Assembly: GCF_003334305.1 (NCBI RefSeq) | Contig: NZ_QOWS01000010.1 | Length of the DNA stretch: 64,000 nt | Strand: one strand, 5' to 3' | Origin: Escherichia coli | GTDB lineage: Bacteria > Pseudomonadota > Gammaproteobacteria > Enterobacterales > Enterobacteriaceae | Shown here: positions 1-64,000 of the stretch, piece by piece | Position numbering within the stretch: position 1 is the first letter of the stretch | Layout of the letters: the number at the start of each line of letters is the position of its first letter | Notes under the pieces: generated by a model | Database searches by the model: none | The model's input: only the letters and a program-made list of their open reading frames with translations | Told to the model about the DNA's origin: nothing | Translations under genes and position numbers: made by a program

Positions 1-1203
1 CCCACCCGGCACTTTAAATTTCAGCGCCTTAACTTCTTCTGGCGGCAAACGGCGACGGAAGGCAATTTGCGACAGCAGGATCATAATCCACACCCACACC
101 GTGGCGAAGGTTGCCAGCGAAGCGATCACCAGGAAGACGTTTTCCGGCATGATGTAGTTCAGATACACCGCAAACAGCAGCGCGGTAGTCATCACCAGCA
201 CCGTAACCCACGGAATACCGCGACGCGACGTTTTGCTGAAAATTTTCGGTGCGCTGCCCTGCTCTGCCATACCGTGGAGCATACGGCCTACGCCAAATAC
301 GTCACTGTTAATTGCCGACAGCGAAGCGGTCAGCACAACAAAGTTAAGAATGCTGGCGGCAAAGGTAATGCCCATATGCTGGAACGTCAGCACGAACGGG
401 CTACCGGCAGTGCCAACCTGATTCCACGGGTAAATAGACATAATGACGAACAGCGTACCGACGTAGAACACCAGAATACGCATCGGCACGGAGTTAATCG
501 CACGCGGAATCGATTTCTCAGGATCTTTCGCTTCACCGGCGGTAATCCCGATAATTTCGATCCCACCATAAGCAAACATCACCATTTGCAACGACATCAC
601 CATCCCAAGCCAGCCGTTACTGAAGAAGCCGCCGTTGCTCCACAGATTATGAATACCGGTCGGTTGCCCACCGTTGCCAATCCCCCAGATGATGATGCCG
701 AAACCGGCGACAATCATGATGATGATGGTGGCGACTTTAAAGAACGAGAACCAGAATTCCAGCTCACCGAATACCTTCACGCTCATCAGGTTTACGGCGC
801 AAATGATCAGCACCACACTCAGTACCCAAATCCAGTGCGGCACCGTCGGGAACCAGACACCCATATAGATACCAAAAGCGGTCACATCGGCGATGGCGAC
901 AATAAGGATTTCAAAGCAGTAGGTCCAGCCGGTAATGTAACCTGCCAGCGGGCCGAGGTTTTCCTGCGCATAACGCGAGAAAGAGCTGGCGGCCGGGTTA
1001 TGTACCGACATTTCCCCCAGCGCACGCATAATGATATACGCCGCGATACCACCGATAATATAGGCCAACAACACGCTCGGACCGGCCATTTTGATGGCGT
1101 CTGCCGAACCGTAAAACAGCCCGGTGCCAATTGCTGAACCCAGTGCCATAAAGCGTATGTGGCGGGTACTTAGCCCACGCTTTAGCTTGTTCTTACTTTC
1201 CAT
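1..1203 (-). CDS. proY: Proline-specific permease ProY, N-terminal ~400 codons; gene runs off the left edge of the window
   Basis: Minus-strand frame open from ATG at 1201-1203 to position 1; translation starts [26 protein letters not shown] and includes ...[40 protein letters not shown]; absent from ORF track because no stop lies inside the window; the + ORF 67..1137 is its antisense shadow. Confidence 0.85.
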
Positions 1204-1278
1204 CAATTCCTAACCCATCAACACAATAAAAAACCACGGGGCATCGCAGCCCCGTGGTTAAAACAAATGTTCAGTGAT

Positions 1279-2598
1279 TTAGTGAGCGCTGGAGGTCACC
1301 TGACGACCTGCCGCGCGATCCCAGATAATGGCCAGAACCACCATCACCACTGTTGGCATTAACCACGCCAGACCTTGTTCGGCCAGCGGTAAACGCTGCG
1401 CCCAGGACGGTAAGATATCGCTGAATGCAGATGCTTTGATCCCGTCGAGAATACCAAAAAGCAGGCTGATAAACATCGGCGGAGCAATCACGCGGGACGA
1501 ATTATGCCACCATGAGCGTGTAAAACTTAATACAACCAGTGCGATACACGGCGGATAAATAGCGGTCAGCACCGGTACGGAGATCTGGATCAGCTGGCTT
1601 AAGCCGAGGTTAGAAACCACCATCGAGAAGCCGCCGAGGATAAACACCAGCGTACGATAAGAGAGCGGTACGTACTGGGCAAAGAATTCTGCACAAGCAC
1701 AGGTCAGGCCAACTGCCGTTACCAGGCAGGCGATGAAGATTAACGCCGCCAGCAGGAAGCTACCGCCGCCGCCAAAGGTGTGCTGAACGTAAGCATGCAG
1801 AATAGCAGCGCCGTTTGCAGACTGATCGACCAGCGACGCGCTGTCTGAACCCAGACGGAACAGCGCCAGGTACAGCAGAGTCAGACCAACACCCGCCATC
1901 AGGCCAGCCCAGACGGTATAACGGGTCAGCAGACGCGCTTCGGTAACGCCACGAGAACGCGCCGCGTTAACAATAACGATACCAAACACCATTGCGCCCA
2001 GCGTATCCATGGTCAGATAGCCGTTAACGAAGCCGTTAGAAAACGCAGCGTTTTGATAAGCCTCAGTCGCCGTGCTGATAGAACCCGCCGGCCAAACAAT
2101 CGCGGCAACAGACAGGATGACCAGCGCGATAATTTTCAGCGGCGCAAGGAAGTTGCCCACGGTATCCAGCAGCTTGCCCGGATAGAGCGAAACCAGAATA
2201 ACGATAGCGAAATAGACCAGGCTGTAGATAAACAGCGGCAGCGCGGAATCACCAGTCAGCGGCGCAATCCCCACTTCAAAGGAAACGGTAGCTGTACGCG
2301 GCGTAGCGAAAAGCGGCCCCACCGCCAGGTAACAAACCGTTGCCAGCAGCACGCCAGCGACTTTACCGATTGGCGTGCTGAGGCTGTCAACACCGCCGCC
2401 AACTTTTGCCAGCGCCACTACCGTTAATACCGGCAGGCCAACGGCAGTAATGAGGAAGCCGAATGCCGCAGTCCAGACGTGTTCGCCTGCCTGCAAGCCG
2501 ACCATTGGAGGGAAAATAATGTTACCTGCGCCGACGAACAACGCAAATGTCATAAAGCCCAGAGCGATGATATCGCGCGATCTTAATTGATGGGTCAT
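1279..2598 (-). CDS. brnQ: Branched-chain amino acid transport system II carrier BrnQ
   Basis: 439-aa ORF, polytopic membrane protein, recognised as BrnQ; position between proY and phoR as in E. coli. Confidence 0.93.
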
Positions 2599-2948
2599 AA
2601 ATCATACTGCCTGTGGATGTGGTGTTGTAACGTTAAATTTTTGTGCCAATCCCTGGGGATGATACAGCGGTATATTTAAACAATTTTAGCGGGAAATACT
2701 CCCAACCAGGCGCGGCGAAGAATAGTTTTTCGATTTACCGCGTTAATGCAGTCAGTATGACAGCACCTGAAGCGCAATTTAAACGCTTATAACGTTTTAA
2801 AGCAAGGAGGGATCTAAAAACCAGAGGTATATAGCGATAAGAAATCACCAACCAGTATAAAACACTATTTCCGTGAAAAAGACATGGCTAATCATGCGAA
2901 CAAAAAATCACCAACCGTTGTAAAATCTAACGCCCGTATTTTGACTGC

Positions 2949-2977
2949 AAAGAAAATAAGCCAGCATCGGCTGGCTT
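2949..2977 (-). terminator. Putative intrinsic terminator downstream of phoR
   Basis: Perfect 8-bp stem AAGCCAGC/GCTGGCTT with 4-nt loop at 2958-2977, followed on the minus-strand transcript by a U-rich run (ATTTTCTTT). Confidence 0.55.
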
Positions 2978-3004
2978 ATGGCAATAAAAGATGACAAAGG
3001 CGGA

Positions 3005-4300
3005 TTAATCGCTGTTTTTGGCAATTAAACGTTCCGGGATAACAAAACTGAAACGTGTTCCTTTTCCTACTGTACTCTCAATATTCAGGCGACTTTCGTG
3101 ATGATTCACAGCATGTTTCACGATCGCTAACCCTAATCCGCTACCGCCGGTTTGCCGGGAACGCGCTTTATCAACGCGATAAAAACGCTCGGTCAGGCGC
3201 GGAATATGCTCCGCTGCAATGCCCGGTCCGTTATCTTCAACGCTAAATTCGGCACCGTGCGGCACTCGCTGCCAGCGTACGGTGATATGCGTGCCTTCTG
3301 GAGTATGATTCACGGCGTTATAGACCAGGTTCGAAATCGCACTGCGTAGCTGATCTTCGTTGCCAGACACTTTGAGGCCGTTATCTATCTCAAAGGTAAA
3401 TGTCTGTTTTTTCTGACTCAGAGTCTGAGCCTCACGCTCAACAACGCGCAGCATCATCGGCACATCAACCTTTTCATTGAGCAAATGCGTCGGTGCGGCT
3501 TCTATTTTCGACAGCGTCAGCAACTGCTTCACCAGCCCTTCCATCCGCTGGGTCTGCTCGCGCATGGTGTGCAACGCTTTTTCGCGTACCGCGCCTTCCA
3601 GCGGCTGCTCATCCATCATCTCCAGGTAACCCTGTAACACGGTCAATGGCGTACGTAACTCATGGCTCACGTTGGCAAAAAAGTTACGCCGCGCCCCTTC
3701 CAGTTGATGCATTTGCGTGACATCACGCGCCACCATCAGCAACTGTTTGTGGGTATAAGGCATGACGCGAATTTCCAGATGCCGCCCGGTGTTGAGCACC
3801 AGATTGAGCGGGCGAGAAAAATCACGCGTTTTCAGATATTGCGTAAACTCCGGGTAACGCAGCAGGTTAAGGATGTTCTGCCCGTTATCTTCCGGCCAGC
3901 GCAAACCAAGAATCTGTTGCGCCAGACCGTTACACCAGAAAATACCGCCCTCTTCCGTGGTCAGCACCACTGCGTCGGGCAGCGACTCCGCGCCGCTACG
4001 AAAGCGTTTAATCAGATTGCCCAGTTCACGGCGGCGTTTTTTATTTCGCAGCTGCATCTGGTGTAAGCCGTATAGTAGCGGTTCCCAGCTACCACGCCCC
4101 GGTGGCGGGGTCATACTACGATCCACCCACAGCCACCATGAAAGGCGCAATAAATTCCAGAAATGCCAGATAAGCAGTCCCGTTACCGATGCCAGCAAAA
4201 ACCAGGGCAGGTAACCAAAAAATGCACCCAGGATGAAAGCCGGGAGGCAGCAAAGTAACAGCTCCAGCACCAGCCTTTTCCACGACAGCCGTTCCAGCAC
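3005..4300 (-). CDS. phoR: Phosphate regulon sensor histidine kinase PhoR
   Basis: 431-aa ORF; N-terminal membrane anchor, histidine kinase motifs (HELRTPL), ATPase domain; adjacent to phoB. Confidence 0.95.
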
Positions 4301-4357
4301 GTAAGATACTCCAGTTAAGAAATCATAAGCCCTGCTCTGCGTCCGATGAGCAAGGCG

Positions 4358-5047
4358 TTAAAAGCGGGTTGAAAAACGATATCCTGTACCGCGCACGGTC
4401 TGCACCATGCGGTCATGCCCGCCGGGCTCCAGTGCTTTACGCAGGCGACGAATGTGGACATCGACCGTGCGGTCTTCCACATACACGTTAGTTCCCCAGA
4501 CGTGGTTTAACAGCTGCTCGCGGCTGTACACGCGCTCAGGATGCGTCATAAAAAAGTGCAGCAGTTTAAATTCTGTCGGCCCCATCTCCAGCGGCTCTTC
4601 GCCCGCCATCACCCGGTGAGATGTCGGGTCGAGACTTAATCCCTGCATCTCAATCACCTCTTCCACCGCCATTGGCGAAATACGGCGCATTACCGCTTTG
4701 ATTCGCGCCACCAGCTCCTTCGGCGAAAACGGCTTGGTGATATAGTCATCCGCGCCGGTTTCAAGGCCGCGCACGCGATCTTCTTCTTCCCCTCTGGCGG
4801 TCAACATCACCACTGGAATATCCCGGGTCATCGACTCGCGCTTGAGGTGTTTGATGAACTGGATACCGGAGCCGCCAGGTAACATCCAGTCAAGGAGAAT
4901 TAAATCCGGCCAGGGTTCATTCAGTTGATTCACAGCACTGTCATAATCTTCCGCTTCGACCGGCTGAAAGCCATTTTGTTCGAGCACGAAGCAGACCATT
5001 TCGCGAATTGGAGCTTCATCTTCTACGACCAGAATACGTCTCGCCAT
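4358..5047 (-). CDS. phoB: Phosphate regulon response regulator PhoB
   Basis: 229-aa ORF, receiver domain plus OmpR-type winged helix; recognised as PhoB. Confidence 0.96.
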
Positions 5048-5083
5048 GATTTGCCCTGTTGTAATAAATAGGTTGCGATCATT

Positions 5084-5127
5084 AATGCGACGTCATTATG
5101 CGTCAGATTTATGACAGATTTATGAAA
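5084..5127 (-). promoter_or_regulatory. Pho boxes of the phoBR promoter
   Basis: Minus-strand reading gives TTTTCATAAAT CTGTCATAAAT CTGACGCATAA TGACGTCGCAT, tandem 11-bp PhoB direct repeats (CTGTCAT-type) upstream of phoB. Confidence 0.75.
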
Positions 5128-5236
5128 AGCTCGTCGCACATATCTTCAGGTTATTGATTTCCGTGGCGCAGAAAAAAGCAAATGGCACATCTGTTTGGGT
5201 ATAATCGCGCCCATGCTTTTTCGCCAGGGAATCGTT

Positions 5237-6439
5237 ATGCGCATCCTTCACACCTCAGACTGGCATCTCGGCCAGAACTTCTACAGTAAAAGCCGCGAAG
5301 CTGAACATCAGGCTTTTCTTGACTGGCTGCTGGAAACAGCACAAACCCATCAGGTGGATGCGATTATTGTTGCTGGTGATGTTTTCGATACCGGCTCGCC
5401 GCCCAGTTACGCCCGCACGTTATACAACCGTTTTGTTGTCAATTTACAGCAAACTGGCTGTCATCTGGTGGTACTGGCAGGAAACCATGACTCGGTCGCC
5501 ACGCTGAATGAATCGCGCGATATCATGGCGTTCCTCAATACGACCGTGGTCGCCAGCGCCGGACATGCGCCGCAAATCTTGCCTCGTCGCGACGGGACGC
5601 CAGGCGCAGTGCTGTGCCCCATTCCGTTTTTACGTCCGCGTGACATTATTACCAGCCAGGCGGGGCTTAACGGTATTGAAAAACAGCAGCATTTACTGGC
5701 AGCGATTACCGATTATTACCAACAACAATATGCCGATGCCTGCAAACTGCGCGGCGATCAGCCTCTGCCCATCATCGCCACGGGACACTTAACGACCGTG
5801 GGTGCCAGTAAAAGTGACGCCGTGCGTGACATTTATATTGGCACGCTGGACGCGTTTCCAGCACAAAACTTTCCACCAGCCGACTACATCGCGCTCGGGC
5901 ATATTCACCGCGCACAGATTATTGGCGGCATGGAACATGTTCGCTATTGCGGCTCTCCCATTCCACTGAGTTTTGATGAATGCGGAAAGAGTAAATATGT
6001 CCATCTGGTGACATTTTCAAACGGCAAATTAGAGAGCGTGGAAAACCTGAACGTACCGGTAACGCAACCCATGGCGGTGCTGAAAGGCGATCTGGCGTCG
6101 ATTACCGCACAGCTGGAACAGTGGCGCGATGTATCACAGGAGCCGCCTGTCTGGCTGGATATCGAAATCACTACTGATGAGTATCTGCATGATATTCAGC
6201 GCAAAATCCAGGCATTAACCGAATCATTGCCTGTTGAAGTATTGCTGGTACGCCGGAGTCGTGAACAGCGCGAGCGTGTGTTAGCCAGCCAACAGCGTGA
6301 AACCCTCAGCGAACTCAGCGTCGAAGAGGTGTTCAATCGCCGTCTGGCACTGGAAGAACTGGATGAATCGCAGCAGCAACGTCTGCAGCATCTTTTCACC
6401 ACGACGTTGCATACCCTCGCCGGAGAACACGAAGCATGA
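5237..6439 (+). CDS. sbcD: Nuclease SbcCD subunit D (Mre11-like)
   Basis: 400 codons from ATG 5237 ([12 protein letters not shown]..., calcineurin-like phosphoesterase motifs); upstream in-frame extension of track ORF 5195 judged non-coding. Confidence 0.9.
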
Positions 6440-9400
6440 AAATTCTCAGCCTGCGCCTGAAAAACCTGAACTCATTAAAAGGCGAATGGAAGATTGATTT
6501 CACCCGCGAGCCGTTCGCCAGCAACGGGCTGTTTGCTATTACCGGCCCAACAGGTGCGGGGAAAACCACCCTGCTGGACGCCATTTGTCTGGCGCTGTAT
6601 CACGAAACTCCGCGTCTCTCTAACGTTTCACAATCGCAAAATGATCTCATGACCCGCGATACCGCCGAATGTCTGGCGGAGGTGGAGTTTGAAGTGAAAG
6701 GTGAAGCGTACCGTGCATTCTGGAGCCAGAATCGGGCGCGTAACCAACCCGACGGTAATTTGCAGGTGCCACGCGTAGAGCTGGCGCGCTGCGCCGACGG
6801 CAAAATTCTCGCCGACAAAGTGAAAGATAAGCTGGAACTGACAGCGACGTTAACCGGGCTGGATTACGGGCGCTTCACCCGTTCGATGCTGCTTTCGCAG
6901 GGGCAATTTGCTGCCTTCCTGAATGCCAAACCCAAAGAACGCGCGGAATTGCTCGAGGAGTTAACCGGCACTGAAATCTACGGGCAAATCTCGGCGATGG
7001 TTTTTGAGCAGCACAAATCGGCCCGCACAGAGCTGGAGAAGCTGCAAGCGCAGGCCAGCGGCGTCGCGTTGCTCACGCCGGAACAAGTGCAATCGCTGAC
7101 AGCGAGTTTGCAGGTACTTACTGACGAAGAAAAACAGTTACTTACCGCGCAGCAGCAAGAACAACAATCACTAAACTGGTTAACGCGTCTGGACGAATTG
7201 CAGCAAGAAGCCAGCCGCCGTCAGCAGGCCTTGCAACAGGCGTTAGCCGAAGAAGAAAAAGCGCAACCTCAACTGGCGGCGCTCAGTCTGGCACAACCGG
7301 CACGAAATCTTCGTCCGCACTGGGAACGCATCGCAGAACACAGCGCGGCGCTGGCGCATACTCGCCAGCAGATTGAAGAAGTAAATACTCGCTTACAGAG
7401 CACAATGGCGCTTCGCGCGAGCATTCGCCACCACGCGGCGAATCAGTCAGCAGAATTACAGCAGCAGCAACAAAGCCTGAATACCTGGTTACAGGAACAC
7501 GACCGCTTCCGTCAGTGGAACAACGAACTGGCGGGTTGGCGTGCGCAGTTCTCCCAACAAACCAGCGATCGCGAGCATCTGCGGCAATGGCAGCAACAGT
7601 TAACCCATGCTGAGCAAAAACTTAATACGCTTGCGGCGATCACGTTGACGTTAACCGCCGATGAAGTTGCTAGCGCCCTGGCGCAACATGCCGAGCAACG
7701 CCCACTGCGTCAGCGCCTGGTCGCGCTGCATGGGCAGATTGTTCCCCAACAAAAACGTCTGGCGCAGTTAATGGTCACTATCCAGAATGTCACTCTGGAA
7801 CAGACGCAACGTAATGTCGCACTTAACGAAATGCGCCAGCGTTATAAAGAAAAGACGCAGCAACTTGCCGATGTGAAAACCATTTGCGAGCAGGAAGCGC
7901 GCATCAAAACGCTGGAAGCCCAGCGTGCACAGTTACAGGCGGGTCAGCCTTGTCCACTTTGTGGTTCCACCAGCCATCCGGCGGTCGAGGCGTATCAGGC
8001 GCTGGAGCCTGGCGTTAATCAGTCTCGATTACTGGCGCTGGAAAACGAAGTTAAAAAGCTCGGCGAAGAAGGTGCGGCGCTGCGCGGGCAACTGGATGCA
8101 TTAACGAAGCAGCTTCAGCGCGATGAAAACGAAGCGCAAAGCCTCCGACAAGATGAGCAAGCACTTACTCAACAATGGCAAGCCGTCACGGCCAGCCTCA
8201 ATATCACCTTGCAGCCACAGGACGATATTCAACCGTGGCTGGATGCACAAGATAAGCACGAACGCCAGCTGCGGTTACTCAGCCAACGACATGAATTACA
8301 AGGGCAGATTGCCGCGCATAATCAGCAAATTATCCAGTATCAACAGCAAATTGAACAACGCCAGCAGCAGCTCTTAACGGCATTGGCGGGTTATGCACTG
8401 ACATTGCCACAGGAAGATGAAGAAGAGAGCTGGTTGGCGACACGTCAGCAAGAAGCGCAGAGCTGGCAGCAACGCCAGAACGAATTAACCGCGCTGCAAA
8501 ACCGTATTCAGCAGCTGACGCCGATTCTGGAAACGTTGCCGCAAAGTGATGATCTCCCGCACAGCGAAGAAACTGTGGCGCTGGATAACTGGCGGCAGGT
8601 TCATGAACAATGTCTCGCATTACACAGCCAGCAGCAGACGTTACAGCAACAGGATGTTCTGGCGGCGCAAAGTCTGCAAAAAGCCCAGGCGCAGTTTGAC
8701 ACCGCGCTACAGGCCAGCGTCTTTGACGATCAGCAGGCGTTCCTTGCGGCGCTAATGGATGAACAAACACTAACGCAGCTGGAACAGCTCAAGCAGAATC
8801 TGGAAAACCAGCGCCGTCAGGCGCAAACGCTGGTCACTCAGACAGCAGAAACGCTGGCACAGCATCAACAACACCGACCTGACGGGTTGGCTCTCACTGT
8901 GACGGTGGAGCAGATTCAGCAAGAGTTAGCGCAAACTCACCAAAAGTTGCGTGAAAACACCACGAGTCAAGGCGAGATTCGCCAGCAGCTGAAGCAGGAT
9001 GCAGATAACCGTCAGCAACAACAAACCTTAATGCAGCAAATTGCTCAAATGACGCAGCAGGTTGAGGACTGGGGATATCTGAATTCGCTAATAGGTTCCA
9101 AAGAGGGCGATAAATTCCGCAAGTTTGCCCAGGGGCTGACGCTGGATAATTTAGTCCATCTCGCTAATCAGCAACTTACCCGGCTGCACGGGCGCTATCT
9201 GTTACAGCGCAAAGCCAGCGAGGCGCTGGAAGTCGAGGTTGTTGATACCTGGCAGGCAGATGCGGTACGCGATACCCGTACCCTTTCCGGCGGCGAAAGT
9301 TTCCTCGTTAGTCTGGCGCTGGCGCTGGCGCTTTCGGATCTGGTCAGCCATAAAACACGTATTGACTCGCTGTTCCTTGATGAAGGTTTTGGCACGCTGG

Positions 9401-9579
9401 ATAGCGAAACGCTGGATACCGCCCTTGATGCGCTGGATGCCCTGAACGCCAGTGGCAAAACCATCGGTGTGATTAGCCACGTAGAAGCGATGAAAGAGCG
9501 TATTCCGGTGCAGATCAAAGTGAAAAAGATCAACGGCCTGGGCTACAGCAAACTGGAAAGTACGTTTGCAGTGAAATAA
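6436..9579 (+). CDS. sbcC: Nuclease SbcCD subunit C (Rad50-like SMC ATPase)
   Basis: 1047-aa ORF; Walker A (GPTGAGKTT), long Q-rich coiled coil, CxxC zinc hook (CPLCGS), C-terminal signature motif; start overlaps sbcD stop (ATGA). Confidence 0.94.
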
Positions 9580-9704
9580 CTATTCAGCAGGATAATGAAT
9601 ACAGAGGGGCGAATTATCTCTTGGCCTTGCTGGTCGTTATCCTGCAAGCTATCACTTTATTGGCTACGGTGATTGGTAGCCGTTCTGGTGGTTGTGATGG
9701 TGGT

Positions 9705-10889
9705 ATGAAAAAAGTCATTTTATCTTTGGCTCTGGGCACGTTTGGTTTGGGGATGGCCGAATTTGGCATTATGGGCGTGCTCACGGAGCTGGCGCATAAC
9801 GTAGGAATTTCGATTCCTGCTGCCGGGCATATGATCTCGTATTATGCACTGGGGGTGGTGGTCGGTGCGCCAATCATCGCACTCTTTTCCAGCCGCTACT
9901 CACTCAAACATATCTTGTTGTTTCTGGTGGCGTTGTGCGTCATTGGCAACGCCATGTTCACGCTCTCTTCGTCTTACCTGATGCTCGCCATTGGTCGGCT
10001 GGTATCCGGCTTTCCGCATGGCGCATTTTTTGGCGTCGGAGCGATCGTGTTATCAAAAATTATCAAACCCGGAAAAGTCACCGCCGCCGTGGCGGGGATG
10101 GTTTCCGGGATGACAGTCGCCAATTTGCTGGGCATTCCGCTGGGAACGTATTTAAGTCAGGAATTTAGCTGGCGTTACACCTTTTTATTGATCGCTGTTT
10201 TTAATATTGCGGTGATGGCATCGGTCTATTTTTGGGTGCCGGATATTCGCGACGAGGCGAAAGGAAAGCTGCGCGAACAATTTCACTTTTTGCGCAGCCC
10301 GGCCCCGTGGTTAATTTTCGCCGCCACCATGTTTGGCAACGCAGGTGTGTTTGCCTGGTTCAGCTACGTAAAGCCATACATGATGTTTATTTCCGGTTTT
10401 TCGGAAACGGCGATGACCTTTATTATGATGTTAGTTGGGCTAGGGATGGTGCTGGGAAATATGCTAAGTGGCAGGATTTCAGGACGTTATTCACCACTGC
10501 GCATTGCAGCAGTGACTGACTTTATAATTGTACTGGCACTGCTGATGCTCTTTTTCTGCGGCGGCATGAAAACAACGTCGCTTATTTTTGCTTTTATTTG
10601 TTGCGCGGGATTATTTGCCCTTTCAGCACCGCTACAAATATTGTTACTACAAAACGCCAAAGGCGGAGAGTTATTAGGTGCCGCAGGTGGGCAAATAGCG
10701 TTTAACCTCGGTAGCGCCGTCGGCGCATATTGCGGTGGTATGATGCTGACGCTGGGGCTGGCATATAATTACGTGGCGCTGCCTGCCGCCCTGCTTTCGT
10801 TTGCTGCGATGTCGTCGTTGCTGCTGTATGGTCGCTATAAGCGCCAGCAAGCGGCGGATAGTCCGGTGCTGGCGAAACCACTGGGGTAG
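9705..10889 (+). CDS. araJ: MFS transporter AraJ
   Basis: 394 codons from ATG 9705 (MKKVILSLALGTFGLGMAEFGIMGV...); 12-TM MFS-like hydrophobicity. Confidence 0.85.
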   Translation: MKKVILSLALGTFGLGMAEFGIMGVLTELAHNVGISIPAAGHMISYYALGVVVGAPIIALFSSRYSLKHILLFLVALCVIGNAMFTLSSSYLMLAIGRLVSGFPHGAFFGVGAIVLSKIIKPGKVTAAVAGMVSGMTVANLLGIPLGTYLSQEFSWRYTFLLIAVFNIAVMASVYFWVPDIRDEAKGKLREQFHFLRSPAPWLIFAATMFGNAGVFAWFSYVKPYMMFISGFSETAMTFIMMLVGLGMVLGNMLSGRISGRYSPLRIAAVTDFIIVLALLMLFFCGGMKTTSLIFAFICCAGLFALSAPLQILLLQNAKGGELLGAAGGQIAFNLGSAVGAYCGGMMLTLGLAYNYVALPAALLSFAAMSSLLLYGRYKRQQAADSPVLAKPLG

Positions 10890-10915
10890 GTTATAGTCTC
10901 GGTGCTCATTACTTA

Positions 10916-11007
10916 TTGCCGGATGCGGCGTGAACGCCTTATCCGCCCTACGCGGTTCTGGCACATTTTGCAGGCCTGATAAGACGCGGCAAGCGTCGCA
11001 TCAGGCA
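10916..11007. repeat. BIME: two REP units in inverted orientation
   Basis: TTGCCGGATGCGGCGTGAACGCCTTATCCGCCCTA and AGGCCTGATAAGACGCGGCAAGCGTCGCATCAGGCA in the araJ-mak intergenic region. Confidence 0.8.
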
Positions 11008-11031
11008 TGATGCGCCAATTGCCTACGTTTT

Positions 11032-11940
11032 TTACTCTTGTGGCCATAACCACGCAGCGCCGCGTACGCCGCTGGAATCACCGTGCTTCGCCTTACGCAC
11101 CGGCGTTTCACATTCGCCGCCGAAGACAAATTGTTTAATCAACTGCCCAACCGTTTGATATAAACGGTCTACATTGCTCATCCCGCCCCCCAGGACAATC
11201 ACATCCGGATCGAGAATATTCACGACATGTGCCAGCGATTTTGCCAGCCGCAGCTCGTAGCGACGCAATGCCAGTTCCGCTACCGGATCGCTTTCTTCAA
11301 CCAGGCGGATAATTTCACTGCCTTTCAGCGCATGTCCGCTCAAACGACGATAATCCGTCGCGAATCCCGTGCCCGAAATAAAGGTTTCAATACAACCTTG
11401 TTTACCGCAATAACAAGGGACTTCCTCGCGATAACGCAGTTCGTCTTCGTCCATCCACGGTAGCGGATTGTGTCCCCACTCACCTGCCGTGCCATTGCCG
11501 CCGATATGCGCCCGCCCATTGAATGCCACGCCCGCGCCGCATCCCGTGCCGATAATCACGGCAAATACTGTCTGCGCTCCCGCTGCCGCGCCATCTACTG
11601 CTTCTGAAACCGCCAGACAGTTGGCGTCATTTGCCAGCCGCACTTCCCGCTGCAACCTCGCGCTTAAGTCTTTATCGAATGGCTGACCGTTGAGCCAGGT
11701 TGAATTGGCATTCTTCACCACACCGGTGTAAGGCGAAATTGAGCCAGGAATGCCCATACCTACCGTTCCGCGCTGCCCTGTCGCCTGCTCCGCCATATCA
11801 ACCAACGTGGCGATCGTTTCAATAGTTTGCCGGTAATCATCACGCGGCGTGGGCAGACGATGGCGGTACAACTGCTCCCCTGCATCGCCCAGTGCAATCA
11901 CTTCAGTTTTGGTGCCGCCTAAATCGATACCTATACGCAC
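11032..11940 (-). CDS. mak: Fructokinase / manno(fructo)kinase Mak (ROK family)
   Basis: 302 codons from GTG at 11938-11940 ([14 protein letters not shown]...), ROK-family motifs; track ORF extends further upstream but canonical N-terminus begins at this GTG. Confidence 0.85.
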
Positions 11941-12064
11941 GGTACTCTCCTTATTTTTTTCAATATCAATAGCGTAGAGACGGACAACCGGATTGGCAAT
12001 GCAAGGCCGCCGACAATTCGTTATCATGCCCGCTAAATTTAACGACAAGGCCGTGGAAATTATC

Positions 12065-12976
12065 ATGCTGTGGTTCAAAAATTTAATGGTTTACCGTCTT
12101 AGCCGCGAGATTTCGCTGCGTGCAGAAGAGATGGAAAAACAGCTAGCCTCGATGGCATTTACCCCATGCGGCAGCCAGGACATGGCGAAGATGGGCTGGG
12201 TTCCTCCGATGGGATCGCACAGCGATGCGTTAACGCACGTTGCCAATGGTCAAATTGTTATCTGCGCACGCAAAGAAGAAAAAATCCTCCCGTCTCCGGT
12301 GATTAAACAGGCGCTGGAAGCGAAAATCGCCAAACTGGAAGCGGAACAGGCGCGTAAGCTGAAGAAAACCGAAAAAGATTCGCTGAAAGACGAAGTGCTG
12401 CACTCTCTGCTGCCGCGAGCTTTCAGCCGTTTTAGCCAGACAATGATGTGGATCGACACGGTTAATGGTTTGATTATGGTGGACTGCGCCAGCGCCAAAA
12501 AAGCGGAAGATACGCTGGCATTACTGCGTAAAAGCCTGGGGTCGTTACCTGTTGTACCATTGAGCATGGAAAACCCGATTGAACTGACGCTAACCGAATG
12601 GGTTCGCTCCGGTAGCGCAGCACAGGGCTTCCAGTTGCTTGATGAAGCCGAGCTGAAATCGTTGCTGGAAGATGGCGGCGTGATCCGCGCGAAGAAACAA
12701 GATCTGACCAGCGAAGAGATCACCAATCACATCGAAGCCGGAAAAGTGGTGACTAAACTGGCGCTCGACTGGCAGCAGCGCATTCAGTTTGTGATGTGCG
12801 ACGATGGTTCGCTCAAGCGTCTGAAGTTCTGCGACGAGCTGCGCGATCAAAACGAAGATATCGACCGTGAAGATTTCGCCCAGCGTTTTGATGCCGATTT
12901 CATCCTGATGACTGGTGAACTGGCAGCGTTAATTCAAAACCTGATTGAAGGATTAGGTGGCGAAGCACAACGTTAA
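12065..12976 (+). CDS. rdgC: Recombination-associated protein RdgC
   Basis: 303 codons from ATG 12065 ([18 protein letters not shown]...). Confidence 0.9.
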
Positions 12977-12994
12977 TTGCTGATTTTCCTTTAA

Positions 12995-13033
12995 TGCCGG
13001 ATGCGACGCCTGCCGCGTCTTATCCGGCGTACG
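12995..13033. repeat. REP element downstream of rdgC
   Basis: TGCCGGATGCGACGCCTGCCGCGTCTTATCCGGCGTACG palindromic unit. Confidence 0.75.
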
Positions 13034-13133
13034 ATGCCACACCAGGCATATAATTATTCGCTACGGCGGGCAATAATTTTTAGCGCAGCAATATTATGCG
13101 TTTTATGCTGTAACTTGCTCCATGGACGTTGTG

Positions 13134-13415
13134 TCATTGTTTTTCCTCAAGCCAGTGACGCGCTTCACTGCGAATTTTCCGCATTGCCCCGGTTTTCACT
13201 AAATCCCGTAACAGCGAAAGATCGGGTTGTTCGACAAATAAGAGTAATGATGGATCCTCTTTTAACCACGTCGTTTTCACATCGGCAGCGAGCTGTGGAT
13301 TATTCATAGCTAGCGACCGATGCCGAGACTCGGTCAATGTCGTTAACAACGACGCCGGGGTATGTGCGTTGCGTAATGCCGTTTGGCGCAAATGATCATT
13401 GCGACTTTGCAGCAA
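13134..13415 (-). CDS. ykiA: Small hypothetical protein, probably YkiA; TTG start, possibly a degenerate gene
   Basis: 93-aa ORF between rdgC and ppnP on the expected strand; non-repetitive charged composition; start codon TTG and no convincing SD. Confidence 0.4.
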   Translation of the reverse strand: MLQSRNDHLRQTALRNAHTPASLLTTLTESRHRSLAMNNPQLAADVKTTWLKEDPSLLLFVEQPDLSLLRDLVKTGAMRKIRSEARHWLEEKQ

Positions 13416-13622
13416 TGCACGCCACCATTCATCATCTGATTTATCTTTTATCGTAGCCAGTTCCGCAACAATATCTGGAGATCTTCACTGATATTTATAT
13501 CAACCTTGATGAATTATGAATATATCGGAAATTGAAAAAATCGCAGCAAAGGAAATATTATTATGGGTTAAAGAGAGGATATTTCAGAAAAATGCCCTCC
13601 CGTTCAAGGGGAAGGCGAGGAA

Positions 13623-13907
13623 TTACAGATAGCGACACAGATAAGAGGTGGGTTCGGCAACTTGCAGATGAAACTCACTGTGACCGGGAACATTAAACAC
13701 CGAACCGGCTTCATACACCTGCCAGTCGGTCGCGTCAGGCAGTAACACATTCAGCGCGCCACTGATTACCGTCATCTCTTCCGGCTCAGCGGTGCTGAAG
13801 GTGTATTCGCCTTCAACCATAACACCCACGCTGGCGCGACCAGTGCTGCTGCTGGAAAAGCCGATTGATTTCACTTTGCCGGAAAAGTACTCATTACTTT
13901 GAAGCAT
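13623..13907 (-). CDS. ppnP: Pyrimidine/purine nucleoside phosphorylase PpnP (YaiE)
   Basis: 94-aa [20 protein letters not shown]..., cupin-like small protein. Confidence 0.9.
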
Positions 13908-13978
13908 AAACTGGCCCTGTCTGGTAGTTGAACATCTACTTCACTATAGGGGCCAGAGGCGCTGGCTGTCACGCAAAA

Positions 13979-14656
13979 TTACACCAGTAATTCCGCAGCC
14001 AGCCGTGCAATCAATACGTTAGACAGCAAGACAGGAACATCGAGCTGTTTTTGTAGTAAATCGCGATGACGTTGGTGAAATCCTAAACAATCCAGCATGA
14101 TGACATCAGCCCCTTTTGCCAGTAATTCTTTCCCGGCATCAATGATTTTTTGTTCTGAATCATGAATGGGGTTACCCAATGAAAATACCGGCGATTTCTG
14201 CAAAATTTGCCATTTTTGCGCCTGAACGGGCAGCATCTCCTCAACCGGAACGATAACCCCCACCTGATGATCTTCAACAATAGAGGAAACCAGTGGAGGC
14301 AATATTCGCGACGGCTCAAGAAAGATCGTATTACGCGCAGTCATACTACTAATGTTTGCTGTACTCATTAATAAAATGACGTCATAACCCTGATTATCGA
14401 GCACTTCAACCACACCTTGCAGGTCTCGCTCCACTTTACGACGCGAAACATGGGCCAGCTGGTTGTCATTTAATAATGTGAGAATGGTGTCTTCGCCTGC
14501 TTCTGGCGCGTACTCCGCCATCACTTCTTCACGACTTAACTTCCCCAGCAGGCTATGATGGGAAATATTATCTTCGTCAATGTATTCCGTCAGGAGCGGC
14601 AAAACCTCCTGCATAGGTACAATGCCGATGGTCAGGATCGCCAACGACGCACTCAT
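13979..14656 (-). CDS. aroM: AroM protein
   Basis: 225-aa ORF downstream of yaiA/aroL in same orientation. Confidence 0.88.
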
Positions 14657-14913
14657 TGTTCATCCACCTTACTTTTCTTTCGTCGTTAATTACCGGGCAA
14701 GTGTGAAGCACCACTGCTGACACTTACTTGTGCTACAAATGACAAAAAGCGTAGCAGCAGACGTGCACGGCATAATGTAAAGATTCCAAATGATTCCAGT
14801 AATGGATTGTTATTGTTTAATATTCTAATTATTAGAAAAACATGAATTATGAAAAATGTGACGCAGATCCCTTGTAGTGGCACTCAGAATCCCTTCCGAG
14901 CAGTCTGATGCGG

Positions 14914-15114
<201 letters not shown>

Positions 15115-15154
15115 TTATTTCACGGGATGAACGTTAAGTATAGGCGCTCTAAAA

Positions 15155-15679
15155 TCAACAATTGATCGTCTGTGCCAGGGCGCTACGAATTTCAGAAATC
15201 ACCTGGCTGGGTTCGTTTGTTGCGTCGATGATAATATGCGCAACTTCGCGATATAGCGCATCGCGTTCTTCCAGCACTTCCTGAACTTCTTCGCTCAGCG
15301 GTTTTCCCGTTAAGGTTGGCCGTAAATCTTCTTCCGGTGCAGCTTGCAGTCGGTTAACCAGGACTGATACTGGCGCACACAAATAAACCACGATCCCGTT
15401 ATTTTGCATAAAGTGACGATTAAATTCCGTCAGAATAATGCCGCCGCCTGTAGCGATAACGGTGGATGGCGCAGTTACCGCTTCCAGCGCCGCCGTTTCT
15501 CTGGCGCGAAATCCCGCCCACTCTTCCCTTTCGACGATCTCCGCGACCGTCATATTGAGCTGTGATTGCAACCACTGATCGGTATCGACAAACCGACGGT
15601 TAAGCGAATCGGCAAGGGCCATTCCGACCGTTGTTTTACCACAGCCCCGAGGCCCGATCAGAAAAAGAGGTTGTGTCAT
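15155..15679 (-). CDS. aroL: Shikimate kinase II
   Basis: 174-aa ORF with P-loop GPRGCGKTT; recognised as AroL. Confidence 0.95.
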
Positions 15680-15742
15680 CGTGGGTTTTCCCCAATAGGT
15701 CGCAATGCGGCGAAAGCCGGTGTCATGAGAATAGCGATCATA

Positions 15743-15860
15743 CCATCAAACTAGTACAATTTCGATTGTAAAGAAAAAATTCCACTTAAAGTGAAAATCT
15801 CAATACATCCCTTACTATACCAATAAATATTCAAGAATGAAGTGTAAATAATAAATTACA
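15743..15860 (-). promoter_or_regulatory. aroL regulatory region: TrpR operator-like site and TyrR boxes
   Basis: ACTAGTAC half-operator at 15750-15757; TGTAAA-N6-ATTCCA at 15767-15784; strong TyrR box TGTAAATAATAAATTACA at 15843-15860; positioned upstream of aroL. Confidence 0.55.
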
Positions 15861-15861
15861 T

Positions 15862-16320
15862 TTAGCCACGACTACGTTGCACTTCCAGCCACCACTTCTC
15901 CAGCTCCGCGGCAAAGGCCTGGCGGTCACGTTGTGAAAGGCTATCTGGTCCGCCGGTCTGGATCCCACTGGCACGTAAGGTATCCATAAAATCGCGCATC
16001 GTCAGGCGCTCACGAATGGTCGCTGGCGTGTAACGTTCGCCGCGCGGATTAAGCGCCGCTGCGCCTTTCTCGATGGCTTCAGCAGCCAAAGGTATATCTG
16101 CGGTGATCACCAAATCGCCCGCTTCACACTGCCGGACAATTTCGTTATCGGCAACGTCGAAACCTGCCGCGACGCGCAGCGTACGAATAAATCGCGATGG
16201 CGGCACGCGTAAACTCTGGTTTGCTACCAGTACCAGCGGCATCTGCATACGTTCCGCCGCGCGATACAAAATCTCTTTAATTACATTGGGACACGCGTCG
16301 GCATCCACCCAAATTGTCAT
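15862..16320 (-). CDS. yaiI: DUF188 family protein YaiI
   Basis: 152 codons from ATG at 16318-16320 ([26 protein letters not shown]...); track ORF extends upstream into the proC start region. Confidence 0.8.
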
Positions 16321-16439
16321 AAAGTCATCCTTTGTTGGGTAATCCTCTATTGTGTCGCGCTTTTGCCTTCCGGCATAGTTCTGTTTATGCTTCTGCCAGC
16401 GATTATCAAAACAATGAATTTCACGGCAGGAGTGAGGCA

Positions 16440-17249
16440 ATGGAAAAGAAAATCGGTTTTATTGGCTGCGGCAATATGGGAAAAGCCATTCTCGGCGGTC
16501 TGATTGCCAGCGGTCAGGTGCTTCCAGGGCAAATCTGGGTATACACCCCCTCCCCGGATAAAGTCGCCGCCCTGCATGACCAGTTCGGCATCAACGCCGC
16601 AGAATCGGCGCAAGAAGTGGCGCAAATCGCCGACATCATTTTTGCTGCCGTTAAACCTGGCATCATGATTAAAGTGCTTAGCGAAATCACCTCCAGCCTG
16701 AATAAAGACTCTCTGGTCGTTTCTATTGCTGCAGGTGTCACGCTCGACCAGCTTGCCCGCGCGCTGGGCCATGACCGGAAAATTATCCGCGCCATGCCGA
16801 ACACTCCCGCGCTGGTTAATGCCGGGATGACCTCCGTAACGCCAAACGCGCTGGTAACCCCAGAAGATACCGCTGATGTGCTGAATATTTTCCGCTGCTT
16901 TGGCGAAGCGGAAGTAATTGCTGAGCCGATGATCCACCCGGTGGTCGGTGTGAGCGGTTCTTCGCCAGCCTACGTATTTATGTTTATCGAAGCGATGGCC
17001 GACGCCGCCGTGCTGGGCGGGATGCCACGCGCCCAGGCGTATAAATTTGCCGCTCAGGCGGTAATGGGTTCCGCAAAAATGGTGCTGGAAACGGGAGAAC
17101 ATCCGGGGGCACTGAAAGATATGGTCTGCTCACCGGGAGGCACCACCATTGAAGCGGTACGCGTACTGGAAGAGAAAGGCTTCCGTGCCGCAGTGATCGA
17201 AGCGATGACGAAGTGTATGGAAAAATCAGAAAAACTCAGCAAATCCTGA
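16440..17249 (+). CDS. proC: Pyrroline-5-carboxylate reductase
   Basis: 269 codons from ATG 16440 ([20 protein letters not shown]... Rossmann NAD(P)-binding motif). Confidence 0.95.
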
Positions 17250-17265
17250 TGACTTTCGCCGGACG

Positions 17266-18381
17266 TCAGGCCGCCACTTCGGTGCGGTTACGTCCGGCTT
17301 TCTTTGCTTTGTAAAGCGCCAAATCTGCCGATTTCAACCACTCACGATAGTGACTCATTTGTGGGTTCAGCGGCGCAACCCCCACACTAATCCGTAAAGT
17401 TACCTGTGGCGTATTCGGCAAGCGTAACGTGTTTAGCCCTTCACGCACCCGTAACATGGCGGTAATGGCGCTCTCAGCTGGCGTACCGGACATGATTACT
17501 GCAAACTCATCGCCGCCAAACCGACCAATCACATCGCTACCGCGCAGGGTAATTTGTAACTGTCGGGTAAGCGCCACAATCGCTTCATCGCCCACATCAT
17601 GACCCCAGGTATCGTTGATGCTCTTGAAATGGTCGATATCGATAATCAGTAACGTTGCATCGCGATTATGCCGCCGACAGTTATCAAATTCATTGCGTAA
17701 CATAGTTTCCCAATGACGTCGGTTATACACGCCCGTCATGCCGTCGCGGGTACTCATGACCTGCAACCTGCGTTTATGTTCCGCCAGTTTGGTTGCCGTC
17801 TGGTAGCTGACCCAGCCAAACAGCAGAGGATAAACGACAATAATGGGAAGGGAGAGCCACCATTCCAGCGGCGCACTATTGAACGACACGGTAATGCCCG
17901 TAAGCTCGAGGGTGACAAGGCAGGAAACCACCATCAACACCAGACCCGCGACAAACAGACGGGGGCCGCCTGCCCCCATCAAATTCAGACACATAATCAT
18001 CAACATAGCGGTGGAAGGCAGCACGTTTACGCCCATTACGCCTACCCACATTCCCGCTAATACTGCATCGGTTTTTAAGTTGTAAATTTCCCGGCTAAGC
18101 GGATCGACGGCCCTGCTCGCTATCTGCCAGGCTAAATGCGGCCAGACGAACGCCCAGCCGACCAACACCAGCCACCACCAGCCCGGCGGCGGGTGCGAAA
18201 CCAGCGTTGAAGCAATCGGTAAGAACATGCCAGCCAGGCCAACCGCACGGGGTAGTCTGACGCGACGGGCGAAGCGCAGCCCGGACCGCTGATGTTCGTT
18301 TTGAGGAGTTAAAGGAGGTTCCTCCCCATGCGCCGCCGCTTTTTTGAAAAAGTTTTCATCATTCATTATTTTTGGGAACAT
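17266..18381 (-). CDS. dgcC: Diguanylate cyclase DgcC (AdrA/YaiC)
   Basis: 371-aa ORF; N-terminal MASE2-like membrane domain and C-terminal GGDEF domain (RFGGDEF). Confidence 0.9.
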   Translation of the reverse strand: MFPKIMNDENFFKKAAAHGEEPPLTPQNEHQRSGLRFARRVRLPRAVGLAGMFLPIASTLVSHPPPGWWWLVLVGWAFVWPHLAWQIASRAVDPLSREIYNLKTDAVLAGMWVGVMGVNVLPSTAMLMIMCLNLMGAGGPRLFVAGLVLMVVSCLVTLELTGITVSFNSAPLEWWLSLPIIVVYPLLFGWVSYQTATKLAEHKRRLQVMSTRDGMTGVYNRRHWETMLRNEFDNCRRHNRDATLLIIDIDHFKSINDTWGHDVGDEAIVALTRQLQITLRGSDVIGRFGGDEFAVIMSGTPAESAITAMLRVREGLNTLRLPNTPQVTLRISVGVAPLNPQMSHYREWLKSADLALYKAKKAGRNRTEVAA

Positions 18382-18439
18382 TCAGAAACAATTTTCCCAA
18401 ATTATAGAGACGGGGCTAAAGGCAGAAGTATGAAATTTC

Positions 18440-18465
18440 GGGTGAGCCACTTTCGTAGCTCACCC
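18440..18465 (-). terminator. Stem-loop between psiF and dgcC (weak terminator candidate)
   Basis: GGGTGAGC ... GCTCACCC inverted repeat; following U-run is poor. Confidence 0.35.
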
Positions 18466-18482
18466 GTTAGCACTATCAGGTA

Positions 18483-18803
18483 TCAGGCGGCTTTCTTGAG
18501 GCAGGCACTCATAAACTTATTACGATCATCACCTTTCAGAGATTGTTGCGTTGCTTGATTATTACATTCGCGCATCTTTTGCTGCTGTGGCGTCAAACTT
18601 TTTTCACCAGGCGCAGACTTGCTGTTCTTCAGGCAATCACTCATGTAGGTCTTACGAGCATCCCCTTTCAACGCCTGCGCCGTCGCCTGCTGATTACAGG
18701 AGGTCATACGCTGTTGTTGTGGGGTTAAGGTTCTCTCGGCAGCGCCGACGGTGGTTAAAAAAACCAGACCAAAAAGCAAGGTAACCAGTAATGTTATTTT
18801 CAT
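18483..18803 (-). CDS. psiF: Phosphate starvation-inducible protein PsiF
   Basis: 106 codons from ATG at 18801-18803 (MKITLLVTLLFGLVFLTTVGA signal peptide; duplicated TPQQQ.M..CN.QA motif). Confidence 0.85.
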   Translation of the reverse strand: MKITLLVTLLFGLVFLTTVGAAERTLTPQQQRMTSCNQQATAQALKGDARKTYMSDCLKNSKSAPGEKSLTPQQQKMRECNNQATQQSLKGDDRNKFMSACLKKAA

Positions 18804-18878
18804 AGCACCATCCCTCTTCATGTTTTAACCATGAGCGTTTGCGCCCGTGATCTGCCATTAAGTCTGGTTGCTAACAGC

Positions 18879-18914
18879 AAAAAAACCACCCGGCAGCGAA
18901 AATTCACTGCCGGG
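18879..18914 (-). terminator. Intrinsic terminator downstream of phoA
   Basis: CCCGGCAG...CTGCCGGG stem-loop at 18889-18914 followed on the minus-strand transcript by a U7 run (18879-18888). Confidence 0.7.
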
Positions 18915-18921
18915 CGCGGTT

Positions 18922-20337
18922 TTATTTCAGCCCCAGAGCGGCTTTCATGGTGTAGAAGAGATCGGTCTGGTCGGTCAGTCCAACAACATTGGCGGCATGC
19001 GGGCCATACGCCGCAATACGCAACTGACTGCCGGTATGTTCTTGTGAATCCTCTTCGGAATTCCCGTAACTCATCACCATCACTGCGCCATCTTTAGTAT
19101 TTAGCGCCTGAGTGAGGCCCGGCGCTTTGGTATCCGGCGCAACAACCTGGCTGGCGTGGGCGTGATCAGCGGTGACTATGACCAGCGTGTTACCCTCCTT
19201 TTTAGCGAATTCCAGCGCCCGTTGTACGGCTTCATCGAGATCGACCGTCTCGCCAATTTGCCCACAAGGATTCGCAGCGTGATCCTGTTTATCGATTGAC
19301 GCACCTTCAACTTGCAGGAAAAATCCTTTCTCATTTTTACTCAACAATTCAATGGCTTTGTCGGTCATCTGCGCCAGGGTTGGTACACTGTCATTACGTT
19401 GCGGATTAGGCGTACAGGTGACTGCGGGCTTATCGATATTGCCGTGGTACGTTGCTTTCGGTCCTAGCCAGCGCACTGGCATATTGCCGTCAGCAAACAG
19501 TCCAAGCAGAGGTTTTTGCTGATTCGCTTCCGTCACCGCATTTAGCGAGGCGGCATCGCTGACCAACTGATAACCACGCGCCTGTGCCTGTTCACGCAGC
19601 GTTTTTCCCTGCCATTCACCAGCGGTTGCCGTTTCAGCAAAGGTTTTTGCGCCGCCGCCAAGCGTAACGTCGGCACGAGCGTTAAGCAGCTGTTCGGTAA
19701 TCGCTCCTTTTCCGCCTTTTTCCAGAGCGTTACCCGGACATTTTTCACTGGTCGCGCTCGGACCGTAGCATTTGCGCGAAGTCACATGTGCCACCAGCGC
19801 AGCGGGCGTGGCATCCTGCAACTCTGCGGTAGAAACGTTACCGGTCGCCAGACCTGCGGCTTTTGCCATTTCCAGAATCGTTGGGTGATCTTTTTCGTGA
19901 ATATCGACGCCCAGCGCGCCGTTATAGGTTTTGACACCGGTTGACCAGGCGGTTGCTGATGCAGCCGAGTCGGTGACGTAGTCCGGTTTGCCAGTTTTTT
20001 TATTCAGCGCATAGTGAGTGTATTGCCCGGTAAGCGGTAAGGCATCGATACCTTTAAAAAAGCCGCCCGCACCTTCGGCATAATTACGTGCGGCAGTAAT
20101 TTCCGAATCCCCCATCCCATCGCCAATCAGCAAAATAATATTTTTTGCAGGTTTATCGCTAAGAGAATCACGCAGAGCGGCGGTCTGATCACCCGTTAAG
20201 CGGCGAGCACCGCCGGGTGCAGTAATATCGCCCTGAGCAGCCCGGTTTTCCAGAACAGGCATTTCTGGTGTCCGGGCTTTTGTCACAGGGGTAAACAGTA
20301 ACGGTAAGAGTGCCAGTGCAATAGTGCTTTGTTTCAC
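18922..20337 (-). CDS. phoA: Alkaline phosphatase
   Basis: 471 codons from GTG at 20335-20337 ([21 protein letters not shown] signal peptide, [12 protein letters not shown] active-site region); phoA is known to use GTG. Confidence 0.95.
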
Positions 20338-20383
20338 TTTATTTTCTCCATGTACAAATACATTAAAAAATAAAAACAAAGCG

Positions 20384-20417
20384 ACTATAAGTCTCGGCCG
20401 TGACAACTTTATGACAG
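20384..20417 (-). promoter_or_regulatory. phoA promoter with Pho box
   Basis: Minus-strand CTGTCATAAAGTTGTCACGGCC (two 11-bp PhoB repeats) replacing a -35, with -10 TATAGT downstream. Confidence 0.75.
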
Positions 20418-20437
20418 CTGTTGAAAAGATTAACTTT

Positions 20438-20698
20438 TTACTGACGAGGATGCTTCAATAACTTCTTTACGTAATCGCGCAGCAGCTCCGTATCGTCGTC
20501 AGGAATGCTGGCATCGGGCTTTACCTCGTACAGCGCCCCCTCTACCTGATCAATCAACCGCTGTTGGTCATTTTGCGCCATATTGCGAAGCATTGCAGTG
20601 ACGATAATCTCCAAAGCTTCTACCTGCGCACACAGTTCTTTCGACTCTTCTTCTTTTTGGGCAAGCTTAAATAACAACTCAGCAATGAGATTTTTCAT
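20438..20698 (-). CDS. iraP: Anti-adapter protein IraP (RpoS stabiliser)
   Basis: 86-aa [35 protein letters not shown]... Confidence 0.9.
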
Positions 20699-21160
20699 GT
20701 CTGTATTTCCTTATCCAAAGTATGGAGAAGTTAACATTATGTTTCACAACTTCATAGTGTCTGGAAGTATTATTTTTATGACAAAGGAAATACTTTGCGC
20801 AAATATTTTTTGTTTGATTACCAGCGAAACGTTTCTCTTATTTAAATAATTACCCACACAAAATATAGGCTTTTAATTATCAACCTTTATTATAAATAAA
20901 AGTTATGAAATATATTCTCTTCGTTAACTTATAATTAAGAGAAAAAAACTCACCGCATGGCCATTTAAGCCAGGAATAAATTAGCTTCCCGTTCATCATT
21001 TTTGTGATCTTGCGCACATCTTTGAGATAACGCACTTTCTTCACCAGTACGTTGCACGCTTTGTCAGCAGAAGATTGCAACAATCTTTCAGAAGGCCGCG
21101 AATCCCCCGTTTTGTCGTGGTAATGTATGCACTTTGTGTTAGACGGGATAGGTTTTTAAG

Positions 21161-22255
21161 ATGGAAAAACTGCGGGTAGGAATCGTTTTTGGTGGTAAAT
21201 CAGCGGAACATGAAGTGTCTCTGCAATCGGCAAAAAACATTGTCGATGCCATTGATAAAAGTCGCTTCGACGTTGTGCTGCTGGGCATTGATAAACAAGG
21301 GCAATGGCACGTCAGCGATGCCAGCAATTATCTGCTAAATGCAGACGATCCTGCCCATATTGCGTTGCGCCCTTCGGCGACCAGCCTTGCGCAGGTGCCA
21401 GGTAAACATGAGCATCAGCTTATCGACGCGCAAAACGGTCAGCCGTTGCCGACGGTGGATGTCATTTTCCCGATTGTCCACGGTACGCTGGGCGAAGATG
21501 GTTCCTTGCAGGGAATGCTGCGGGTCGCCAATTTACCGTTTGTAGGTTCTGATGTTCTGGCTTCAGCAGCCTGTATGGATAAAGATGTCACCAAACGTCT
21601 GCTACGCGATGCCGGGCTGAACATTGCGCCATTTATTACCCTGACGCGCGCTAATCGTCACAACATCAGTTTTGCCGAAGTGGAGTCTAAACTGGGGTTA
21701 CCACTGTTTGTAAAACCGGCTAATCAGGGCTCTTCTGTTGGTGTCAGCAAAGTAACCAGTGAAGAACAGTACGCAATTGCCGTCGATCTGGCGTTCGAGT
21801 TCGATCATAAAGTGATCGTTGAGCAAGGGATCAAAGGTCGTGAGATCGAATGCGCAGTTCTGGGCAACGACAATCCGCAAGCCAGCACCTGTGGCGAGAT
21901 CGTACTCACCAGCGATTTCTATGCCTACGACACCAAGTACATTGACGAAGATGGCGCGAAAGTGGTAGTTCCGGCAGCCATTGCACCAGAGATCAACGAT
22001 AAGATCCGGGCGATTGCCGTTCAGGCTTATCAGACGTTGGGATGCGCAGGCATGGCGCGTGTAGACGTGTTTTTAACCCCAGAGAACGAAGTGGTGATCA
22101 ACGAGATCAACACACTGCCTGGCTTCACCAACATCAGTATGTATCCGAAGCTGTGGCAAGCCAGCGGTCTGGGTTACACCGATCTGATCACACGTTTGAT
22201 TGAGCTGGCGCTGGAGCGTCACGCTGCGGATAACGCATTGAAAACCACAATGTAA
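21161..22255 (+). CDS. ddlA: D-alanine--D-alanine ligase A
   Basis: 364-aa ORF, ATP-grasp fold, recognised as DdlA. Confidence 0.95.
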
Positions 22256-22261
22256 TATTTT

Positions 22262-22293
22262 AACGCCCGATAATATTCTTATTGGGCGTTTTC
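22262..22293 (+). terminator. Intrinsic terminator after ddlA, overlapping the 3' end of convergent yaiZ
   Basis: AACGCCC-loop-GGGCGTT stem followed by TTTT. Confidence 0.6.
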
Positions 22294-22491
22294 AGTTTCT
22301 TCATCGCGACGACGAATAATCAACCCCGCCAGCCAGAAACTAAGCACCCACGTCACCAGACCGACGGCATAGGTCTGCCAACCTTTTGCTTCAAATCCCA
22401 GTAACCCCACCACGCCATTAAGAATGAATATAAGGCCAATGGCGAACGCATAGTAGTGCCAGTCACGGCGGATTTTTACAGGCAGATTCAT
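22279..22491 (-). CDS. yaiZ: Small inner-membrane protein YaiZ
   Basis: 70 codons from ATG at 22489-22491 (MNLPVKIRRDWHYYAFAIGLIFILNG...), two hydrophobic helices. Confidence 0.75.
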   Translation of the reverse strand: MNLPVKIRRDWHYYAFAIGLIFILNGVVGLLGFEAKGWQTYAVGLVTWVLSFWLAGLIIRRRDEETENAQ

Positions 22492-22750
22492 GGCAGCTCC
22501 GTTAACGAAAAACAACATCCTTGCATATTCTGTAACAACCGTCTGTGGTGTAGACAACATTTTCGTAATTGTTAATAAATTTAACTTAAGGTTGCCATTT
22601 TGTGACTCACAACGAAGATTCACGCTTCGGGAATATTCCCAACATCAATTTACCATGATTCTGATATTGACAATCTAAATGACCTGTCAGACTTGCCATA
22701 AGCCGCTGGTATCACACCAGAAGAGAAGCAGATGACTTCCGGAGGTTTTT

Positions 22751-23059
22751 ATGGCTGATTTCACCCTGTCAAAATCGCTGTTTAGCGGAAAATATCGCAA
22801 TGCCTCTTCAACGCCTGGCAACATTGCCTATGCGTTGTTTGTGCTGTTTTGCTTTTGGGCTGGGGCGCAATTGCTGAACCTGTTAGTGCATGCGCCCGGC
22901 GTCTATGAGCGTTTAATGCAGGTCCAGGAAACAGGTCGCCCACGGGTGGAAATTGGTTTAGGTGTCGGCACCATTTTCGGGCTGATCCCGTTTTTAGTAG
23001 GCTGCCTCATTTTTGCAGTGGTGGCGCTATGGCTGCACTGGCGACATCGCCGCCAGTAA
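22751..23059 (+). CDS. yaiY: Inner-membrane protein YaiY
   Basis: 102-aa ORF with two hydrophobic helices. Confidence 0.85.
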
Positions 23060-23069
23060 GATTTACGTT

Positions 23070-23100
23070 GCCAGATACGGCCTAAAACGCCTTATCTGGC
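23070..23100. repeat. REP-like hairpin between convergent yaiY and yaiW
   Basis: GCCAGATA-CGGCCTAAAACGCC-TATCTGGC, 8-bp stem; degenerate REP or bidirectional terminator. Confidence 0.4.
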
Positions 23101-23117
23101 ATGACATTCCTGTTTGA

Positions 23118-24212
23118 TCACTGTTTCATACAACGCGCCCGCCGTTCGTCTACGCGCTTCGCAAACCAGGCCGTAGTCAGGTTGCGGGTGATTTTCGGGC
23201 TTTCCAGTTGAATGCCAGGCAACATTTCGCGGGGTAGTGATTTACCCGTTTTCGCTTCGGCAAGTTGATAAACTTTCTTGTACAGCGCCGTCTCCTCAAA
23301 AGAGAAGCTGTCACCTTTCTCTAACTGACGGCGAATTTCGCTGTCGCTCATCCCCAGTTTTCCCGCCAGTTTGCGCGTTGCCAGTTCGGTTTTCCCGGGT
23401 TCTTTACTGTCGTAACGAATTAAATCACCGTCCAGTGCCAGCTTCACGCCGCTGGCCTTACTGACTGCGTTCTGAAACGCGGCATTACGGCTGGCGTACC
23501 AGCCAGCGTTAAAATCAGCAAAGCGGTATATCGGTGCGCTATAGCTGGCGGGATAATTCAGTAAATGGTAAGTACCAAACCACAACCCGCCGCGGCGACT
23601 GAAGACTTCCTGACGAACTGTACCGTCCATTTTCCACGGATACCCTTTGGTATGCTGTTCGGCAAAAGCAATGCTGACCTGCATCGGCCCACCGGTGCGC
23701 ACAGGATTAAGCGAACCAAACAGCGTCTGCCCCATTGGTACCATGCTGATCAGATCGTCAAAAATCGCGCTCAATTGCTTTTCTGTACGCACCGAATCTA
23801 ACCGTTCGCTATAACTTTTGCCGTTTGGCGATTTGATTTTTAGCGCGGTATGAACCAGAAAAGCAGGAATGTGCATCCGTTCAGCACGACGGTCAATCTC
23901 TTGCCAGGCGATCTTGCTTAAGCCCGGAACGGCCGGATCTGCCTGATAATTTGACTCCTGCTGCGCCACCGCCAGCACCGAGCAGACGTTTTCCAGCGTC
24001 GGTGCCAGCCCCTGACTTTCAAAGGTGGTGGCGAGATCTTTCGCCCAGGCATCGCGGTCTTTCACGCTCGCAGGCATCTTCTGCCGCACGACGCTCGCTA
24101 CATCTATCGCTTTTTCGCCCTTTTTCAACGGTTGCGGAGCCTGACTACTACACCCCGCTAAAACCAGAACCGCCAACAATGACAGCGAAGATAGATGATT
24201 GACGCGCGACAT
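23118..24212 (-). CDS. yaiW: Lipoprotein YaiW
   Basis: 364-aa ORF; lipobox LAGC after signal peptide. Confidence 0.88.
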   Translation of the reverse strand: MSRVNHLSSLSLLAVLVLAGCSSQAPQPLKKGEKAIDVASVVRQKMPASVKDRDAWAKDLATTFESQGLAPTLENVCSVLAVAQQESNYQADPAVPGLSKIAWQEIDRRAERMHIPAFLVHTALKIKSPNGKSYSERLDSVRTEKQLSAIFDDLISMVPMGQTLFGSLNPVRTGGPMQVSIAFAEQHTKGYPWKMDGTVRQEVFSRRGGLWFGTYHLLNYPASYSAPIYRFADFNAGWYASRNAAFQNAVSKASGVKLALDGDLIRYDSKEPGKTELATRKLAGKLGMSDSEIRRQLEKGDSFSFEETALYKKVYQLAEAKTGKSLPREMLPGIQLESPKITRNLTTAWFAKRVDERRARCMKQ

Positions 24213-24224
24213 TACTTCTCCTTT

Positions 24225-25445
24225 TTAGCTCAAGGTATGGGTTACTTCCTGAATTTTGTCACCATCCAGCTCATGTTCAAAGCTGCGCAGACGTTTGTAG
24301 ATAGACATCAACTCAACCAGTGTGGTCCATGAGTTAATCAGGTACTGGAAAGCACCGCGAACCTGACCAAAAACGTTGGTAATCTGCGTCATCAGGCCGA
24401 GCGTAATCGTACCGGCAACAATTGACGGAAACAGCAAGAACAAACCGAAAACGTTATCGACCTGCAAATAGAGAATGCGGGCGATGTTGAAATACATATA
24501 GTGAAAATAGAGGCGAAAATAGTTTTTCCGTACGGCGCTAAACAGCTCGCGTACCGTAGGCGGCGTCGCGCGCGTGGCATCGTCTTCACCATAAACCAGC
24601 TCTTTACGGTAGGCGGCCTCTACTCGCTGGTTTTTAAACTCCAGCCCCGGCAGTTTGATCCCTACCACTGCCAGCAATCCGGTCCCCATCAGCGACCAGA
24701 CGATAGCGGCAATCACCAGACCATACGGAATGTGCCCGACAATTGGCAGCTCCGGCACATGTGCGGAGAGCGTTACCAGCACCGGCAGGAAGGCGATCAA
24801 CGTCATGATGGCGTTGATAAAACTGACGCCCATATTCTCCAGCGTTGAAGCAAAACGCATGGTGTCTTCCTGCACACGCTGTGCGGCCCCTTCGATATGA
24901 CGCAGTTGTTGCCAGTTCGCCATGTAATATTCGTTCATCGCCGTACGCCAGCGGAACACGTAGTGACTGACAAAGAAGTTGTTCAGTACACTGATCACCA
25001 CCGCGATCAGCGCAATCCCCAGAAAGACGCCCACTTCGCGGTAAAATTGTTCGATAGTGACTTTATGCGGCGAACTTAGCGCGGTTTGAATCAGATCATA
25101 GAACGGTGCATACCAGGCGTTGACGGCGACCCCGACTTCCACCAAAAACCAGGTGACGAAGATGATCAGTGCAGTACCGAGTATTGACCAGTATTGCCAA
25201 CGGTGCGGGCTGTAGATAAACCAGAAAAATGCAAAAAGTCCTACGCAAACAATGTAGTAAGCGTAAAAAATCAGGAAATCCAACGACCAGAAACGCGCGG
25301 CGCTAATCGGGATCTGCCCGGAAGCGCCGGTGATACGCGCCACCCAGTCACCCCCACCGGCTTGCCAGAAGATAACGGCAATCAATGCCCAAACAAAGGC
25401 CGAGAGAAAAAACGTTCCCGGCTTTGGGAAAAAAGACTTAAACAT
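24225..25445 (-). CDS. sbmA: Peptide antibiotic / microcin transporter SbmA
   Basis: 406 codons from ATG at 25443-25445 ([24 protein letters not shown]...), polytopic membrane protein. Confidence 0.9.
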
Positions 25446-25796
25446 ATGCACTCCTGCTAACTTCTTATCGTTTTAACAACTGCTGTGTATTAACCGCATG
25501 ACCGCTACAAAGCGTCAGCCAAATGAAACCGCCCATTGTGACCCATAGCAAGGCGCTTAGTTCGCCAGCCTGACCATAAGAATTGTTTCGACGGATTTCA
25601 CAAACCAAAGATTGTTTACATAAGCGGATTAACACGCGCAGGATCACAAATGCAGGCATTGGTGAGCAGGAAAAAGATCGTGTTTACGCGCCGTTACGTT
25701 TTTAACACTATTATTGCACTAATTCGCCCTTTGCAATCCATCAATGAGTAGTATAAATACGCTCAGTTACCTTCATTCAATCTATGGACACCACCG

Positions 25797-26954
25797 TTGA
25801 AACGTAGTCTGCTTTTTTCTGCCGTGCTGTGTGCGGCGTCATTGACCTCCGTCCATGCGGCGCAGCCGATCACTGAACCGGAGTTTGCCTCTGATATTGT
25901 CGATCGTTATGCCGATCATATTTTTTACGGCAGCGGTGCCACGGGGATGGCGCTGGTTGTTATCGACGGTAACCAGCGCGTCTTTCGCAGTTATGGCGAA
26001 ACGCGACCTGGTAATAACGTTCGCCCGCAGCTGGATTCGGTCGTGCGTATTGCTTCCCTCACCAAGCTAATGACCAGTGAAATGCTGGTGAAATTGCTCG
26101 ACCAGGGGACCGTGAAGTTAAACGATCCGCTAAGTAAATATGCTCCGCCAGGCGCACGCGTGCCAACCTACAATGGGACGCCCATTACCCTAGTGAATCT
26201 GGCAACCCATACCAGCGCCCTGCCCCGTGAACAGCCCGGTGGCGCGGCACATCGTCTGGTGTTTGTCTGGCCAACGCGCGAGCAACGCTGGAAATACCTT
26301 TCTACGGCGAAGCTGAAAGCCGCGCCAGGCAGTCAGGCGGCGTACTCTAACCTTGCGTTCGACCTGCTGGCAGATGCACTGGCGAATGCGTCCGGCAAGC
26401 CTTATACCCAGTTGTTTGAAGAGCAGATTACCCGTCCATTGGGGATGAAAGACACCACCTACACCCCCTCACCGGATCAGTGCCGCCGTTTAATGGTTGC
26501 TGAGCGCGGTGCCAGTCCGTGCAATAACACGCTGGCGGCAATTGGCAGCGGCGGCGTCTATTCCACGCCTGGCGATATGATGCGCTGGATGCAGCAGTAT
26601 TTGTCATCTGATTTTTATCAGCGCAGTAACCAGGCAGATCGCATGCAGACGTTGATTTATCAGCGCGCGCAGTTTACGAAAGTGATTGGCATGGATGTCC
26701 CCGGCAAAGCGGATGCGCTTGGTTTAGGCTGGGTATATATGGCCCCGAAAGAGGGTCGTCCGGGGATTATTCAGAAGACAGGCGGTGGTGGCGGTTTCAT
26801 TACCTATATGGCGATGATCCCGCAGAAGAATATTGGCGCGTTTGTGGTGGTCACTCGTTCGCCGTTGACGCGCTTTAAAAATATGAGCGATGGCATCAAT
26901 GATCTGGTGACCGAGCTAAGCGGGAATAAACCGTTGGTTATCCCCGCATCCTGA
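25797..26954 (+). CDS. ampH: Penicillin-binding protein AmpH (class C beta-lactamase fold)
   Basis: 385-aa ORF, signal peptide, SxxK motif (SLTK). Confidence 0.93.
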   Translation: MKRSLLFSAVLCAASLTSVHAAQPITEPEFASDIVDRYADHIFYGSGATGMALVVIDGNQRVFRSYGETRPGNNVRPQLDSVVRIASLTKLMTSEMLVKLLDQGTVKLNDPLSKYAPPGARVPTYNGTPITLVNLATHTSALPREQPGGAAHRLVFVWPTREQRWKYLSTAKLKAAPGSQAAYSNLAFDLLADALANASGKPYTQLFEEQITRPLGMKDTTYTPSPDQCRRLMVAERGASPCNNTLAAIGSGGVYSTPGDMMRWMQQYLSSDFYQRSNQADRMQTLIYQRAQFTKVIGMDVPGKADALGLGWVYMAPKEGRPGIIQKTGGGGGFITYMAMIPQKNIGAFVVVTRSPLTRFKNMSDGINDLVTELSGNKPLVIPAS

Positions 26955-30572
<3,618 letters not shown>

Positions 30573-31095
30573 TTGTCATCCCTCCTCAGGGACGTAATAA
30601 GTTGATCCATCAATTATCAATGCATAGAAAACATATTATGTTTCGCGCTAACGATTATGCTGCGTTACAGACGAATGGTTCAATTATTCTTTCCCCTAAG
30701 TCCGAATGTGGACATATATAATTTATGGAGAAAAACACGCATCAAATTGATAAAAGGACGATATTTCAACATGTTGCAGATAATGTTATTTTTGATACAT
30801 ACGCGTTATAAATATCAAAAACACAAACCAGATAAATATCTTATCAATATACAACAAAGTTTGAATAATTCAATTTATAGCAGCACAACCAAACGCCAAA
30901 AAATAATAACCAAGAGCTATAAATAAAGATTAAAAATATTTTCAGTGAATATGAAATTATTGCTATTTCTATTACAAAGATGTCCTGGCCTCTCTTCCAT
31001 TCTCTTCTTGTCAACATCGCGACAACTTTCGTAAAACACTCCTGCCCCGCTTCAGGTATACTGTGCACCTTAATTCCACAAACATCAGGCAGACC

Positions 31096-32070
31096 ATGAC
31101 AGACTTAATCCAACGCCCTCGTCGCCTGCGCAAATCTCCTGCGCTGCGCGCTATGTTTGAAGAGACAACACTTAGCCTTAACGACCTGGTGTTGCCGATC
31201 TTTGTTGAAGAAGAAATTGACGACTACAAAGCCGTTGAAGCCATGCCAGGCGTGATGCGCATTCCAGAGAAACATCTGGCACGCGAAATTGAACGCATCG
31301 CCAACGCCGGTATCCGTTCCGTAATGACTTTTGGCATCTCTCACCATACCGATGAAACCGGCAGCGACGCCTGGCGGGAAGATGGACTGGTGGCGCGTAT
31401 GTCGCGCATCTGCAAGCAGACTGTGCCAGAAATGATCGTCATGTCAGACACTTGTTTCTGTGAATACACTTCTCACGGTCACTGCGGTGTGCTGTGCGAG
31501 CATGGCGTCGACAACGACGCGACTCTGGAAAATTTAGGCAAGCAAGCCGTGGTTGCAGCTGCTGCAGGCGCAGACTTCATCGCCCCTTCCGCCGCGATGG
31601 ACGGCCAGGTACAGGCGATTCGTCAGGCGCTGGACGCTGCAGGCTTTAAAGATACGGCGATTATGTCGTATTCGACCAAGTTCGCCTCTTCCTTTTATGG
31701 CCCGTTCCGTGAAGCTGCCGGAAGCGCATTAAAAGGCGACCGCAAAAGCTATCAGATGAACCCAATGAACCGTCGCGAGGCGATTCGTGAGTCACTGCTG
31801 GATGAAGCCCAGGGCGCAGACTGCCTGATGGTTAAACCTGCTGGAGCGTACCTCGACATCGTGCGTGAGCTGCGTGAACGTACTGAATTGCCGATTGGCG
31901 CGTATCAGGTGAGCGGTGAGTACGCGATGATTAAGTTCGCCGCGCTGGCGGGTGCTATAGATGAAGAGAAAGTCGTGCTCGAAAGCTTAGGTTCAATTAA
32001 GCGTGCGGGTGCGGATCTGATTTTCAGCTACTTTGCGCTGGATTTGGCTGAGAAGAAGATTCTGCGTTAA
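31096..32070 (+). CDS. hemB: Porphobilinogen synthase (delta-aminolevulinate dehydratase)
   Basis: 324 codons from ATG 31096 ([23 protein letters not shown]...). Confidence 0.95.
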
Positions 32071-32175
32071 TTTTTTTCCTCTCAGAAAGGGGGAGTTAAC
32101 CTGTTGAAAGTACGGTGAACGCCCCCTCACCCTAACCCTCTCCCCAAGGGGGCGAGGGAACCGTCCGCACTCGTA

Positions 32176-33027
32176 TCACCCCGCCCGATAAAACGGTTTA
32201 TCCCCAAGGATCGTCGCCCGATGCATAATCCGCCGCTGTGGCAGGTAATCGGCATTGGCATAGTGCTGAGTCACGCGGTTATCCCAAATCGCAATATCAT
32301 TCGGTTGCCAGCGCCAACGCACCTGAAACTCCGGTTTAGTGATATGGGCGAATAAAAAGCCTAACAAGGCTTCGCTCTCTTTCTCGCTGACATCGACAAT
32401 TCGCGTAGTAAAGCCTTCATTCACAAACAGCGCCTGTTTACCGCTCACAGGATGCGTTCGCACCACCGGATGTAGCAACGGAGGATTTTTCGCGACCGCC
32501 TCGCGCCAGCGTTGATGTTCCTCCTCGGTTTTGCGGTATTTGTATTCCGGGAACGATTTACGGAAATCATGCTCCGCACGCAGCCCGCTCAGCAGCTGGC
32601 GGAAGGGAACAGAGAGCGCCTCATAGGCCGCAATACCGCTGGTCCAGAGCGTATCACCGCCGGTCGAAGGTAACTCTTTAGCTGCCAGAATCGCCCCTGC
32701 GGGTGGCGTTTCAATAAATGTCACATCGGTATGCCAGTTGTCGTTATCCGGCGGATTATCGTTATGGGTATCCAGCACGATGATCTCGTCAACCCCTTCG
32801 GCATGAGGGTAAACAGGGTGAATATGCAGTTCGCCAAAACGCTGGGCCAGCGCGCGTTGCTGCTGCGGCGTAATAGTTTGATCGCGCAGAAACACCACCT
32901 GATGGCGCAGCACCGCATGGTAAAGCTGTTCAAACTGATTATCGCTTAACGGGCGCGTCAGGTCGGCACCCGAAATTTGTGCGCCGATATACGGCCCCAG
33001 CGGGGTAATGCTCAGACGTTCACTCAT
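32176..33027 (-). CDS. tauD: Taurine dioxygenase (alpha-ketoglutarate dependent)
   Basis: 283-aa ORF recognised as TauD. Confidence 0.95.
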
Positions 33028-33851
33028 TGTACTTCTCCATGCCAGGGCGTCAGACGGCGCTGTAACGCGCGCAAACCCAGTTCTAAAAGAAAGGCGATAA
33101 TCGCAATCACCGCGATTCCCGCCAGCACCACGTCAGTCGCGAGAAATTCACCCGCTGACTGAACCATAAATCCTAAACCGCGCGTCGCGGCAATCAGCTC
33201 CGCCGCTACCAGCGTAGACCAGCCCACACCCAGACCAATGCGTAATCCGGTGAGGATTTCCGGCAGCGCGCCGGGCAAAATGACAAACCACAGCACCTGC
33301 GCACGGCTGGCACCCAGCGACTGGGCGGCACGAATGCGAACCTGCTGCGCGCTTTTCACCCCCGCCAGCGCCGACATCGCCACCGGTGCAAAAATCGCTA
33401 AATAGATCAGTAAGATCTTCGAGGTTTCACCAATACCAAACCAGATCACCATCAGCGGCAAATAAGCCAGCGGCGGCACCGGACGATAAAGTTCGATTAC
33501 CGGATCCAGAATGCCGCGCACCGTCGGGCTTAGCCCCATGGCGATCCCGACCGGAATACCGATCACCACCGCCGCGAGTAGCGCCAGCACAATGCGCGTC
33601 AGGCTGGCTGCCAGATGCTGCCACAGCGTGGCGTCCATAAATCCCTGCGGTCCGGCAATGGTGAGCAGTTTTGCCAGTACTTGTTGCGGCGGCGGCAAAA
33701 ACAGCGGGCTAATCAGTTGCAGCGCCGCCACCGTCCACCATACAGTGAGTAAAACCGCTAACGTGCCAATGCTTAAGGTCACCTGACGCGAGAGCGGCCA
33801 GCGCCATTTCAGCCGCCGCGAATGCAGTTTTTCATTAATGAGCACACTCAT
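33024..33851 (-). CDS. tauC: Taurine ABC transporter permease
   Basis: 275-aa ORF, ABC permease signature; 4-nt overlap with tauD start. Confidence 0.95.
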
Positions 33852-34615
33852 GAGAACGCCTCCCGTTGCTCAAATACGCGGCTTAAAACATATTCGCGCA
33901 TGGCGATGAATTGTGGATCGGACTTGATGCTGCGGCTCGACTCTCCCGCAACAAAGCGGCGAGCAAAGTTGAGCGGCAGCCGCTCCAGCACACGGCCAGG
34001 GCCGGATGAAAGCAGAACCAGTTCAGTCGCCATAAACACCGCTTCTTCTATATCGTGGGTAATCAACAGCACCTGCTTGCCCGTCTCCTGCCAGAGTTTC
34101 AGCAGCAGAGTTTGCATCTGGTCGCGGGTGAAGGCGTCCAGCGCACCAAACGGTTCGTCGAGTAATAACAGCTGGGGATTCGCCGCCAGCGCGCGGGCAA
34201 TCCCCACCCGCTGACGTTGACCACCGGAAAGCTGCCAGATATAGCGTTTTTCTGCGCCTTCCAGCCCCACTTTTTTCAGCATCTGGTGCGCGATTTCCAG
34301 TCGCTGCATTTTCTCTATACCTGCCAATTGCAGGCCGAACGCCACGTTGTCCTGTACATTGCGCCACGGTAGTAGCCCTTCATTCTGAAAAACCACCCCG
34401 CGCTCTGCTCCCGGTCCCTCAATACGCTTACCCGCCAGTTGAATGCTGCCATGCTGATAAGGCACAAAACCGGCAATCAGATTCAGCAACGTGGTTTTAC
34501 CGCAGCCGGACGGCCCCAGCACCACCAGTAGCTCGCCGCTTTCCAGCGTCAGGTTGATATCTTCCAGTGCCGGTTTGCCGCCATAATCGGCATAGAGATG
34601 AGAGATTTGCAGCAT
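33848..34615 (-). CDS. tauB: Taurine ABC transporter ATP-binding protein
   Basis: 255-aa ORF, Walker [18 protein letters not shown] signature. Confidence 0.95.
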
Positions 34616-34627
34616 CTGCGCCTCCTT

Positions 34628-35590
34628 TTATTGCACGAAGCGCGAGGTAACGTACTGGCTGTAATCATTCGCTACAGCCGGGACCTTGCCCTGCTCTTTC
34701 AAAAACTGCGCGGTGTCGATGATTGCTTTGTTCACCGGTCCGGTCAGTTCTGCCGTTTGTTGCTGCGGCGTCAGATAGGTATTTCCCTTCACCAGCCCCG
34801 GAACGTCACCTTCAGGCACGCCGCTTAAACGCGCCAGTTTGCTGATGTTTTCCGGCTGTTTCAGCCACGCGTCTGGGTTAGCAATGTACGGTTGCTGAGC
34901 ATCGATGGCGCTTTTAGCGAACGCTTTCACGACCTCAGGATGTTTCTCGGCAAAATCTTTGCGCACCACCCAGACGTCCAGCGTTGGCGCACCCCACTGC
35001 CCGACCTGTTCAGAATCGGTCAACACCTTGCCGTCTTTTTCCAGGGCGTTAACCGCCGGTGCCCAGACATAAGCACCATCAATATCTCCCCGCTGCCAGG
35101 CAGCGATAATCGCGGGCGGCTGCAGGTTCACAATCTCCACTTGCCCGGGTTTAATCCCCCAGTGTTTCAGCGCCGCCAGCAGGCTGTAGTGGGTGGTGGA
35201 GATAAACGGTACGGCGATGCGTTTGCCAATCAGATCTTCCGGTTTGCTGATAGTTTTCTTTACCACCAGCGCTTCGGAGTTACCCAGTTTTGACGCCAGC
35301 AAGAAGACTTCAATCGGCACCTGTTGGCTGGCTGCAACCGCTAATGGGCTGGAACCGAGGTTGCCGATTTGCACGTCGCCAGAAGCCAGCGCCCGCACGA
35401 TGCTGGCTCCGCTGTCAAACTTACGCCAGTCCACGGTTGCTCCGCTTTCTTTAGCAAAGGTGTTGTCGGCCTGAGCCACTTTCGCCGGTTCGGCTGAGGT
35501 TTGATACGCCACGGTGACGTTCACCGCCTGTGCCTGAAAAGCGATGAATGCCAGTGCGGCAAGAAGTGTGTTACGCGATGAAATTGCCAT
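34628..35590 (-). CDS. tauA: Taurine ABC transporter periplasmic binding protein
   Basis: 320 codons from ATG at 35588-35590 (MAISSRNTLLAALAFIAFQAQA signal peptide); GGGGAG-like SD upstream. Confidence 0.9.
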   Translation of the reverse strand: MAISSRNTLLAALAFIAFQAQAVNVTVAYQTSAEPAKVAQADNTFAKESGATVDWRKFDSGASIVRALASGDVQIGNLGSSPLAVAASQQVPIEVFLLASKLGNSEALVVKKTISKPEDLIGKRIAVPFISTTHYSLLAALKHWGIKPGQVEIVNLQPPAIIAAWQRGDIDGAYVWAPAVNALEKDGKVLTDSEQVGQWGAPTLDVWVVRKDFAEKHPEVVKAFAKSAIDAQQPYIANPDAWLKQPENISKLARLSGVPEGDVPGLVKGNTYLTPQQQTAELTGPVNKAIIDTAQFLKEQGKVPAVANDYSQYVTSRFVQ

Positions 35591-36205
35591 GATTGTCTGC
35601 TCCCCTGTCTTGTTATGTGAGCAGTATTCAGGAATAAAAACATTCATTAAAAGAATTAGTCGTTATCGCACAGATGATTTTATTCTTAGCAAAAAAACGG
35701 CAAAGGAAAGATTAAATATGCAATTACTCCGTTCTAACAATTGGGAAAATTACTACACTTCATTTTAGTGATGCATAAACAACCACATTACGAGATTTAT
35801 TACTTCATTATTTCTATCAATATCAATACATATAATAAAACTATTATATTCGCATTGTATATATCACTGTATCATTCTCAATCACTCGCATATTACATTC
35901 ACATAATGTATATAAACAATACTTGTTCACAGAACATATTTTTTAAATGCAATTAATTGACAAACTAAATCACATCTAAATACAATGTATAACACAAAAT
36001 AACTATACATACCAAACATACAAACACTTAACATATGAATTGCATAAAAACATTACCCAGTCGAACCTCCGGGTCTGAAAGCCCTTGCTTTTCAGTTATT
36101 AGCAACATTTAACATTTATAAATTAACATCTGGCTGCGCCAGAGATTACGTCTCTGAGTGCATCGTTGTGCTTGTAGTATAATAAATAAAATGGAGTGTC
36201 ATTAA

Positions 36206-36877
36206 GTGGATAAGGTTTTAGATTCAGCCCTCCTTTCTTCGGCAAATAAAAGAAAGGGTATCCTTGCTATTGGCGCACATCCTGACGATATAGAATTAGG
36301 CTGTGGCGCATCGCTTGCTCGTCTTGCGCAAAAAGGAATTTATATCGCAGCCGTGGTGATGACTACCGGCAACTCTGGTACAGATGGAATAATCGATCGC
36401 CATGAAGAATCGCGCAACGCCCTAAAGATATTAGGGTGCCACCAAACTATTCATCTTAATTTTGCTGACACCCGCGCTCATTTACAGCTCAATGATATGA
36501 TTTCCGCTCTGGAAGACATCATTAAAAATCAAATTCCTTCTGATGTTGAAATCATGCGGGTATATACCATGCATGATGCCGACCGCCATCAGGATCATCT
36601 CGCTGTTTATCAAGCTTCAATGGTTGCCTGCCGCACTATTCCACAAATTCTCGGCTACGAAACCCCAAGTACCTGGCTTTCATTTATGCCTCAGGTTTTT
36701 GAATCCGTTAAAGAAGAATATTTCACAGTCAAACTTGCTGCATTAAAAAAACATAAAAGCCAGGAACGACGCGATTATATGCGTCATGATCGCCTGCGTG
36801 CAGTTGCACAATTTCGCGGGCAACAGGTCAATAGCGATCTGGGTGAAGGCTTTGTAATTCATAAAATGATTCTTTGA
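36206..36877 (+). CDS. yaiS: PIG-L/LmbE family N-acetylglucosaminyl deacetylase-like protein YaiS
   Basis: 223 codons from GTG 36206 (GGAG 9 nt upstream); AHPDD motif near N-terminus and HQDH motif typical of LmbE-like zinc deacetylases. Confidence 0.8.
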   Translation: MDKVLDSALLSSANKRKGILAIGAHPDDIELGCGASLARLAQKGIYIAAVVMTTGNSGTDGIIDRHEESRNALKILGCHQTIHLNFADTRAHLQLNDMISALEDIIKNQIPSDVEIMRVYTMHDADRHQDHLAVYQASMVACRTIPQILGYETPSTWLSFMPQVFESVKEEYFTVKLAALKKHKSQERRDYMRHDRLRAVAQFRGQQVNSDLGEGFVIHKMIL

Positions 36878-36886
36878 GCAAATTGC

Positions 36887-38083
36887 ATGAAAACCTGGAT
36901 ATTTATCTGTATGTCCATAGCAATGTTGCTATGGTTTTTAAGTACGCTAAGACGTAAACCCAGTCAAAAGAAAGGCTGTATTGACGCCATTATACCTGCG
37001 TATAACGAAGGCCCGTGTCTGGCGCAGTCACTGGATAATCTACTGCGTAACCCTTATTTTTGCCGGGTAATTTGCGTTAACGACGGCTCCACGGACAATA
37101 CCGAAGCGGTCATGGCGGAAGTCAAACGCAAATGGGGCGACCGCTTTGTTGCCGTCACGCAAAAAAATACCGGTAAAGGTGGTGCGCTGATGAATGGCCT
37201 CAATTATGCCACCTGCGACCAGGTTTTTTTAAGTGATGCCGACACCTATGTTCCGCCCGATCAAGACGGAATGGGCTATATGCTGGCAGAAATTGAGCGC
37301 GGTGCTGATGCCGTAGGCGGCATTCCCTCTACTGCGTTGAAAGGCGCGGGGCTGTTACCGCACATCCGCGCGACCGTAAAGTTGCCGATGATTGTTATGA
37401 AGCGCACGCTACAGCAGCTCCTGGGCGGCGCACCGTTTATTATCAGCGGTGCCTGCGGAATGTTCCGCACTGATGTATTGCGTAAGTTCGGTTTCTCAGA
37501 TCGTACTAAAGTCGAAGACCTTGATCTCACCTGGACATTAGTGGCAAACGGCTACCGTATTCGGCAGGCGAATCGCTGCATCGTATACCCACAGGAATGC
37601 AACAGCCCGCGTGAGGAGTGGCGTCGCTGGCGGCGTTGGATTGTGGGATACGCGGTCTGTATGCGCCTGCATAAAAGACTTTTATTTAGCCGCTTCGGTA
37701 TCTTCAGTATATTTCCTATGCTGTTGGTTGTGATTTATGGCGTTGGGATTTATCTCACTACCTGGTTTAATGAATTCATCACCACCGGGCCGCATGGTGT
37801 GGTGTTGGCAATGTTTCCGCTTATCTGGATCGGCGTAGTTTGTGTTATTGGTGCTTTTAGCGCCTGGTTTCATCGTTGCTGGTTGTTGGTGCCTTTAGCG
37901 CCGCTTTCCGTTGTGTATGTATTATTAGCTTATGCCATCTGGATTATTTATGGACTTATTGCCTTTTTTACTGGACGCGAACCTCAGCGCGACAAACCCA
38001 CCCGCTATTCCGCACTGGTGGAAGCGTCAACCGCTTATTCCCAACCTTCTGTCACAGGAACTGAAAAACTATCTGAAGCTTAA
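36887..38083 (+). CDS. yaiP: Membrane-anchored family 2 glycosyltransferase YaiP
   Basis: 398-aa ORF; N-terminal TM helix, GT2 core (IIPAYNEG, DAD), RRWRRW motif, several C-terminal hydrophobic helices. Confidence 0.85.
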   Translation: MKTWIFICMSIAMLLWFLSTLRRKPSQKKGCIDAIIPAYNEGPCLAQSLDNLLRNPYFCRVICVNDGSTDNTEAVMAEVKRKWGDRFVAVTQKNTGKGGALMNGLNYATCDQVFLSDADTYVPPDQDGMGYMLAEIERGADAVGGIPSTALKGAGLLPHIRATVKLPMIVMKRTLQQLLGGAPFIISGACGMFRTDVLRKFGFSDRTKVEDLDLTWTLVANGYRIRQANRCIVYPQECNSPREEWRRWRRWIVGYAVCMRLHKRLLFSRFGIFSIFPMLLVVIYGVGIYLTTWFNEFITTGPHGVVLAMFPLIWIGVVCVIGAFSAWFHRCWLLVPLAPLSVVYVLLAYAIWIIYGLIAFFTGREPQRDKPTRYSALVEASTAYSQPSVTGTEKLSEA

Positions 38084-38642
38084 TGTTAAAGAGAAAAATA
38101 TTCAGATTGCAGACCAGGTAATTATTGATGAAACTGCAGGTGAAGTTGTTATCGGCGCGAATACCCGTATTTGTCATGGTGCCGTTATTCAGGGTCCGGT
38201 AGTAATTGGCGCAAACTGCCTGATAGGTAATTATGCGTTTATTCGTCCTGGCACAATAATCAGCAATGGTGTAAAAATTGGTTTTGCCACCGAAATTAAA
38301 AATGCGGTTATTGAAGCGGAAGCAACGATTGGTCCGCAATGTTTTATTGCCGACTCGGTAGTTGCAAACCAGGCATATTTGGGCGCACAAGTACGTACCA
38401 GTAATCATCGTCTGGATGAACAGCCTGTGTCTGTTCGAACTCCAGAGGGAATTATCGCTACCGGATGCGATAAATTAGGTTGTTATATCGGGCAGCGTTC
38501 ACGCCTTGGCGTACAAGTTATAATTTTGCCTGGGCGAATTATTTCCCCGAACACGCAACTTGGCCCGCGCGTGATTGTAGAACGTAATTTACCTGCCGGA
38601 ACTTATTCACTCCGACAAGAACTTATCCGTACAGGAGATTAA
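37932..38642 (+). CDS. yaiX: Hexapeptide-repeat (left-handed beta-helix) acyl/acetyltransferase YaiX; start uncertain
   Basis: Repeated [LIV]GxxxxI hexapeptides (IGANTRICHGAVIQGPVVIGANCLIGNYAFIRPG...); frame overlaps yaiP 3' end by 152 nt and no ATG/GTG/TTG lies in frame downstream of the yaiP stop. Confidence 0.65.
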   Translation: MPSGLFMDLLPFLLDANLSATNPPAIPHWWKRQPLIPNLLSQELKNYLKLNVKEKNIQIADQVIIDETAGEVVIGANTRICHGAVIQGPVVIGANCLIGNYAFIRPGTIISNGVKIGFATEIKNAVIEAEATIGPQCFIADSVVANQAYLGAQVRTSNHRLDEQPVSVRTPEGIIATGCDKLGCYIGQRSRLGVQVIILPGRIISPNTQLGPRVIVERNLPAGTYSLRQELIRTGD

Positions 38643-38643
38643 A

Positions 38644-39417
38644 ATGATAAAACGGACGTTATTAGCGGCGGCCATTTTTAGCGCATTGCCCGCTTATGCC
38701 GGGTTAACTTCCATTACCGCGGGCTACGATTTTACCGATTATTCTGGCGATCATGGCAACCGTAATTTAGCGTATGCTGAACTGGTGGCGAAAGTTGAAA
38801 ACGCAACGCTGCTTTTTAATCTTTCCCAGGGGCGTCGTGATTATGAAACTGAACATTTCAATGCCACTCGCGGTCAGGGTGCGGTCTGGTATAAATGGAA
38901 TAACTGGCTGACAACCCGAACGGGTATTGCCTTTGCGGATAATACGCCGGTCTTTGCCCGCCAGGATTTTCGTCAGGATATTAACCTGGCCCTGTTGCCA
39001 AAAACGCTTTTCACGACCGGTTATCGCTACACTAAATATTACGATGATGTCGAAGTCGATGCCTGGCAAGGCGGCGTATCACTCTATACTGGCCCGGTGA
39101 TCACCAGCTACCGCTATACCCATTATGACTCCAGCGATGCAGGTGGTAGTTATAGCAATATGATTTCCGTGCGTCTGAATGACCCGCGCGGCACTGGTTA
39201 TACGCAACTATGGCTAAGCCGCGGAACAGGCGCTTACACCTATGACTGGACGCCAGAAACACGCTACGGCAGCATGAAGAGCGTCAGTCTGCAACGTATT
39301 CAACCGCTGACTGAGCAACTTAATCTCGGGCTGACGGCAGGTAAAGTGTGGTACGACACCCCAACCGATGATTATAACGGTCTGCAACTTGCAGCCCATC
39401 TGACCTGGAAATTCTGA
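38644..39417 (+). CDS. yaiO: Outer-membrane beta-barrel protein YaiO
   Basis: 257-aa ORF, signal peptide (…ALPAYA|G), alternating amphipathic strands, C-terminal …LTWKF; AGGAG SD; ATG one nt after yaiX stop. Confidence 0.88.
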   Translation: MIKRTLLAAAIFSALPAYAGLTSITAGYDFTDYSGDHGNRNLAYAELVAKVENATLLFNLSQGRRDYETEHFNATRGQGAVWYKWNNWLTTRTGIAFADNTPVFARQDFRQDINLALLPKTLFTTGYRYTKYYDDVEVDAWQGGVSLYTGPVITSYRYTHYDSSDAGGSYSNMISVRLNDPRGTGYTQLWLSRGTGAYTYDWTPETRYGSMKSVSLQRIQPLTEQLNLGLTAGKVWYDTPTDDYNGLQLAAHLTWKF

Positions 39418-39526
39418 TTCCTTCTGCCGCCCGCTATCCGGGGCGGCCTTCCCTGCCGATTAGCCCCCCCCTTTCCTCTTTGTTTTCCGACCACATTCAC
39501 CGGATAAATTTTATTCTCCAGTGTTA

Positions 39527-39577
39527 TATACTATAGGGGGGTATGCATTGACATATAGCATACCCCCCTATAGTATA
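39527..39577 (+). promoter_or_regulatory. frmRAB promoter embedded in FrmR operator palindrome
   Basis: Perfect 20-bp inverted repeat TATACTATAGGGGGGTATGC / GCATACCCCCCTATAGTATA around an 11-bp spacer containing TTGACA (39548-39553); TAGTAT -10 candidate 17 bp downstream. Confidence 0.7.
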
Positions 39578-39602
39578 TTGTGTGCAGATAATGAGGTGCG
39601 AA

Positions 39603-39878
39603 ATGCCCAGTACTCCGGAAGAGAAGAAAAAGGTCCTTACTCGAGTTCGTCGTATTCGAGGGCAGATTGATGCTCTGGAACGGTCGCTGGAGGGTGATGC
39701 CGAATGCCGTGCCATACTCCAACAGATCGCTGCCGTTCGGGGCGCGGCTAATGGGCTGATGGCAGAAGTGCTTGAAAGCCATATCCGGGAAACGTTTGAC
39801 CGAAATGACTGCTACAGCCGCGAAGTCAGCCAATCCGTTGACGACACTATTGAACTGGTTCGAGCCTATCTTAAATAG
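39603..39878 (+). CDS. frmR: Formaldehyde-responsive repressor FrmR (RcnR/CsoR family)
   Basis: 91 codons from ATG 39603 ([30 protein letters not shown]...). Confidence 0.9.
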
Positions 39879-39882
39879 CTGA

Positions 39883-41022
<1,140 letters not shown>

Positions 41023-41114
41023 TTTCCCGCAGGTATACCCCGTCCACTTCAGACGGGGTTCTTAATACTCTCCCTGGGCAGCCGTCCGGGGGATTAACCG
41101 TGAGATAATGACTG

Positions 41115-41948
41115 ATGGAACTCATTGAAAAACATGCCAGCTTTGGCGGCTGGCAAAATGTGTATCGGCATTATTCCCAATCACTGAAATGTGAAATGAA
41201 TGTCGGCGTCTATCTCCCACCAAAAGCCGCGAATGAAAAATTGCCGGTGCTGTACTGGCTTTCGGGCCTGACCTGCAACGAGCAGAATTTCATTACTAAA
41301 TCGGGGATGCAGCGTTACGCGGCTGAACACAACATTATTGTTGTTGCGCCGGACACCAGTCCGCGAGGCAGTCATGTCGCAGATGCCGACCGTTACGATC
41401 TCGGGCAAGGTGCCGGGTTTTACCTGAACGCAACGCAAGCGCCGTGGAATGAACATTACAAAATGTATGACTATATCCGCAACGAGCTGCCGGATTTAGT
41501 GATGCAACATTTTCCGGCAACGACCAGAAAGTCTATCTCTGGTCATTCTATGGGCGGGCTGGGCGCGCTGGTGCTGGCGTTACGTAACCCAGATGAATAT
41601 GTCAGCGTCTCGGCGTTTTCGCCCATTGTCTCCCCATCGCAAGTACCGTGGGGACAGCAAGCCTTTGCCGCATATCTTGGTGAAAATAAAGATGCCTGGT
41701 TGAATTACGATCCGGTGAGTCTTATTTCACAAGGTCAACGCGTTGCGGAAATCATGGTTGATCAGGGGTTGAGTGATGATTTTTACGCGGAACAGCTGCG
41801 GACTCCAAATCTTGAAAAGATCTGCCAGGAGATGAATATCAAGACGTTAATCCGTTATCACGAGGGTTACGACCACAGCTATTATTTTGTCTCCAGTTTT
41901 ATTGGCGAGCATATTGCCTACCACGCCAATAAACTGAATATGCGTTGA
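41115..41948 (+). CDS. frmB: S-formylglutathione hydrolase
   Basis: 277-aa ORF, esterase D fold with GHSMGG nucleophile elbow. Confidence 0.93.
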   Translation: MELIEKHASFGGWQNVYRHYSQSLKCEMNVGVYLPPKAANEKLPVLYWLSGLTCNEQNFITKSGMQRYAAEHNIIVVAPDTSPRGSHVADADRYDLGQGAGFYLNATQAPWNEHYKMYDYIRNELPDLVMQHFPATTRKSISGHSMGGLGALVLALRNPDEYVSVSAFSPIVSPSQVPWGQQAFAAYLGENKDAWLNYDPVSLISQGQRVAEIMVDQGLSDDFYAEQLRTPNLEKICQEMNIKTLIRYHEGYDHSYYFVSSFIGEHIAYHANKLNMR

Positions 41949-41962
41949 TAATAGTGCACGAC

Positions 41963-42050
41963 TGCCGGATGCGGCGTGAACGCCTTATCCGCCTACATTT
42001 CGCCCGCAGGCCGTAGGCATGATAAGACGCGCATAGCGTCGCATCAGGCA
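41963..42050. repeat. BIME (two inverted REP units) between frmB and yaiL
   Basis: TGCCGGATGCGGCGTGAACGCCTTATCCGCCTAC and AGGCCGTAGGCATGATAAGACGCGCATAGCGTCGCATCAGGCA. Confidence 0.8.
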
Positions 42051-42072
42051 TCTGCGCACGACTTATCTATGT

Positions 42073-42612
42073 TTACCACATCAAATCATCAGGCACTTTG
42101 AAGTCGGCATATGGGTCGTCTTCATCCTGCTCTTCGGCGCTGAGCGCGCTGTGCAACACTATACTGCTGGCATCACGCTGAGCTATTTTATCGGCAACGC
42201 TGGCGGGAATAATGGCGTATTCACCTTCGCTATTGTTATCGACCAACAAGCGAGCAATCGCCAGACGACCATTAATCAACTGCGCCTGTGTGAGCTTATC
42301 GACAAAAATCTTCTTAATCAGATTGCCGTCAGTGAAGTTAAAACCAATATCGCCATTGGCAATGGTGATTCGGTTCATTTCAATGAGCTGCTTCACCTGA
42401 GCTTTATATTCTTTCGCCAACGCAGCTTGTTTTTGTTGCTCGCTAAGCTGTTTATCACGCTCAAGCTGTGCCTTTTTATTTTCTTCTACCGCCGCCCGAG
42501 CTTCACGCGCCTGAACGCGCGATTTTTTCGCCGTTCTCTCGACCTTCGCCGCTTTTTTGCTGGTGACTAATCCTGCTTTGAGCAACTGCTCTTGTAAGGT
42601 AAGTTTTGCCAT
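42073..42612 (-). CDS. yaiL: DUF2058 protein YaiL
   Basis: 179 codons from ATG at 42610-42612 (MAKLTLQEQLLKAGLVTSKKAAK...), Lys/Ala-rich, acidic C-terminus. Confidence 0.85.
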   Translation of the reverse strand: MAKLTLQEQLLKAGLVTSKKAAKVERTAKKSRVQAREARAAVEENKKAQLERDKQLSEQQKQAALAKEYKAQVKQLIEMNRITIANGDIGFNFTDGNLIKKIFVDKLTQAQLINGRLAIARLLVDNNSEGEYAIIPASVADKIAQRDASSIVLHSALSAEEQDEDDPYADFKVPDDLMW

Positions 42613-42713
42613 CTTTGTTTCCAAACCCGCTGAATAATTTTTAGCGAGTATACCTGTAAACGCCGTGGGTGTATTGGGGGCAAGTCCCTTTCGCCCCTGC
42701 TTAATAAGGCGCG

Positions 42714-43925
42714 TCAGGCATCGGCACACGGCTGCATTCTTGATCTCCGACTCATCAAAATAAACACCGCCAACCCAGCAACAAGAATACCCGGTGCAGA
42801 AGCGGCCATTACGCCGACCGTGCCAGTGCCTAATGCCAGCATTTTCCCGGCCAGTAACGGACCGCTCATAGCCCCCAGACGCCCTACCGCCACGGCTGTT
42901 CCCACACCTGTTGCGCGGATCTGCGAACTGTAAAACAACGGTGCCAGGGCATACAAAACGCTTTGTCCACCTGTCGCAAACAACCCCGCGACAAATCCCG
43001 CCAGCAACATACCGTTAAATGACGACACCGTTCCAAGCGCCAGCAGCGAAGCTAACATGCCGCTATAAATCAGTAGCGACATGGTTACTGGACGCAGCTT
43101 ATCCATCAATGCGCCCAACATTAACGTCCCGCTTGCCGCCCCCATTTGCAGGGCAAACATCACCCCTGCCGCCTGCGATGGCTGGAATCCTTGCTCCACC
43201 AAAAGTAGCGGTAGCCAGTTGATCAACATATAAACCACCAGCAGAGTGAAGAAATAACACAACCACAGCAGCAGCGTCGCGGTTGCCGTTTCTGGCGCAA
43301 ATAAGGCACGCAGTGGTGGCGCAGCCTGTTTTTCGCCAGCGAAAACCGCTGACTCCGGCAGCCAGCGCATTAATAGCGGCACCAGAATCAACGGCACCAC
43401 ACCACCTACCCAAAACACCGTTTGCCATGCTAAGTTTGCCCCCGCGAAACCCAGTGTCGCCGCCAGCGCCGCGCCAATGGGAACACCGCAATACATCAGG
43501 CTCACTGCCGTCCCACGAAAACGTGGACCCGCGGCTTCAGACGTCAGGGCGATAAGATTCGGCAACGCCGCCCCCAGCCCGACACCGGTCATCAGCCGCG
43601 CAAAGACCAGTGAGGGGAAATCCCAGGCAATCGCCGTTGCCAGTGAGAACAAACCAAACAGCGCAACTGAGCCAATCAAAATACGCTTACGACCATAACG
43701 GTCTGCCAGCATCCCGCCAACCAACGCGCCGGGTAGCAAACCGAGTATTCCGGCGCTAAATATCCAGCCCATTTGCATTTTATCGAGTGCGAAAGCCTGG
43801 GCGATGCCACCCGCCGCAATGCCAGCCGCCTGAAGATCCAGCCCTTCCATCAGAGCGACCAAAAAACAAAGCCCGATGGTCAGCATCAGGCGGGATGAAG
43901 ATGATGAAGGGGTACGAGTCGACAT
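42714..43925 (-). CDS. mhpT: 3-hydroxyphenylpropionate MFS transporter
   Basis: 403 codons from ATG at 43923-43925 (MSTRTPSSSSSRLMLTIGL...). Confidence 0.9.
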   Translation of the reverse strand: MSTRTPSSSSSRLMLTIGLCFLVALMEGLDLQAAGIAAGGIAQAFALDKMQMGWIFSAGILGLLPGALVGGMLADRYGRKRILIGSVALFGLFSLATAIAWDFPSLVFARLMTGVGLGAALPNLIALTSEAAGPRFRGTAVSLMYCGVPIGAALAATLGFAGANLAWQTVFWVGGVVPLILVPLLMRWLPESAVFAGEKQAAPPLRALFAPETATATLLLWLCYFFTLLVVYMLINWLPLLLVEQGFQPSQAAGVMFALQMGAASGTLMLGALMDKLRPVTMSLLIYSGMLASLLALGTVSSFNGMLLAGFVAGLFATGGQSVLYALAPLFYSSQIRATGVGTAVAVGRLGAMSGPLLAGKMLALGTGTVGVMAASAPGILVAGLAVFILMSRRSRMQPCADA

Positions 43926-44018
43926 AAGATGAACCTCATTGCGAGTGCAGGTGAATCGCGACTGATACATTGCCAGCCGCGTAATCAGAACTATTTAATG
44001 ACTGCCTACGGGCGAAAT

Positions 44019-44060
44019 GTAGGCCGGATAAGGCGTTCACGCCGCATCCGGCAGTCGTGC
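44019..44060. repeat. REP element between mhpE and mhpT
   Basis: GTAGGCCGGATAAGGCGTTCACGCCGCATCCGGCAGTCGTGC, reverse complement of the REP at 41955-41996. Confidence 0.8.
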
Positions 44061-44100
44061 TGGGATGGGCATACAAAATGCACGTTCTCGGCAGTCATCA

Positions 44101-45110
44101 TTATTTGTTGTTGCGCAGATCCAGCGCCACGTCAACGATCATATCCTCCTGGCCGCCAACCATCCGGCGTTTGCCCAGCTCAACGAGAATATCCACCGCA
44201 CTTAAGCCATAACGCGCCGCCGCCGTTTCACAGTGACGCAGGAAGCTCGAGTAAACACCAGCGTATCCCAGCGCCAGCGTTTCGCGATCGACTCGTACCG
44301 GTCGATCCTGCAACGGACGCACCAGGTCGTCGGCGGCATCCATTAACGCATAGAGATCGGTCCCATGCTGCCAGCCCAGTTTATCCGCGGCGGCAATAAA
44401 CACTTCCAGCGGTGCGTTACCTGCGCCCGCGCCCATTCCCGCGAGGCTGGCGTCGATTCGGTCGCAGCCCTCTTCCACCGCCGCGATAGAGTTCGCCACG
44501 CCAAGACTCAGGTTATGGTGAGCGTGCATGCCAGTTTGCGTTTCTGGTTTCAGCTCTGCTTTCAGGGCGCGGAAACGGTCACGGATATCGCTCATGTTCA
44601 TCGCACCGCCAGAATCCACCACATAAATACAGGTCGCACCGTAGCCTTCCATCAGCTTTGCCTGCTTTGCGAGATTCTCCGGCGTGGTCATATGGCTCAT
44701 CATCAGAAAACCAACGGTGTCCATTCCGAGCTCGCGGGCATACTGAATATGCTGGGCGGAAACATCAGCTTCGGTACAGTGCGTTGCCACACGAACCACC
44801 CGCGCGCCAGCCTGCCAGGCATTTTTCAGATCGTGAATAGTGCCGATTCCTGGCAGCAACAACGTCGCGATTTTGGCGTGCTTCACCACATCCGCCGCTG
44901 CTTCAATCCATTCAAGGTCGCTATGTGCGCCGAAACCATAGTTAAAGCTGGAACCCTGCAAACCGTCGCCATGGGCCACTTCAATCGAATCCACGCGGGC
45001 ATCGTCCAGTGCTTTGGCAATCTGGCGAACGTTTTCCAGCGAATACTGATGACGAATGGCGTGCATACCGTCACGCAACGTGACGTCCGAGATATAAAGT
45101 TTTTTACCGT

Positions 45111-45114
<4 letters not shown>
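44101..45114 (-). CDS. mhpE: 4-hydroxy-2-oxovalerate aldolase
   Basis: 337-aa ORF recognised as MhpE. Confidence 0.95.
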
Positions 45115-46876
<1,762 letters not shown>

Positions 46877-47743
46877 TTAAGGGCGTGCGAGGAAATTCAG
46901 CACCAATTGATTGAAAGCGTCGGCATGTTCCCACTGCGCCCAGTGACCACAGTCGCGGAAGATATGCAGTTCAGAACCGGCAATGCCGGACAGCAGACGC
47001 AGACCCGCATCCATCGGCACAAAGCGGTCGTTGCGCCCCCAGACAATCAGGGTTTGCGCTTTGATTTCCGCCAGACGTGGGCCAAAATCCGGGAACTGTT
47101 TCGGATTAGCTTCCAGGCTCTTAACGAAGTTTTCCAGGTGATCGCGGCGCGACAGCATATTATTCAGGCGCGCTTCAAACAGGGCGTCGGTCAAATCGCT
47201 GGTATCGAAAACGAAGATATCCATCATCAGCTTCAGGTTTTCGATAGTCGGCTGACGATAAAGCTGATTCAGTCGCTTAATACCTTCGGTTGGCATCGGC
47301 GTAAACAAACTCATGCCGCCCGTACCGCCGCCCATCAGCACCAGTTTGCCGACGCGCTCCGGCCAGTTAAGGGTGAACGCCACAGAACTATGGCCGCCCA
47401 TCGAGTTGCCCAGCAGGTGGATTTTGGCGATATCCAGTTGATCCACCACGCTTTTCAGGATTCGTGCATTAAGATCCGATCGTGAACCACTATTAACGAT
47501 CGAATCGCTTTTGCCCCAACCCGGACAATCCAGCAGGATTACCCGATAGCCCGCCTCTACCAGCGGATCGATATTGCGGCTGAAGTTCGCCCAGCCAGTA
47601 GCACCCGGGCCGGAACCATGCAGCAGGACAACGGTTTCGTCGCCTTGTCCGCAGTCATTAAAATGGATGCGCAGCGTTTTACCCGCTTCTTCTACATTCA
47701 GAAAACGGCTGGTGGCGGCTTCGGTTTGTGGCTGATAACTCAT
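46877..47743 (-). CDS. mhpC: 2-hydroxy-6-ketonona-2,4-dienedioate hydrolase
   Basis: 288 codons from ATG at 47741-47743 ([14 protein letters not shown]...), alpha/beta hydrolase GNSMGG; longer upstream starts possible. Confidence 0.9.
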
Positions 47744-47760
47744 CATCTTCTCCTGCATAT

Positions 47761-48705
47761 TCAGTTCTCTGTTCTGGCGCTTAACGAGCCAAATCCGGCA
47801 ATCCACTCCGGGATTGGGCGGTAATAACGCCCTTCGCTACGCCAGTTGCCAAATGTAGAAATAGCGGCAAAAGCGGCGACCCAGGTTTTGATTTCATGTG
47901 TCGACTTTCCGGCAATGGCGGAAAGCTCTTCGTTACTGACGGCATCCAGTTCCTGTATGCGTCCCTGCTCCAGCAAAGTCATGAACTGGTTATCCCAAAT
48001 CGGGTTGAGCGGATGCAGAGTTCTCTGATCCTCAACAAACTTCTCAGCGGCGCTAATCACCCGTTGCTGACGCAATTCGCGCTCACTGGCGGGTAAATCT
48101 TTCCCGCTCCCCAACAGACGGTCGCGCATATGGGCATCGGCTTTCGCCAGTTCGGGCACCGGCGGCTGATGGGAAAGCCCACCGGAACCCAGGAACAGCA
48201 CGCGTTTATTGAGAGTGCTGGTGAAACGTCCAATGGCTTCACCCAACATGCGGGTACGCTGGAAACCGGGCAGCGGCGTGGCGACACCGTTGATGAACAC
48301 AGGCAGAACTGGCACCTTATCCAGCCCACCGAGCAGGAACTCCAGCGGCTGGGCGAACCCGTGGTCCACCTGCATACAGTAAGAAACGGCAAGATCGATC
48401 CCGCTCTTCATGACAGCATGCGCACAGGCCTCCGCCAGCTCCACAGGCACGGGCAGCTCTCCTGCCGCACTGCCGAAATCACCAATTGCCGTCGCTCCAA
48501 CGCCTAAACAGAACGGTGGCATCACGTCATAGAAAAAGCCGTTGTAGTGATCTGGCGCAAACAGCACCACCAGTTCAGGGGAGAAAGCCGCAATACGCTC
48601 GCGGGCGCTGGCAATCACGCCATTGACCTCATCGAGTACCTCTTGCGCCGGGTCGACATACCCCACCAACGGCGAGTGGGAAAGACAGTGAAGATAAGCG
48701 TGCAT
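47761..48705 (-). CDS. mhpB: 3-carboxyethylcatechol 2,3-dioxygenase (extradiol)
   Basis: 314-aa ORF recognised as MhpB. Confidence 0.95.
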
Positions 48706-48706
48706 A

Positions 48707-50371
48707 TCAGGCTACCTTTTCGACAGAAACGTCGGCATCAGGGCGGGTCAGCGTCATCACCGACGCCAGTTTATTCAGCGTATTGCCCAGGATTTGCGGA
48801 ATGGCGGTGGCGGCAACAAAGCGATCCGGGCGCATCACCACCAGCGAAGCATTGTGTTGCGCGAACCAGCTACGCAGACGACCTTGCGTATCGCCCACGC
48901 GTAGCACGCCGTCGTGGTTATCCTGTGCGGTATGAATTTGCACTTCCGGCACCACCTGAATGAAGCGTGTGCCCAACGCGCGCCACTGCTGGATTTGCTC
49001 GTCGCTCATCCCCCACAGTGGATTGCATCCCCAGCCAATTACCGCGAAGTTCGCGCCAATCGCGTTATCGAGCAGCGTCACGTCGCCGTTTTCCAGCGTG
49101 ACTTTCGGCTGAATAAACATCTTGCCGACCGGAGAGTGCTTCGCTTCGCCCTCACGTACCAGCGCACCGCCGTAATATTGCGGCATCGGCTTGAAGCGCA
49201 TTTCGAGGAAGTAGCGTTTTACTGGCGGCAGATAATTCAGTAGCCAGGAAACGCCGTCACGTAACGTACCCTGCCAGCGTTTCGGCGGAGCCAGCACGTT
49301 GCCCGCCGTCACGGACAGGTCAATCATCGCTTTGGCGTGATCGCGACGTTCTTGTTGATAGGTATCGAGCAGCGCATCGCGGGCTTTCCCCTGGATAACC
49401 AACGCCAGTTTCCAGGCGAGGTTAAAGGCGTCGCGCATACCACTGTTATAGCCCTGCCCCTGCCACACCGGCATGATGTGCGCGGCATCGCCCGCCAGCA
49501 GTACGCGATCAATACGGAAACGTTGCGCCAGTCGCGCGTTATGGGTGTAGACACGCTGGCGAATCAATTCAACATTGTCCGGATTAGGCAGCACTTTGCT
49601 TAACAGCTTGCGCATATTTTGCGGCTCACGCAGCTGCTCTTCGGTTTCTCCCGGCATCACCATAAATTCAAAGCGACGTACCGCATGAGGCAGCGCGGCA
49701 GAAACATACGGGCGCACCGGATCGCAACACAAATAGATATGCGGCGTACTTAACGGATCGTTGGCGATATCTACCACAATCCACTGATTTGGCGCAGTTT
49801 TACCTTCAAACGGCACATTCAGAGTGCGACGGACAAAACTTGCTCCACCGTCACAGGCTACCAGCCACTGGGCTTTGACCGTTTCCCGCTGCCCTTCTGC
49901 CGTTTTCAGGTGCAAGGTCACTTCGTCATTTTGCTGGCTGAAGGCCTCCAGCTCGCGGGCAAACAAGCAGCGCACATTCGGAAAACGCGACAACCCTTCC
50001 AGCATCACCGCATCGACCTGTGGCTGAATAAAGGCGTTACGGCGCGGCCAGCCAAATTCATCGGTCATTGGCTGAATATCAGCAAAACAGCGGCCTTTTG
50101 GGGTGAGAAAACGCATCGCGTGCCACGGTGTAGTGTGCGGCAGAACATTCTCGACCAGGCCGACCGACTGCATGGTGCGCAGCGCCTCGTCATCAATACC
50201 AATCGCACGCGGGTAGTCGATCAACTTATCGAGTTTCTCCACCACCAGCACGTCAATGCCCATCTGACCGAGATAGTTCGCCATCATCAGCCCAACCGGA
50301 CCGGCACCAGCGATCGCCACCTGAACGCTATGGTTAACAGCAGGCTGGATGTCAGGGTGTTGTATTGCCAT
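48707..50371 (-). CDS. mhpA: 3-(3-hydroxyphenyl)propionate hydroxylase (FAD monooxygenase)
   Basis: 554-aa ORF, FAD-binding GAGPVG motif. Confidence 0.95.
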
Positions 50372-50561
50372 TTCAGTACCTCACGACTCGGACAAAATGC
50401 CGTTGCGCGCACAGTACAGCGCAACTTATTTTGTTAAAAACATGTAAATGATTTTTTATTGTGCGCTCAGTATAGGAAGGGTGTTTTCGGCTACAATCAA
50501 AACATGCCCGAATGTGCACCAGGTGCACAACGTTGTTTTAACTATAGAAATGTCAATTAAT

Positions 50562-51395
50562 ATGCAGAACAATGAGCAGACGGAATACAAAACCGTGCGC
50601 GGCTTAACCCGCGGTCTAATGTTATTAAATATGTTAAATAAACTTGATGGCGGTGCCAGCGTCGGGCTGCTGGCGGAACTCAGCGGCCTGCATCGCACCA
50701 CTGTGCGGCGAATGCTGGAGACGCTGCAGGAAGAGGGATATGTCCGCCGTAGCCCCTCCGATGATAGTTTTCGACTGACCATCAAAGTGCGGCAATTAAG
50801 CGAAGGATTTCGTGACGAACAGTGGATTTCTGCACTGGCGGCCCCACTGCTGGGCGATCTGTTGCGCGAAGTGGTATGGCCGACAGATGTGTCCACGCTG
50901 GATGTTGATGCAATGGTGGTACGCGAAACCACTCACCGTTTCAGCCGCTTATCCTTTCACCGGGCAATGGTCGGGCGACGTTTGCCGCTTCTGAAAACCG
51001 CCTCGGGCCTGACCTGGCTGGCCTTTTGCCCGGAACAAGAACGCAAGGAATTAATCGAAATGTTAGCCGCCCGCCCCGGTGATGACTATCAACTGGCACG
51101 AGAACCGTTAAAGCTGCAAGCCATTCTGGCGCGCGCGCGCAAAGAGGGTTACGGACAGAACTACCGCGGCTGGGATCAGGAGGAGAAGATTGCCTCTATC
51201 GCCGTACCGCTGCGCAGTGAACAACGGGTGATTGGCTGTCTGAATCTGGTGTATATGGCGAGCGCAATGACCATTGAACAGGCAGCGGAAAAGCATCTTC
51301 CGGCGCTACAACGGGTAGCAAAACAGATCGAAGAAGGGGTTGAATCGCAGGCTATTCTGGTGGCCGGACGGCGAAGCGGCGTGCATTTACGTTGA
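50562..51395 (+). CDS. mhpR: IclR-family activator of the mhp operon
   Basis: 277 codons from ATG 50562 (MQNNEQTEYKTVRGLTRGLMLLN...); divergent from mhpA. Confidence 0.9.
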   Translation: MQNNEQTEYKTVRGLTRGLMLLNMLNKLDGGASVGLLAELSGLHRTTVRRMLETLQEEGYVRRSPSDDSFRLTIKVRQLSEGFRDEQWISALAAPLLGDLLREVVWPTDVSTLDVDAMVVRETTHRFSRLSFHRAMVGRRLPLLKTASGLTWLAFCPEQERKELIEMLAARPGDDYQLAREPLKLQAILARARKEGYGQNYRGWDQEEKIASIAVPLRSEQRVIGCLNLVYMASAMTIEQAAEKHLPALQRVAKQIEEGVESQAILVAGRRSGVHLR

Positions 51396-51471
51396 CACCA
51401 TCGAATGGCGCAAAACCTTTCGTGGTATGGCATGATAGCGCCCGGAAGAGAGTCAATTCAGGGTGGTGAAT

Positions 51472-52554
51472 GTGAAACCAGTAACGCTATACGATGTCGC
51501 AGAGTATGCCGGTGTCTCTTATCAGACCGTTTCTCGCGTGGTGAACCAGGCCAGCCACGTTTCTGCGAAAACGCGAGAAAAAGTGGAAGCGGCGATGGCG
51601 GAGCTGAATTACATTCCCAACCGCGTGGCACAACAACTGGCGGGCAAACAGTCGTTGCTGATTGGCGTTGCCACCTCCAGTCTGGCCCTGCACGCGCCGT
51701 CGCAAATTGTCGCGGCGATTAAATCTCGCGCCGATCAACTGGGTGCCAGCGTGGTGGTGTCGATGGTAGAACGAAGCGGCGTCGAAGCCTGTAAAGCGGC
51801 GGTGCACAATCTTCTCGCGCAACGCGTCAGTGGGCTGATCATTAACTATCCGCTGGATGACCAGGATGCCATTGATGTGGAAGCTGCCTGCACTAATGTT
51901 CCGGCGTTATTTCTTGATGTCTCTGACCAGACACCCATCAACAGTATTATTTTCTCCCATGAAGACGGTACGCGACTGGGCGTGGAGCATCTGGTCGCAT
52001 TGGGTCACCAGCAAATCGCGCTGTTAGCGGGCCCATTAAGTTCTGTCTCGGCGCGTCTGCGTCTGGCTGGCTGGCATAAATATCTCACTCGCAATCAAAT
52101 TCAGCCGATAGCGGAACGGGAAGGCGACTGGAGTGCCATGTCCGGTTTTCAACAAACCATGCAAATGCTGAATGAGGGCATCGTTCCCACTGCGATGCTG
52201 GTTGCCAACGATCAGATGGCGCTGGGCGCAATGCGCGCCATTACCGAGTCCGGGCTGCGCGTTGGTGCGGATATCTCGGTAGTGGGATACGACGATACCG
52301 AAGACAGCTCATGTTATATCCCGCCGTTAACCACCATCAAACAGGATTTTCGCCTGCTGGGGCAAACCAGCGTGGACCGCTTGCTGCAACTCTCTCAGGG
52401 CCAGGCGGTGAAGGGCAATCAGCTGTTGCCCGTCTCACTGGTGAAAAGAAAAACCACCCTGGCGCCCAATACGCAAACCGCCTCTCCCCGCGCGTTGGCC
52501 GATTCATTAATGCAGCTGGCACGACAGGTTTCCCGACTGGAAAGCGGGCAGTGA
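51472..52554 (+). CDS. lacI: Lactose operon repressor LacI
   Basis: 360 codons from GTG 51472 (VKPVTLYDVAEYAGVSYQTVSRVVNQ...), ends ...QVSRLESGQ; codon 135 reads GAT (Asp) where I recall GCT (Ala). Confidence 0.96.
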   Translation: MKPVTLYDVAEYAGVSYQTVSRVVNQASHVSAKTREKVEAAMAELNYIPNRVAQQLAGKQSLLIGVATSSLALHAPSQIVAAIKSRADQLGASVVVSMVERSGVEACKAAVHNLLAQRVSGLIINYPLDDQDAIDVEAACTNVPALFLDVSDQTPINSIIFSHEDGTRLGVEHLVALGHQQIALLAGPLSSVSARLRLAGWHKYLTRNQIQPIAEREGDWSAMSGFQQTMQMLNEGIVPTAMLVANDQMALGAMRAITESGLRVGADISVVGYDDTEDSSCYIPPLTTIKQDFRLLGQTSVDRLLQLSQGQAVKGNQLLPVSLVKRKTTLAPNTQTASPRALADSLMQLARQVSRLESGQ

Positions 52555-52567
52555 GCGCAACGCAATT
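52547..52567 (+). promoter_or_regulatory. lac operator O3
   Basis: GGCAGTGAGCGCAACGCAATT overlapping the lacI stop. Confidence 0.85.
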
Positions 52568-52589
52568 AATGTGAGTTAGCTCACTCATT
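52568..52589 (+). promoter_or_regulatory. CRP (CAP) binding site of lac promoter
   Basis: AATGTGAGTTAGCTCACTCATT, wild-type palindrome. Confidence 0.9.
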
Positions 52590-52602
52590 AGGCACCCCAG
52601 GC

Positions 52603-52632
52603 TTTACACTTTATGCTTCCGGCTCGTATGTT
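52603..52632 (+). promoter_or_regulatory. lac promoter (-35 TTTACA, -10 TATGTT, 18-bp spacer)
   Basis: TTTACA at 52603-52608 and TATGTT at 52627-52632; wild-type, not lacUV5. Confidence 0.9.
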
Positions 52633-52638
52633 GTGTGA

Positions 52639-55751
<3,113 letters not shown>

Positions 55752-55757
55752 TAATAA

Positions 55758-57056
<1,299 letters not shown>

Positions 57057-57064
57057 GCAATCAA

Positions 57065-57100
57065 TGTCGGATGCGGCGCGAGCGCCTTATCCGACCAACA
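57065..57100. repeat. REP element in lacY-lacA intergenic region
   Basis: TGTCGGATGCGGCGCGAGCGCCTTATCCGACCAACA. Confidence 0.75.
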
Positions 57101-57121
57101 TATCAGGACGGAATGATCGCA

Positions 57122-57733
57122 ATGAACATGTCGATGACAGAAAGAATAAAAGCAGGCAAGCTATTTACCGATATGTGCGAAGGCTTACCTGAAAAAAGAC
57201 TTCGTGGGAAAACGTTAATGTATGAGTTTAATCACTCGCATCCATCAGAAGTTGAAAAAAGGGAAAGCCTGCTTAAAGAAATGTTTGCCACGGTAGGGGA
57301 AAACGCCTGGGTAGAACCACCTGTCTATTTCTCTTACGGTTCCAACATCCATATAGGCCGCAATTTTTATGCAAATTTCAATTTAACCATTGTCGATGAC
57401 TACACGGTAACAATCGGTGATAACGTACTGATTGCACCCAACGTTACTCTTTCCGTTACGGGACACCCTGTACACCATGAATTGAGAAAAAACGGCGAGA
57501 TGTACTCTTTTCCGATAACGATTGGCAATAACGTCTGGATCGGAAGTCATGTGGTTATTAATCCAGGCGTCACCATCGGGGATAATTCTGTTATTGGCGC
57601 GGGTAGTATCGTCACAAAAGACATTCCACCAAACGTCGTGGCGGCTGGCGTTCCTTGTCGGGTTATTCGCGAAATAAACGACCGGGATAAGCAATATTAT
57701 TTCAAAGATTATAAAGTTGAATCGTCAGTTTAA
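57122..57733 (+). CDS. lacA: Galactoside O-acetyltransferase
   Basis: 203 codons from ATG 57122 (MNMSMTERIKAGKLFTDMCEGLPEKRL...), hexapeptide repeats. Confidence 0.93.
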   Translation: MNMSMTERIKAGKLFTDMCEGLPEKRLRGKTLMYEFNHSHPSEVEKRESLLKEMFATVGENAWVEPPVYFSYGSNIHIGRNFYANFNLTIVDDYTVTIGDNVLIAPNVTLSVTGHPVHHELRKNGEMYSFPITIGNNVWIGSHVVINPGVTIGDNSVIGAGSIVTKDIPPNVVAAGVPCRVIREINDRDKQYYFKDYKVESSV

Positions 57734-57743
57734 ATTATAAAAA

Positions 57744-57775
57744 TTGCCTGATACGCTGCGCTTATCAGGCCTACA
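57744..57775. repeat. REP element downstream of lacA
   Basis: TTGCCTGATACGCTGCGCTTATCAGGCCTACA followed by a partial second unit (TAGCCGTATCCGGCATG). Confidence 0.7.
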
Positions 57776-57835
57776 AGTTCAGCGATCTACATTAGCCGTA
57801 TCCGGCATGAACAAAGCGCAGAAACAAGAGTCGCA

Positions 57836-59017
57836 TCATGCCTCTTTGACCCACAGCTGCGGAAAACGTGCTGGTGCAAAACGCAGGGTTATAATCATCA
57901 GCCCAACGACGCACAGCGCATGAAATGCCCAGTCCATCAGGTAATTGCCGCTGATACTACGCAGCACGCCAGAAAACCACGGGGCAAGCCCGGCGATGAT
58001 AAAACCGATTCCCTGCATAAACGCCACCAGCTTGCCAGCAATAGCCGGTTGCACAGAGTGATCGAGCGCCAGCAGCAAACAGAGCGGAAACGCGCCGCCC
58101 AGACCTAACCCACACACCATCGCCCACAAGACCGGCAATTGCAGCGGCAACCAGATAAAGCCGCAGAACCCCACCAGTTGTAACACCAGCGCCAGCATTA
58201 ACAGTTTGCGCCGATCCTGATGGCGAGCCATAGCAGGCATCAGCAAAGCTCCTGCGGCTTGCCCAAGCGTCATCAATGCCAGCAAGGAACCGCTGTACTG
58301 CGCGCTGGCACCAATCTCAATATAGAAGGCGGGTAACCAGGCAATCAGGCTGGCGTAACCACCGTTAATCAGACCAAAGTAAACACCCAGCGTCCACGCG
58401 CGAGGAGTGAAAACCACGCGAACCGGAGTGGTTGTTGTCTTGTGGGAAGAGGCGACCTCGCGGGTGCTTTGCCACCACCAGGCAAAGAGCGCAACAACGG
58501 CAGGCAGCGCCCACCAGGCGAGTGTTTGATACCAGGTTTCGCTATGTTGAACTAACCAGGGTGTCAGGGCGGCACCAAGCCCACCGCCGCCCATCAGAGC
58601 CGCGGACCATAGCCCCATCACCAGTGGCGTGCGCTGCTGAAACCGCCGTTTAATCACCGAAGGCATCACCGCCTGGATGATGCCGATCCCCACCCCACCG
58701 AGCAGTGCGCTGCTAAGCAGCAGCGCACTTTGGGGGTAAAGCTCACGCATCAATGCACCGACGGCAATCAGCAACAAACTGATGGCGACGCTGCGACGTT
58801 CGCTGACATGCTGATGAAGCCAGCTTCCGGCCAGCGCCAGCCCGCCCATGGTAACCACCGGCAGAGCGGTCAACAGGGCAGCCACGCTAAAGCTCATTCC
58901 GCTCGCCTGGCGCAATTGCGGTAGCAGTGGCCCGACGGAGGTGAGCAGTGGTCGCATATTAAGACCAATCAGCACCAGAACCAGCAGTATCGTGAACGTC
59001 TTTTGATGGTTGCGCAT
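57836..59017 (-). CDS. cynX: Cyanate MFS transporter CynX; exact start uncertain
   Basis: 393-aa ORF from ATG 5 nt after cynS stop, no obvious SD; polytopic MFS-like protein. Confidence 0.85.
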   Translation of the reverse strand: MRNHQKTFTILLVLVLIGLNMRPLLTSVGPLLPQLRQASGMSFSVAALLTALPVVTMGGLALAGSWLHQHVSERRSVAISLLLIAVGALMRELYPQSALLLSSALLGGVGIGIIQAVMPSVIKRRFQQRTPLVMGLWSAALMGGGGLGAALTPWLVQHSETWYQTLAWWALPAVVALFAWWWQSTREVASSHKTTTTPVRVVFTPRAWTLGVYFGLINGGYASLIAWLPAFYIEIGASAQYSGSLLALMTLGQAAGALLMPAMARHQDRRKLLMLALVLQLVGFCGFIWLPLQLPVLWAMVCGLGLGGAFPLCLLLALDHSVQPAIAGKLVAFMQGIGFIIAGLAPWFSGVLRSISGNYLMDWAFHALCVVGLMIITLRFAPARFPQLWVKEA

Positions 59018-59022
59018 GGCTG

Positions 59023-59511
<489 letters not shown>

Positions 59512-59523
59512 TTAAAAATAAGG

Positions 59524-60183
59524 TTACGCTGCGGTCGGTTGGCGTAGCGGTATGGCACAAACGCGCGGATTAGCTGCCAGTGGCACAAACTGGCGGGTTG
59601 CGCCGTCAAACGCTGCGATGCTGCCGCTTTCAATGTCGTAGACCCAGCCGTGCAGGGCGATCCGCCCCTCTTCGAGCGCCAGGCGCACCGATGGATGAGT
59701 TTGCAAATTAGCCAACTGAGCAATGACGTTTTCACGTACCATCGCCGCAGCTTTTGACGGTAAATCGGAATGCGGGCGCGCCTCATTAACGACGCGGGCT
59801 GAATCGGCATAACGCAGCCAGTGGGAGACGGCAGGCATATGGTCCATGCACTGACAGCTGGCAATGGCGGTCATCGCGCCACAGTTGGAATGACCGCAAA
59901 TCACAATGTCAGATACCCGAAGCGCAGCGACGGCATACTCCACCGAAGCAGAAACGCCACCGGGTTCCGGCCCGTAGGAAGGGACGATATTGCCCGCGTT
60001 GCGAATAACGAACAGATCGCCAGGCTCACGTTGCGTCACCAGCTCAGGGACCAGACGGCTGTCGGAGCAGGAGATAAAAAGTGTGCGCGGGCTTTGCTGT
60101 GTCGCCAGCTGTTTAAACAAGGCTTCCCGCTTCGGAAATGCCTCGCGCTGGAATTTAAGGAATCCATCAATAATCTCTTTCAC
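59524..60183 (-). CDS. cynT: Carbonic anhydrase (beta class)
   Basis: 219-aa ORF with CxDxR and HxxCG motifs (SCSDSRL, GHSNCG). Confidence 0.95.
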
Positions 60184-60292
60184 CGTTAACCTCTGTCTGT
60201 CTCTGGAATGAGAGGCAGACTACTCGCCGATTGTCATAAGGTAAAAGTCTCATTTATGATGAGTTCTATTGGATTTACTTATAGGTTGGCGA

Positions 60293-61192
60293 ATGCTCTC
60301 TCGACATATCAATTATTTTCTTGCCGTGGCTGAACATGGCAGCTTCACCCGTGCCGCCAGTGCGTTGCACGTCTCTCAGCCTGCGCTTTCCCAGCAGATT
60401 CGCCAGTTAGAGGAGAGTTTAGGCGTGCCGCTGTTTGACCGTAGCGGGCGAACGATTCGTCTCACCGATGCAGGAGAAGTCTGGCGACAGTACGCCAGCC
60501 GGGCGTTACAGGAACTGGGAGCGGGTAAACGGGCGATTCATGATGTTGCCGATCTGACGCGAGGATCGCTGCGTATCGCCGTCACCCCCACCTTTACAAG
60601 CTACTTTATCGGCCCTTTAATGGCGGATTTCTATGCGCGCTACCCCGGCATCACGCTCCAGCTACAGGAAATGTCGCAGGAGAAAATCGAAGATCTGCTT
60701 TGTCGCGACGAGCTGGACGTTGGGATTGCCTTCGCGCCTGTGCATTCGCCGGAGCTGGAGGCAATTCCTTTACTGACAGAAAGTTTAGCGTTAGTCGTGG
60801 CGCAACATCATCCGCTGGCTGCCTGTGAACAGGTGGCGTTGAGTCGCTTGCATGATGAAAAACTGGTCCTGCTCAGCGCGGAATTTGCCACCAGAGAGCA
60901 AATTGACCACTACTGCGAGAAAGCGGGGCTACATCCACAGGTGGTCATTGAGGCGAACTCAATTAGCGCGGTTCTGGAGCTGATTCGCCGCACTTCCCTT
61001 TCCACATTGTTACCAGCAGCGATTGCCACACAACATGACGGGCTTAAAGCGATTTCTCTTGCCCCGCCACTACTGGAGAGAACGGCGGTTTTGTTGCGGC
61101 GGAAAAATAGCTGGCAGACAGCCGCCGCGAAGGCATTTTTGCACATGGCGTTGGAGGAATGTGCGGATGTTGGCGAGAATGAATCACGGTAG
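60293..61192 (+). CDS. cynR: LysR-family regulator of the cyn operon
   Basis: 299 codons from ATG 60293 ([36 protein letters not shown]...); divergent from cynT. Confidence 0.92.
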
Positions 61193-61231
61193 CCACTGAC
61201 ACAGGTCAGTGGCTCTTCAACACAGAGGAAA

Positions 61232-62515
61232 TTACCGTTTGTAATCGATGGCTTCTGGCTGCTCCAGATATACGGTGGTTTGTGCCGGTTGTGTACTGGC
61301 AATCACCTTGCCGCCACGTACCGAATAACGTACCGGAACCTGACGGCGCAGCGCATCAAATCCATTTTCAGCCGGCAGGATAATCAGGTTTGCGCTGTTT
61401 CCGGCGGCAATGCCGTAATCCTGCAAATTCAATGTTCTGGCACTGTGGTGGGTGATTAAATTCAGGCCATCGTTAATCTGCCCGTAGCCCATCAACTGGC
61501 AAACATGCAGCCCCATATGCAGCACTTGCAGCATATTCGCCGTTCCCAGCGGATACCACGGATCGAAGACATCATCGTGACCAAAGCAGACGTTAATGCC
61601 GGACTCCAGCATCTCTTTAACGCGCGTGATGCCGCGACGTTTTGGATACGTATCGAAACGTCCTTGCAGATGAATATTGACCAGCGGGTTGGCGACAAAG
61701 TTAATACCGGACATTTTCAGCAAGCGGAACAGGCGTGAGGTATACGCCCCGTTATAGGAGTGCATTGCCGTGGTGTGGCTGGCGGTGACTCGCGCGCCCA
61801 TGCCTTCACGGTGCGCCAGGGCAGCAACGGTTTCGACAAAGCGCGACTGCTCGTCATCGATCTCATCACAGTGAACGTCGATGAGACGGTCGTATTTTTG
61901 CGCCAGGGCGAAGGTTTTATGCAGCGACTCCACGCCGTATTCACGGGTAAATTCAAAATGCGGAATCGCCCCCACTACATCTGCCCCTAAGCGTAACGCC
62001 TCTTCCAGCAACGCTTCACCGTTGGGATACGACAAAATCCCTTCCTGAGGGAAGGCGACAATTTGCAGATCAATCCACGGCGCGACTTCCTGCTTCACTT
62101 CCAGCATTGCTTTCAGCGCAGTTAGCGTTGCATCCGAAACATCGACATGGGTACGCACATGCTGAATGCCGTTGGCAATCTGCCATTTCAGCGTTTGCCA
62201 GGCGCGTTGTTTCACATCGTCATGGGTTAATAACGCTTTGCGCTCGGCCCAGCGTTCAATGCCTTCAAACAGCGTGCCGGACTGATTCCAGTTCGGTTGT
62301 CCGGCGGTTTGCGTGGTGTCCAGGTGAATATGCGGCTCCACAAACGGCGGTATAACTAAACCTTGTTCGGCATCCAGGCTGTTTTCAGTTATGGGCATCA
62401 CGCCGGATTGCGCATCAATGGCGCTGATTTTTCCGTCCTGCAGATGAATCTGCCACAGCCCCTCTTTGCCTGGTAACCGGGCGTTAATAATTGTTTGTAA
62501 AGCGTTATTCGACAC
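61232..62515 (-). CDS. codA: Cytosine deaminase
   Basis: 427 codons from GTG at 62513-62515 ([16 protein letters not shown]...), amidohydrolase HxH metal site (EPHIHLD). Confidence 0.93.
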
Positions 62516-63764
62516 TGTTAACCTCCACATGCGTCATTGCTGCTGTCGTTTTACGATTCAAAATCGGGTTAAGGATCAGATAGCTCAGCGCGCCACCTAA
62601 TACCGCGTTGACCGGAACAATTCCCGGTAACCAGTGGCCTGCGGCAATCCCCAGCGCGACCGCCAGAATCGCCACCCAATTGACACTCATCATACGCGTG
62701 GTCGCAAAGTGCTCATAGCGGCGACGGTTCATCAGATAGTCGGCGATGATCACGCCCCCTACCGGAGGAATAGCTGCCGAAAGGAAGGTCAACCAGCCGA
62801 CAAAATTGTTATACAGCCATAATGCGCAGACCGTACCGATAATACCGTTGATTACCGAAAGGGTTTTGCTCGACATACCGGTAATGTTGGCGAAACCTAA
62901 ACCCGACGCATAGAGTGCGTTATCGTTGGTGGTCCAGATATTCAGCCCCAGCACCACAATCGCGGGCAGCAGCAGTCCCTGAGCAATCATCACATCAGAG
63001 ATATCTGCCATCCCCAGTGCCGCAGCGCCCGCTGCACCGAAAATAAACATCAACGAGTTGCCGAGGAAAAAGGCCACCATCGCCACCAGCACCGCCAGTT
63101 TGGCATTGCGACCAAACCGGACAAAGTCAGCGGTGAGCGTACCCGCACTGATAAATGACCCCACAACCAGCGCCAGCGCGACATTGAAATCTAACGGTTG
63201 TGCGGGAACGACCGCTTTTAATGCGTCCAGGCCGCCCATGCCGTTAACAGCCAGCCACACGGAATAACCGCCCAGGCAGGCGATAGCCGGAACCGCAATC
63301 ACCGAAAGAACCGTCAGCGCCGAAATGCCAAAAAAGACGGTGACGGTCATCAGTAAACCGGAAACGGCAATCAGCAAATTAATATCCAGCCCGGTTGCCT
63401 TACCCACCGGAATGGCAAACATCGCCACACCGACGCCAAACCAGCCAACCTGAGTTCCGCCCAGTAGCAGTGAAGGCAGCCATGAGCCTTTAACACCAAA
63501 CGAGAAGCGAGCAAGAAGATGAGTGGTCAGGCCGGTTTTTGCGCCAATGTAACCGAGAAATGAAGTGTAAATACCGAGGAGAAGATTACCGATGAGAACT
63601 GCGAGGAAGAAATCATGATAGCTAAGACCGGTTCCGAGAGTGCCGCCGGTCCACATACTGGCGGAAAAGAAGGTTAATCCCAGCATGACGAACGTCAATG
63701 CCAATACCCCTTTCCGCGCCGACTGCGGGACTGGCCCCTGGCTAAAGTTGTTATCTTGCGACAC
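62505..63764 (-). CDS. codB: Cytosine permease (NCS1 family)
   Basis: 419-aa [33 protein letters not shown]...; 11-nt overlap with codA start. Confidence 0.95.
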
Positions 63765-63830
63765 GAAATTCCCCCTTTTTGCTGTTTGAAACCCAAAAAA
63801 TCCGCCGCATTCTATTCATCTGAAGATAAA

Positions 63831-63850
63831 AAGCAATCGTTTTCGTGGGG
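63831..63850 (-). promoter_or_regulatory. Candidate PurR box in codBA promoter
   Basis: Minus-strand ACGAAAACGATTGCT resembles PurR operator consensus ACGCAAACGTTTGCGT; position upstream of codB. Confidence 0.4.
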
Positions 63851-63923
63851 AAATATATTTTTTATATGAATGAGTGCAAAAAGGTGGGGGAAAAATTATC
63901 GGTGTAAAAACAGTGGGTAGTGG

Positions 63924-63982
<59 letters not shown>

Positions 63983-64000
63983 GCCAGACACAGCGCCGTC

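Follow-up and report, generated by a model that had tools for sequence, protein, structure and literature searches.

The 93-codon open reading frame (ORF) between rdgC and ppnP is, with high confidence, a dead gene fragment, i.e., the tail of a DUF2773 gene that was left behind by a deletion and now drifts neutrally. It is part of ykiA (b0392), an E. coli pseudogene that has already been catalogued, and does not represent a gene with a weak start. The original prediction had offered two readings, namely gene decay or a small protein with poor expression. The former is borne out, since the ORF is a 3' remnant that covers the final 15% of a 759-residue gene from which the start codon and the first 646 codons were deleted. 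The latter finds no support, given that the TTG is conserved as an internal Leu codon (TTG/TTA) in intact genes and that the starts chosen by annotators disagree.

Within the window, i.e., the whole stretch of 64 kb that was analysed, the gene order is mak, rdgC, [ykiD, ykiA], ppnP, aroM, yaiA, aroL. The interval of the ORF is flanked by rdgC (12065..12976, plus strand) on one side and by ppnP (13623..13907, minus strand) on the other. The ORF listing agrees with the original prediction with regard to length, strand and first codon (93 codons, minus strand, TTG, 13134..13415). It contradicts the assertion that this was the only sizeable ORF between rdgC and ppnP, as an antisense ATG ORF of 102 codons (13001..13309, plus strand) exceeds the flagged one. 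We considered this antisense ORF as an alternative gene and discarded it, because its frame is broken in most of the other alleles, which makes it almost certainly spurious. It begins within a REP-type palindromic element (12982..13029) that is located between the stop codons of rdgC and ykiD. The element was matched by the Rfam family naRNA4, a REP-derived family, with 27.8 bits compared to a gathering score of 59.5. Beside this sub-threshold REP-like match, the Rfam search of positions 12900-13700 reported no RNA family.

The full remnant spans positions 13134..13475 (minus strand), comprises codons 647-759 plus the stop codon of the ancestral DUF2773 gene and corresponds to b0392 of MG1655 (408609-408950). 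In the RefSeq annotation of MG1655, ykiA (b0392) has the status of a pseudogene and ykiD (b4732) comes next. For remnants of the 13134..13475 type, PGAP states 'incomplete; missing N-terminus' in each of the remnant strains that were retrieved, and the next feature is a 27-codon gene that is named either ykiD or "hypothetical protein". The K-12 version of the 93-aa TTG ORF is found in Swiss-Prot as 'PUTATIVE PSEUDOGENE: Putative uncharacterized protein YkiA'. That is, the reading as a decaying gene is already known from reference annotations.

The original prediction had also noted a protein-like composition. This impression was correct, because the ORF is former coding sequence. The BLASTP alignment places the remnant (113 aa) at residues 647-759 of the intact 759-aa protein with 90% identity, and the remnant matches Pfam DUF2773 (PF10971) over model positions 1-81 of 81 (E = 9.4e-41). 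Homology to the ancestral gene runs 60 nt upstream of the TTG, up to position 13475, and an in-frame TGA at 13487..13485, located at the deletion junction, closes the remnant frame upstream. A tblastn search of the whole 64-kb window found no other part of the 759-aa protein. Compared to a full-length DUF2773 gene, which is recognized by its start codon, signal peptide, N-terminal beta-helix and complete solenoid, the remnant falls short, as it holds codons 647-759 only. What it does show are the features of a truncated pseudogene, i.e., partial homology to an intact gene at the same position, a lost start and definable deletion junctions.

Judging from the alignment with intact genes, the TTG is not a true start but an internal codon that specifies Leu667 in the 759-aa ancestral protein. 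In this column, intact E. coli genes show TTG and Escherichia sp. E4930 shows TTA. The combination of a TTG 'start' with no real ribosome-binding site arises because the ORF finder takes the first in-frame ATG, GTG or TTG after the junction stop. With regard to the Shine-Dalgarno (SD) sequence, the statement that none is present was too strong, since a GGTGG (13426..13422) stands 6 nt before the TTG. It holds in so far as this GGTGG is no translation signal, because it is formed by the TGG TGG (Trp-Trp) codons of the ancestral frame (...DDEWWRALLQ...). Its predicted pairing with the anti-SD amounts to -4.9 kcal/mol and contains an internal mismatch. Taking every ATG, GTG and TTG triplet in the window, about 14% are preceded by pairing as good as that of GGTGG, and the real neighbouring genes show values from -3.1 to -9.7. 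Furthermore, the starts that submitters assign to the remnant differ (57, 72, 80 or 93 residues), and this inconsistency is due to the fact that no true start exists. At 13305..13307 (minus strand), i.e., at codon 37 of the ORF, the window allele has ATG (Met) and the others have ATT (Ile). Some annotations of the window-type allele call a 57-aa 'YkiA' (P0277, 170 contigs) because of this allele-specific ATG.

An intact locus between ppnP and rdgC is present in O157:H7-type strains (L003) and in the pig isolate LHM10-1 (L011). In L003, it consists of a DUF2773 gene (3031-5310, minus strand, 2280 nt, 759 aa) and an SF0329-family gene (2585-3034, minus strand, 450 nt, 149 aa), where the stop of the former and the start of the latter overlap as ATGA. 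Two deletions are defined by the blastn alignment of the window to L003, since it falls into three collinear blocks, namely 12900-13115 with L003 2424-2640 (98.2% identity), 13107-13475 with L003 3004-3372 (94.6%) and 13481-13700 with L003 5312-5531 (96.8%). The remnant itself aligns to L003 3031-3372 (blastn, 94.6%).

The first deletion covers about 1.94 kb (L003 3373-5311), i.e., the DUF2773 start codon and codons 1-646. Its junction (13476..13487, minus strand) reads TGAAGAT (13487..13481), followed by an unmatched CTCCA (13480..13476). TGAAGAT stands just 5' of the ancestral ATG, and its counterpart inside the DUF2773 gene is TGAGGAT. A search for long direct repeats flanking this deletion found short microhomology only. 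The second deletion comprises 363 bp (121 codons), is in frame and lies inside the SF0329 gene. Its junction (13106..13115, minus strand) coincides with a 10-nt direct repeat of the intact gene, AGTTACAGCG / AGTTACGGCG. We examined 8 distinct remnant alleles, among them that of K-12, and both junctions are present in each.

These observations suggest the following course of events. The ancestral ppnP-rdgC interval held two co-oriented genes, encoding a 759-aa, putatively exported protein and then a 149-aa SF0329 protein. On the way to most present-day E. coli, the first gene lost its start codon together with codons 1-646 when about 1.94 kb were deleted at a 7-nt microhomology, and a 363-bp in-frame deletion between the 10-nt direct repeats cut the SF0329 gene down to the 27-codon ykiD. 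What is left of the first gene is 13134..13475, i.e., codons 647-759 without a start codon.

The direction of change was assessed using outgroup loci, from which we infer that the long form is the ancestral state. Escherichia sp. E4930 carries a full-length DUF2773 gene at the same position (73% identical), and a more distant enterobacterium retains the order ppnP, DUF2773, SF0329, rdgC, with identities of 87% for PpnP (to that of the window), 31% for DUF2773 and 80% for SF0329. With E <= 0.001 as the limit, an exhaustive HMMER search yielded 169 representatives of the family. About 30 of these have a length of about 750-820 aa, with matches that extend over most of the query. The opposite polarity, i.e., an ancestral short form from which the 759-aa gene of O157:H7 arose by insertion or fusion, would agree with the short form being by far the commoner one in E. 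coli. Its probability is close to nil, however, since it is refuted by the full-length orthologues at the same position in E4930 and in the distant enterobacterium. It is also at odds with the roughly 30 full-length relatives (about 750-820 aa), which have one beta-helix plus solenoid architecture, and with a short form that has no start codon and shows a deletion-type microhomology at its junction.

Two further observations concern the outgroups. In the distant enterobacterium, the DUF2773 gene (L020 532-2799) encodes an exported solenoid protein that evolves far faster than its neighbours. In Escherichia sp. E4930 (L015 6270-6420), the intact DUF2773 gene is followed by a ykiD-like stump that shows the SF0329 junction of E. 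coli and an additional 18-nt gap in the alignment, while in O157:H7 both genes are intact. Either the deletion recurred at the 10-nt repeat or alleles were moved by recombination.

To describe the distribution within the species, the rdgC-ppnP interval was compared by megablast with 5,426 complete E. coli genomes and detected in 5,425 of them. The K-12-like double-deletion remnant (at least 80% interval coverage) is found in 4,544/5,426 genomes (about 84%), and the intact two-gene module (at least 80% of the module) in 444/5,426 (about 8%). Some of the remaining genomes hold the SF0329 gene only, either intact or frameshifted, and in others almost nothing is left at the locus; whole-locus deletions occur in some strains (H30, H70). 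Only 2 of 342 sites distinguish the K-12 remnant from the intact LHM10-1 allele, while remnant alleles differ from each other by up to about 8%. The history of the locus is thus mosaic and recombining and not that of a single old clade.

We also compared the substitution pattern of the remnant with that of neighbouring genes. Here, eight strains that each carry a different remnant allele supplied the sequences of the remnant, rdgC, ppnP and aroM, and dN/dS was computed by NG86, which underestimates omega where transitions are favoured. The remnant shows a dN/dS of 0.61 (dS 0.059, dN 0.036), compared to 0.024 for rdgC (dS 0.064, dN 0.0015), 0.021 for ppnP (dS 0.054, dN 0.0012) and 0.106 for aroM (dS 0.090, dN 0.0096). 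The dS of the remnant lies within the range of the neighbouring genes (0.054-0.090), and its variable sites are spread over codon positions 1/2/3 as 12/11/16. The NG86 estimate is 0.61 and not 1; some of the divergence may predate the deletion. For variants that are confined to remnants, i.e., absent from intact alleles, we count 8 synonymous and 23 nonsynonymous changes. The resulting nonsynonymous share of 74% is to be compared with a neutral expectation of 68-75% (kappa 1-4). Binomial tests on these variants are in accordance with omega = 1 (p = 0.57-0.84) and reject omega = 0.33 (p <= 0.007) as well as omega = 0.13 (p <= 1e-7); the intact DUF2773 gene shows an omega of 0.12-0.13 between E. 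coli and E4930. That is, the remnant drifts neutrally. Strong purifying selection, which the original prediction had named as one of the outcomes that would refute it, was not found, given the dN/dS of 0.61 and the 8 synonymous versus 23 nonsynonymous changes.

Further decay is visible as a +1 insertion near the junction in one lineage and a 3-nt deletion in another, and frameshifted remnant variants are present in public assemblies and protein calls. The TTG frame (92/93 codons) contains no stop in any of the 8 distinct remnant alleles. We rejected this as a sign of selection, since stop-creating changes make up only 3-5% of random substitutions such that about 1-2 stops are expected among about 30-40 variants, with a probability of about 0.2 to observe none.

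Given this neutral pattern, a genuine but weakly expressed protein, i.e., one of 93 aa from the TTG or of 57 aa from the internal ATG at 13307, is very unlikely. The open frame in 8/8 sampled alleles, the transcription of the region in K-12 and the weak SD-like GGTGG 6 nt before the TTG can be read in its favour, as can the last few helices of the solenoid repeat that the sequence would form according to the structure model. On the other hand, TTG and GGTGG are an internal Leu codon and a Trp-Trp pair of the intact gene, and the ATG needed for the 57-aa version is specific to the window allele (ATT elsewhere). Annotators disagree on the start and frameshifted variants exist. Moreover, a 93-residue piece of a 520-residue alpha-solenoid that has no signal peptide would hardly keep its original role. 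We thus retain the interpretation as a neutrally drifting DUF2773 tail.

With regard to transcription, the ancestral promoter and 5' UTR region (13481..13593, minus strand) is retained and now joined directly to codon 647. A promoter scan reports a sigma70-like match CTGAAA-16-CATAAT at 13587..13560 (minus strand). Directly 3' of the ppnP stop codon, we observe an intrinsic-terminator-like hairpin followed by a T-run (13594..13616, minus strand), which would insulate the remnant from ppnP read-through. For K-12, the ppnP-ykiA intergenic fragment was reported to carry a BglJ-RcsB-activated promoter, based on promoter-lacZ fusions and 5'-RACE, and mutation of the binding site abolished the BglJ-RcsB activation of the ykiA promoter (Salscheider et al., PMC3950696). 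There, ykiA is listed as "unknown function (113 aa)".

The gene downstream, ykiD (13054..13137, minus strand), has 27 codons and derives from the 149-aa SF0329-family gene by an internal in-frame deletion. It joins the first 10 codons of that gene to the last approximately 17, and the ancestral frame is kept. Its ATG overlaps the ykiA stop (ATGA), and its SD sequence GAGGA at 13148..13144 pairs with -6.2 kcal/mol. Synthesis of YkiD in K-12 was detected by means of an SPA tag (VanOrsdel et al., PMC6001520). Between alleles, YkiD varies by R11H, T13K, K21R and R25C as well as in length (26 vs 27 codons). Taken together, the remnant is probably a transcribed, non-functional leader of ykiD, where the assignment for the window strain draws on the K-12 experiments and sequence conservation. 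In K-12, the ancestral BglJ-RcsB-dependent promoter has survived, the remnant is transcribed as the 5' leader of ykiD and ykiD, which has its own SD, is translated. The window strain would behave likewise, and the remnant ORF would have no function of its own.

It is also conceivable that the remnant was co-opted, i.e., that it forms a selected ykiD leader under control of the BglJ-RcsB promoter in which translation ending at ATGA delivers ribosomes to ykiD. Every allele retains the ATGA overlap together with the SD inside the 3' end of ykiA, K-12 produces YkiD, the promoter is kept and regulated, and the remnant state is found in about 84% of the genomes. The neutral codon evolution of the remnant is by itself no argument against such a leader role. 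Nevertheless, we consider the co-option improbable, since coupling is not needed given the good SD of ykiD itself, the YkiD sequence varies between alleles, the whole locus is deleted in H30 and H70, and the high frequency may simply mean that the deletion is old. We likewise attach little probability to the related possibility that the BglJ-RcsB-dependent transcript allows some low-level translation of the TTG ORF or of the allele-specific ATG sub-ORF, and that termination at ATGA boosts YkiD. If true, a decaying operon would have found a new use as a regulated gene for a small protein, and YkiD would be a micro-protein born of an in-frame deletion.

To characterize what was lost, we investigated the ancestral proteins encoded by the intact module. 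AlphaFold2, using an alignment of 32 sequences (31 relatives and the query), gave a confident model of the DUF2773 protein with pLDDT 90.9 and pTM 0.79, in which residues from about 65 to 176 are predicted to form a beta-helix and those from about 240 to 759 an alpha-solenoid. An N-terminal hydrophobic helix looks like a Sec signal peptide (...TGNACA/TEW). According to the model, the ancestral 759-aa protein would thus be exported and combine an N-terminal beta-helix with a long HEAT/LRV-like alpha-solenoid. Pfam DUF2773 matches the intact O157 protein at residues 679-759 only (E = 1.5e-39). In light of the predicted structure, it would be misleading to regard this family of 81 positions as a domain in its own right; it would represent the last helices of a solenoid of about 520 residues. 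The Pfam model coincides with the tail that is preserved in the K-12 pseudogene.

Foldseek comparisons with the PDB returned PP2A-A and importins, i.e., generic HEAT/ARM solenoids with TM scores of 0.1-0.3, and those with AFDB returned 'LRV' and 'HEAT repeat' proteins. Since only generic solenoids with low TM scores were found, no function can be transferred from these hits. Pfam HEAT and LRV gave no significant match in the intact protein, and NCBIfam gave nothing for the full-length DUF2773 protein. For both ancestral proteins, neither the PADLOC anti-phage defence families nor a sequence search of the PDB yielded a match. The gene neighbourhoods of distant DUF2773 homologues have no partner gene in common, so that the context provides no functional hint. 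Outside the window, E. coli O157:H7 encodes a paralogue of 770 aa (AFDB A0A0H3JEL4) with 27% identity and a TM score of 0.73; it was not found when sought among the cluster representatives. A0A0H3JEL4 carries the annotation 'DUF2773 domain-containing bactofilin', and fragments of it go under the name 'protein involved in detoxification of methylglyoxal'.

For the second protein of the module, the family assignment is clear: the intact O157 SF0329 protein scores 93.7 bits with NF049912 (cut-off 60) and matches PF25753 with E = 4.8e-22. The 27-aa YkiD of the window gave no match to the SF0329 family models, for which it is too short for a fair test. The 149-aa SF0329 protein shows 60-68% identity to proteins from Prevotellaceae, Paenibacillus, Bradymonadia, Zoogloeaceae and Leminorella, and the respective search produced 533 matches, all of which are PF25753. 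This cross-phylum conservation is unusually high for a protein without known function and suggests horizontal mobility.

The biological weight of the ORF itself is small, as it represents textbook gene decay that was flagged already in reference annotations. What our analysis adds is the identification of the 646 lost codons, both junctions with their microhomologies, the recognition of ykiD as an SF0329 stump and a quantification of the neutral drift. Furthermore, the BglJ-RcsB 'target gene' ykiA in K-12 turns out to be the readout of a promoter whose original gene is lost. Function is to be sought in the intact two-gene module, i.e., in the approximately 8% of complete E. coli genomes that include O157:H7.

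Finally, we relate the window locus to known systems. With regard to LRV/HEAT-repeat alpha-solenoids, ancestral residues 240-759 are predicted to form a helical-repeat solenoid whose likeness is generic to the fold, and the remnant retains the last few helices only. Compared to the 759-aa protein of O157:H7-type strains (WP_120795310.1), the window shares the genomic position and the ATGA overlap with the downstream gene, while start codon, signal peptide, beta-helix domain and about 80% of the alpha-solenoid are absent. YkiD (b4732) is homologous to the SF0329 family (PF25753 / NF049912) at both ends only, as 121 internal codons are missing. The closest correspondence is with K-12 ykiA (b0392), which shows the same locus, both deletion junctions and the 93-codon TTG ORF, with 95.9% identity over 342 nt. 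The window allele differs from it by 14 substitutions, one of which (Ile to Met) creates the ATG at codon 37 of the ORF, and the exact window allele is also present in E. coli H15 and Shigella boydii Sb227.

Follow-up and report, generated by a model that had tools for sequence, protein, structure and literature searches.

The GC-rich palindrome between the convergent genes hemB and tauD in this stretch of Escherichia coli DNA is a copy of the E. coli BoxC interspersed repeat, also named PIT element and TMECO; the initial annotation, which had likened it to the short GC-rich intergenic repeat families of enterobacteria without assigning it to one, was right about its kind. As the core matches a catalogued copy exactly and fits the published family pattern, the element was already known down to the individual copy, and for the hemB-tauD locus the identification is of little consequence: four names have been given to the repeat in the literature from 1992 onwards, and two published tables include this particular copy, so that the observation is real but ordinary. 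Taking the evidence as a whole, we regard it as very probable that the gap holds a BoxC copy that is no Rho-independent terminator and that most likely acts in REP-like protection of RNA 3' ends. The mechanism at hemB-tauD in particular, a bidirectional REP-like 3' protective stem-loop, is a more tentative proposal, plausible though short of probable.

The hemB-tauD gap and the architecture of the element

The window, i.e. the whole 64-kb stretch of DNA that was analysed, is from E. coli, and the 105-bp interval that the initial annotation had placed between the stop codons of hemB (+) and tauD (-) was confirmed at 32071-32175, as was the presence of both strings that it had quoted from there, TTTTTTTCCTCTCAGAAAGGGGGAG (32071-32095) and GCCCCCTCACCCTAACCCTCTCCCCAAGGGGGCGAGGGAACC (32121-32162). 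The mechanical ORF of hemB spans 31063-32070 (+), and the G-rich strand of BoxC begins 17 nt past the tauD stop codon. The features of the locus are collected in Table 1.

Table 1 Features in and around the hemB-tauD gap, with positions in the window.
Feature	Position	Strand	Remarks
hemB (porphobilinogen synthase)	31096-32070	+	K-12-type start 31096; 3' UTR bears C-rich strand of BoxC
Small hairpin CCTCTCAGAAAGGGGGAG	32078-32095	+	Directly after hemB stop and T7 run; direct repeat
Inverted repeat AGGGGGAGTTAACC / GGTGAACGCCCCCT	32088-32127	+	Joins left flank (including CCTCTCAGAAAGGGGGAG region) to block 3 edge
BoxC / PIT / TMECO core, 36 nt, type 'A mm': CCCTCGCCCCCTTGGGGAGAGGGTTAGGGTGAGGGG	32123-32158	-	Exact 36/36 match to TMECO no. 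5
Block 3, GGGTGAGGGG (+ strand CCCCTCACCC)	32123-32132	-	Loop 2, TTA, at 32133-32135, marks type A
Block 2, GGGGAGAGGG (+ strand CCCTCTCCCC)	32136-32145	-	Loop 1, CTT, at 32146-32148
Block 1, C-rich arm, CCCTCGCCCC (+ strand GGGGCGAGGG)	32149-32158	-	Read from the sequence
Flank AACCGTCC	32159-32166	+	Beside block 1; GACYGTCC in E. coli copies (alignment of six loci)
tauD (taurine dioxygenase; last gene of tauABCD)	32176-33027	-	3' UTR bears G-rich strand of BoxC
K-12 Rho termination region, transferred position	32300-32350 (~32323)	+	By collinearity with K-12; low resolution (800-nt scoring windows)

Structurally, the unit is a module of about 36-45 nt in which one C-rich arm is followed by two mirror-related G-rich arms, its core reading CCCTCGCCCC-CTT-GGGGAGAGGG-TTA-GGGTGAGGGG on the minus strand. 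The imperfect palindrome of the initial annotation corresponds to the hairpin formed by CCCTCTCCCC and GGGGCGAGGG, with 5+4 pairs and one T/C mismatch, and the pattern CCCTCTCCC-N2-10-GGGNGAGGG that describes it occurs once in the window and in none of 100 shuffles. That annotation had overlooked a third block, CCCCTCACCC, which can pair with the same G-rich arm instead, and its presence makes this a three-block element. In folds, block 1 has two possible partners, block 2, with one G/A mismatch in the stem, and block 3, with one G-U wobble; the blocks are also triad-compatible, and blocks 2 and 3 together constitute a canonical G-quadruplex motif, GGGGAGAGGGTTAGGGTGAGGGGG, on the tauD-sense strand. 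The flank beside block 1 could belong either to the element or to its target, both being possible, since a tusA-zntA allele (strain SCU-313) retains a GGACCGATCG flank without the three blocks.

The stretch made up of the T run and CCTCTCAGAAAGGGGGAG lies outside the repeat core. Local alignment of CCTCTCAGAAAGGGGGAG to the BoxC core scored 16, against 9.3 ± 1.8 for shuffles (13 of 2,000 reached 16), which hints weakly that CCTCTCAGAAAGGGGGAG may be a degenerate remnant of half a BoxC hairpin with the orientation of the intact copy. The inverted repeat AGGGGGAGTTAACC/GGTGAACGCCCCCT offers an alternative stem of -18 to -19 kcal/mol in the fold. A permissive Rfam scan of 31000-33200 returned chance-level matches only (Antizyme_FSE, E = 7.7; snoU82P, E = 7).

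Adjoining hemB on its other side, an uninterrupted ORF of 968 aa with an autotransporter-like product occupies 27666-30572 (-). We take yaiT of K-12 to be a disrupted pseudogene, and this strain may have an intact yaiT. The table of Adams et al. 2021 has yaiT at that place in K-12.

Family identity

The core matches TMECO no. 5 of MG1655 at 36 of 36 positions, and the two sites are orthologous. Holder et al. 2015 (PMC4666352), who defined types A and B of TMECO, list 23 MG1655 copies in their Table 1, where no. 5 is given as CCCTCGCCCCCTTGGGGAGAGGGTTAGGGTGAGGGG at 388,664-388,699, type 'A mm'. Their family pattern, 5'-CCCTCNCCC N3-6 GGGNGAGGG N3 GGGNGAGGG-3', has a single match in the window, at 32124-32158 (-), and none in 100 shuffles. 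Kaplan et al. 2016, too, include this copy: it is no. 13 of their G-quadruplex motif HPG1, at distances of 31 nt to tauD and 54 nt to hemB. Read directly, the K-12 tauD-hemB gap has the same sequence except for three or four differences in the flanks; beside block 1 it has GACC where this strain has AACC, and after the hemB stop TTTTGTTT where this strain has T7.

Historically, the repeat has been named BoxC (Bergler et al. 1992), PIT (Hoyne et al. 2000; Hoyne and Maher 2002), TMECO (Holder et al. 2015) and HPG1 (Kaplan et al. 2016); the equation of BoxC with PIT and TMECO is made by Holder et al. 2015 (PMC4666352), according to whom it was found in the 1990s and rediscovered as PIT by Maher's group. 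The same authors counted 3,610 copies in 262 proteobacterial genomes, with none in Salmonella, and 29 copies in E. coli 55989 against 1 in IHE3034. Across Enterobacter, counts of potential triplex motifs of more than 300 stand against counts of fewer than 30. Two further papers put the number of BoxC copies in K-12 at 32-33 and the length of the unit at about 56 bp (51-59 bp as annotated in the original K-12 record), whereas the conserved block that we could align across six loci measures about 45 nt (CCCCTCACCCTAACCCTCTCCCCAAAGGGGCGAGGGGACCGTCC). The founding BoxC copy, expected downstream of fabI (envM), was not there when K-12 1,348,000-1,351,000 was read directly; the table of Holder et al. 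2015 (PMC4666352) has that copy at 1,351,204-1,351,239, upstream of the gene.

Copy number and alternative alleles in E. coli

A search of complete E. coli genomes, wider than the copy count within the same genome that the initial annotation had proposed, returned a multi-copy rather than a single-copy sequence. At a permissive threshold, the 105-nt gap matched 88,804 places in all 5,426 genomes (5,426/5,426), and a 57-nt core query (E <= 0.01) matched 82,240 places in 5,409 of the 5,426, with a median of 17 copies per genome (range 1-30; 19 in K-12 strains). This range agrees with the published 29 and 1 for 55989 and IHE3034. Among evenly sampled genome rows, about one fifth had five copies or fewer (e.g. 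2 in NC101). Like the hemB-tauD copy, which sits between two stop codons, the five other copies that we examined (purK-ybcF, eutH-eutG, dolP-yraQ, ytfR-ytfQ and tusA-zntA) are all intergenic, and the six loci, when aligned, have the core CCCCTCACCCTAACCCTCTCCCCAAAGGGGCGAGGGGACCGTCC in common between unrelated flanks. Holder et al. 2015 (PMC4666352) found TMECO always intergenic in E. coli, its neighbouring genes without a common functional class, and no regulatory pattern relative to ORFs.

At the hemB-tauD gap itself, a 505-bp query across the locus was covered to at least 80% in 3,601 genomes, and nearly all remaining genomes gave two pieces spanning 439 bp. Three alleles were distinguished. 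The first is a gap of 105/106 bp with BoxC. The second, EcN-like and present in about one third of the 5,426 genomes, is an unrelated 39-bp gap without BoxC, which contains GCCGGGTTatccAACCCGGC, a hairpin of -16.7/-17.2 kcal/mol (z = -4.0/-3.2) with no U tract; as about a third of strains thus have a different hairpin there, BoxC is dispensable at this site. The third, of 152-157 bp (SLK172 and FDAARGOS_943), is longer by a 52-bp segment that follows BoxC between the copies of a direct repeat of about 19 nt, and in FDAARGOS_943 the middle block is lost as well.

Other gaps vary in similar ways. BoxC occupies dolP-yraQ in only 429 genomes, a REP/BIME taking the same gap in the others, and it is nearly fixed at tusA-zntA (5,148 genomes), where strain M1/5 has REPs added beside BoxC and SCU-313 lacks the three blocks. 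The replacement of one hairpin-forming sequence by an unrelated one between convergent genes fits a protective-hairpin model, and it also fits the unusual variability of TMECO loci relative to control loci reported by Holder et al. 2015 (PMC4666352). We propose that BoxC is acquired or lost as a unit. Comparison of filled and empty alleles at hemB-tauD and dolP-yraQ gave no readable clean insertion junction or target-site duplication, because the entire intergenic segment is replaced at both.

RNA folding and transcript 3' ends

Energetically, the two-block hairpin is predicted at -16.4 kcal/mol as RNA of the tauD strand and at -16.7 as RNA of the hemB strand, and the tauD-sense core reaches -26.6 to -30.1 kcal/mol (z = -2.4 to -2.75) through G-U pairs and the third block. 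The fold-energy check put forward by the initial annotation therefore bears out a stable stem-loop (-16.4 to -30.1 kcal/mol), but one not much more stable than G/C-rich shuffles of the same composition (z = -0.7 to -2.75). The gap folded as a whole is no more stable than its shuffles (z = -0.6 and -1.05), and only the core of the G-rich strand stands out.

RNA 3' ends, which the BoxC papers (Holder et al. 2015, Kaplan et al. 2016) do not mention, map to BoxC hairpins elsewhere in K-12. In the Term-seq data of Adams et al. 2021, the end at 3,781,065 (+), at lldD, lies 4 nt past the hairpin of TMECO 17, within a Rho region and with an intrinsic terminator score below 3, and the end at 3,959,467 (-), at ppiC, lies 4 nt past the hairpin of TMECO 20. 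These two ends cover both orientations of BoxC, and their hairpins (-18.4 and -17.5 kcal/mol) compare with -16.7 and -16.4 kcal/mol at hemB-tauD. A further end, at 632,098 (+), falls 11 nt past a variant BoxC copy downstream of cstA. Such ends resemble what Dar and Sorek 2018 described, namely Rho-terminated transcripts that end right after stable stem-loops devoid of a U tract, which shield them from PNPase and RNase II; some of these stem-loops are REP elements, and rut sites lie downstream of the stem-loops. At hemB-tauD, the same combination of a stable stem-loop without a U tract and Rho read-through beyond it was found for the hemB strand in K-12.

From a mechanistic perspective, we posit that BoxC, transcribed from either side, would form a stable hairpin that no U tract follows (near -16.5 kcal/mol, and -26.6 to -30 kcal/mol where the third block joins in, as RNA of the tauD strand), that RNA polymerase would pass it and be stopped by Rho further downstream, and that 3'-to-5' exonucleases would then trim the RNA back to the hairpin, such that BoxC would serve both convergent genes as a REP-like module guarding RNA 3' ends. 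At the DNA level, the same sequence would be a structure-prone repeat, given to forming a hairpin, triplex or G-quadruplex in vitro. The curated Term-seq list of Adams et al. 2021 has no 3' end within 388,400-388,899 in K-12, so that the Term-seq comparison suggested by the initial annotation yielded no end there, and at this particular locus the protective role is an inference; tauD would presumably not be expressed in Term-seq media. Further points weigh against protection: the hairpins are not much more stable than shuffles, the Rho regions past BoxC copies may simply reflect the position of these copies at gene ends, PIT elements had no influence on transcription in vivo in the functional study as summarised by Holder et al. 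2015 (PMC4666352), and about one third of genomes have no BoxC at hemB-tauD.

Alternative explanations

The initial annotation had read the palindrome as a bidirectional terminator, which in the Rho-independent sense would stop hemB and tauD transcription at the hairpin. In its favour are the setting, a GC-rich hairpin between convergent genes, and the sharp ends 4 nt past the stem at two other BoxC copies, but the sequence that follows the stem has no U tract on either strand (the next 8 nt read AACCGTCC for hemB, +, and GCGTTCAC for tauD, -, with only 1-2 T each), a promoter and terminator consensus scan found no site in the gap, and PIT was without promoter or terminator activity and without in vivo effect on RNA polymerase in Hoyne and Maher 2002, as summarised by Holder et al. 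2015 (PMC4666352). The end at the lldD copy, with its low intrinsic score and its place within a Rho region, also argues against intrinsic termination. For K-12, Supplementary file 2 of Adams et al. 2021 records a Rho termination region with its best coordinate at 388,499 (-), antisense to tauD (Rho score 3.80, p = 2e-9); as this region is on the strand of hemB, some 165 nt beyond BoxC, hemB transcription would read through BoxC and be stopped by Rho, and such read-through is what the initial annotation had said would speak against its terminator. On the sequence here, the published assays and the K-12 data, the hemB-tauD BoxC is not a Rho-independent terminator, and we leave that reading next to no probability; a weaker form of it survives in the proposed hairpin that would define or protect RNA 3' ends in both directions. 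Another reading has the C-rich strand, lying in the hemB 3' UTR, load Rho as a rut site. In its favour, the hemB strand is richer in C than in G over 32100-32225 (GC skew about -0.1 to -0.4), and a Rho region follows the element both here and at frlR-yhfS and ilvC-ppiC. Half of the C-rich tract would be sequestered in the hairpin, though, Dar and Sorek 2018 put rut sites downstream of protective stem-loops, and the 6 of 12 K-12 loci that have a Rho region at most 500 nt downstream comprise 3 in C-rich, 2 in G-rich and 1 in paired orientation. Since the 12 loci reveal no orientation specificity, we dropped the rut-site reading as very unlikely.

The alternative that we take most seriously holds that BoxC is passive, a selfish or relic repeat that contributes nothing to the expression of hemB or tauD and whose hairpin has at most incidental effects. 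Its absence from about one third of E. coli genomes at this site, a copy number that runs from 1 to 30 per genome (29 versus 1 between published strains), neighbours without a common functional class and no in vivo effect (Holder et al. 2015, PMC4666352), and the empty Term-seq record at hemB-tauD would all be expected of such a repeat. Against this stand the 3' ends at BoxC hairpins elsewhere, the strong conservation of the three blocks across phyla (among the matches listed), and the equally stable hairpin at the same spot in the BoxC-less allele, which suggests that a hairpin is wanted there; we consider passivity possible, on balance doubtful. A role at the level of DNA, as a G-quadruplex, hairpin or triplex switch that regulates transcription or promotes local rearrangement, draws on the canonical G-quadruplex motif on the tauD-sense strand, on published in vitro work in which other copies formed triplexes, hairpins and G-quadruplexes, on the variability of TMECO loci relative to controls, and on the three alleles at hemB-tauD, including the 52-bp indel with its direct repeat of about 19 nt. 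In vivo DMS footprinting, however, did not support a stable triplex, there is no regulatory pattern relative to ORFs (Holder et al. 2015, PMC4666352), and the variability is possibly a consequence of mobility rather than of function, so we judge a DNA switch improbable. The REP-like protective stem-loop remains the reading that we prefer.

BoxC-like cores beyond E. coli

Beyond E. coli, a scan of one genome per species for GGGAGAGGGNNNGGGTGAGGG returned at least 120 stretches. Among the matches listed, none was enterobacterial; they came from alpha-, gamma- and deltaproteobacterial MAGs and from Gracilibacteria, Verrucomicrobia, Armatimonadota and Nitrospirales. An exact CCCTCNCCC block lay 3-6 nt upstream in 84 of the 141 GGGAGAGGGNNNGGGTGAGGG instances among these matches, and the variable base N of block 1 was T in 47 of those 84, G in 35, C in 1 and A in 1. 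Again among the matches listed, distant lineages had many copies of the core, in most cases together with the third block, and in a GL140_5 MAG and a LacPavin deltaproteobacterium the core sat inside longer, genome-specific repeat units.

In the Gracilibacteria MAG JALNXF01 (CPR; 28% GC, code 25), 17 of the 20 copies fall within open frames no shorter than 120 codons. At least 9 of its copies are mid-gene and in frame as 12 codons, coding for peptides such as NPHPNPLPEGEG, ALTPTLSQRERE and SLSLWERVGVRE; example genes are found at 1217-3167 (-) and 1720-2962 (+) on two contig stretches. Within its LepA, an inverted pair of BoxC-like cores accounts for an insert of about 39 residues that is missing from solved LepA structures, and one copy in a SufS-like gene does not differ from E. 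coli TMECO 17 in any of the three blocks or in loop 2. As Holder et al. 2015 and Kaplan et al. 2016 had the element always intergenic in E. coli and counted it only in proteobacteria, these in-frame copies may be new. One could imagine the BoxC core as a discrete unit of about 36 nt, mobile and carried by a hypothetical structure-recognising enzyme as far as Gracilibacteria (CPR), Verrucomicrobia, Armatimonadota and Nitrospirales, and lodged in the Gracilibacteria genome as 12 in-frame codons within housekeeping genes such as LepA and SufS, but we think this unlikely. If true, the hemB-tauD copy would be one insertion of a still-active cross-phylum element and no peculiarity of E. coli.

Implications for annotation

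In practical terms, 'BoxC repeat' and not 'terminator' is the annotation that suits the gap, and termination of hemB is best regarded as Rho-dependent, its transcripts running on into antisense tauD. To our knowledge, the BoxC family has been given no accepted function or mobilisation mechanism in 30 years. The 3' ends 4 nt past BoxC hairpins, the alternation of BoxC, REP and plain hairpins at the same sites, and the in-frame CPR copies provide testable leads on its role.

Comparison with known systems

All the defining features of the BoxC family recur in the hemB-tauD element: the three-block pattern, the intergenic position and the multi-copy distribution. It resembles intrinsic terminators, bidirectional ones included, in being a GC-rich stem-loop just past two convergent stop codons, and differs from them in that neither a U tract nor, on the opposite side, an A tract is present and in that the published test detected no terminator activity.

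Rickettsia palindromic elements (RPEs), reportedly described by Ogata and colleagues in 2000, are about 100-150 bp long and restricted to Rickettsia. The JALNXF01 cores are like them in being short palindromic repeats in frame inside protein-coding genes, whereas the BoxC core measures 36 nt and is always intergenic in E. coli.

REP/BIME elements were considered for the gap and rejected, the consensus GCCKGATGCG...CTTATCMGGCCTAC having no match in it. The window does contain 8 REP tails (CTTATCMGGCCTAC, at most 2 mismatches), where 0.5 would be expected (10938-10983, 13019, 42013, 44019, 48316, 57086 and 57761), none of them in the hemB-tauD gap. The sequences of the two families are unrelated, and REP forms a single hairpin whereas BoxC has a third block. 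REP is mobilised by the RAYT enzyme; for BoxC we know of no mobilising enzyme. Both are nonetheless short, GC-rich, palindromic intergenic repeats that are frequent between convergent genes, and REPs are known as RNA 3' stabilisers of Rho-terminated transcripts (Dar and Sorek 2018). The two families are alternative occupants of dolP-yraQ and stand side by side at tusA-zntA in M1/5.

Follow-up and report, generated by a model that had tools for sequence, protein, structure and literature searches.

The 64,000-nucleotide stretch of Escherichia coli DNA analysed here (the window) runs in reverse orientation relative to MG1655 and contains the divergent spacer between tauA and the yaiSPXO genes. 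This spacer measures 615 bp, as does its K-12 counterpart, from which it differs at 7 of 615 positions with no indels. Strain A7 matches the window at 100% of positions 35400–36400, and K-12 at about 98%. The products of yaiSPXO are a PIG-L deacetylase, a PgaC/IcaA-like GT2 glycosyltransferase, a hexapeptide acetyltransferase, and an outer-membrane beta-barrel. The landmarks of the locus are as follows.

35591–36205, unstranded: whole tauA/yaiS spacer, GC 0.301 (69.9% A+T)
35590, minus strand: start codon of tauA (ATG)
36206, plus strand: start codon of yaiS (GTG)
36206–39417, plus strand: tightly packed yaiS-yaiP-yaiX-yaiO cassette, with gaps or overlaps between the genes of 9, −23, and 1 bp
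35629–39499, unstranded: replaced segment, missing from O157-type and A21 alleles

The yaiSPXO genes are an accessory, horizontally acquired cassette. In O157:H7-type strains, an island with a response regulator, a MASE1 kinase, uhpC, and afuABC lies beyond tauA instead (451 genomes with the full 302-bp spacer), and in another strain the afu island is found at a different locus, with an integrase as its neighbour. Strain A21 contains an "empty site" in which tauA is followed by a 305-bp spacer (GC 0.416, REP-like sequence) and then by frmR. The O157 and A21 alleles are homologous to the K-12 type up to 35628 and again from 39500 onwards, which sets the limits of the replaced segment listed above. 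In Citrobacter sp. FP75, yaiSPXO occurs at 78% nucleotide identity between unrelated neighbours on either side, with homology whose ends coincide exactly with the start codon of yaiS and the stop codon of yaiO. The upstream spacer in this strain (412 bp, GC 0.35) cannot be aligned with that of E. coli, as their local alignment scores the same as shuffled sequences do on average. In the two cassettes, third codon positions are 54–58% identical, which means that neutral DNA is saturated, and therefore this pair cannot distinguish imported AT-rich DNA from AT-rich DNA that arose in situ. The next-best YaiS homologue, from Stenotrophomonas, is 48% identical. The neighbouring gene or genes of the spacer have also been called foreign by three predictors (PMC3661553).

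With respect to base composition, the spacer is the most AT-rich 615-bp segment of the window. Its GC content is 0.301, whereas the window as a whole has 0.517 and coding sequence 0.527, in line with the original prediction of a strongly AT-rich leader. Equally GC-poor 615-bp windows make up 0.09% of the 64 kb, and every one of them overlaps this spacer. The core (35744–36052) has a GC content of 0.243 (75.7% A+T), with a minimum of 0.225–0.24 at about 35750–36050. The A+T content is also elevated relative to other intergenic DNA. The closest genome has 41 annotated intergenic regions that reach 30 bp or more (GC 0.447 on average, sd 0.074). Of these, the tauA/yaiS spacer is the longest and ranks third lowest in GC, or lowest if just those of 200 bp or more are counted. 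The next GC-poor long region is the hemB/ehaB spacer (523 bp, GC 0.338); the other low-GC runners-up are two short spacers flanking iraP. Long A/T tracts had been predicted as well and are indeed dense, with 28 A-tracts in the spacer versus a window mean of 11.4 per 615 bp (top 0.3%). TATA, ATAC, and CATA motifs occur as described, but do not qualify as repeats: their counts match a first-order Markov expectation (|z| ≤ 1.2), which makes them an effect of composition. A search of the spacer by repeat finding, TRF, and k-mer enrichment returned no notable tandem or dispersed family beyond dinucleotide composition.

Conservation is distributed as a mosaic. Diversity (π) was computed from six alleles covering the E. 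coli range, and the resulting segments, together with the sequence elements that they contain, are listed here.

35591–35718, minus strand: putative tau control region, recognized by conservation, with leader, −10-like element, and candidate upstream activator sites; π 0.022
35628–35623, minus strand: −10-like AATACT, putative tau promoter element
35647–35659, minus strand: block TAAAnGAATTA, common to K-12-type and O157/A21-type alleles
35683–35710, minus strand: block TTTAGnAAAAAAnCGGCAAnGG, kept between K-12-type and O157/A21-type tau alleles; candidate Cbl/CysB site
35719–35815: hypervariable stretch, in which allele classes diverge by about 26% and a 9-bp indel occurs; π 0.22
35816–35940: island core; π 0.12
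35941–36035: distal-promoter block; π 0.059
36036–36160: GC-richer hairpin zone; π 0.154
36055–36074, minus strand: weak terminator-like inverted repeat in this GC-richer, poorly conserved zone
36129–36156, unstranded: two overlapping 6-bp palindromes, TCTGGC-TGC-GCCAGA and CAGAGA-TTACG-TCTCTG
36161–36205, plus strand: yaiS-proximal region with TATAAT and Shine-Dalgarno sequence; π 0.024
36178–36183, plus strand: proximal TATAAT
36193–36196, plus strand: Shine-Dalgarno GGAG, 9 nt before the yaiS GTG

Conservation within the spacer is highest in the 128 bp next to tauA, where diversity is 0.022 versus 0.032 for the tauA coding sequence. In an alignment of the upstream alleles over 35629 to about 35710, K-12-type and O157/A21-type sequences are about 60% alike aside from the two kept blocks at 35647–35659 and 35683–35710. 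Judged by sequence, these blocks may represent tau promoter and Cbl/CysB elements. This high conservation, partly retained in otherwise unrelated alleles, supports the expectation that the tau promoter lies within the spacer. In the 1997 work of van der Ploeg, the Cbl footprint at the tau promoter reportedly spans −112 to −68. This range would fit a tauA transcription start that we take to be near 35616, downstream of the −10-like AATACT. A comparison of the tau and ssuE upstream regions for a common Cbl motif gave just scattered AT-rich 11-mers at inconsistent positions, and a literature search by phrase on the tau promoter of E. coli yielded only Sinorhizobium and neuroscience papers. At the other end of the spacer, the palindrome CAGAGA-TTACG-TCTCTG is nearly invariant and adjoins the −35 position of the proximal −10-like element. 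By eye, we saw no covariation in the inverted repeat at 36055–36074 among the six alleles.

The AT core between these ends is present as a single copy in 4303 of 5426 complete genomes. Its sequence identity is bimodal, with 3261 genomes at 95% or above and 1038 at 80–90%. Between these two allele classes, the core is identical at a fraction of 0.833, compared with 0.824 for third codon positions of yaiS, and it therefore drifts at the neutral rate. Both classes nonetheless have a core GC content of 0.24–0.26, with balanced changes in the two directions (33 W>S vs 31 S>W). Some strains carry IS elements inserted in the spacer.

H-NS occupancy in K-12 and RNA polymerase binding in vitro have been documented before. 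Panyukov and Ozoline (2013, PMC3661553) listed the yaiS(−)/tauA(+) spacer as 1 of 78 E. coli "promoter islands", which are defined as regions of 300 bp or more in which predicted start points (PlatProm) are extremely dense. The published features, and the mapped or predicted promoters that they contain, correspond to these positions in the window.

35744–36052, unstranded: promoter island 383994_309 (U00096.2; PMC3661553, Table 1)
35847–35996, unstranded: P12 fragment of Fuqua and Wagner (2024, PMC11661796), 148 of 150 bases identical
35854–35881, minus strand: tauA-directed promoter-like sequence TTGAGA-16-TACAAT, prediction only
35957–35986, plus strand: distal yaiS-directed sigma-70 promoter TTGACA-18-TACAAT, with 11 of 12 consensus positions and published mutagenesis

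The island nearly coincides with the stretch singled out by the original prediction (35750–36060). Its 75.7% A+T, and the 69.9% of the whole spacer, agree with the high A+T content of this class (mean 71.2%, PMC3661553). By a simple scan, which is not PlatProm, promoter-like and −10-like sites occur in the spacer at about five times the window-average density. The counts of −10-like sites and of full promoter-like sites both equal the Markov-1 (composition-matched) expectation. The AT-rich composition thus accounts for the dense −10- and −35-like motifs, and probably for the binding of RNA polymerase and H-NS.

An RpoD-holoenzyme peak was detected in the tauA/yaiS spacer by in vitro genomic SELEX, and TTGACA-18-TACAAT and TTGAGA-16-TACAAT were predicted as promoters of yaiS and tauA, respectively (Shimada 2014, PMC3946193). 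These hexamer pairs are also the two best matches of our own consensus scan. Fuqua and Wagner (PMC11661796) examined the 150-bp fragment P12 by two-colour reporter assays and saturation mutagenesis. The two differences between P12 and the window are both K-12 versus window polymorphisms. The bottom strand of this fragment (P12-RFP), which is the yaiS-sense strand, contains an active promoter that mutagenesis assigned to a −35/−10 pair with TACAAT as the −10 box (PMC11661796). On the P12 sequence this pair corresponds to TTGACA/TACAAT. Scrambling of the boxes reduced P12-RFP output by 62.6-fold and 49.7-fold, and the tauA-sense strand (P12-GFP) showed zero promoter activity in the reporter (PMC11661796). 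The predicted tauA-directed site at 35854–35881 lies on this inactive strand. Transcription from the distal yaiS promoter is expected to start near 35993, which would leave a 5′ leader of about 212 nt. Allele P276M contains a 2-bp insertion between the −35 and −10 boxes of this promoter, which is therefore not strictly conserved. An RpoS-holoenzyme SELEX peak (Shimada 2017, PMC5493296) maps near 36178. With a catalogued promoter island and a mapped sigma-70 promoter facing yaiS (PMC11661796), the description of this region as a complex promoter appears justified.

The predicted binding of H-NS is likewise supported, as far as the K-12 allele is concerned, with its 7 differences from the window in 615 positions mentioned above. 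The spacer is H-NS-bound in three of three ChIP-chip datasets (Grainger, Kahramanoglou, Oshima) according to the compilation in PMC3661553, from which we take this K-12 occupancy evidence, and it was flagged as an H-NS genomic-SELEX site (Shimada 2014, PMC3946193). The nucleation motif TCGATAAATT is not enriched: allowing up to two mismatches, we found 2 matches in the spacer versus 1.8 ± 1.4 in composition-matched shuffles. This high-affinity motif is not obligatory for H-NS binding. Because the densities of promoter-like sites and of H-NS motifs equal the expectation from composition, the spacer may bind H-NS simply through its AT-richness, without having been selected for this role. In a plasmid reporter, P12-RFP output increased about 1.5-fold in Δhns cells (p = 4e-10), and loss of either of two H-NS motifs in P12 also led to higher expression (PMC11661796). 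The Δhns effect is modest and, being measured on a plasmid, might include trans effects. Since the reporter shows activity of the distal promoter even when H-NS is there, silencing at this level is at best partial. From these data we infer that the H-NS-coated spacer keeps native yaiSPXO largely silent. We know of no counter-silencer for this cassette. A literature search for H-NS together with tauABCD, or for yaiP or yaiO together with hns, returned nothing specific.

Taken together, we consider it likely that the spacer is a composite divergent control region made of a tau module, an AT-rich block that binds H-NS and RNA polymerase, and a proximal yaiS start region. The tauA-proximal ~128 bp (35591–35718) would contain the sulfate-starvation tau promoter with sites for LysR-type activators, and would be held by purifying selection. 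The central ~440 bp (35719–36160), which are AT-rich, and very much so over the first ~330 bp up to about 36050 (GC ~0.25), would bind RNA polymerase and H-NS through base composition; sequence-specific constraint in this block would be limited, as far as we could detect, to the one sigma-70 promoter facing yaiS. H-NS coating would dampen this promoter and may, by extension, hold yaiSPXO largely silent. The last ~45 bp (36161–36205) would serve as a conserved proximal start region for yaiS.

A different view is that the AT-rich core is a neutral by-product, unconstrained and at compositional equilibrium, that was inherited with a low-GC foreign cassette or produced by AT-biased mutation, and that the binding of H-NS and RNA polymerase is incidental. 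Several observations are in line with this view: divergence of the core matches that of synonymous sites in the cassette (identity 0.833 vs 0.824), W>S and S>W changes are balanced, and the numbers of −10-like, promoter-like, and H-NS motifs equal the Markov-1 expectation. Moreover, some strains carry IS insertions in the core at no evident cost, and the Citrobacter FP75 spacer is AT-rich yet unalignable. On the other hand, the two allele classes, although 17% divergent, both retain a GC content of 0.24–0.26 and a strong strand asymmetry, and the distal-promoter block is functional, responsive to H-NS, and conserved about three times as well as the sequence around it. We regard a purely neutral core as possible, although we lean against it. 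This view is largely compatible with the composite control region, as it contests selection and not mechanism.

The strand asymmetry deserves separate consideration. It is most pronounced in the following stretch.

35960–36059, plus strand: the most extreme C>G skew anywhere in the 64 kb, with 22 C and 3 G on the yaiS-sense strand

This stretch begins at the −35 box of the distal promoter and ends about 65 nt beyond the expected start, so that leader RNA would include its 3′ part. G is scarcest over 35746–36045, where it makes up 5.7% of the yaiS-sense strand. The skew is kept in both allele classes, which are 17% apart, and is absent from the upstream region in Citrobacter FP75. Neither the H-NS/promoter-island reading nor the neutral reading explains this skew. 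One alternative is that the ~212-nt leader, which is A/C-rich, G-poor, and unstructured, serves for loading of Rho, so that most transcription ends before yaiS. In this case two coupled layers would restrain yaiSPXO, with H-NS acting at initiation and Rho within the 212-nt leader, and expression would need relief of both. The extreme skew (22:3), the minimal G content, their retention in both allele classes, and an RNA without significant structure (z = −1.06) are what such a leader would look like. However, skew alone is a weak predictor in DNA with 75% A+T, where the counts of C and G are small, the Citrobacter FP75 region lacks the skew, and no accessible paper ties yaiS to Rho or bicyclomycin. 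We consider a Rho-loading leader plausible but unlikely.

The original prediction had also portrayed the A/T tracts as typical of curved DNA, and intrinsically curved upstream DNA could act architecturally on the tau or yaiS promoters. The dense A-tracts are suggestive of this possibility, and promoter islands as a class are somewhat more curved than other DNA (Panyukov and Ozoline 2013, PMC3661553). In the tauA/yaiS spacer, though, the A-tracts are unphased: an AA/TT periodogram showed no 10–11.5-bp phasing, and 94% of shuffles scored higher. In three wedge models, the outcome of which is indicative only, the mean predicted curvature of the spacer equals the window mean (40th–58th percentile). 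Locally, predicted curvature exceeds the 95th percentile of the window at two or three peaks (near 35696, 35746, and 36042). The claim of curved DNA is thus not supported for the spacer, and an architectural role of curvature appears very improbable.

A hidden small RNA, riboswitch, small protein, or mobile-element relic is hardly credible: the long spacer with its strong promoter and 212-nt leader is the kind for which Shimada (2014, PMC3946193) advises a check for small RNAs, but an Rfam scan of both strands over 35000–37000 gave zero matches at E ≤ 1, the leader fold is not significant (z = −1.06), the open reading frames in the spacer are just short and of low complexity, and the sequence is single copy per genome with high turnover. 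Among E. coli genomes and plasmids, we found no similarity to the spacer outside its own locus; the "plasmid" matches are the same chromosomal locus in mislabelled, megabase-size records.

The features of this spacer and most of their interpretation have largely been published before (PMC3661553, PMC3946193, PMC11661796). What the present analysis adds is the constraint on the tau-proximal 128 bp, the AT core that evolves at a neutral rate with held composition, and the extent of the accessory segment (35629–39499). As a discovery this matters little; the value of the locus is that of a clean worked example. One site exists in three natural states, with the yai cassette and its AT-rich spacer, with the afu/uhpC island and a spacer of normal GC, or empty, which implies that the tau promoter works with and without an adjacent H-NS-coated block. 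The site therefore offers a natural experiment on whether H-NS-coated blocks insulate a neighbouring core operon or leak onto it. It also illustrates that the "promoter island" properties at tauA/yaiS reduce to base composition.

Comparison with known systems places the locus as follows. In its gene content, yaiSPXO resembles the pgaABCD/icaADBC loci, since the best NCBIfam match of its GT2 glycosyltransferase is PgaC/IcaA and the cassette also codes for a deacetylase and an outer-membrane beta-barrel. However, all scores are far under the family cut-offs, the deacetylase is of the PIG-L type and not of the CE4 type of PgaB/IcaB, and there is an additional hexapeptide acetyltransferase. This is resemblance only, not membership.

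The spacer also shares features with systems under xenogeneic silencing (Navarre 2006; Oshima 2006; Lucchini 2006). As in those systems, an AT-rich, H-NS-occupied spacer precedes a patchily distributed accessory cassette, and a promoter inside the spacer is partly derepressed in Δhns cells. A difference is that the coding regions of yaiSPXO are just mildly GC-poor (0.44–0.50). The spacer also belongs to the published list of promoter islands (Shavkunov 2009; Panyukov and Ozoline 2013; Purtov 2014; Bykov 2020), with which it has in common ~71–76% A+T, many promoter-like sites, binding of RNA polymerase and H-NS, and foreign neighbours. Unlike the "transcriptionally defective" stereotype of this class, the 150-bp core at tauA/yaiS has one clearly active promoter. 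Motif density at tauA/yaiS is wholly accounted for by base composition, and we see no categorical difference from the class.

Another parallel is the spacer between ssuE and elfA. It has no convincing motif in common with the tau spacer, and the neighbour is fimbrial and not polysaccharide-related. This 355-bp divergent spacer (GC 0.27) also serves a Cbl-dependent operon for sulfonate sulfur, and it is likewise on the promoter-island list and bound by H-NS (PMC3661553). Like tauA/yaiS, it separates an operon activated by Cbl from a surface-structure operon with poor expression.

The four genes on the yaiS side of the AT-rich tauA/yaiS spacer (35591-36205) are arranged as follows:

36206-39417, plus strand: yaiS-yaiP-yaiX-yaiO cassette, with intergenic distances of 9, -23 and 1 bp.

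They encode a PIG-L deacetylase, a GT2 protein (best match PgaC/IcaA), a hexapeptide acetyltransferase and the YaiO outer-membrane barrel. Judged by this gene content, yaiSPXO looks like a compact surface-polysaccharide cassette, a prediction to be read with family cut-offs that lie far above the scores of every enzyme in the set. The same four genes occur in Citrobacter sp. FP75 (locus L011, 6001-9212) with 78% nucleotide identity to those of E. coli, and the homology between the two species is bounded by the start codon of yaiS on one side and the stop codon of yaiO on the other. The neighborhood of the Citrobacter cassette differs, with a cytochrome c peroxidase-like gene and a trehalase gene upstream and a fimbrial subunit gene downstream. 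After Citrobacter, the best relative of YaiS among the matches listed is a Stenotrophomonas protein (48% identical).

Within E. coli, the site between tauA and frmR (window 35629-39499; comparison loci L003, L009 and L010) exists in three states:

State 1: the yai cassette.
State 2: a response-regulator/MASE1-kinase/uhpC/afuABC island.
State 3: empty, with a 305-bp spacer that contains a REP-like element.

Outside the 38 bp that directly precede the ATG, the tau promoter regions of the K-12 type and the O157/A21 type share only about 60% identity. In some strains insertion sequences have interrupted or deleted the AT-rich spacer, as seen in loci L006 (about 6628-7900) and L007 (6156-6940). One such allele carries ISVsa5 (IS4 family) near the equivalent of window position 36033, and in another an IS1-associated deletion has removed the tauA start, the spacer and yaiS.

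The window contains a full-length yaiS reading frame of 223 amino acids (36206-36877, plus strand), which is also intact in A7, Z0117 and Citrobacter. The PIG-L/BshB1 profile matches this 223-residue YaiS from end to end. In K-12 (locus L001, 8060-8617), a nonsense change from CAG to TAG introduces Q186stop, and because of this stop codon the annotated K-12 product comprises only 185 residues. PGAP labels the intact gene in several genomes as "incomplete, missing C-terminus", a flag that appears to be an artefact of annotation. The small reading frame ykiC (36743-36862, minus strand) overlaps the 3' end of yaiS in antisense orientation, and the closest genomes list its product as a hypothetical protein; this small ORF reportedly (VanOrsdel, 2018) encodes 39 amino acids.

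Base composition and symmetry single out several parts of the spacer:

35960-36059, plus strand: strongest C>G strand skew within the 64-kb window.
35746-36045, plus strand: lowest G content within the 64-kb window.
35632-35643 / 35674-35685: inverted repeat with 12-nt arms that are 92% complementary and separated by 30 nt, in the conserved tau control region.
36140-36156: nearly invariant palindrome CAGAGA-TTACG-TCTCTG, overlapped by a second palindrome at 36129-36143.

Both the skew and the G-poverty are kept in the two allele classes of the AT-rich core, and this skewed, G-poor region may be a rut-like leader located downstream of the distal promoter mapped at 35957-35986 (plus strand). At the place equivalent to the 12-nt inverted repeat, the O157-type allele carries another palindrome, CTTTGTTCTTAACAAG; either element could be a regulator site. 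The CAGAGA-TTACG-TCTCTG palindrome is surrounded by a variable stretch and adjoins the -35 position that goes with TATAAT, the proximal -10-like element at 36178-36183; it could act as an operator.

Around the tauA/yaiS spacer the window is identical to strain A7 (loci L004 and L005), though not over its full length: a position-by-position comparison fails, which implies indels elsewhere. Two further intergenic regions of the window are markedly AT-rich, the hemB/ehaB-type autotransporter intergenic region (30573-31095, 523 bp, GC 0.338) and the region upstream of iraP (20699-20879, 181 bp, GC 0.287), with coordinates taken from A7 that indels may shift in the window. The other Cbl-activated sulfonate-sulfur operon, ssuEADCB, shares its spacer with a cryptic fimbrial operon. 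Comparison of the tau spacer with this ssuE/elfA spacer revealed no shared motif. In MG1655 the ssuE/elfA spacer (locus L094, 1014-1368) measures 355 bp with a GC content of 0.27, and it is a listed promoter island bound by H-NS (PMC3661553).

Follow-up and report, generated by a model that had tools for sequence, protein, structure and literature searches.

The yaiP-yaiX gene pair of Escherichia coli raises the question of how a downstream gene is initiated when its reading frame extends far into the upstream gene, and whether the resulting overlap is genuine. The pair was analyzed in a window of 64,000 nucleotides, i.e. the whole stretch of E. coli DNA that was studied (contig NZ_QOWS01000010.1). 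It is part of a cluster of four genes:

36206..36877, + strand: yaiS, deacetylase of the PIG-L family, at the head of the yaiS-yaiP-yaiX-yaiO cluster (from the ORF list).
36887..38083, + strand: yaiP, membrane GT2 glycosyltransferase of 398 aa, in frame 2 (ATG 36887, stop TAA 38081-38083).
37950..38642, + strand: yaiX, LbH (hexapeptide) acetyltransferase of 230 aa (best-supported start ATG 37950, stop TAA 38640-38642).
38644..39417, + strand: yaiO, outer-membrane beta-barrel protein, starting 1 nt after the yaiX stop.

The yaiS allele of the window is intact (223 aa), its product matches the BshB1 deacetylase model of NCBIfam below the cutoff, and a PIG-L gene lies upstream of the GT2 gene also in orthologous loci. 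YaiP contains the domains PF13641/PF00535/PF13632 and is PgaC/IcaA-like, again below the NCBIfam cutoff. The yaiO product matches TIGR04390 with 184 bits (cutoff 32), and its start is preceded by a good SD motif (anti-SD duplex -7.4 kcal/mol). For YaiX, Pfam yielded LbH_EIF2B (3e-10) and Hexapep (3e-9), the LbH/Hexapep matches span residues 47-211, the beta-helix has a pLDDT above 95 in the AF2 model, and the C-terminal domain of archaeal-type GlmU was matched in NCBIfam below the curated cutoff. By domain, YaiX is a left-handed beta-helix (hexapeptide) acyltransferase with a putative acyl-transfer activity. In the overlap region, neither an internal promoter or terminator above the shuffled expectation nor an RNA family above the Rfam thresholds was found.

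The hexapeptide ORF occupies frame 0, i.e. the +1 frame with respect to yaiP, and it is open from position 37929, after TAG 37926-37928. The original prediction for this locus had counted an overlap of 152 nt from ATG 37932 in this +1 arrangement, and had noticed that no in-frame ATG, GTG or TTG occurs between the yaiP stop and the repeats. Both observations were confirmed; the first canonical in-frame start past the yaiP stop is TTG 38379, which is residue 144 of 230 and thus deep in the hexapeptide domain. ATG 37932 and ATG 37950 had been regarded as the sole candidates, but a third canonical in-frame start, TTG 37959, had been missed. All three are located inside yaiP. In addition to ATG 37950, the following codons have to be considered:

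37932..37934, + strand: ATG, candidate start of a 236-aa form with a 152-nt overlap; present only in Escherichia; anti-SD duplex +0.9 kcal/mol.
37959..37961, + strand: TTG, possible minor alternative start, three codons past ATG 37950; the listed enterobacterial-type loci likewise have TTG at this site.
38007..38009, + strand: ATT, near-cognate start candidate without an SD motif, three codons before the Trp-Trp; duplex +0.4 kcal/mol.
38061..38063, + strand: CTG, a PGAP start with a 193-aa product; GTG in Citrobacter-type loci.

The statement that the candidates lack a recognizable SD motif turned out to be essentially right. The best upstream anti-SD duplex has +0.9 kcal/mol at 37932 and -3.1 kcal/mol at 37950, and the latter value equals background, as 46% of the yaiP positions reach -3.0. 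The only motif in front of ATG 37950 is TGGAT, of background strength; the surroundings of this ATG are 70% A+U with little structure. The PGAP annotation of yaiX differs between genomes, with starts at CTG 38061, CTG 38049 or CTG 37971, whereas the curated K-12 reference (NC_000913.3, b4579) uses the ATG corresponding to 37950, 134 nt before the yaiP end. The sequence TAATG at 38081-38085 was considered as a coupled start and rejected: it lies in the third frame and opens a 12-codon ORF that is not conserved. An alternative frame of this length lacked stop codons in 8.9% of shuffles, so that openness alone is not rare. What goes beyond chance is the conservation of the overlap, and not the openness of the frame alone.

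The orthologous loci fell into two arrangements. In eight distant loci, an ATG or GTG is found immediately before TGGTGG. In six proteobacterial loci, ATG/GTG and TGGTGG are combined with a (G)AGG that precedes the start by 7-8 nt, and the GT2 stop follows 14 nt past the start; the anti-SD duplexes of these loci range from -3.9 to -7.2 kcal/mol. The AGG of this SD motif is the Arg codon of the C-terminal "TRY" of YaiP, and the overlap in these distant orthologues is 14 nt. Distant YaiP orthologues end with TRYAxVVx before the stop. The Acinetobacter YaiP homologues P0204 and P0229 were found, and P0204 has the ancestral ending TRYKNVVE; the Acinetobacter locus of the P0229 strain (L019) was left out at the DNA level because its match start was out of register. 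The two tryptophans, W23/W24 of YaiX, reach a conservation of at least 90% among 59 homologues, and in 49 of the best 120 of 527 YaiX homologues exactly one residue (M or V) precedes them. Orthologues with a conserved separate start had been named in the original prediction as evidence that would speak against it, and exactly such starts, ATG or GTG before the Trp-Trp, are present in the distant loci. In all 16 enterobacterial-type loci, by comparison, the old start, the old SD motif and the old yaiP stop are all absent. The corresponding features of the window are:

37950..38083, + strand: dual-coding overlap of 134 nt, from ATG 37950 to the yaiP stop, yaiX frame +1 relative to yaiP.
37950..38015, + strand: 5' half of the overlap, encoding the YaiX N-terminal extension MDLLPFLLDANLSATNPPAIPH (22 codons) and YaiP residues 355-376, YGLIAFFTGREPQRDKPTRYSA.
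38003..38005, + strand: CGC (YaiP Arg373), ancestral SD position; AGG in distant orthologues, CGC/CGT/CGA in enterobacterial loci.
38013..38015, + strand: CAC, ancestral yaiX start position; CAC/TAC/CCT/CGT/CGG in enterobacterial-type loci.
38016..38021, + strand: TGGTGG, located inside yaiP, coding for the Trp-Trp that is near-invariant in the YaiX family.
38024..38083, + strand: stop-loss extension of yaiP, 19 codons ASTAYSQPSVTGTEKLSEA plus the stop; the ancestral stop position is codon 380.

An ATG equivalent to 37950 is present in 16 of 16 enterobacterial-type loci, in the context xAT GGA in 12 of 12 non-redundant ones, and it is the sole canonical in-frame start upstream of the Trp-Trp that is common to all of them. 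In L009/L026, the yaiX frame is closed by a stop codon one codon before this ATG. The overlap has a length of 134 nt in five chromosomal loci, and two others have 137 and 149 nt; in L025 and L028, which are plasmid copies, the yaiP stop position is the same as in the 134-nt loci. The context xAT GGA is also kept in L008, L020, L022 and L027, which have an ATG 2-4 codons before the Trp-Trp. It is thus conserved beyond the loci that would need that start.

The conservation of the two frames was quantified separately for the two halves of the overlap, and segment "D" was left out of this comparison since it was misaligned by indels. From 37950 to 38015, the identity is 0.88 in the YaiP frame and 0.65 in the yaiX frame. 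From the Trp-Trp to the yaiP stop, it is 0.57 in the yaiX frame, and 0.37 in the yaiP frame versus an off-frame baseline of 0.36. Thus, it is the yaiX frame, and not the yaiP frame, that is conserved in 38016-38083, which comprises the Trp-Trp and the following helix segment. TGGTGG is present at every locus examined, and YaiP Val378, where it is Val, is always encoded by GTG. The synonymous codons of yaiP were also informative. Across 12 non-redundant, related loci (from 16 enterobacterial-type loci read), on which this and the ATG comparison rest, the identity of synonymous codons has a background of 0.40 +/- 0.06 and rises to 0.69-0.71 at codons 355-366, exceeding all 318 other yaiP windows (maximum 0.58). 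The 15 yaiP codons before ATG 37950 are at 0.42-0.44, such that the onset of constraint coincides with the ATG. In distant orthologues, the equivalent of codons 355-366 is at 0.41, and a rise is seen only at the ancestral SD motif and start. The third position of yaiP is the second position of yaiX throughout, and the synonymous signal is therefore compatible with selection on the YaiX peptide and with selection at the RNA level, which it does not separate. Within E. coli, 4821 of 4862 records (99.2%) have an identical sequence at 37950-38016, compared with 1740 of 3765 for a yaiP control segment, and of the 67-nt stretches tested across the E. coli genomes, the two halves of the overlap show the highest conservation.

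Several observations characterize yaiX as a gene. Homology searches yielded 527 YaiX and 642 YaiP homologues, and 4451 of 5426 genomes carry the region. The dN/dS ratio of yaiX is 0.06-0.18 in the clade that has lost the old start, i.e. the gene is under purifying selection. A repaired K-12 yaiX has been reported to cause a YaiP-dependent clumping phenotype (EcoGene 3.0, PMC3531124). The 22-codon N-terminal extension is absent in distant orthologues; residues 1-20 are predicted to be disordered, and no function of the extension is evident.

Because the Trp-Trp is kept in the yaiX frame and conservation in this frame continues to the yaiP stop, translation must begin upstream of 38016. For the same reason, that conserved YaiX residues are encoded inside yaiP, the overlap is not the result of a mispredicted start. 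We consider it probable, taking all parts of this reading jointly, that yaiX is a separate, functional gene which starts at ATG 37950, within the final membrane/tail-coding stretch of yaiP, and encodes a 230-aa protein, and that the co-directional 134-nt overlap is real and derived. Ancestral yaiX started at an ATG/GTG directly before the Trp-Trp, with an AGG SD motif within yaiP and a 14-nt overlap, the arrangement seen in the distant orthologues. The start codon, the SD motif and the old yaiP stop were then lost in the enterobacterial lineage, as is apparent from the codons now found at these positions. Thereafter, yaiX may have come to rely on an ATG that happened to pre-exist in the yaiP Tyr/His-Gly codons (xAT GGx), 22 codons upstream. 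The shift of the start would have added the disordered N-terminal extension to YaiX, and the loss of the stop would have added about 19 unconstrained C-terminal residues to YaiP. A distance of 134 nt to the upstream stop is probably too long for termination-reinitiation. Coupling is thus unlikely, and we infer that initiation at ATG 37950 occurs de novo, essentially independent of an SD motif and inside a translated ORF. For this mode of initiation the YaiX output would probably be low.

Three other explanations were weighed against a start at ATG 37950. One assumes that yaiX starts at a non-canonical or downstream codon (CTG 38061, CTG 38049, CTG 37971, ATT 38007 or ATT 38100/38106), which would result in a shorter YaiX and a short overlap, possibly coupled to yaiP termination. 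Even taken together, these candidates seem unlikely. The original prediction had also suggested a non-canonical initiation codon, and CTG starts are in fact annotated by PGAP; however, three different codons are used in three genomes, so that no consistent model emerges, and a start at 38049, 38061 or 38100 would remove the selected Trp-Trp segment, whose conservation in the yaiX frame extends to all enterobacterial loci. CTG 38061, close to which an AGGA is located (-4.3 kcal/mol), is GTG in L006, L007, L010 and L028, and the region 38055-38115 is, like that around ATG 37950, weakly structured. The codon equivalent to ATT 38007, three before the Trp-Trp, is always one of the start-capable codons ATT, ATA, ATG or TTG across the enterobacterial loci, but its "AT" is dictated by the yaiP Tyr374 codon TAT, and it lacks an SD motif. 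ATT 38100 is GTT in B2 strains. None of these candidates accounts for the abrupt rise of synonymous constraint at codon 355. Another explanation is a start at ATG 37932, for which codons 349-354 show synonymous constraint at background. This codon is the first canonical start past the in-frame stop in Escherichia, both E. coli and E. whittamii have kept it, and the 236-aa form of YaiX is in use (KEGG, PMC13058169). Nevertheless, we regard it as quite improbable: the position is not ATG in the Citrobacter, Superficieibacter, L009, L010 and L023 types, in-frame stops separate it from the conserved ATG in L009 and L010, its anti-SD score is the worst among the candidates, and the curated K-12 start is 37950 instead. 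The proposal of an unusually long, coupled overlap therefore held with respect to a start inside yaiP, at 37950 with 134 nt, but not with respect to 37932, and coupling became unlikely.

The last explanation assumes no independent translation of yaiX in E. coli: the gene would either be decaying after the loss of its start or be expressed solely as a YaiP-YaiX fusion through +1 frameshifting. The missing SD motif and the lack of a canonical start near the conserved core are in line with it, and a 2026 study (PMC13058169) likewise noted the missing SD motif and suspected minimal expression. Against it stand the presence of the region in most genomes, the low dN/dS and the phenotype of the repaired gene. 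Rare variants with 1-nt homopolymer indels do join the two frames, namely P0151 (A5 run) and P0032 (T6 run), but they stem from Logan assemblies alone, and P0032 is a fragment. Apart from them, no YaiP-type GT2-LbH fusion was found among the best 120 YaiP matches (exception P0151), the best 120 YaiX matches (exception P0032) and the best 150 representatives. The only long glycosyltransferase-LbH match checked, P0362, is a GT4-type LbH protein of another family. A shift-prone site is also missing: the codons before the yaiP stop are GCT/AAT/ACT, none of which re-pairs in +1, and a properly spaced SD motif is absent. A shift at the yaiP stop would bypass the conserved Trp-Trp, and L009 has a stop in the yaiX frame one codon ahead of the ATG. 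The +1 fusion of the original prediction is therefore unsupported, and this explanation as a whole is very improbable. Slippage, -1 or transcriptional, on the A5 runs 38064-38068 or 38094-38098 was discarded as well, as the runs are too short and the Trp-Trp would be bypassed. The start at ATG 37950 has points against it, too: its SD motif is at background level, start-capable codons (ATT/ATA 38007, CTG/GTG 38061) are closer to the conserved core, and the literature yielded no experimental start-site or proteomic evidence for yaiX or yaiP.

Comparison with known systems places the pair among familiar types. Short coupled overlaps (of the ATGA or TAATG kind, no longer than about 15 nt, the SD motif lying in the upstream gene) correspond to the ancestral state of yaiP-yaiX, with the same gene order in an operon. 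The pair of the window differs from them in that it has lost the SD motif, the start and the upstream stop; CGC and CAC are found instead, and the duplex is about 0. Non-AUG initiation occurs in E. coli at the AUU codons of infC and pcnB. Similarly, most enterobacterial loci have ATT/ATA three codons before the Trp-Trp, and PGAP invokes CTG, but the ATT and CTG of yaiX lack an SD motif or any other signal, and constraint begins at the upstream ATG. With prfB-type +1 frameshifting only the geometry, a downstream frame at +1, is shared, whereas yaiP-yaiX lacks a shift-prone codon at a stop or hungry codon, a stimulatory SD motif and a conserved fusion product. In the model of Fonseca, Harris and Posada 2013 (PMC3887535), unidirectional overlaps arise by the loss and replacement of start or stop codons. 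Both routes would be realized in yaiP-yaiX, 3' elongation of yaiP by stop loss and 5' elongation of yaiX by start loss and use of an upstream ATG; they differ from the model in being combined in one pair, with the ancestral and the derived states observable in living lineages. A 2008 survey (PMC2478687) evaluated 715 candidates and found no real co-directional overlap longer than 60 bp. The overlap described there, conserved across Enterobacteria, is likewise co-directional, involves two conserved enzyme genes, and is backed by a comparison of both protein ends; that of yaiP-yaiX is more than twice as long. The length-versus-orthologue rule of that survey would mark yaiP-yaiX as a "5' and 3' extension" error.

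Judged by the comparative data, the overlap has the features of a genuine long (>60 nt) co-directional dual-coding region, i.e. its length, two real genes, conserved residues and synonymous constraint. It is unusually long, ordinary in kind, and already recorded in the E. coli K-12 reference annotation. No new mechanism is required. We lean slightly towards the view that yaiP-yaiX is a selectively maintained 134-nt dual-coding overlap of two conserved enzyme genes, in an operon that is widespread in E. coli, that it resulted from the joint loss of SD motif, start and stop and that is initiated independently of an SD motif inside a translated ORF.

The main use of the finding is the correction of annotations. 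In thousands of E. coli genomes in RefSeq, YaiX is modeled from one of three CTGs, and the PGAP starts 38049 and 38061 remove the conserved Trp-Trp N-terminus. The comparative evidence favors the 230-aa YaiX of the curated K-12 record, and this form is advised for experiments. In addition, yaiP-yaiX is a clean, reconstructable case of the transition from a short SD-coupled overlap to a long dual-coding overlap, of a size that the survey PMC2478687 held to be always artefactual for co-directional genes. If the overlap is truly selectively maintained, it would be a documented exception to the conclusion for overlaps longer than 60 bp, with both states alive and available for experiments.

The reading frames of the overlap region were read as follows.

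36887-38083: yaiP (membrane GT2 glycosyltransferase), an ORF running from ATG 36887 to the TAA at 38081-38083
37929-38642: the hexapeptide-repeat frame of yaiX (LbH acetyltransferase), +1 relative to yaiP, open after TAG 37926 and ending with the TAA at 38640-38642

The canonical in-frame starts of yaiX are ATG 37932, ATG 37950 and TTG 37959, all three within yaiP. The original prediction had correctly placed the two ATGs there, but had regarded them as the sole candidates and overlooked the TTG. Its statement that no ATG, GTG or TTG lies between the yaiP stop and the repeats was borne out, as the first canonical start past that stop is TTG 38379 (residue 144 of 230). Because 8.9% of shuffles contained no stop in an alternative frame of this length, the open frame by itself is unremarkable. 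The TAATG at the yaiP stop was rejected as a yaiX start, since it is read in the third frame and reaches a stop after 12 codons (38083-38121, MLKRKIFRLQTR). Its ATG is missing in E. whittamii and Superficieibacter, and the short ORF is therefore probably fortuitous.

The cluster yaiS-yaiP-yaiX-yaiO adjoins tauA and frmRAB in the window, and yaiX of this strain lacks the IS2 interruption. The region was present in 4451 of 5426 genomes, and the dN/dS of the non-overlapping part of yaiX was 0.06-0.18 in lineages without the ancestral start. According to EcoGene 3.0, repaired K-12 yaiX promotes vegetative clumping, for which YaiP is required (PMC3531124).

Several models of the yaiX start are in use. 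PGAP places it at a CTG that differs among three genomes (window 38061, 38049 and 37971), KEGG and a 2026 paper, which remarked on the absence of an SD, use a 236-aa YaiX starting at ATG 37932, and ENA-derived clusters contain a 230-aa YaiX starting at ATG 37950. In the curated K-12 sequence NC_000913.3, the yaiX pseudogene b4579 starts at 382872; this position was checked and reads ATG GAC TTA TTG, corresponding to window 37950, 134 nt ahead of the yaiP end. The start feature is thus already known, being present in the curated K-12 annotation.

The orthologue comparison proposed with the original prediction did reveal a separate start. In six distant proteobacterial loci (Pseudomonas viridiflava, Sphingomonas, alpha- and other proteobacterial MAGs), the acetyltransferase begins with ATG/GTG-TGG-TGG, directly before the near-invariant Trp-Trp (WW) of the family and 14 nt ahead of the GT2 stop. 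The GT2 proteins end in ...DKPTRYAxVVx*, and AGG serves as the codon for the Arg of TRY, creating a (G)AGG 7-8 nt upstream of the acetyltransferase start, for which the anti-SD duplexes were -3.9 to -7.2 kcal/mol. The identical type of start follows a PIG-L gene in two CPR loci, where it has a good SD and the genes do not overlap. Homologues at about 50% identity have about 206 aa and an N-terminus M/V-W-W-R-E-L, which aligns with H-W-W-K-R-Q of E. coli; exactly one residue precedes WW in 49 of the 120 best YaiX homologues, and an alignment of 59 sequences showed conservation of at least 90% for both Trp. The Pfam and NCBIfam LbH models match YaiX from residue 47 onwards only, so the WW segment represents a family-specific N-terminal element. 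In the AlphaFold2 model (mean pLDDT 84; beta-helix >95), the WW region and the following short helices reached 68-83, and residues 1-20, counted from ATG 37950, were below 50.

The enterobacterial-type loci comprised the window, E. whittamii, two Citrobacter braakii paralogues, Citrobacter FP75, Superficieibacter, an 'Ignatzschineria' MAG with an identical IncF plasmid copy, a second E. marmotae type, Salmonella, Enterobacter and plasmid copies. Here, the codon preceding WW is CAC, TAC, CCT, CGT or CGG, the Arg codon is CGN, and the old yaiP stop is lost, making YaiP about 19-24 residues longer. The aligned loci showed that the ancestral SD, start and stop had been lost and the yaiX-frame N-terminus retained. 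An SD-less ATG or TTG lies 2-4 codons before WW in some of these loci; E. coli, Citrobacter, the second E. marmotae type and the plasmid type have none. The extended yaiP stop (window 38079-38083; equivalents in the compared loci L006, L007, L008 and L010) is at the same position in 6 of 7 chromosomal enterobacterial loci, variously as TAA, TGA or TAG, and needs a yaiX-frame Leu/Ile codon that ends in T (CTT/ATT). This constancy may reflect selection on position or chance.

From WW (TGGTGG at 38016-38021, inside yaiP) to the yaiP stop, mean pairwise amino acid identity was 0.57 in the yaiX frame versus 0.37 in the yaiP frame, with an off-frame baseline of 0.36. TGGTGG was kept in every locus examined, and GTG invariably encodes Val378 of YaiP, no other Val codon allowing Trp in the yaiX frame. 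Together, these results argue that the yaiX frame is translated through WW, which excludes CTG 38049, CTG 38061 and ATT 38100 as sole starts. Between ATG 37950 and WW the yaiP frame prevails (0.88 versus 0.65).

The start site was analyzed in twelve related loci. All enterobacterial-type loci have a single canonical in-frame start before WW in common, the equivalent of ATG 37950; xAT GGA is retained in 12 of 12 non-redundant loci despite saturated synonymous sites elsewhere (pS 0.6-0.8), also where a locus has an ATG near WW. An in-frame stop lies one codon before this ATG in the 'Ignatzschineria' MAG and plasmid copies (L009/L026) and four codons before it in another locus (L010). In the yaiP codon alignment, synonymous-codon identity was 0.40 +/- 0.06 gene-wide and 0.42-0.44 in the 15 codons preceding the ATG, and rose to 0.69-0.71 at codons 355-366, exceeding all 318 other 12-codon windows (maximum 0.58); as yaiP-synonymous sites are yaiX second positions, selection on peptide and on RNA are indistinguishable here. 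In the six distant loci, codons 355-366 gave 0.41, and constraint climbed only from about codon 367, the site of their own SD, start and overlap. At the level of these alignments, the constraint signature begins at ATG 37950. Among complete E. coli genomes, 4821 of 4862 records matched the window exactly over the first 67 nt from 37950 on, and 3870 of 4780 did so over the following 67 nt, compared with 1740 of 3765 and 11 of 3125 for control segments in yaiP and yaiX.

ATG 37950 would have existed beforehand as a by-product of the YaiP Tyr/His-Gly codons, and would later have been recruited as the yaiX start; an ATG occurs at this position, by chance, also in three of the six distant loci. Overlap origin via start or stop loss and replacement is a described process (PMC3887535). 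The lack of a recognisable SD was confirmed, as the anti-SD duplex of -3.1 kcal/mol is background, reached by 46% of yaiP positions. The surroundings are 70% A+U, and the 61-nt window containing the ATG is the least structured of its neighbourhood (-3.9 versus -11 to -18 kcal/mol), which agrees with SD-independent initiation. The long coupled overlap considered originally holds insofar as the start lies inside yaiP, but at 134 nt before the yaiP stop termination-reinitiation coupling is implausible. YaiX output is probably low. No promoter, terminator or Rfam family was found in the overlap. SD-independent initiation has been described genome-wide (PMC7043885).

A non-canonical or downstream start is unlikely. 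The codon three before WW is always ATT, ATA, ATG or TTG, and Citrobacter-type loci have GTG at 38061, which accounts for the PGAP choice; however, such starts either come without any signal or would cost YaiX its conserved WW, and the onset of constraint at codon 355 is left unexplained by them. Initiation at ATG 37932 is less likely still, because this codon is found in Escherichia only and synonymous constraint before codon 355 is at background. Least probable is a frameshift fusion or decay of yaiX: the +1 fusion considered originally has no shift-prone site, and the best hits of YaiP and of YaiX and the 150 best representatives contained no YaiP-YaiX fusion except for two indel variants. 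These clusters, P0151 and P0032 (Logan assemblies only; 15 and 27 members), have the frames fused by a 1-nt change in homopolymers (A5 run 38064-38068 and T6 run 37964-37969) and may represent either genuine strain variation or errors of assembly. In the 348-aa predicted protein P0039, from one 2.6-kb Logan contig, TauA-like substrate-binding domains are combined with the last 137 residues of YaiX, probably through a deletion or an assembly chimera spanning the tauA-yaiX interval.

The PIG-L family deacetylase gene yaiS is intact in the window (36206-36877, 223 aa); in K-12, CAG to TAG at codon 186 yields the annotated 185-aa YaiS, and PGAP labels yaiS a pseudogene in strains H15 and D97-1. 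Compared with a B2 strain (L003), YaiS was 62% identical and YaiP, YaiX and YaiO 95-98%, a difference that points to a recombination or mosaic boundary between yaiS and yaiP. The 39-codon ykiC ORF (36743-36862, minus strand), annotated in K-12 as the small protein YkiC, carries one substitution, is intact and lies antisense within the 3' end of intact yaiS; K-12 ykiC overlaps just the final 21 nt of truncated yaiS, the remainder being downstream. In Enterobacter sp. PGRG2 (L022, 3141-3226), YaiX has a C-terminal extension of about 25 residues, and the called yaiX end overlaps the called start of yaiO (outer-membrane beta-barrel protein) by 86 nt; either another overlap produced by stop loss in this operon or a miscalled yaiO start may account for this. 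A palindromic stretch at and just upstream of the frmR start (39511-39594), possibly the frm operator or promoter, gave sub-threshold plant/animal miRNA family matches on both strands, which are chance hits to a hairpin-forming region. Complete yaiS-yaiP-yaiX-yaiO cassettes are carried by conjugative IncF plasmids of E. coli and Salmonella (L025-L028; YaiX 53-98% identical to the chromosomal copy), and YaiP of one (L026) is identical to that of the 'Ignatzschineria' MAG (L009), which identifies the cluster, by sequence, as horizontally mobile.

Short SD-coupled overlaps are routine and equal the ancestral state of yaiP-yaiX. [quoted passage not shown] Contrary to this rule, the comparative evidence argues that the overlap is real. 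To the known start, our analysis adds comparative support, a reconstruction of the origin of the overlap, and doubt on the PGAP CTG models and the 236-aa YaiX model, which are probably wrong.

Follow-up and report, generated by a model that had tools for sequence, protein, structure and literature searches.

A GC-rich stem-loop and a length-polymorphic C-rich tract as a candidate Rho-dependent end of the yaiP-yaiX-yaiO gene block in Escherichia coli

The region described here lies in a stretch of 64,000 nucleotides of Escherichia coli DNA, called the window throughout, in which yaiO codes for an outer-membrane beta-barrel protein of the YaiO family. Next on the same strand come frmR, which opens a separately regulated downstream operon, and frmA. 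The identities assigned to yaiO, frmR and frmA agree with the RefSeq annotation of near-identical loci. Since yaiP, yaiX and yaiO abut or overlap, yaiO forms the end of a compact gene block, and the features found between this block and frmRAB are collected in Table 1 together with their counterparts in other genomes. The yaiX reading frame (37932-38642), which encodes an acetyltransferase-like, left-handed beta-helix protein, is intact in the window; RefSeq gives the gene a shorter start in related strains, with a 193-aa product, and in K-12 we take it to be a pseudogene disrupted by IS2. No complete RefSeq genome is 100% identical to the window over 39300-39620, the best match being 99.7% identical. 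An ORF of 42 aa on the minus strand (39372-39500) was set aside as spurious, since its frame would be shifted by length changes in the polymorphic tract, which it overlaps together with the end of yaiO.

Table 1. Features at the yaiO-frmR junction of the window and corresponding regions in other genomes
Feature	Position	Strand	Basis
yaiO, YaiO-family outer-membrane beta-barrel protein	38644-39417	+	ORF list and RefSeq annotation of near-identical loci
yaiO stop codon TGA	39415-39417	+	direct sequence reading
GC stem-loop, 7 bp, 8-nt loop, without U-tract	39426-39447	+	sequence reading, folding
Pyrimidine-dominated tract, rich in C and poor in G; putative rut (Rho loading) region	39448-39510	+	composition, C>G bubble
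C8 homopolymer, length-polymorphic	39464-39471	+	sequence reading, strain comparison
Right-hand junction of the variable yaiS-yaiO island	39499-39500	.	strains without the island
frmRAB promoter-operator palindrome	39526-39580	+	promoter scan; PMC5146963
frm -35 hexamer TTGACA	39548-39553	+	promoter scan
frm -10 hexamer TAGTAT	39571-39576	+	promoter scan
frmR, first gene of the downstream operon	39603-39878	+	ORF list and RefSeq annotation of near-identical loci
frmA	39913-41022	+	ORF list and RefSeq annotation of near-identical loci
ISEc20 copy in the tract, E. coli WCHEC005215	L010 4171-5619 (equivalent to window 39464-39471)
Post-yaiO region, Escherichia whittamii	L021 3275-3400		hairpin without T-run, C-rich, G-poor tail
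Post-yaiO region, Citrobacter braakii	L023 3284-3400		hairpin without T-run, C-rich, G-poor tail

The anatomy of the yaiO 3' region is directly established. Eight bases, TTCCTTCT, separate the stop codon from a stem that begins at the ninth base, with arms GCCGCCC (39426-39432) and GGGCGGC (39441-39447) closed by all-G/C pairs around the loop GCTATCCG; the predicted fold has a free energy of about -16 kcal/mol and a pair probability of about 1. Past the stem the order is CCTTCCCTGCCGATTAG, then the run of eight C, then TTTCCTCTTTGTTTTCC. Direct reading thus bears out the two structural statements of the preliminary description, namely a hairpin nine nt after the yaiO stop that lacks a T-run, and a C-rich, G-poor stretch carrying C8 at 39464-39471. 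Perfect 7-bp G/C-rich hairpins number about 10 distinct examples in the 64-kb window, compared with 5.25 +/- 2.4 in dinucleotide shuffles, so that such a hairpin is by itself not rare and its location right after the last stop codon of the operon is the informative part. Another, CCCCGTC...GACGGGG, lies between frmA and frmB at 41038-41058, 16 nt past the frmA stop. Neither a known RNA family nor a repetitive extragenic element was found here. A scan of 38900-40100 against Rfam returned no match on the hairpin or the C tract, its sub-threshold eukaryotic miRNA matches falling on the FrmR operator palindrome, and a REP/BIME element was rejected on the finding that a 78-nt query including the right-hand (3') stem arm occurs at a median of 1 and a maximum of 2 places per genome.

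The composition of the sequence downstream of the stem is exceptional, and is likewise a matter of direct count. The 60 nt from 39448 hold 25 C and 7 G and rank in the top 0.03% for C-minus-G, windows of 40-60 nt past the stem reach the top 0.01-0.1% of both strands in C-minus-G and also in YC dinucleotides, and among 78-nt windows on the plus strand of the 64-kb window C-minus-G is greatest at 39424-39501. Measured with the 78-nt sliding window that defines C>G bubbles after Nadiras et al. 2018 (PMC6144790), the region forms a bubble with centres from 39357 to 39519 (163 bp), an area of 2388 %.bp and a peak of 28%, which ranks 1 of 795 on the plus strand and 2 of 1590 on both strands. Six YC dimers spaced 9-13 nt apart make up a (YC)N9-13 chain within the bubble. 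The homopolymer is statistically plain. Runs of at least 8 C or G occur once in the 64 kb against 0.98 in shuffles and so are not over-represented, and C8 is the sole C or G run of at least 7, where 4.3 would be expected.

The putative loading region is untranslated, lying between the yaiO stop and frmR, the next sense gene, which begins at 39603. The C8 run is predicted to be unpaired with a probability of 0.89. For the segment 39448-39510 the mean unpaired probability is only 0.46 in the predicted fold of a 260-nt read-through RNA, and the same segment is mostly unpaired in a 131-nt fold; in the long read-through RNA the pyrimidine tail is predicted to be able to pair with the purine-rich start of frmR, a point against the Rho reading.

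Immediately to the right lies the frm promoter. The published frm promoter carries a large inverted repeat centred at -29 (PMC5146963), and the window contains at the corresponding place a large perfect palindrome (39526-39580) that constitutes the tandem FrmR operator overlapping the promoter; in read-through RNA from yaiO this palindrome is predicted to fold as a very stable hairpin. The window departs from all nine aligned E. coli genomes at 39581, right at the predicted start of frm transcription, by having T in place of C. The hairpin and the C-rich tail belong to the other side of a junction, on a variable island (35629-39499) that comprises yaiS-ykiC-yaiP-yaiX-yaiO and carries both elements at its right end. 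Strain S4 lacks the island and has 164 bp with a REP element instead, homology resuming at 39500, and in O157:H7 a ferric-type ABC transporter replaces the island, homology resuming at 39511. The tract region is present in 3,944 of the 5,417 genomes that have frmR, and strains in which everything to the left of 39500 is missing still have a complete frm promoter. Because the C tract lies on the island side and the frm promoter of strains without the island retains nothing to the left of 39500 or 39511, we do not count the tract as part of the frm regulatory region.

Variation in the tract among E. coli strains is extensive and is observed rather than predicted. The 15 loci that were read directly carry C6, C7, C8, C9, C10, C11, CCCCACTCCC, CCCCTATCCCC or GCCCCTC at this place, while the adjoining hairpin is identical in all 15. 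Exact-match searches with 35-nt flanks and a strict E-value across 5,426 complete genomes gave 1201 records with C7, 858 with C8, 316 with C9 and 639 with C10 among about 3,945 E. coli records that have the region, with C6, C11 and interrupted forms also present. Interrupted alleles, which are not slippery, are common. Every K-12 strain sampled has C10, and every B strain sampled (BL21, BLR) has C8 and matches the window exactly over 78 nt. A single YaiO protein allele may accompany several lengths, WP_000596085.1 being found with C6, C7 and C9 and WP_000596084.1 with C10 and C11, which indicates that length changes faster than point substitutions accumulate, as slippage predicts. Errors may lie behind rare lengths in assemblies built from long reads only, but the major length classes are far too frequent to be explained in this way. 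An apparent case of switching within a strain, 'EcN_Sk' (C10) against 'EcN' (C9), was rejected because the two records differ in flanking haplotype.

The tract is also a site of transposon insertion. In 87 of the 5,426 complete E. coli genomes a copy of ISEc20 (IS110 family, 1449 bp) lies inside it, in the order TTAGCCCCCC, IS, CCCCCCTTTCC. Strain names suggest that these genomes belong mostly to one ST167-like lineage, so that perhaps only one or two insertion events are represented. C runs likewise border four further ISEc20 copies, which lie in unrelated genes, and this suggests that the element has a C-run target preference; a scan of ISEc20 against Rfam for a guide RNA matched no family.

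Comparison with other species shows which parts of the layout recur. One scan of species-representative genomes yielded three relatives of yaiO. In Escherichia whittamii, whose YaiO is 97% identical, the hairpin is kept, a single C-to-U change in one of its arms still pairing as U.G, and the layout survives indels: the C-rich tail is longer, with 24 C and 6 G in positions +31 to +90, and the homopolymer is gone (GCGCCCC). In Citrobacter braakii, with a YaiO 60% identical, the 7-bp hairpin TCTCCCC/GGGGAGA is of unrelated sequence, again without a T-run and followed by 22 C and 8 G; the next element after this C-rich tail is REP-like. Citrobacter sp. FP75, with a YaiO 80% identical, has neither hairpin nor C-rich tail past yaiO. 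As the hairpin with its C>G tail occurs in two of the three relatives and the C8 run in none, composition and hairpin appear to matter more than the homopolymer.

We lean, with somewhat better than even confidence, towards the view that transcription of yaiP-yaiX-yaiO ends at a Rho-dependent terminator. Past the yaiO stop the RNA would be free of ribosomes, the very stable GC stem-loop would form, and the roughly 60 nt of C-rich, G-poor, perhaps largely unstructured RNA full of YC dimers beyond it (39448-39510) would serve as the loading site of the Rho hexamer. Rho would then translocate and release RNA polymerase tens of bases downstream, within or just before the frmR promoter-operator, and the frm palindrome is the zone where polymerases released by Rho would be expected to stop. 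Trimming of the tail by 3'-to-5' exonucleases back to the stem-loop would give the yaiO mRNA a stable 3' end, for which the stem-loop is proposed both as the exonuclease barrier and as the steady-state end of the transcript, and the formaldehyde-regulated frmRAB operon would be insulated from read-through. The C8 run would be a mere part of the C-rich tract, its length shifting by replication slippage with no evident regulatory effect. Loading, release position, trimming and insulation are thus steps that we infer from the arrangement of the parts.

This arrangement finds its closest support in published work on E. coli. Dar and Sorek (2018, PMC6061677) located Rho-dependent 3' ends just past stem-loops that are stable but have no U-tract and are directly followed by an excess of C over G. 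Their evidence points to PNPase and RNase II as the enzymes that shorten the diffuse ends left by Rho as far as the stem-loop. The region after yaiO has the same layout, and this order of parts is more telling than the bubble descriptors. The latter point in the same direction: in vitro, Rho-dependent termination was seen on all tested templates whose bubble exceeded 78 bp in length or 700 %.bp in area, and the (YC)N9-13 chains of known terminators in that study had 4 members or more (Nadiras 2018, PMC6144790). The descriptor is nevertheless permissive rather than specific, as C>G bubbles are very common in E. coli, at about 2.2 per kb and thousands per genome (PMC6144790), and our calculation covered only the bubble and YC descriptors of the full 111-descriptor OPLS-DA model.

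Literature searches found no Term-seq or bicyclomycin data for yaiO or frmR and no paper combining frmR with bicyclomycin, the searched supplements of Adams 2021 and RhoTermPredict contain no entry for yaiO, frmR or K-12 coordinates 37999x-38004x, and the papers found on yaiO concern PCR detection or promoter lists, none of them termination. The terminator may rarely be used, since yaiO may be poorly expressed in laboratory conditions. The preliminary description had proposed Rho-dependent termination at this place, and that proposal gains from the bubble and YC descriptors, from the stem-loop-then-C>G order and from the two other species, while the action of Rho itself continues to be deduced from sequence.

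The alternative to be taken most seriously, though we judge it unlikely, is that the hairpin and C-rich tail are a non-functional leftover at the edge of the horizontally acquired yaiS-yaiO island, with the tract drifting by slippage and transcription, if any, ending wherever chance has it. Such a reading accommodates the position of the element within the final 75 nt of a block that many strains lack or have exchanged for other sequence, the high polymorphism of a tract that tolerates a 1.45-kb insertion in 87 genomes, the lack of the layout in Citrobacter sp. FP75 and the genome-wide frequency of C>G bubbles (PMC6144790). It sits poorly with a hairpin that is invariant in all the E. coli loci read when the adjacent tract is not, with a skew peak that ranks first of 795 bubbles on the plus strand, and with the recurrence of a hairpin and C>G tail of unrelated sequence in C. 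braakii and their persistence through indels in E. whittamii.

Termination by the hairpin itself is a second alternative, and an improbable one. A weak, non-canonical intrinsic terminator would stop RNA polymerase without Rho despite a poor U-tract, and in favour of it the stem is very stable, placed 8 nt past the stop codon and followed by CCUUCCCU with three U residues. Efficient release at intrinsic terminators in E. coli needs a U-rich RNA:DNA hybrid. After the yaiO stem T makes up only 3 of the first 8 bases (CCTTCCCT), no A-tract lies upstream, and a terminator scan that needs 5 T in 8 bases found no site at this hairpin. We do not class the hairpin as an intrinsic terminator because it has no U-tract.

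That slippage in the C tract acts as a phase-variable switch of frmRAB or yaiO expression in the style of a contingency locus is hardly credible: the range of lengths from C6 to C11 and their variation among strains with an identical YaiO allele are what such a switch would show, but the tract lies 46 nt past the yaiO stop, with the frm -35 hexamer about 77 nt further downstream (which puts the tract at roughly -118 to -111 relative to the predicted frm start, as placed by the -35 and -10 positions), outside any sense ORF and neither within nor between promoter elements, what island-less strains keep of the frm promoter region begins at 39500 or 39511, the K-12 strains sampled are uniformly C10 and the B strains uniformly C8, interrupted, non-slippery alleles are common, and some long-read length calls may be errors. 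The tract is therefore not classed as a contingency locus, given its position outside the frm regulatory region, the variability of the island and the frequency of interrupted alleles. As for the preliminary description, its suggestion that the C tract is a slippage site has held up, comparison among strains showing a length that is anything but invariant, from C6 to C11 with interrupted forms besides, whereas relevance to the frmR promoter, upstream of which it placed the tract, is not supported, the tract lying some 77 nt upstream of the -35 hexamer on a yaiO island without which the frm promoter is complete. Regulatory phase variation of frmR by the tract is unsupported.

A more speculative idea, which we regard as very unlikely, is that the length of the C run could tune Rho loading and hence the leak from the yaiO island into frmRAB, an operon of formaldehyde detoxification, making it a slippage-driven and heritable 'insulator dial', and that the run could in addition be a preferred landing pad of a guide-RNA-directed ISEc20, which would part the two operons by 1.45 kb.

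What emerges is an ordinary operon end, at which slippage is borne out as a polymorphism, though not as a means of regulation. If Rho dependence were confirmed, the site would be one more among the several hundred Rho-dependent 3' ends mapped in E. coli, and it would account for the shielding of the tightly repressed frmRAB operon from a neighbouring gene island that is variably present; neither consequence alters current understanding. The C tract has uses of its own as a ready-made strain-typing polymorphism, yaiO being already a widely used E. coli PCR marker, as a spot where long-read assemblies may miscall length, and as a natural test case for whether homopolymer length within a rut site affects Rho loading.

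Set beside known systems, the region resembles several in part. The occurrence of ISEc20 within the tract in 87 genomes, together with the four C-run-flanked copies elsewhere, recalls the sequence-specific targets of IS110-family elements, although the insertions are in related genomes, may descend from one or two events and are absent from the window. With the homopolymeric contingency loci of Neisseria, Haemophilus and Campylobacter, which vary by slipped-strand mispairing, the tract shares a poly-C run of at least 8 whose length differs by strain, but it lies outside the reading frame and the promoter hexamers and appears fixed in laboratory lineages. Like intrinsic terminators, the region has a GC-rich stem-loop near the stop codon; unlike them, it has neither a U-tract nor an upstream A-tract. 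Canonical rut sites, in the bubble concept of Alifano and the descriptors of Nadiras 2018 (PMC6144790), offer a nearer likeness, the yaiO tract exceeding 78 bp in bubble length and 700 %.bp in bubble area, carrying a (YC)N9-13 chain of 4 or more and being low in G. The class of 3' ends described by Dar and Sorek (2018, PMC6061677) is nearer still. The yaiO region differs from that class in that its rut-like tract includes an unusually long pure C run and stops only about 40 nt before the promoter of the next operon; it agrees with that class in its terminator-sized, stable stem-loop without a U-tract near the gene end, in the C>G segment that comes next, and in the untranslated state of the whole.

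Follow-up and report, generated by a model that had tools for sequence, protein, structure and literature searches.

A perfect inverted repeat upstream of frmR in Escherichia coli is very probably the known two-site FrmR operator of the frmRAB promoter

Introduction

Directly upstream of frmR, in the 64-kb stretch of Escherichia coli DNA analysed here (referred to throughout as the window), lies a long perfect palindrome that is very probably the frmRAB operon's operator-promoter (Pfrm), with two inverted type I sites for the repressor FrmR arranged around the -35 hexamer. The element is already known, having been described since 2016 as a FrmR double binding site over the frmRAB promoter. A first-pass annotation of this DNA had read the repeat in the same way, and we find that reading supported as correct, yet it is established knowledge. 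What we can add to the published work is modest: an apparently ancestral promoter-proximal site, an upstream site that looks lineage-specific, the seeming dispensability of the G6/C6 tracts and of the symmetry, and an ambiguous -10 register in Escherichia. The geometry of operator and promoter is of practical value because Pfrm together with FrmR is the standard formaldehyde biosensor and a dynamic-control part in synthetic methylotrophy. The perfect palindrome is the majority allele of E. coli, and K-12, the source of most constructs, carries an imperfect one.

The published picture is that FrmR binds a Pfrm fragment, that formaldehyde frees the DNA and that FrmR represses in vivo. In E. coli, a large inverted repeat in Pfrm, centred at -29, was interpreted as two tandem type I sites of the CsoR/RcnR family (Denby et al., 2016, Sci Rep 6:38879, Fig. 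6a, PMC5146963). In the same work EcFrmR bound a PCR fragment of Pfrm with a Kd of about 220 nM and left the control promoter PydhY unbound, and formaldehyde dissociated the EcFrmR-Pfrm complex via Pro2-Cys35 methylene bridges (PMC5146963). FrmR autoregulation, which the first-pass annotation had called established knowledge, agrees with this published work. Repression by FrmR and de-repression by formaldehyde have likewise been described in Salmonella (Osman et al., 2015, 2016; PMC4528141, PMC5016687), where two tetramers bind a 33-bp probe and mutation of one AT-rich flank abolishes binding (PMC5016687). Finally, a constitutive promoter became FrmR-repressible when ATAC-N9-GTAT sites were inserted upstream of its -35 and in its spacer (2024 biosensor paper, PMC11127321).

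Results

The features of the locus, with window coordinates, strand and the source of each assignment, are as follows.

39501-39525, plus strand: conserved upstream block CCGGATAAATTTTATTCTCCAGTGTT (alignments of E. coli strains)
39526-39546, no strand: left 21-nt arm of the perfect inverted repeat, ATATACTATAGGGGGGTATGC (sequence, repeat scan)
39528-39544, no strand: predicted FrmR site 1 (distal), ATAC-TATAGGGGG-GTAT (pattern search; motif from PMC5146963 and PMC11127321)
39547-39557, plus strand: 11-nt spacer ATTGACATATA (repeat scan, promoter scan)
39548-39553, plus strand: -35 hexamer TTGACA, the consensus (consensus promoter scan; a TTGA-type hexamer is conserved between the sites in relatives)
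39558-39578, no strand: right 21-nt arm of the perfect inverted repeat, GCATACCCCCCTATAGTATAT (sequence, repeat scan)
39560-39576, no strand: predicted FrmR site 2 (promoter-proximal), ATAC-CCCCCTATA-GTAT (pattern search; conserved in relatives)
39569-39574, plus strand: alternative, overlapping -10 candidate TATAGT at 15-bp spacing (list in PMC3946193)
39571-39576, plus strand: -10 candidate TAGTAT at 17-bp spacing (promoter scan, locus comparison)
39593-39596, plus strand: Shine-Dalgarno sequence GAGG of frmR (sequence)
39603-39878, plus strand: frmR, repressor of the DUF156/CsoR-RcnR family, 91 aa (ORF list, RefSeq annotation, NCBIfam)
39913-41022, plus strand: frmA, S-(hydroxymethyl)glutathione dehydrogenase, 369 aa (ORF list, NCBIfam equivalog)
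41115-41948, plus strand: frmB, S-formylglutathione hydrolase, 277 aa (ORF list, NCBIfam equivalog)

Both a repeat finder and an exhaustive scan return the inverted repeat as perfect over 21 + 21 nt (100% complementary) around the 11-nt spacer. No other perfect inverted repeat in the 64-kb window with a spacer of at most 30 nt has arms as long, the runners-up having 13 nt, and in 20 dinucleotide-preserving shuffles of the window the longest arms ranged from 9 to 13 nt. The palindrome is real and far beyond chance. The sequence quoted in the first-pass annotation is present exactly at 39527-39577, and the 11-bp spacer with its consensus TTGACA is as described there; of the 20-bp arms claimed, the perfect repetition stands and the length does not, since the arms measure 21 nt and the quoted stretch is a subset of the repeat. 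The left arm carries a G6 run (39536-39541) and the right arm the corresponding C6 run (39563-39568). Asymmetry in the 53-nt element is confined to the spacer, whose orientation determines the promoter's direction.

Elsewhere in the window, at 52632-52666, we note an inverted repeat with 13-nt arms (TGTGTGAAATTGT-gagcggata-ACAATTTCACACA), which we take to be the lac O1 operator region; the lac operon would therefore lie within the window.

The gene that follows the palindrome is frmR by its product, which matches the NCBIfam equivalog NF008464 with 189 bits against a cut-off of 133 and RcnR more weakly. With frmA and frmB next in line, the earlier assignment of the element to the frmR promoter holds. 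The ORF on the upstream side encodes YaiO, and the yaiO stop codon lies about 110 nt before the element. This region is matched in 5,416 of 5,426 complete E. coli genomes, where it is annotated as yaiO, frmR and frmA. Two observations concern the DNA further upstream. Between a glycosyltransferase-like ORF (36887-38083) and yaiO, an apparently intact ORF of 236 aa (37932-38642) occupies the position of yaiX, presumably an IS-interrupted pseudogene in K-12; and the variable part of the yaiO-frmR intergenic region contains a C8 homopolymer (39464-39471), which we considered as an FrmR-type site and rejected, as it has no ATAC/GTAT flanks.

A consensus scan of 39350-39950 finds a single promoter-like site, TTGACA-17-TAGTAT (39548-39576), with 10/12 matches. 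Its spacing (within the 16-18 bp range) and position are those of a sigma-70 promoter, the -10 ending 26 nt before the frmR ATG. The TAGTAT that had been put forward as a -10 candidate within the right arm is found there, 17 bp from TTGACA; that it is the -10 in use is plausible but unproven. The frmR promoter has been listed as TTGACA-15-TATAGT, and in genomic SELEX the RpoD holoenzyme binds the yaiO-frmR spacer (PMC3946193). The transcription start site of E. coli Pfrm is explicitly a prediction in Denby et al., 2016 (PMC5146963), and our literature search for an experimentally mapped frmR start site found none that was usable.

Within the arms, the available evidence supports two 17-bp cores of the form ATAC-N9-GTAT as the functional units. 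The 64 kb contain just two matches to this pattern, both of them in the palindrome, so that the pattern search gives no further FrmR sites elsewhere in the window, although two matches anywhere in the window are not significant alone (at least two occur in 10 of 100 shuffles). The cores are 15 nt apart, and the distance from centre to centre is 32 bp, or about three helical turns. Site 1 lies directly upstream of the -35 and site 2 spans the promoter spacer and the -10, and the -35 hexamer occupies the gap between them, separated by 3 bp from site 1 and by 6 bp from site 2. The first-pass annotation had placed the -35 at the centre of the inverted repeat, and this can be refined, the hexamer being outside both cores. 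Its further claim, that a bound repressor would occlude both promoter elements, fares better for the -10, which site 2 would cover directly, than for the -35, which would be occluded only if the footprint extends beyond the 17-bp core.

By the definition quoted in PMC5146963, a type I site has short AT-rich inverted repeats on either side of a G/C tract 3-8 bp long. Each of the two sites has a 6-bp run of G or C with AT-rich flanks, and both lie in the control region of an operon for a DUF156-family repressor, frmR beginning 25 nt downstream of the repeat. The half-sites of the E. coli frm sites are spaced exactly as in the RcnR-like pattern TACT-N7-AGTA; E. coli site 1 reads TACT-ATAGGGG-GGTA, with one deviation, in the half-site beside the G-tract, as compared with TACT-ATAGTGG-AGTA in the Edwardsiella type. 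The statement that G6/C6 tracts are the hallmark of RcnR/FrmR-family operators (TACT-G6-N-AGTA type) agrees with the comparison with RcnR made in PMC5146963; it is to be refined in that the uninterrupted G6/C6 runs are specific to Escherichia.

How much does the element vary within E. coli? The exact 53-nt perfect form is present in 3,555 of the 5,136 matching complete E. coli records, and a further 1,578 differ from it at one or two positions. K-12 MG1655 has A for C at 39559, which makes its palindrome imperfect and leaves perfect arms of 19 nt. In an alignment of nine sequences (eight from E. coli, the window included, and one from E. albertii), variation falls mainly on the two innermost positions of the arms, just outside the 17-bp cores. 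Changes inside the tracts also occur: strain 06-00048 has CA in place of GG in the left tract, and strains G5 and ETEC1716 have C7 in place of C6 in the right arm (equivalent to 39563-39568). If true, the C7 allele would convert the FrmR site to ATAC-N10-GTAT, with a -35/-10 spacing 1 bp longer; a sequencing error in the homopolymer may account for it. Downstream of the repeat, the window has T at 39581 where nearly all genomes have C.

On the upstream side, conservation ends near 39500. Depending on the strain, the upstream neighbour is yaiO, tauA or fbpC, with a synteny breakpoint at ~39480-39505, about 25 bp from the palindrome, and the genes on the yaiO side behave like an insertion/deletion island whose end lies just short of the promoter block. 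We considered whether the palindrome is itself a mobile-element or island-border repeat and rejected the idea, because the break lies ~25 bp upstream of it and the palindrome is always found with frmR. The block at 39501-39525 is retained in strains that have unrelated DNA further upstream. Removal of the sequence upstream of the sites led to loss of repression in a biosensor promoter (PMC11127321), and the block may perhaps act as flanking DNA needed for full repression or in contacts with RNA polymerase.

For a wider view we compared 80 loci with an frmR homologue (one genome per species, 160 nt upstream of each), counting as a site any ATAC-N9-GTAT that deviated at no more than one of its eight fixed positions. 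Such a site is found upstream of frmR in 75 of the 80 loci, usually 40-50 nt before the ATG, so that the type I sites are conserved upstream of orthologous repressor genes across Gamma-, Beta- and Alphaproteobacteria. The promoter-proximal site usually has one orientation, with ATACT and a C-tract towards the -35 followed by (T)ATAGTAT, in which TATAGTAT is the putative -10. In Brucella, Ochrobactrum and other Alphaproteobacteria there is a single site, directly adjoined by TTGAC (TTGAC-ATACTCCCCCATAGTAT), and we therefore take the ancestral unit to be one site between -35 and -10. Judged from these alignments, the promoter-proximal site, in which TATAGTAT would serve both as half-site and as -10, appears to be this ancestral and near-universal unit, and the upstream second site appears to be a lineage-specific addition. 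The latter, 32-35 bp upstream of the first, is found in Escherichia, Edwardsiella, Enterobacter, Morganella, Providencia, Serratia, Pantoea, Erwinia, Aeromonas and Deefgea; among the 80 loci it is confined to Enterobacterales, Aeromonas and Deefgea. In all 17 two-site loci with a scored -35/-10 pair a TTGA-type -35 lies between the sites, Deefgea being the one genus without a scored pair.

The same comparison bears on the -10 register, which in Escherichia is ambiguous between TAGTAT at 17 bp and TATAGT at 15 bp, because the spacer between the sites is 2 bp shorter than in most two-site relatives. In most of these relatives the tracts are interrupted (GTGGAG/CTCCAC) and the cores are separated by 17 nt, a distance at which TATAGT falls 17 bp from the -35. 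In Escherichia, with cores 15 nt apart, TATAGT is at 15 bp and the TAGTAT that overlaps it at 17 bp. This spacing explains why our promoter scan reports TAGTAT at 17 bp while the published lists give TATAGT at 15 bp.

Symmetry is less constant than layout. Erwinia endophytica has its two sites, ATACTGGGATATAGTAT and ATACTGGTGTATAGTAT, as direct repeats on either side of a TTGACC (2 differences when compared directly, 7 when compared inverted), and in other genera the arms have 1-4 mismatches within the cores. The direct repeats and the arm mismatches together indicate that the two-site layout is conserved and that neither palindromic symmetry nor uninterrupted G6/C6 is required; by this comparison, G6/C6 runs and perfect symmetry are features of Escherichia that are dispensable in its relatives. 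The loci of Edwardsiella, Enterobacter and Morganella have perfect arms with a different tract (GTGGAG/CTCCAC) and almost identical flanks. They are probably one mobile copy, and we count them as one observation. Concerted evolution of the arms was considered and set aside for insufficient evidence, given that the three perfect-arm loci amount to one observation, that other genera have 1-4 mismatches and that the Erwinia sites are direct. Near-identical frmR upstream regions in fact occur in two sets of loci across unrelated genera, one comprising a Citrobacter MAG, Klebsiella grimontii and Maribrevibacterium, and the other an Edwardsiella plasmid, Enterobacter and Morganella, with one copy plasmid-borne. 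The pattern suggests that frmR operons may move horizontally along with their operator.

Discussion

We propose that Pfrm is controlled through two inverted copies of a 17-bp site, each combining an AT-rich half (TATAG) with a G/C tract, with 32 bp between their centres. In the absence of formaldehyde, disc-shaped FrmR tetramers would be bound, most likely one to each site, and since 32 bp make up about three helical turns, they would lie close to one face of the DNA. With the spacer and the -10 covered at site 2 and the stretch directly upstream of the -35 covered at site 1, sigma-70 RNA polymerase would be excluded. Formaldehyde cross-links Pro2 of one FrmR subunit to Cys35 of another, altering the shape of the DNA-binding face and releasing the protein, and this release de-represses frmR, frmA and frmB. 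As the operon opens with frmR, the circuit is one of negative autoregulation. The perfect symmetry over 53 bp would then be a by-product of placing two copies of an internally asymmetric site in inverted orientation, rather than a requirement for a hairpin. We infer the exact bases contacted in E. coli, the stoichiometry of one tetramer per site, the occlusion of the -35 and the register of the -10 and the start site; a search of the literature for a base-resolution footprint or per-site mutagenesis of the E. coli frm promoter found none. Two observations sit less comfortably with the simplest version of this scheme. The distance between the sites ranges from 32 to 35 bp among relatives, so that strict same-face cooperativity is not conserved, and a single-site probe from Salmonella takes two tetramers (PMC5016687), an ill fit to one tetramer per site.

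The rival that keeps FrmR as the ligand has one tetramer holding both sites by its opposite faces, bending or looping the 15 bp that contain the -35. Denby et al. raised it, with sites about 31 bp apart as against 19 bp for RcnR (PMC5146963), and the recurrence of two sites with a -35 between them in the 17 loci with a scored -35/-10 pair agrees with it. We nevertheless consider it unlikely: 32 bp from centre to centre would demand a very sharp bend, the Salmonella promoter binds two tetramers even on a 33-bp probe with a single site, and both the 32-35 bp range of spacings and the direct orientation in Erwinia argue against one rigid sandwich geometry. A different kind of explanation dispenses with the protein and lets the DNA itself act as the switch, a cruciform being extruded under negative supercoiling with the -35 in its loop. 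The perfect 21-nt arms invite this thought, as do the strong hairpin predicted when the element is folded as single-stranded DNA (-21.5 kcal/mol, z = -7.0) and the status of the perfect form as the majority allele. Yet the inner stem is imperfect in K-12 and in about 30% of genomes, relatives have 1-4 arm mismatches in the cores, Erwinia keeps the promoter layout with direct repeats, and binding of FrmR explains why the cores are conserved while inner stem positions vary. An 11-nt spacer, moreover, disfavours cruciform extrusion. We give this explanation hardly any weight. It is just as hard to credit that the element works as an RNA hairpin, whether as a terminator, an insulator, a processing site for read-through from yaiO or a known structured RNA. 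In favour of such a role, the hairpin would be very stable, and some 110 nt separate it from the yaiO stop codon upstream; but the element stays with frmR when the upstream gene is tauA or fbpC, and the frmR mRNA cannot hold both arms, its predicted start falling at the 3' edge of the element or 3' of it. An intrinsic terminator was rejected, as neither strand has a T-run after the stem and the scan returned no terminator-like site, and so was a known structured RNA: the Rfam matches are all to generic miRNA-precursor hairpins and, with 19-27 bits, fall far short of the gathering scores (73-139), the best of them at 26.8 bits against 90.

One genome raises the question of whether the central segment can turn around. 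In E. coli FJ_Ec_21 (NZ_CP143627.1; ~335-349 of our extracted locus L005, equivalent to 39545-39559) the central 15 nt are the exact reverse complement of those of K-12, the asymmetric A/C position included. The 10/12 promoter match TTGACA-17-TAGTAT is consequently on the minus strand and points away from frmR, leaving only a 9/12 candidate towards it. The inverted form is found in this one genome of 5,426, the next best full-length match being 93% identical. Either one hairpin-loop inversion or an artefact of assembly may explain it. Small hairpin-loop inversions between short inverted repeats are well known in plastid genomes, and FJ_Ec_21 resembles them in the exact inversion of a loop between perfect inverted arms; it differs in that the loop carries the -35 hexamer, so that the promoter is reversed, and in having been seen once. 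If true, the inversion turns a strong promoter from frmRAB towards the upstream DNA. With identical arms on both sides, nothing but the 15 bp between the FrmR cores specifies which way the promoter points. It could be imagined that the arms mediate occasional inversion of these 15 bp and so make the promoter invertible, able to point away from frmRAB, with the exactly inverted segment of FJ_Ec_21 and the transfer of the strong match to the minus strand as its support. We judge this extremely improbable, since there is one such genome in 5,426, no recombinase is implicated, and the case could be a single template-switch event in replication or an artefact of assembly or polishing at a palindrome. 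Only marginally less far-fetched is the idea that rare arm-arm recombination or template switching inverts the 15 bp, and that formaldehyde detoxification would thereby be heritably switched off or rewired, with no need of a recombinase and with both FrmR sites retained.

Comparison with known systems

Reading the palindrome as a two-site FrmR operator places it next to three described control regions. The Pfrm of E. coli K-12 (PMC5146963) is the same locus and the same element as in the window. The differences are the base at 39559 (A in K-12, C in the window), which gives perfect arms of 19 and 21 nt respectively, two more substitutions downstream of the repeat, at 39581 and 39590, and the distance between the sites, for which we measure 32 bp from centre to centre in the window as against the 31 stated for K-12 (PMC5146963).

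The frmRA promoter of Salmonella Typhimurium is alike in its repressor family, in its de-repression by formaldehyde and in the sequence ACCCCCCTATAGTAT, which is identical in the mutated Salmonella probe frmRAPro* and in E. coli site 2; the Salmonella site requires its AT-rich flank. It has been described as a single C6 tract in an AT-rich inverted repeat, with two tetramers on the 33-bp probe, whereas the E. coli promoter has a second, inverted site upstream of the -35.

The rcnR-rcnA operator of E. coli (two TACT-G6-N-AGTA sites, cited in PMC5146963) shares with Pfrm the protein family, the type I logic, the half-site spacing TACT-N7-AGTA and the presence of two sites per control region. Its sites are 19 bp apart and its effector is Ni/Co, while those of Pfrm are 32 bp apart and respond to formaldehyde. 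Pfrm further differs from it in having GGTA rather than AGTA as the half-site on the side of the G-tract, and an additional TATA before the G-run.

Follow-up and report, generated by a model that had tools for sequence, protein, structure and literature searches.

Inverted REP sequences on either side of yaiL and mhpT in Escherichia coli most probably belong to ordinary Y-Z2 (BIME-2-type) arrays

The two inverted sequences that flank yaiL and mhpT in this Escherichia coli strain are, with a probability of about 0.93, independent members of the REP/BIME family, each composed of a Y REP and the linker motifs of Y-Z2 (BIME-2-type) arrays. Known REP/BIME biology fully explains the inverted repeat, and the finding is in that sense already known. 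Although the neighboring inverted REPs are long enough to recombine, no inversion between them is seen in thousands of E. coli genomes. Within the window (the whole stretch of 64,000 nucleotides that was analyzed), the relevant features are as follows.

39913-41022, plus strand: frmA (ORF list, annotation)
41115-41948, plus strand: frmB (fghA), the left neighbor of the bracketed segment (ORF list, annotation)
41956-42063, no strand assigned: left BIME, one Y-Z2 unit between frmB and yaiL (sequence; alignment to other REPs)
41963-41996, minus strand: left Y-type REP, GTAG at 41996-41993 (ssDNA hairpin of -10.5 kcal/mol, z = -3.9)
42013-42050, plus strand: left Z2-type REP, GTAG at 42013-42016 (ssDNA hairpin of -9.6 kcal/mol, z = -3.9)
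42073-42612, minus strand: yaiL (DUF2058 protein), inside the bracketed segment (ORF list; annotation of a 100%-identical genome and of K-12)
42714-43925, minus strand: mhpT (3-hydroxyphenylpropionate transporter; MFS transporter), inside the bracketed segment (ORF list, annotation)
44001-44018, no strand assigned: inner flank of the right REP, a match to the left BIME's tail-to-tail linker that stops where a Z2 REP would start
44019-44053, plus strand: right Y-type REP, GTAG at 44019-44022 (ssDNA hairpin of -12.2 kcal/mol, z = -4.3)
44054-44060, no strand assigned: GTCGTGC on the outer side of the right REP, which is the GCACGAC linker in reverse complement
44101-45114, minus strand: mhpE, upstream of the right REP on the minus strand (ORF list, annotation)

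Local alignment pairs 41956-42014 with 44001-44060 as inverted copies, with 57 of 60 positions matching and a single 1-nt gap, and the similarity therefore reaches ∼18 nt further inward than the stretch recognized in the initial annotation. A repeat search returned a 36-nt block of 100% complementarity (41956-41991 and 44025-44060), its two halves 2,033 nt apart, and a second inverted block (41991-42014 and 44001-44024) at 92%. Between 41956-41996 and the reverse complement of 44019-44060, the sole difference is one extra G on the right (TTATCCG-CCTAC in the left arm, TTATCCGGCCTAC in the right). The earlier claims that near-identical REPs lie here in opposite orientation and that they bracket yaiL and mhpT both hold, since the ORF list and the annotation place both genes between the arms. 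The sequence quoted for the left copy is also present, but its start had been placed one base too early: the 41-mer occupies 41956-41996 and does not begin at 41955.

The likeness of the arms is far beyond chance, because the 28-nt REP core occurs four times in the window and in none of 100 shuffles. The pair does not stand out within the REP family. The left copy has a perfect 28-nt core in common with a third Y REP, at 10918 (∼31 nt by reading of the alignment), and an arm-containing query matches 14 places in the median E. coli genome at an E value of ≤1e-5, for which ∼33 matching bases are needed. The stretch itself is 100% identical to E. coli strain H15 and ∼98% identical to K-12.

The E. 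coli REP family numbers roughly 600 copies. Its y (35 nt) and z2 (37 nt) types consist of GTAG and an imperfect palindrome with an AA/GC internal mismatch (PMC8266576). All three REPs at the two loci have GTAG beside the palindrome, as described there, and all three are imperfect palindromes in the ∼29- to 37-nt class that form a stem-loop with the AA/GC internal mismatch; their ssDNA folds each contain a 2x2 internal loop, with z values of -3.9 to -4.3. The left Y REP lacks one stem base of the 35-nt consensus and is thus 34 nt long, and the right Y REP agrees with the published Y sequence, as quoted in PMC11208160, at 34 of 35 positions. Both loci are intergenic in the annotation, and the elements are of high copy number: REP-containing queries find a median of 14 to 38 places per genome, and the 64-kb window holds five or six REP loci, as judged from motif hits. 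With GTAG, the imperfect palindrome, an intergenic position, a high-copy family, and a BIME context all in evidence, the description of the pair in the initial annotation as ordinary REP biology is well founded. In an Rfam search, the best match to naRNA4 (RF02564, a REP-derived RNA) scored 41.6 bits, below the gathering threshold of 59.5; this score reflects only shared REP sequence, and the other Rfam matches are noise.

The organization of BIME-2, with alternating Y and Z2 REPs, short conserved linkers, and tandem repeats, is found here, the left locus amounting to one Y-Z2 unit that is bounded on each side by GCACGACT, a linker motif (41956-41963 and 42056-42063). The right Y REP is the sole REP between mhpT and mhpE in this strain, and the right locus, taken alone, is a BIME remnant: a lone Y REP with linker remnants on both sides.

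The likeness of the arms extends past the REP core on both sides, the shared head-side flank being GCACGAC and the shared tail-side flank ATTTCGCCCG(C/T)AGGC. Neither flank occurs at the other three REP loci aligned from the window, a pattern that recent gene conversion or duplication between these two neighboring loci would produce. Such an origin of the extra likeness is unlikely, because in K-12 GCACGAC is present at every Z2-Y junction of both arrays, as expected of an array linker. Wholesale conversion is further disfavored by the internal tail-to-tail linkers, which in the right array of K-12 (AAATTCCCGCGCC...) are unlike those of the left. The tail-side motif, ATTTCGCCCG(C/T)AGGC, matches the tail-to-tail linker of the left array.

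Membership in variable arrays accounts for the arms. In K-12 MG1655, the frmB-yaiL spacer is 223 nt long and reads Y-Z2-Y-Z2, compared to 124 nt and 2 REPs in the window, and the mhpE-mhpT spacer is 577 nt long with nine alternating REPs, compared to 175 nt and 1 REP. Array size was surveyed with REP-free flank queries in 58 genomes sampled across each ranking. The mhpT-mhpE flanks spanned ∼661, 760, 863, 962, and 1063 nt in 32, 7, 3, 3, and 12 sampled genomes, respectively, and the frmB-yaiL flanks spanned ∼710, 810, and 911 nt in 33, 24, and 1. In the 58th row sampled for mhpT-mhpE, mhpT contains an IS1 element. By comparison with the arrays of K-12 and of the window, we infer that the mhpT-mhpE spans correspond to 1, 3, 5, 7, and 9 REPs and the frmB-yaiL spans to 2, 4, and 6 REPs, each step in array size representing one Y-Z2 unit of ∼100 nt. 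BIME polymorphism is named in the title of Bachellier et al. 1997, as cited in PMC1525189. The arms are most probably alike because they belong to one subfamily whose arrays grow and shrink by ∼100-nt units, rather than because they form a functional pair. The two arrays happen to mirror each other in orientation, and in this strain each is close to its minimum size, with 2 REPs at the left locus and 1 at the right; what is left is a single inverted repeat around mhpT-yaiL, 36 nt of it perfect and ∼60 nt near-perfect.

The initial annotation also proposed that inverted copies this similar are potential substrates for inversion and that the orientation of the segment be compared across E. coli genomes. 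Synthetic inversion junctions were therefore built, J1 joining frmB, the arm, and mhpT and J2 joining yaiL, the arm, and mhpE, and were searched in all 5,426 complete E. coli genomes in RefSeq, a match being any place that covered at least 80% of the query. Neither J1 nor J2 occurred in any of the 5,426 genomes, at the level of the isolate consensus that complete assemblies represent and at which rare subclonal inversions would be missed. The native order covered at least 80% of the query in 4,918 of them. The same type of query detects real junctions, having found those of IS621 insertions in 98 and 59 genomes. REP-to-REP deletion, which would join frmB to mhpE with the segment gone, was likewise found in 0/5,426 genomes. 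Judged by the condition given in the initial annotation, orientation polymorphism is thereby refuted as far as fixed differences go. The more general proposal of a potential inversion substrate survives in principle, on the strength of one 2.4-kb inversion obtained in the laboratory (isolate PJH1479), but none of the 5,426 complete genomes is inverted.

That laboratory isolate comes from a study of Lac amplification on the K-12 plasmid F'128 (Lin et al. 2011; PMC3161906). A screen of 540 starved isolates yielded only two inversions, PJH1479 being one, and the authors put this inversion down to template switching at secondary structures (PMC3161906). The PJH1479 junction sequences are TAGCGTCGCATCAGGCATCTGCGCACGACT and ATTTGTAGG, and the legend to Fig. 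4 of that study places REP blocks between mhpE and mhpT and between yaiL and yafJ (PMC3161906). The mhpE-mhpT REP cluster was a junction hotspot, present in 20% of the listed rearrangement junctions (PMC3161906). We mapped both PJH1479 junctions to the mhpE-mhpT and yaiL-side REP clusters. The 30-mer has three copies in the K-12 mhpE-mhpT array, all on one strand, and a single copy on the opposite strand in the yaiL-side BIME; in the window it occurs only at 42034-42063. On the TG1 F' plasmid, the 9-mer is found in the BIME between yafJ and yaiL, and the mhpE-mhpT array contains its complement. In laboratory F' plasmids, homology to the window starts exactly at the outer edge of the left BIME, where yafJ abuts yaiL; in the TG1 F' plasmid, yafJ is joined to yaiL through the left BIME. 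This join agrees with an origin of F'128 by REP-REP recombination, which is stated in the title of Kofoid et al. 2003 (reference 41 of PMC3161906).

The pair of REPs could also be read as a working invertible switch, in which the mhpT-yaiL segment flips at a useful frequency by RecA, RAYT, or template switching, so that mhpT, which lies downstream of the mhp operon, comes to lie downstream of frmRAB, a formaldehyde-inducible operon. RecA recombination has a minimum of roughly 23 to 27 bp, which the 36 nt of perfect inverted identity exceeds; both arms fall between genes, all of which would survive an inversion intact, and PJH1479 demonstrates that one such inversion can be recovered. A length range of 29 to 32 bp is discussed for RecA recombination in PMC3161906. 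Several observations nevertheless make a switch very improbable. First, an invertible switch should present both orientations among isolates, and one orientation alone was found (0/5,426 inverted), although the same method recovers the IS621 junctions. Second, no dedicated recombinase gene was found in or beside the segment, which consists of yaiL and mhpT with frmB and mhpE as neighbors, and the window contains no rayT. Third, the laboratory event was as rare as noted above and was attributed to template switching. A weaker form of this reading, in which the 36-nt inverted Y REPs of strains like this one allow a low-level, reversible mhpT-yaiL flip that is hidden in consensus assemblies, would place mhpT under frmRAB read-through and create cell-to-cell differences in expression; we consider it barely credible. 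Under the preferred reading, in which the arms are independent REP/BIME members, inversion of the 2-kb segment is possible, having occurred once in the laboratory, but would be too rare or too costly to have become fixed in any sequenced genome.

A two-gene segment of 2 kb between inverted terminal repeats superficially resembles a composite element, and the REPs might accordingly be taken to delimit a cassette, mobile or acquired horizontally, whose cargo is mhpT and yaiL. The probability of this is negligible. There is no empty site, as the frmB and mhpE flanks are joined in 0/5,426 genomes, and the segment has no target-site duplication at its borders. The median number of copies of the flanks is one per genome, and laboratory F' plasmids are the only place where additional ones occur. 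The unit that varies is also a different one: ∼502 genomes lack the mhpT-mhpE junction yet retain yaiL. EC444, the only such genome inspected, lacks the whole mhp cluster, and its boundary is near 42677, at neither arm.

What does happen at these sites in nature is a change in unit number and the insertion of IS621, not inversion. IS621, a bridge-RNA-guided element of the IS110 family, has a natural target of 11 nt, ATCAGGCCTAC, with a CT core (PMC11208160). The left Z2 REP reads ATCATGCCTAC on the minus strand at 42013-42023, one mismatch from that target. Junction queries found IS621 at the left (frmB-yaiL) site, in the Z2 REP, in 98/5,426 genomes and in the mhpT-mhpE array in 59/5,426. All three broken-flank genomes that were inspected contain a 1,279-bp IS621 within a Z2 REP; the element enters at the CT of ATCAGGC-CT-AC, or of ATCATGC-CT-AC in strain AF40, i.e., at the CT within ATCAGGCCTAC or ATCATGCCTAC. 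In AF40, IS621 occupies exactly the position that corresponds to 42013-42023, in a left-BIME allele that is the same as that of the window save one SNP, and 42013-42023 is therefore a proven natural IS621 target. The right Y REP carries a target-like variant, ATCCGGCCTAC, at 44019-44029; the IS621 occupancy seen concerns Z2 REPs. No IS621 was found in the window by tblastn of the transposase.

Flanks that were present but unjoined were seen in 125 genomes on the left and 94 on the right, and IS621 explains most of these. Setting aside IS621 in the tested orientation, ∼27 genomes with a broken junction remain at the left site and ∼35 at the right, and these too gave no match to an inversion junction. 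Copies of IS621 at the two sites are oppositely oriented and would therefore form a 1.3-kb inverted repeat; that copies in both arrays, necessarily inverted, provide the flip substrate is a barely credible variant of the low-level flip. A synthetic junction query for IS621-mediated inversion matched 0/5,426 complete E. coli genomes. The sites are prone to recombination, the natural outcomes observed being unit-number change and the arrival of IS621 at ATCAGGC-CT-AC of a Z2 REP.

The initial annotation further raised the prospect of REP-associated transposase activity, which nothing found here supports: tblastn detected no rayT homologue in the window, and in K-12 rayT is ∼130 kb away. Nor do the flagged arms constitute a REPIN, because they are 2 kb (2,033 nt) apart with two genes between them. 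A REPIN consists of two inverted REPs with a spacer of tens of nucleotides and moves as a single unit; the flagged pair lacks this layout, and the left Y-Z2 doublet fits it.

Roles for the two loci may be proposed by analogy with the family. As RNA, the elements could form stable 3' hairpins that protect upstream mRNA and damp read-through, the protected transcripts probably being those of frmRAB and yaiL on the left and mhpABCDFE on the right. The left BIME is predicted to fold strongly as RNA on either strand (-58.9 and -63.6 kcal/mol), and so is the mhpE-mhpT spacer on the minus strand (-43.5 kcal/mol), all with z near -5. The genes frmB and yaiL converge on the left BIME. Translation of an upstream gene is reportedly lowered by a REP that lies within 15 nt of its stop codon (work by Liang, Rudd and Deutscher in 2015); the frmB stop codon (TGA, 41946-41948) is 15 nt before the first stem base of the left Y REP, and the mhpE stop codon is 48 nt from the right REP stem. 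A scan for consensus promoters and terminators returned nothing at either REP and counts no higher than in shuffled sequence, and the lack of a consensus terminator is expected because REPs have no T-run. Stabilization of upstream mRNA by REP hairpins is credited to Newbury et al. 1987 in PMC7509114. As DNA, the loci may act as gyrase sites of the BIME-2 type, DNA gyrase binding and cleavage of BIME-2 being credited to Espeli and Boccard 1997 in PMC1525189.

Both REP clusters have also been involved in F'128 rearrangements and in Lac-amplification junctions, and this record therefore makes them a convenient and well-documented locus for studying REP-mediated instability or native IS621 targeting. 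The F'128 events of Lin et al. took place at the same two REP clusters, the yaiL-side BIME being that of the yafJ-yaiL join on the F' plasmid. They differ from the present case in two respects. (i) They used a 30-bp Z2-linker homology, which the right locus of this strain, with its single Y REP, does not have. (ii) They arose in K-12, on a plasmid, under starvation and lac selection, whereas here the segment is chromosomal and in its native order.

The insertion of IS621 into REPs is shared with both loci, whose Z2 REPs carry the target ATCAGGCCTAC or its one-mismatch variant; the flagged Y REPs, in contrast, are not the elements that IS621 enters. With the REPIN/RAYT (TnpA-REP) system, the left Y-Z2 doublet shares the layout of a REP plus an inverted REP, which RAYTs recognize, and GTAG is intact, whereas the flagged pair encloses two genes and has no rayT nearby. 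The closest correspondence is with the Y and Z2 REPs of E. coli in BIME-2-type arrays: the elements described here have the same GTAG, the same imperfect palindrome (34 to 38 nt), the same AA/GC mismatch, and the same intergenic position, and their arrays have the alternating orientation and strain-to-strain variation in unit number of Y-Z2 arrays elsewhere. They depart from typical Y-Z2 arrays in that the right locus is down to a single REP and the left Y REP is one stem base short, and in nothing else of substance.

The mhpE-mhpT spacer holds one REP in the window (44001-44060), compared with nine alternating Y and Z2 REPs in K-12 (L001:2383-2959), and the size classes of this spacer among the sampled genomes are consistent with 1, 3, 5, 7, and 9 REPs. 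In the larger arrays, a "hypothetical protein" is occasionally annotated by PGAP. At the frmB-yaiL BIME, on the other side of yaiL and mhpT, there is one Y-Z2 unit in the window (41956-42063) and two in K-12 (L001:4813-5035), and the span length indicates that at least one genome, TUM18530, apparently has three. Further REP/BIME loci of the window are as follows, the first being another Y-Z2 BIME with a perfect Y core of 28 nt.

10918-11006, REP/BIME locus (Y-Z2)
12996-13032, REP/BIME locus
57066-57099, REP/BIME locus
57761-57841, REP/BIME locus

The frmB-yaiL and mhpT-mhpE BIMEs are also targets of IS621, a bridge-RNA element of the IS110 family, which occupies the CT core of a Z2 REP in 98 (frmB-yaiL) and 59 (mhpT-mhpE) of the 5,426 complete genomes, in opposite orientations at the two sites.

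42013-42023, minus strand, IS621 target in the window (Z2 REP, CT core)
L004:6362-7640, IS621 copy
L005:6361-7639, IS621 copy
L006:6400-7678, IS621 copy

Separately, strain E7476 (hit H51, NZ_CP035817) has an annotated IS1A inside the 5′ part of mhpT, adjoining the REP.

The stem of the Y REP begins 15 nt past the stop codon of frmB (41946-41964); if the whole BIME were to fold as a single hairpin, the stem would start only ∼5 to 8 nt past the stop. At such proximity, the effect that REPs are reported to have on translation termination could apply.

The mhpT-mhpE junction is absent from ∼502 of the 5,426 genomes. EC444 (L002:5060-5220) lacks the entire mhp cluster; next to yaiL there is a gene fragment for a GlxA-family regulator, with lacI after it, and homology to the window stops at ∼42677, shortly before a REP-like stretch of the yaiL-mhpT spacer. 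This degenerate stretch, CGCGTCAGGCATCGGCACACGGCT (42690-42733), shares 83% identity with the Z2 head and linker at 42040-42063 and overlaps the last codons and stop codon of mhpT.

The nucleoid-associated RNA naRNA4 (RF02564) has its source in a REP cluster; its two Rfam matches in the window, of 41.6 and 31.8 bits, fall below the gathering score of 59.5.

44022-44070, plus strand, sub-threshold naRNA4 match
41954-41994, minus strand, sub-threshold naRNA4 match

In laboratory F′ (pro lac) plasmids, a hybrid BIME fuses yafJ to yaiL.

L007:2848-3121 (TG1 F′ plasmid), hybrid yafJ-yaiL BIME, counterpart of window 41956-42063

Because the fusion runs through this hybrid BIME, the frmB-yaiL REP cluster is the junction that closes the stretch of chromosome on the F′ plasmid.

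Follow-up and report, generated by a model that had tools for sequence, protein, structure and literature searches.

The lac region and codon 135 of lacI

The window, which is the whole analysed stretch of 64,000 nucleotides of Escherichia coli DNA, carries mhpR, lacI and lacZYA in the standard E. coli order on the + strand (Table 1). lacI adjoins lacZYA on the upstream side, and the operators O1, O2 and O3 were found at the canonical spacing. Neither the CAP site nor the lac promoter hexamers differ from those of K-12. Since lacZYA and the three operators are intact, the repressor sits in a complete, working lac operon.

Table 1. Positions of genes, operators and differences from K-12 in the lac region of the window
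Feature	Position	Strand	Description
lacI CDS	51472..52554	+	GTG start, 360 aa and stop (52552-52554); RefSeq WP_000805907.1
lacI codon 135	51874..51876	+	GAT; GCT in K-12 and PDB reference
O3 auxiliary operator	52547..52567	+	overlaps the end of lacI; identical to K-12
O1 primary operator core	52639..52659	+	AATTGTGAGCGGATAACAATT; identical to K-12
O2 operator inside lacZ	53040..53060	-	exact match; 401 bp downstream of the O1 centre
lacZ	52677..55751	+	intact ORF, 1024 aa
lacY	55803..57056	+	intact ORF, 417 aa
lacA	57122..57733	+	intact; from the annotation of the identical strain A7 record
lacI promoter spacer	51423		T; C in K-12
lacI Leu6	51487		TTA to CTA, synonymous
lacI Ser21	51534		TCC to TCT, synonymous
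lacI Arg35	51576		CGG to CGA, synonymous
lacI codon 135, variant base	51875		Ala135Asp
Base just before the lac mRNA start, O1 edge	52638		A; G in K-12

The GTG start of lacI at 51472 was supported by end-to-end alignment with the solved LacI chains, and the coordinates match the RefSeq annotation of strain A7. An in-frame GTG at 51463 (51463-51471), 9 nt upstream of the true start, gives rise to the 363-aa LacI (MVNVKPV...) of mechanical ORF callers; such a 363-aa call, an annotation artefact, is the representative of the public protein cluster P0003 (8,442 members). The window protein is a full-length near-identical LacI/GalR-type repressor with an N-terminal HTH and a periplasmic-binding-protein-like sugar-binding core, and the precomputed Pfam assignments of the 90% cluster containing the exact protein are PF00356 (LacI HTH) and PF13377/PF00532/PF13407 (core). 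It has 359 of its 360 residues in common with K-12 LacI (UniProt P03023; WP_000805902.1 / NP_414879.3; PDB 3edc, 1lbg, 1efa), and the two genes share the GTG start, the position between mhpR and lacZYA, the O1 core, O2 and O3. Unlike K-12 lacI, the window gene has Asp135, three synonymous changes and a T instead of C at 51423 in the promoter spacer.

Codon 135, which lies 402 nt downstream of the first base of lacI, reads GAT (Asp) in the window, and the local translation is ...NYPLDDQDAIDVEAACTNV.... The same codon is GCT (Ala) in K-12 MG1655, so that the variant base, 51875, represents a single C-to-A transversion. Residue-by-residue alignment with the PDB chains 3edc_A and 1lbg_A also placed Ala at 135; with 3edc_A the window protein was identical at 359 of 360 residues (E = 8e-229), residue 135 being the sole mismatch over the 360 residues. 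The sequence-only reading had reported Asp at this codon against Ala in the reference repressor, and had named an Asp in the reference itself as the finding that would overturn it. The window sequence bears out the Asp, and the K-12 and PDB sequences bear out the Ala and dispose of that possibility. Its placement of residue 135 in the N-terminal core subdomain fits the textbook structure of LacI. This placement agrees with the published domain description, in which the core comprises residues 63-324 (PMC8009258).

From the lacI promoter to the lacZ start (1.3 kb), six differences were found between the window and MG1655. Four of them are in the lacI CDS, three synonymous and one non-synonymous (51875), and Ala135Asp is thus the sole amino-acid difference between the two repressors. 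The difference at 52638 is at lac mRNA position -1, at the junction of GTGTGA and AATTGTGAGC on the left edge of O1. Of 5,426 complete genomes, allele-specific probes matched 4,463 with A at this position and 858 with G, and the exact-match list of the K-12 55-mer with G was headed by laboratory K-12 derivatives. Of 20 aligned strains only K-12 had G, but the idea that it is private to K-12 was rejected on the probe counts. At -1, then, the lac promoter/operator sequence of the textbooks shows the less frequent allele.

Distribution of the Asp135 allele

In order to count the alleles of codon 135, 55-base probes were used in which the variant base is at position 28, so that every 28-base megablast seed must include the variant base. 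The probes were matched against 5,426 complete E. coli genomes, in 5,386 of which lacI is present. The GAT probe matched 75 genomes and the GCT probe in the K-12 context matched 4,644. As strain 61 showed, the seeds of both these probes fail where SNPs are present at 51872 and 51885, and a third probe with GCT and the nearby SNPs of the strain 61 type (protein changes I123L/I134T/T141A) was therefore designed. It matched 1,054 genomes, which more than covers those missed by the other two probes, and the genomes in question are also Ala135. The frequency of the Asp135 allele among complete E. coli genomes is therefore approximately 1.4% (75/5,426), and ETEC E24377A, a reference strain, is one of its carriers.

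The carriers of Asp135 span several continents and come from human, chicken, duck, swine, dog, cattle, yak, mink, giant panda, echidna, baboon, orangutan and mouse hosts as well as from seawater and a sink. Among the 75 GAT carriers in the 5,426 complete genomes, no link to a host or niche was apparent. A single PLSDB match (NZ_OL790696.1) was considered as an instance of plasmid carriage of the allele and was rejected, since the record, at 4,795,340 bp, must almost certainly be a chromosome under a wrong label.

The exact 360-aa Asp135 protein occurs on at least 1,000 contigs of a large public protein collection, where its name is 'MULTISPECIES: ... LacI [Enterobacteriaceae]'. In all 11 annotated carriers examined (ten fetched and A7) LacI is WP_000805907.1, whereas the K-12-type protein is WP_000805902.1; the LacI of E24377A, A7, AMSHJX01, 13KWH46 and others is thus identical to that of the window. 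Furthermore, positions 42000-64000 (22 kb) match the chromosome of strain A7, an E. coli from orangutan faeces in the USA, with 100% identity and are nearly identical to eight further genomes, and the lacI DNA is 100% identical to that of eleven complete genomes. The difference at 51875 is a single base, which is all that speaks for a sequencing or assembly error. The same base in 75 independently assembled complete genomes, the 22 kb of complete identity to A7 and ten further genomes with a 100% identical lacI make the chance of such an error negligible. These results indicate that the Asp135 allele is neither unique nor new and is already catalogued in RefSeq, and the suggestion from the sequence alone that it may be a natural allele was correct.

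Haplotype backgrounds of the GAT codon

About 10 kb from mhpC to lacY was aligned in 20 sequences: eleven carriers, the window among them, and nine non-carriers. The 11 carrier sequences fell into at least four diverged groups of 10-kb flank haplotypes: the window (strain A7 type); E24377A; AMSHJX01, 13KWH46, HB-Coli0, 210205630, IGC, Z1322HEC0010 and O111:H21; and CRE444 with 2020S05-013. Between groups, 34-102 SNPs were counted over 10 kb, and these distances are as large as those to non-carriers. The window itself differs from the non-carriers WCHEC020031 and 2013C-3264 by 44 and 49 SNPs, respectively, over about 10 kb. In contrast to these diverged flanks, all sampled carriers are identical at positions 51321-51933, except for a private SNP at 51337 in O111:H21 15A. 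The non-carriers WCHEC020031, 2013C-3264 and M8 have the same local haplotype as the carriers and within lacI differ from it at 51875 alone, in addition to single SNPs in the promoter region. The GAT allele therefore derives, in one step, from a lacI haplotype that is widespread.

The promoter spacer base 51423 is T in the window, in all carriers and in WCHEC020031, 2013C-3264 and M8, and C in K-12, L73, ECCHD184, M217, 504239 and strain 61; this T/C difference is distinct from the lacIq change.

The flank differences among carriers are blocky, which is the usual signature of homologous recombination in the mhp-lac region. The region as a whole (46900-57000) is a recombination mosaic in non-carriers too. 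In E24377A the mhpA/B segment at about 48630-49460 resembles that of K-12, and CRE444 and 2020S05-013 have in common an M8-like block in lacZ at about 53015-54900. Private-looking variants of the window at 52745-52872 were otherwise present only in strain 61, WCHEC020031 and M8. Strain 61 (NZ_CP048326.1) has, at the equivalent of 51534-51933, a divergent lacI patch on otherwise carrier-like flanks, which has the look of a short tract acquired from another lineage by recombination. The patch encodes a third LacI protein allele (I123L, I134T, T141A; WP_000805913.1), and it is this type whose probe matched the 1,054 genomes mentioned above.

A second site within lacI, the synonymous position 52254 (Gly261), is GGG in the window and GGA in all ten other sampled carriers. 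GGA at Gly261 was found in 249 genomes, and the window type, GAT with GGG, in 11 genomes. As a marker of a GAT haplotype of single origin, 52254A (GGA) was rejected, since its 249 genomes stand against 75 GAT carriers. Codon 135 (GCT/GAT) and Gly261 (GGG/GGA) are 379 bp apart, and all four combinations exist. By the four-gamete test, intragenic recombination or recurrent mutation is needed to account for them, and the four combinations could thus reflect several independent origins of GAT (homoplasy). We regard such recurrent origin as unlikely, because gene conversion in E. coli easily yields four gametes over 379 bp, because all sampled carriers share one lacI haplotype at 51321-51933, and because C-to-A transversions belong to no known hotspot class here. 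The functional conclusion drawn below is the same whether GAT arose once or several times.

The distribution over these haplotypes means that Asp135 is old enough to have recombined into, or to sit on, several backgrounds. Such long segregation argues against a strongly deleterious effect of the substitution.

Repressor function and sequence tolerance at residue 135

The sequence-only reading had raised an effect of Asp135 on repressor behaviour and had proposed an IPTG dose-response as a way to examine it. The dose-response of A135D has already been published, in a deep mutational scan of LacI (Tack et al. 2021, Mol Syst Biol 17:e10179, Dataset EV1; PMC8009258), where A135D is among the directly measured single substitutions. 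The scan placed its variants of K-12 LacI on a plasmid, with MG1655 delta-lac as host, and used IPTG as inducer, a single lacO and a temperature of 37 C (PMC8009258). The substitution is the same as that of the window LacI, and because the latter has no other amino-acid change relative to K-12, the measurement transfers directly to the window protein. The contexts differ in that the scan used a plasmid, IPTG and a single lacO, whereas lacI in the window is chromosomal with its native three operators.

The log10 values of the wild type in Dataset EV1 (PMC8009258) were 2.868+-0.020 for G0, 4.386+-0.003 for G-infinity and 2.028+-0.006 for EC50, and those of A135D were 2.864+-0.486, 4.344+-0.043 and 2.036+-0.068, respectively. 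The corresponding ratios of A135D to the wild type are approximately 0.99 for G0, 0.91 for G-infinity and 1.02 for EC50, all within about 1 sigma. G-infinity is nominally 9% lower than in the wild type, again at about 1 sigma, and the wide error of G0 (+-0.49 log units) is compatible with a change in leak of up to approximately 3-fold. With all three parameters within about 1 sigma of the wild type, A135D belongs to none of the known classes of LacI mutants, which show strongly altered basal expression (I-), no induction (Is) or an inverted response (Irc/inverted), and no 'est_' I- flag is given to any substitution at position 135 in Dataset EV1 (PMC8009258). It is apparent that A135D is silent within error for the IPTG response measured on a plasmid with a single lacO in a K-12 host; the suggested effect on repressor behaviour is not supported by these values. 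A full-text literature search for Ala135 in the lac repressor gave no match, the classical suppression data of the Miller laboratory (Markiewicz 1994, Suckow 1996) being outside its reach.

The neighbouring data of the scan were also inspected. The measured EC50 values (log10) of A135T (2.151+-0.078) and A135V (2.107+-0.085) are near that of the wild type, and A135G, A135P and A135S are predicted by the model of that study to be wild-type-like; at nearby positions, G-infinity falls with V136E, and changes at N125 and P127 alter EC50 by as much as ten-fold (PMC8009258). Double mutants with A135D are approximately log-additive, A135D/L319M, A135D/A138V and A135D/V270I being within error, and the EC50 of Y126N/A135D is 0.24 log units under the additive expectation, at about 2 sigma. 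Ten substitutions, A135T among them, are over-represented in strongly inverted multi-mutants, and about two of the ten are expected to be false positives (PMC8009258). This enrichment bears on multi-mutants and does not bear on A135D as a single change; it does mean that position 135 retains some influence in other backgrounds.

The comparison with orthologues covered 124 sequences, consisting of LacI cluster representatives and relatives with 68-100% identity to the query. Ala is strongly preferred in column 135 (105 of 124), the other residues being Glu (8), Thr (3), Val (2) and one each of Met, Lys, Ser, Leu and Ile. The single Asp in the column is the query itself. Non-Ala residues occur in orthologues with 69-82% identity, and the sequences with Glu135 include Salmonella, Shimwellia and Tatumella, which indicates that an acidic side chain at 135 is compatible with function in these orthologues. 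The tolerance of position 135 to Asp, Thr, Val, Glu and Lys, together with the intolerance of V136, fits a solvent-facing residue on the N-subdomain helix at approximately 130-140, a location suggested by substitution tolerance and orthologue variation.

Taken together, Ala135Asp is very probably a natural missense polymorphism of LacI that is neutral, or very close to neutral, under selection; its neutrality in nature is what we infer from the evidence above. A single C-to-A change at 51875 would have arisen on the lacI haplotype common to WCHEC020031, 2013C-3264, M8 and similar strains and would have replaced Ala135 by Asp in the N-terminal core subdomain, at a site that tolerates substitutions. 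The resulting repressor would still bind the operator, repress and respond to the inducer as the reference protein does, and the allele would have persisted, with descent and homologous recombination bringing it into several chromosomal backgrounds. A common neutral polymorphism had been named as an outcome that would refute the original observation. This outcome essentially holds, as the allele is wild-type-like and recurring; 'common' is too strong a word, the allele being a minority one at 1.4%.

A repressor functionally tuned in its leakiness, inducer sensitivity, stability or looping and selected in a subset of E. coli lineages was also considered. The occurrence of Asp135 on several flank haplotypes could mean recombination-driven spread under selection, but mosaic flanks are normal in non-carriers too, and a frequency of just 1.4% with no host or niche association seen does not point to such a spread. 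The association of A135T with inverted phenotypes in multi-mutant backgrounds, the wide error of G0 and the limitation of the scan to IPTG, a plasmid, a single lacO and 37 C leave some room for tuning; the measured EC50 and G-infinity, which equal those of the wild type within 1 sigma, and the acidic and polar residues in column 135 of orthologues argue against it. On balance, a tuned repressor seems quite improbable. It is similarly improbable that Asp135 subtly alters the allolactose response, stability at non-laboratory temperatures or O1-O2/O3 looping, or shows epistasis with the promoter and operator variants of the strain, with selection in mostly animal- and environment-associated lineages. 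If true, selected tuning by Asp135 would show the lac switch being finely adjusted in nature, and would be of modest interest.

As a neutral or nearly neutral variant, Asp135 is an ordinary polymorphism, of which both the catalogued allele and the measured regulatory (IPTG) phenotype were already known. It means that a charge-introducing substitution in the N-subdomain helix at approximately 130-140 is tolerated, and that LacI as textbooks give it, with the K-12 sequence, is just one of several natural alleles.
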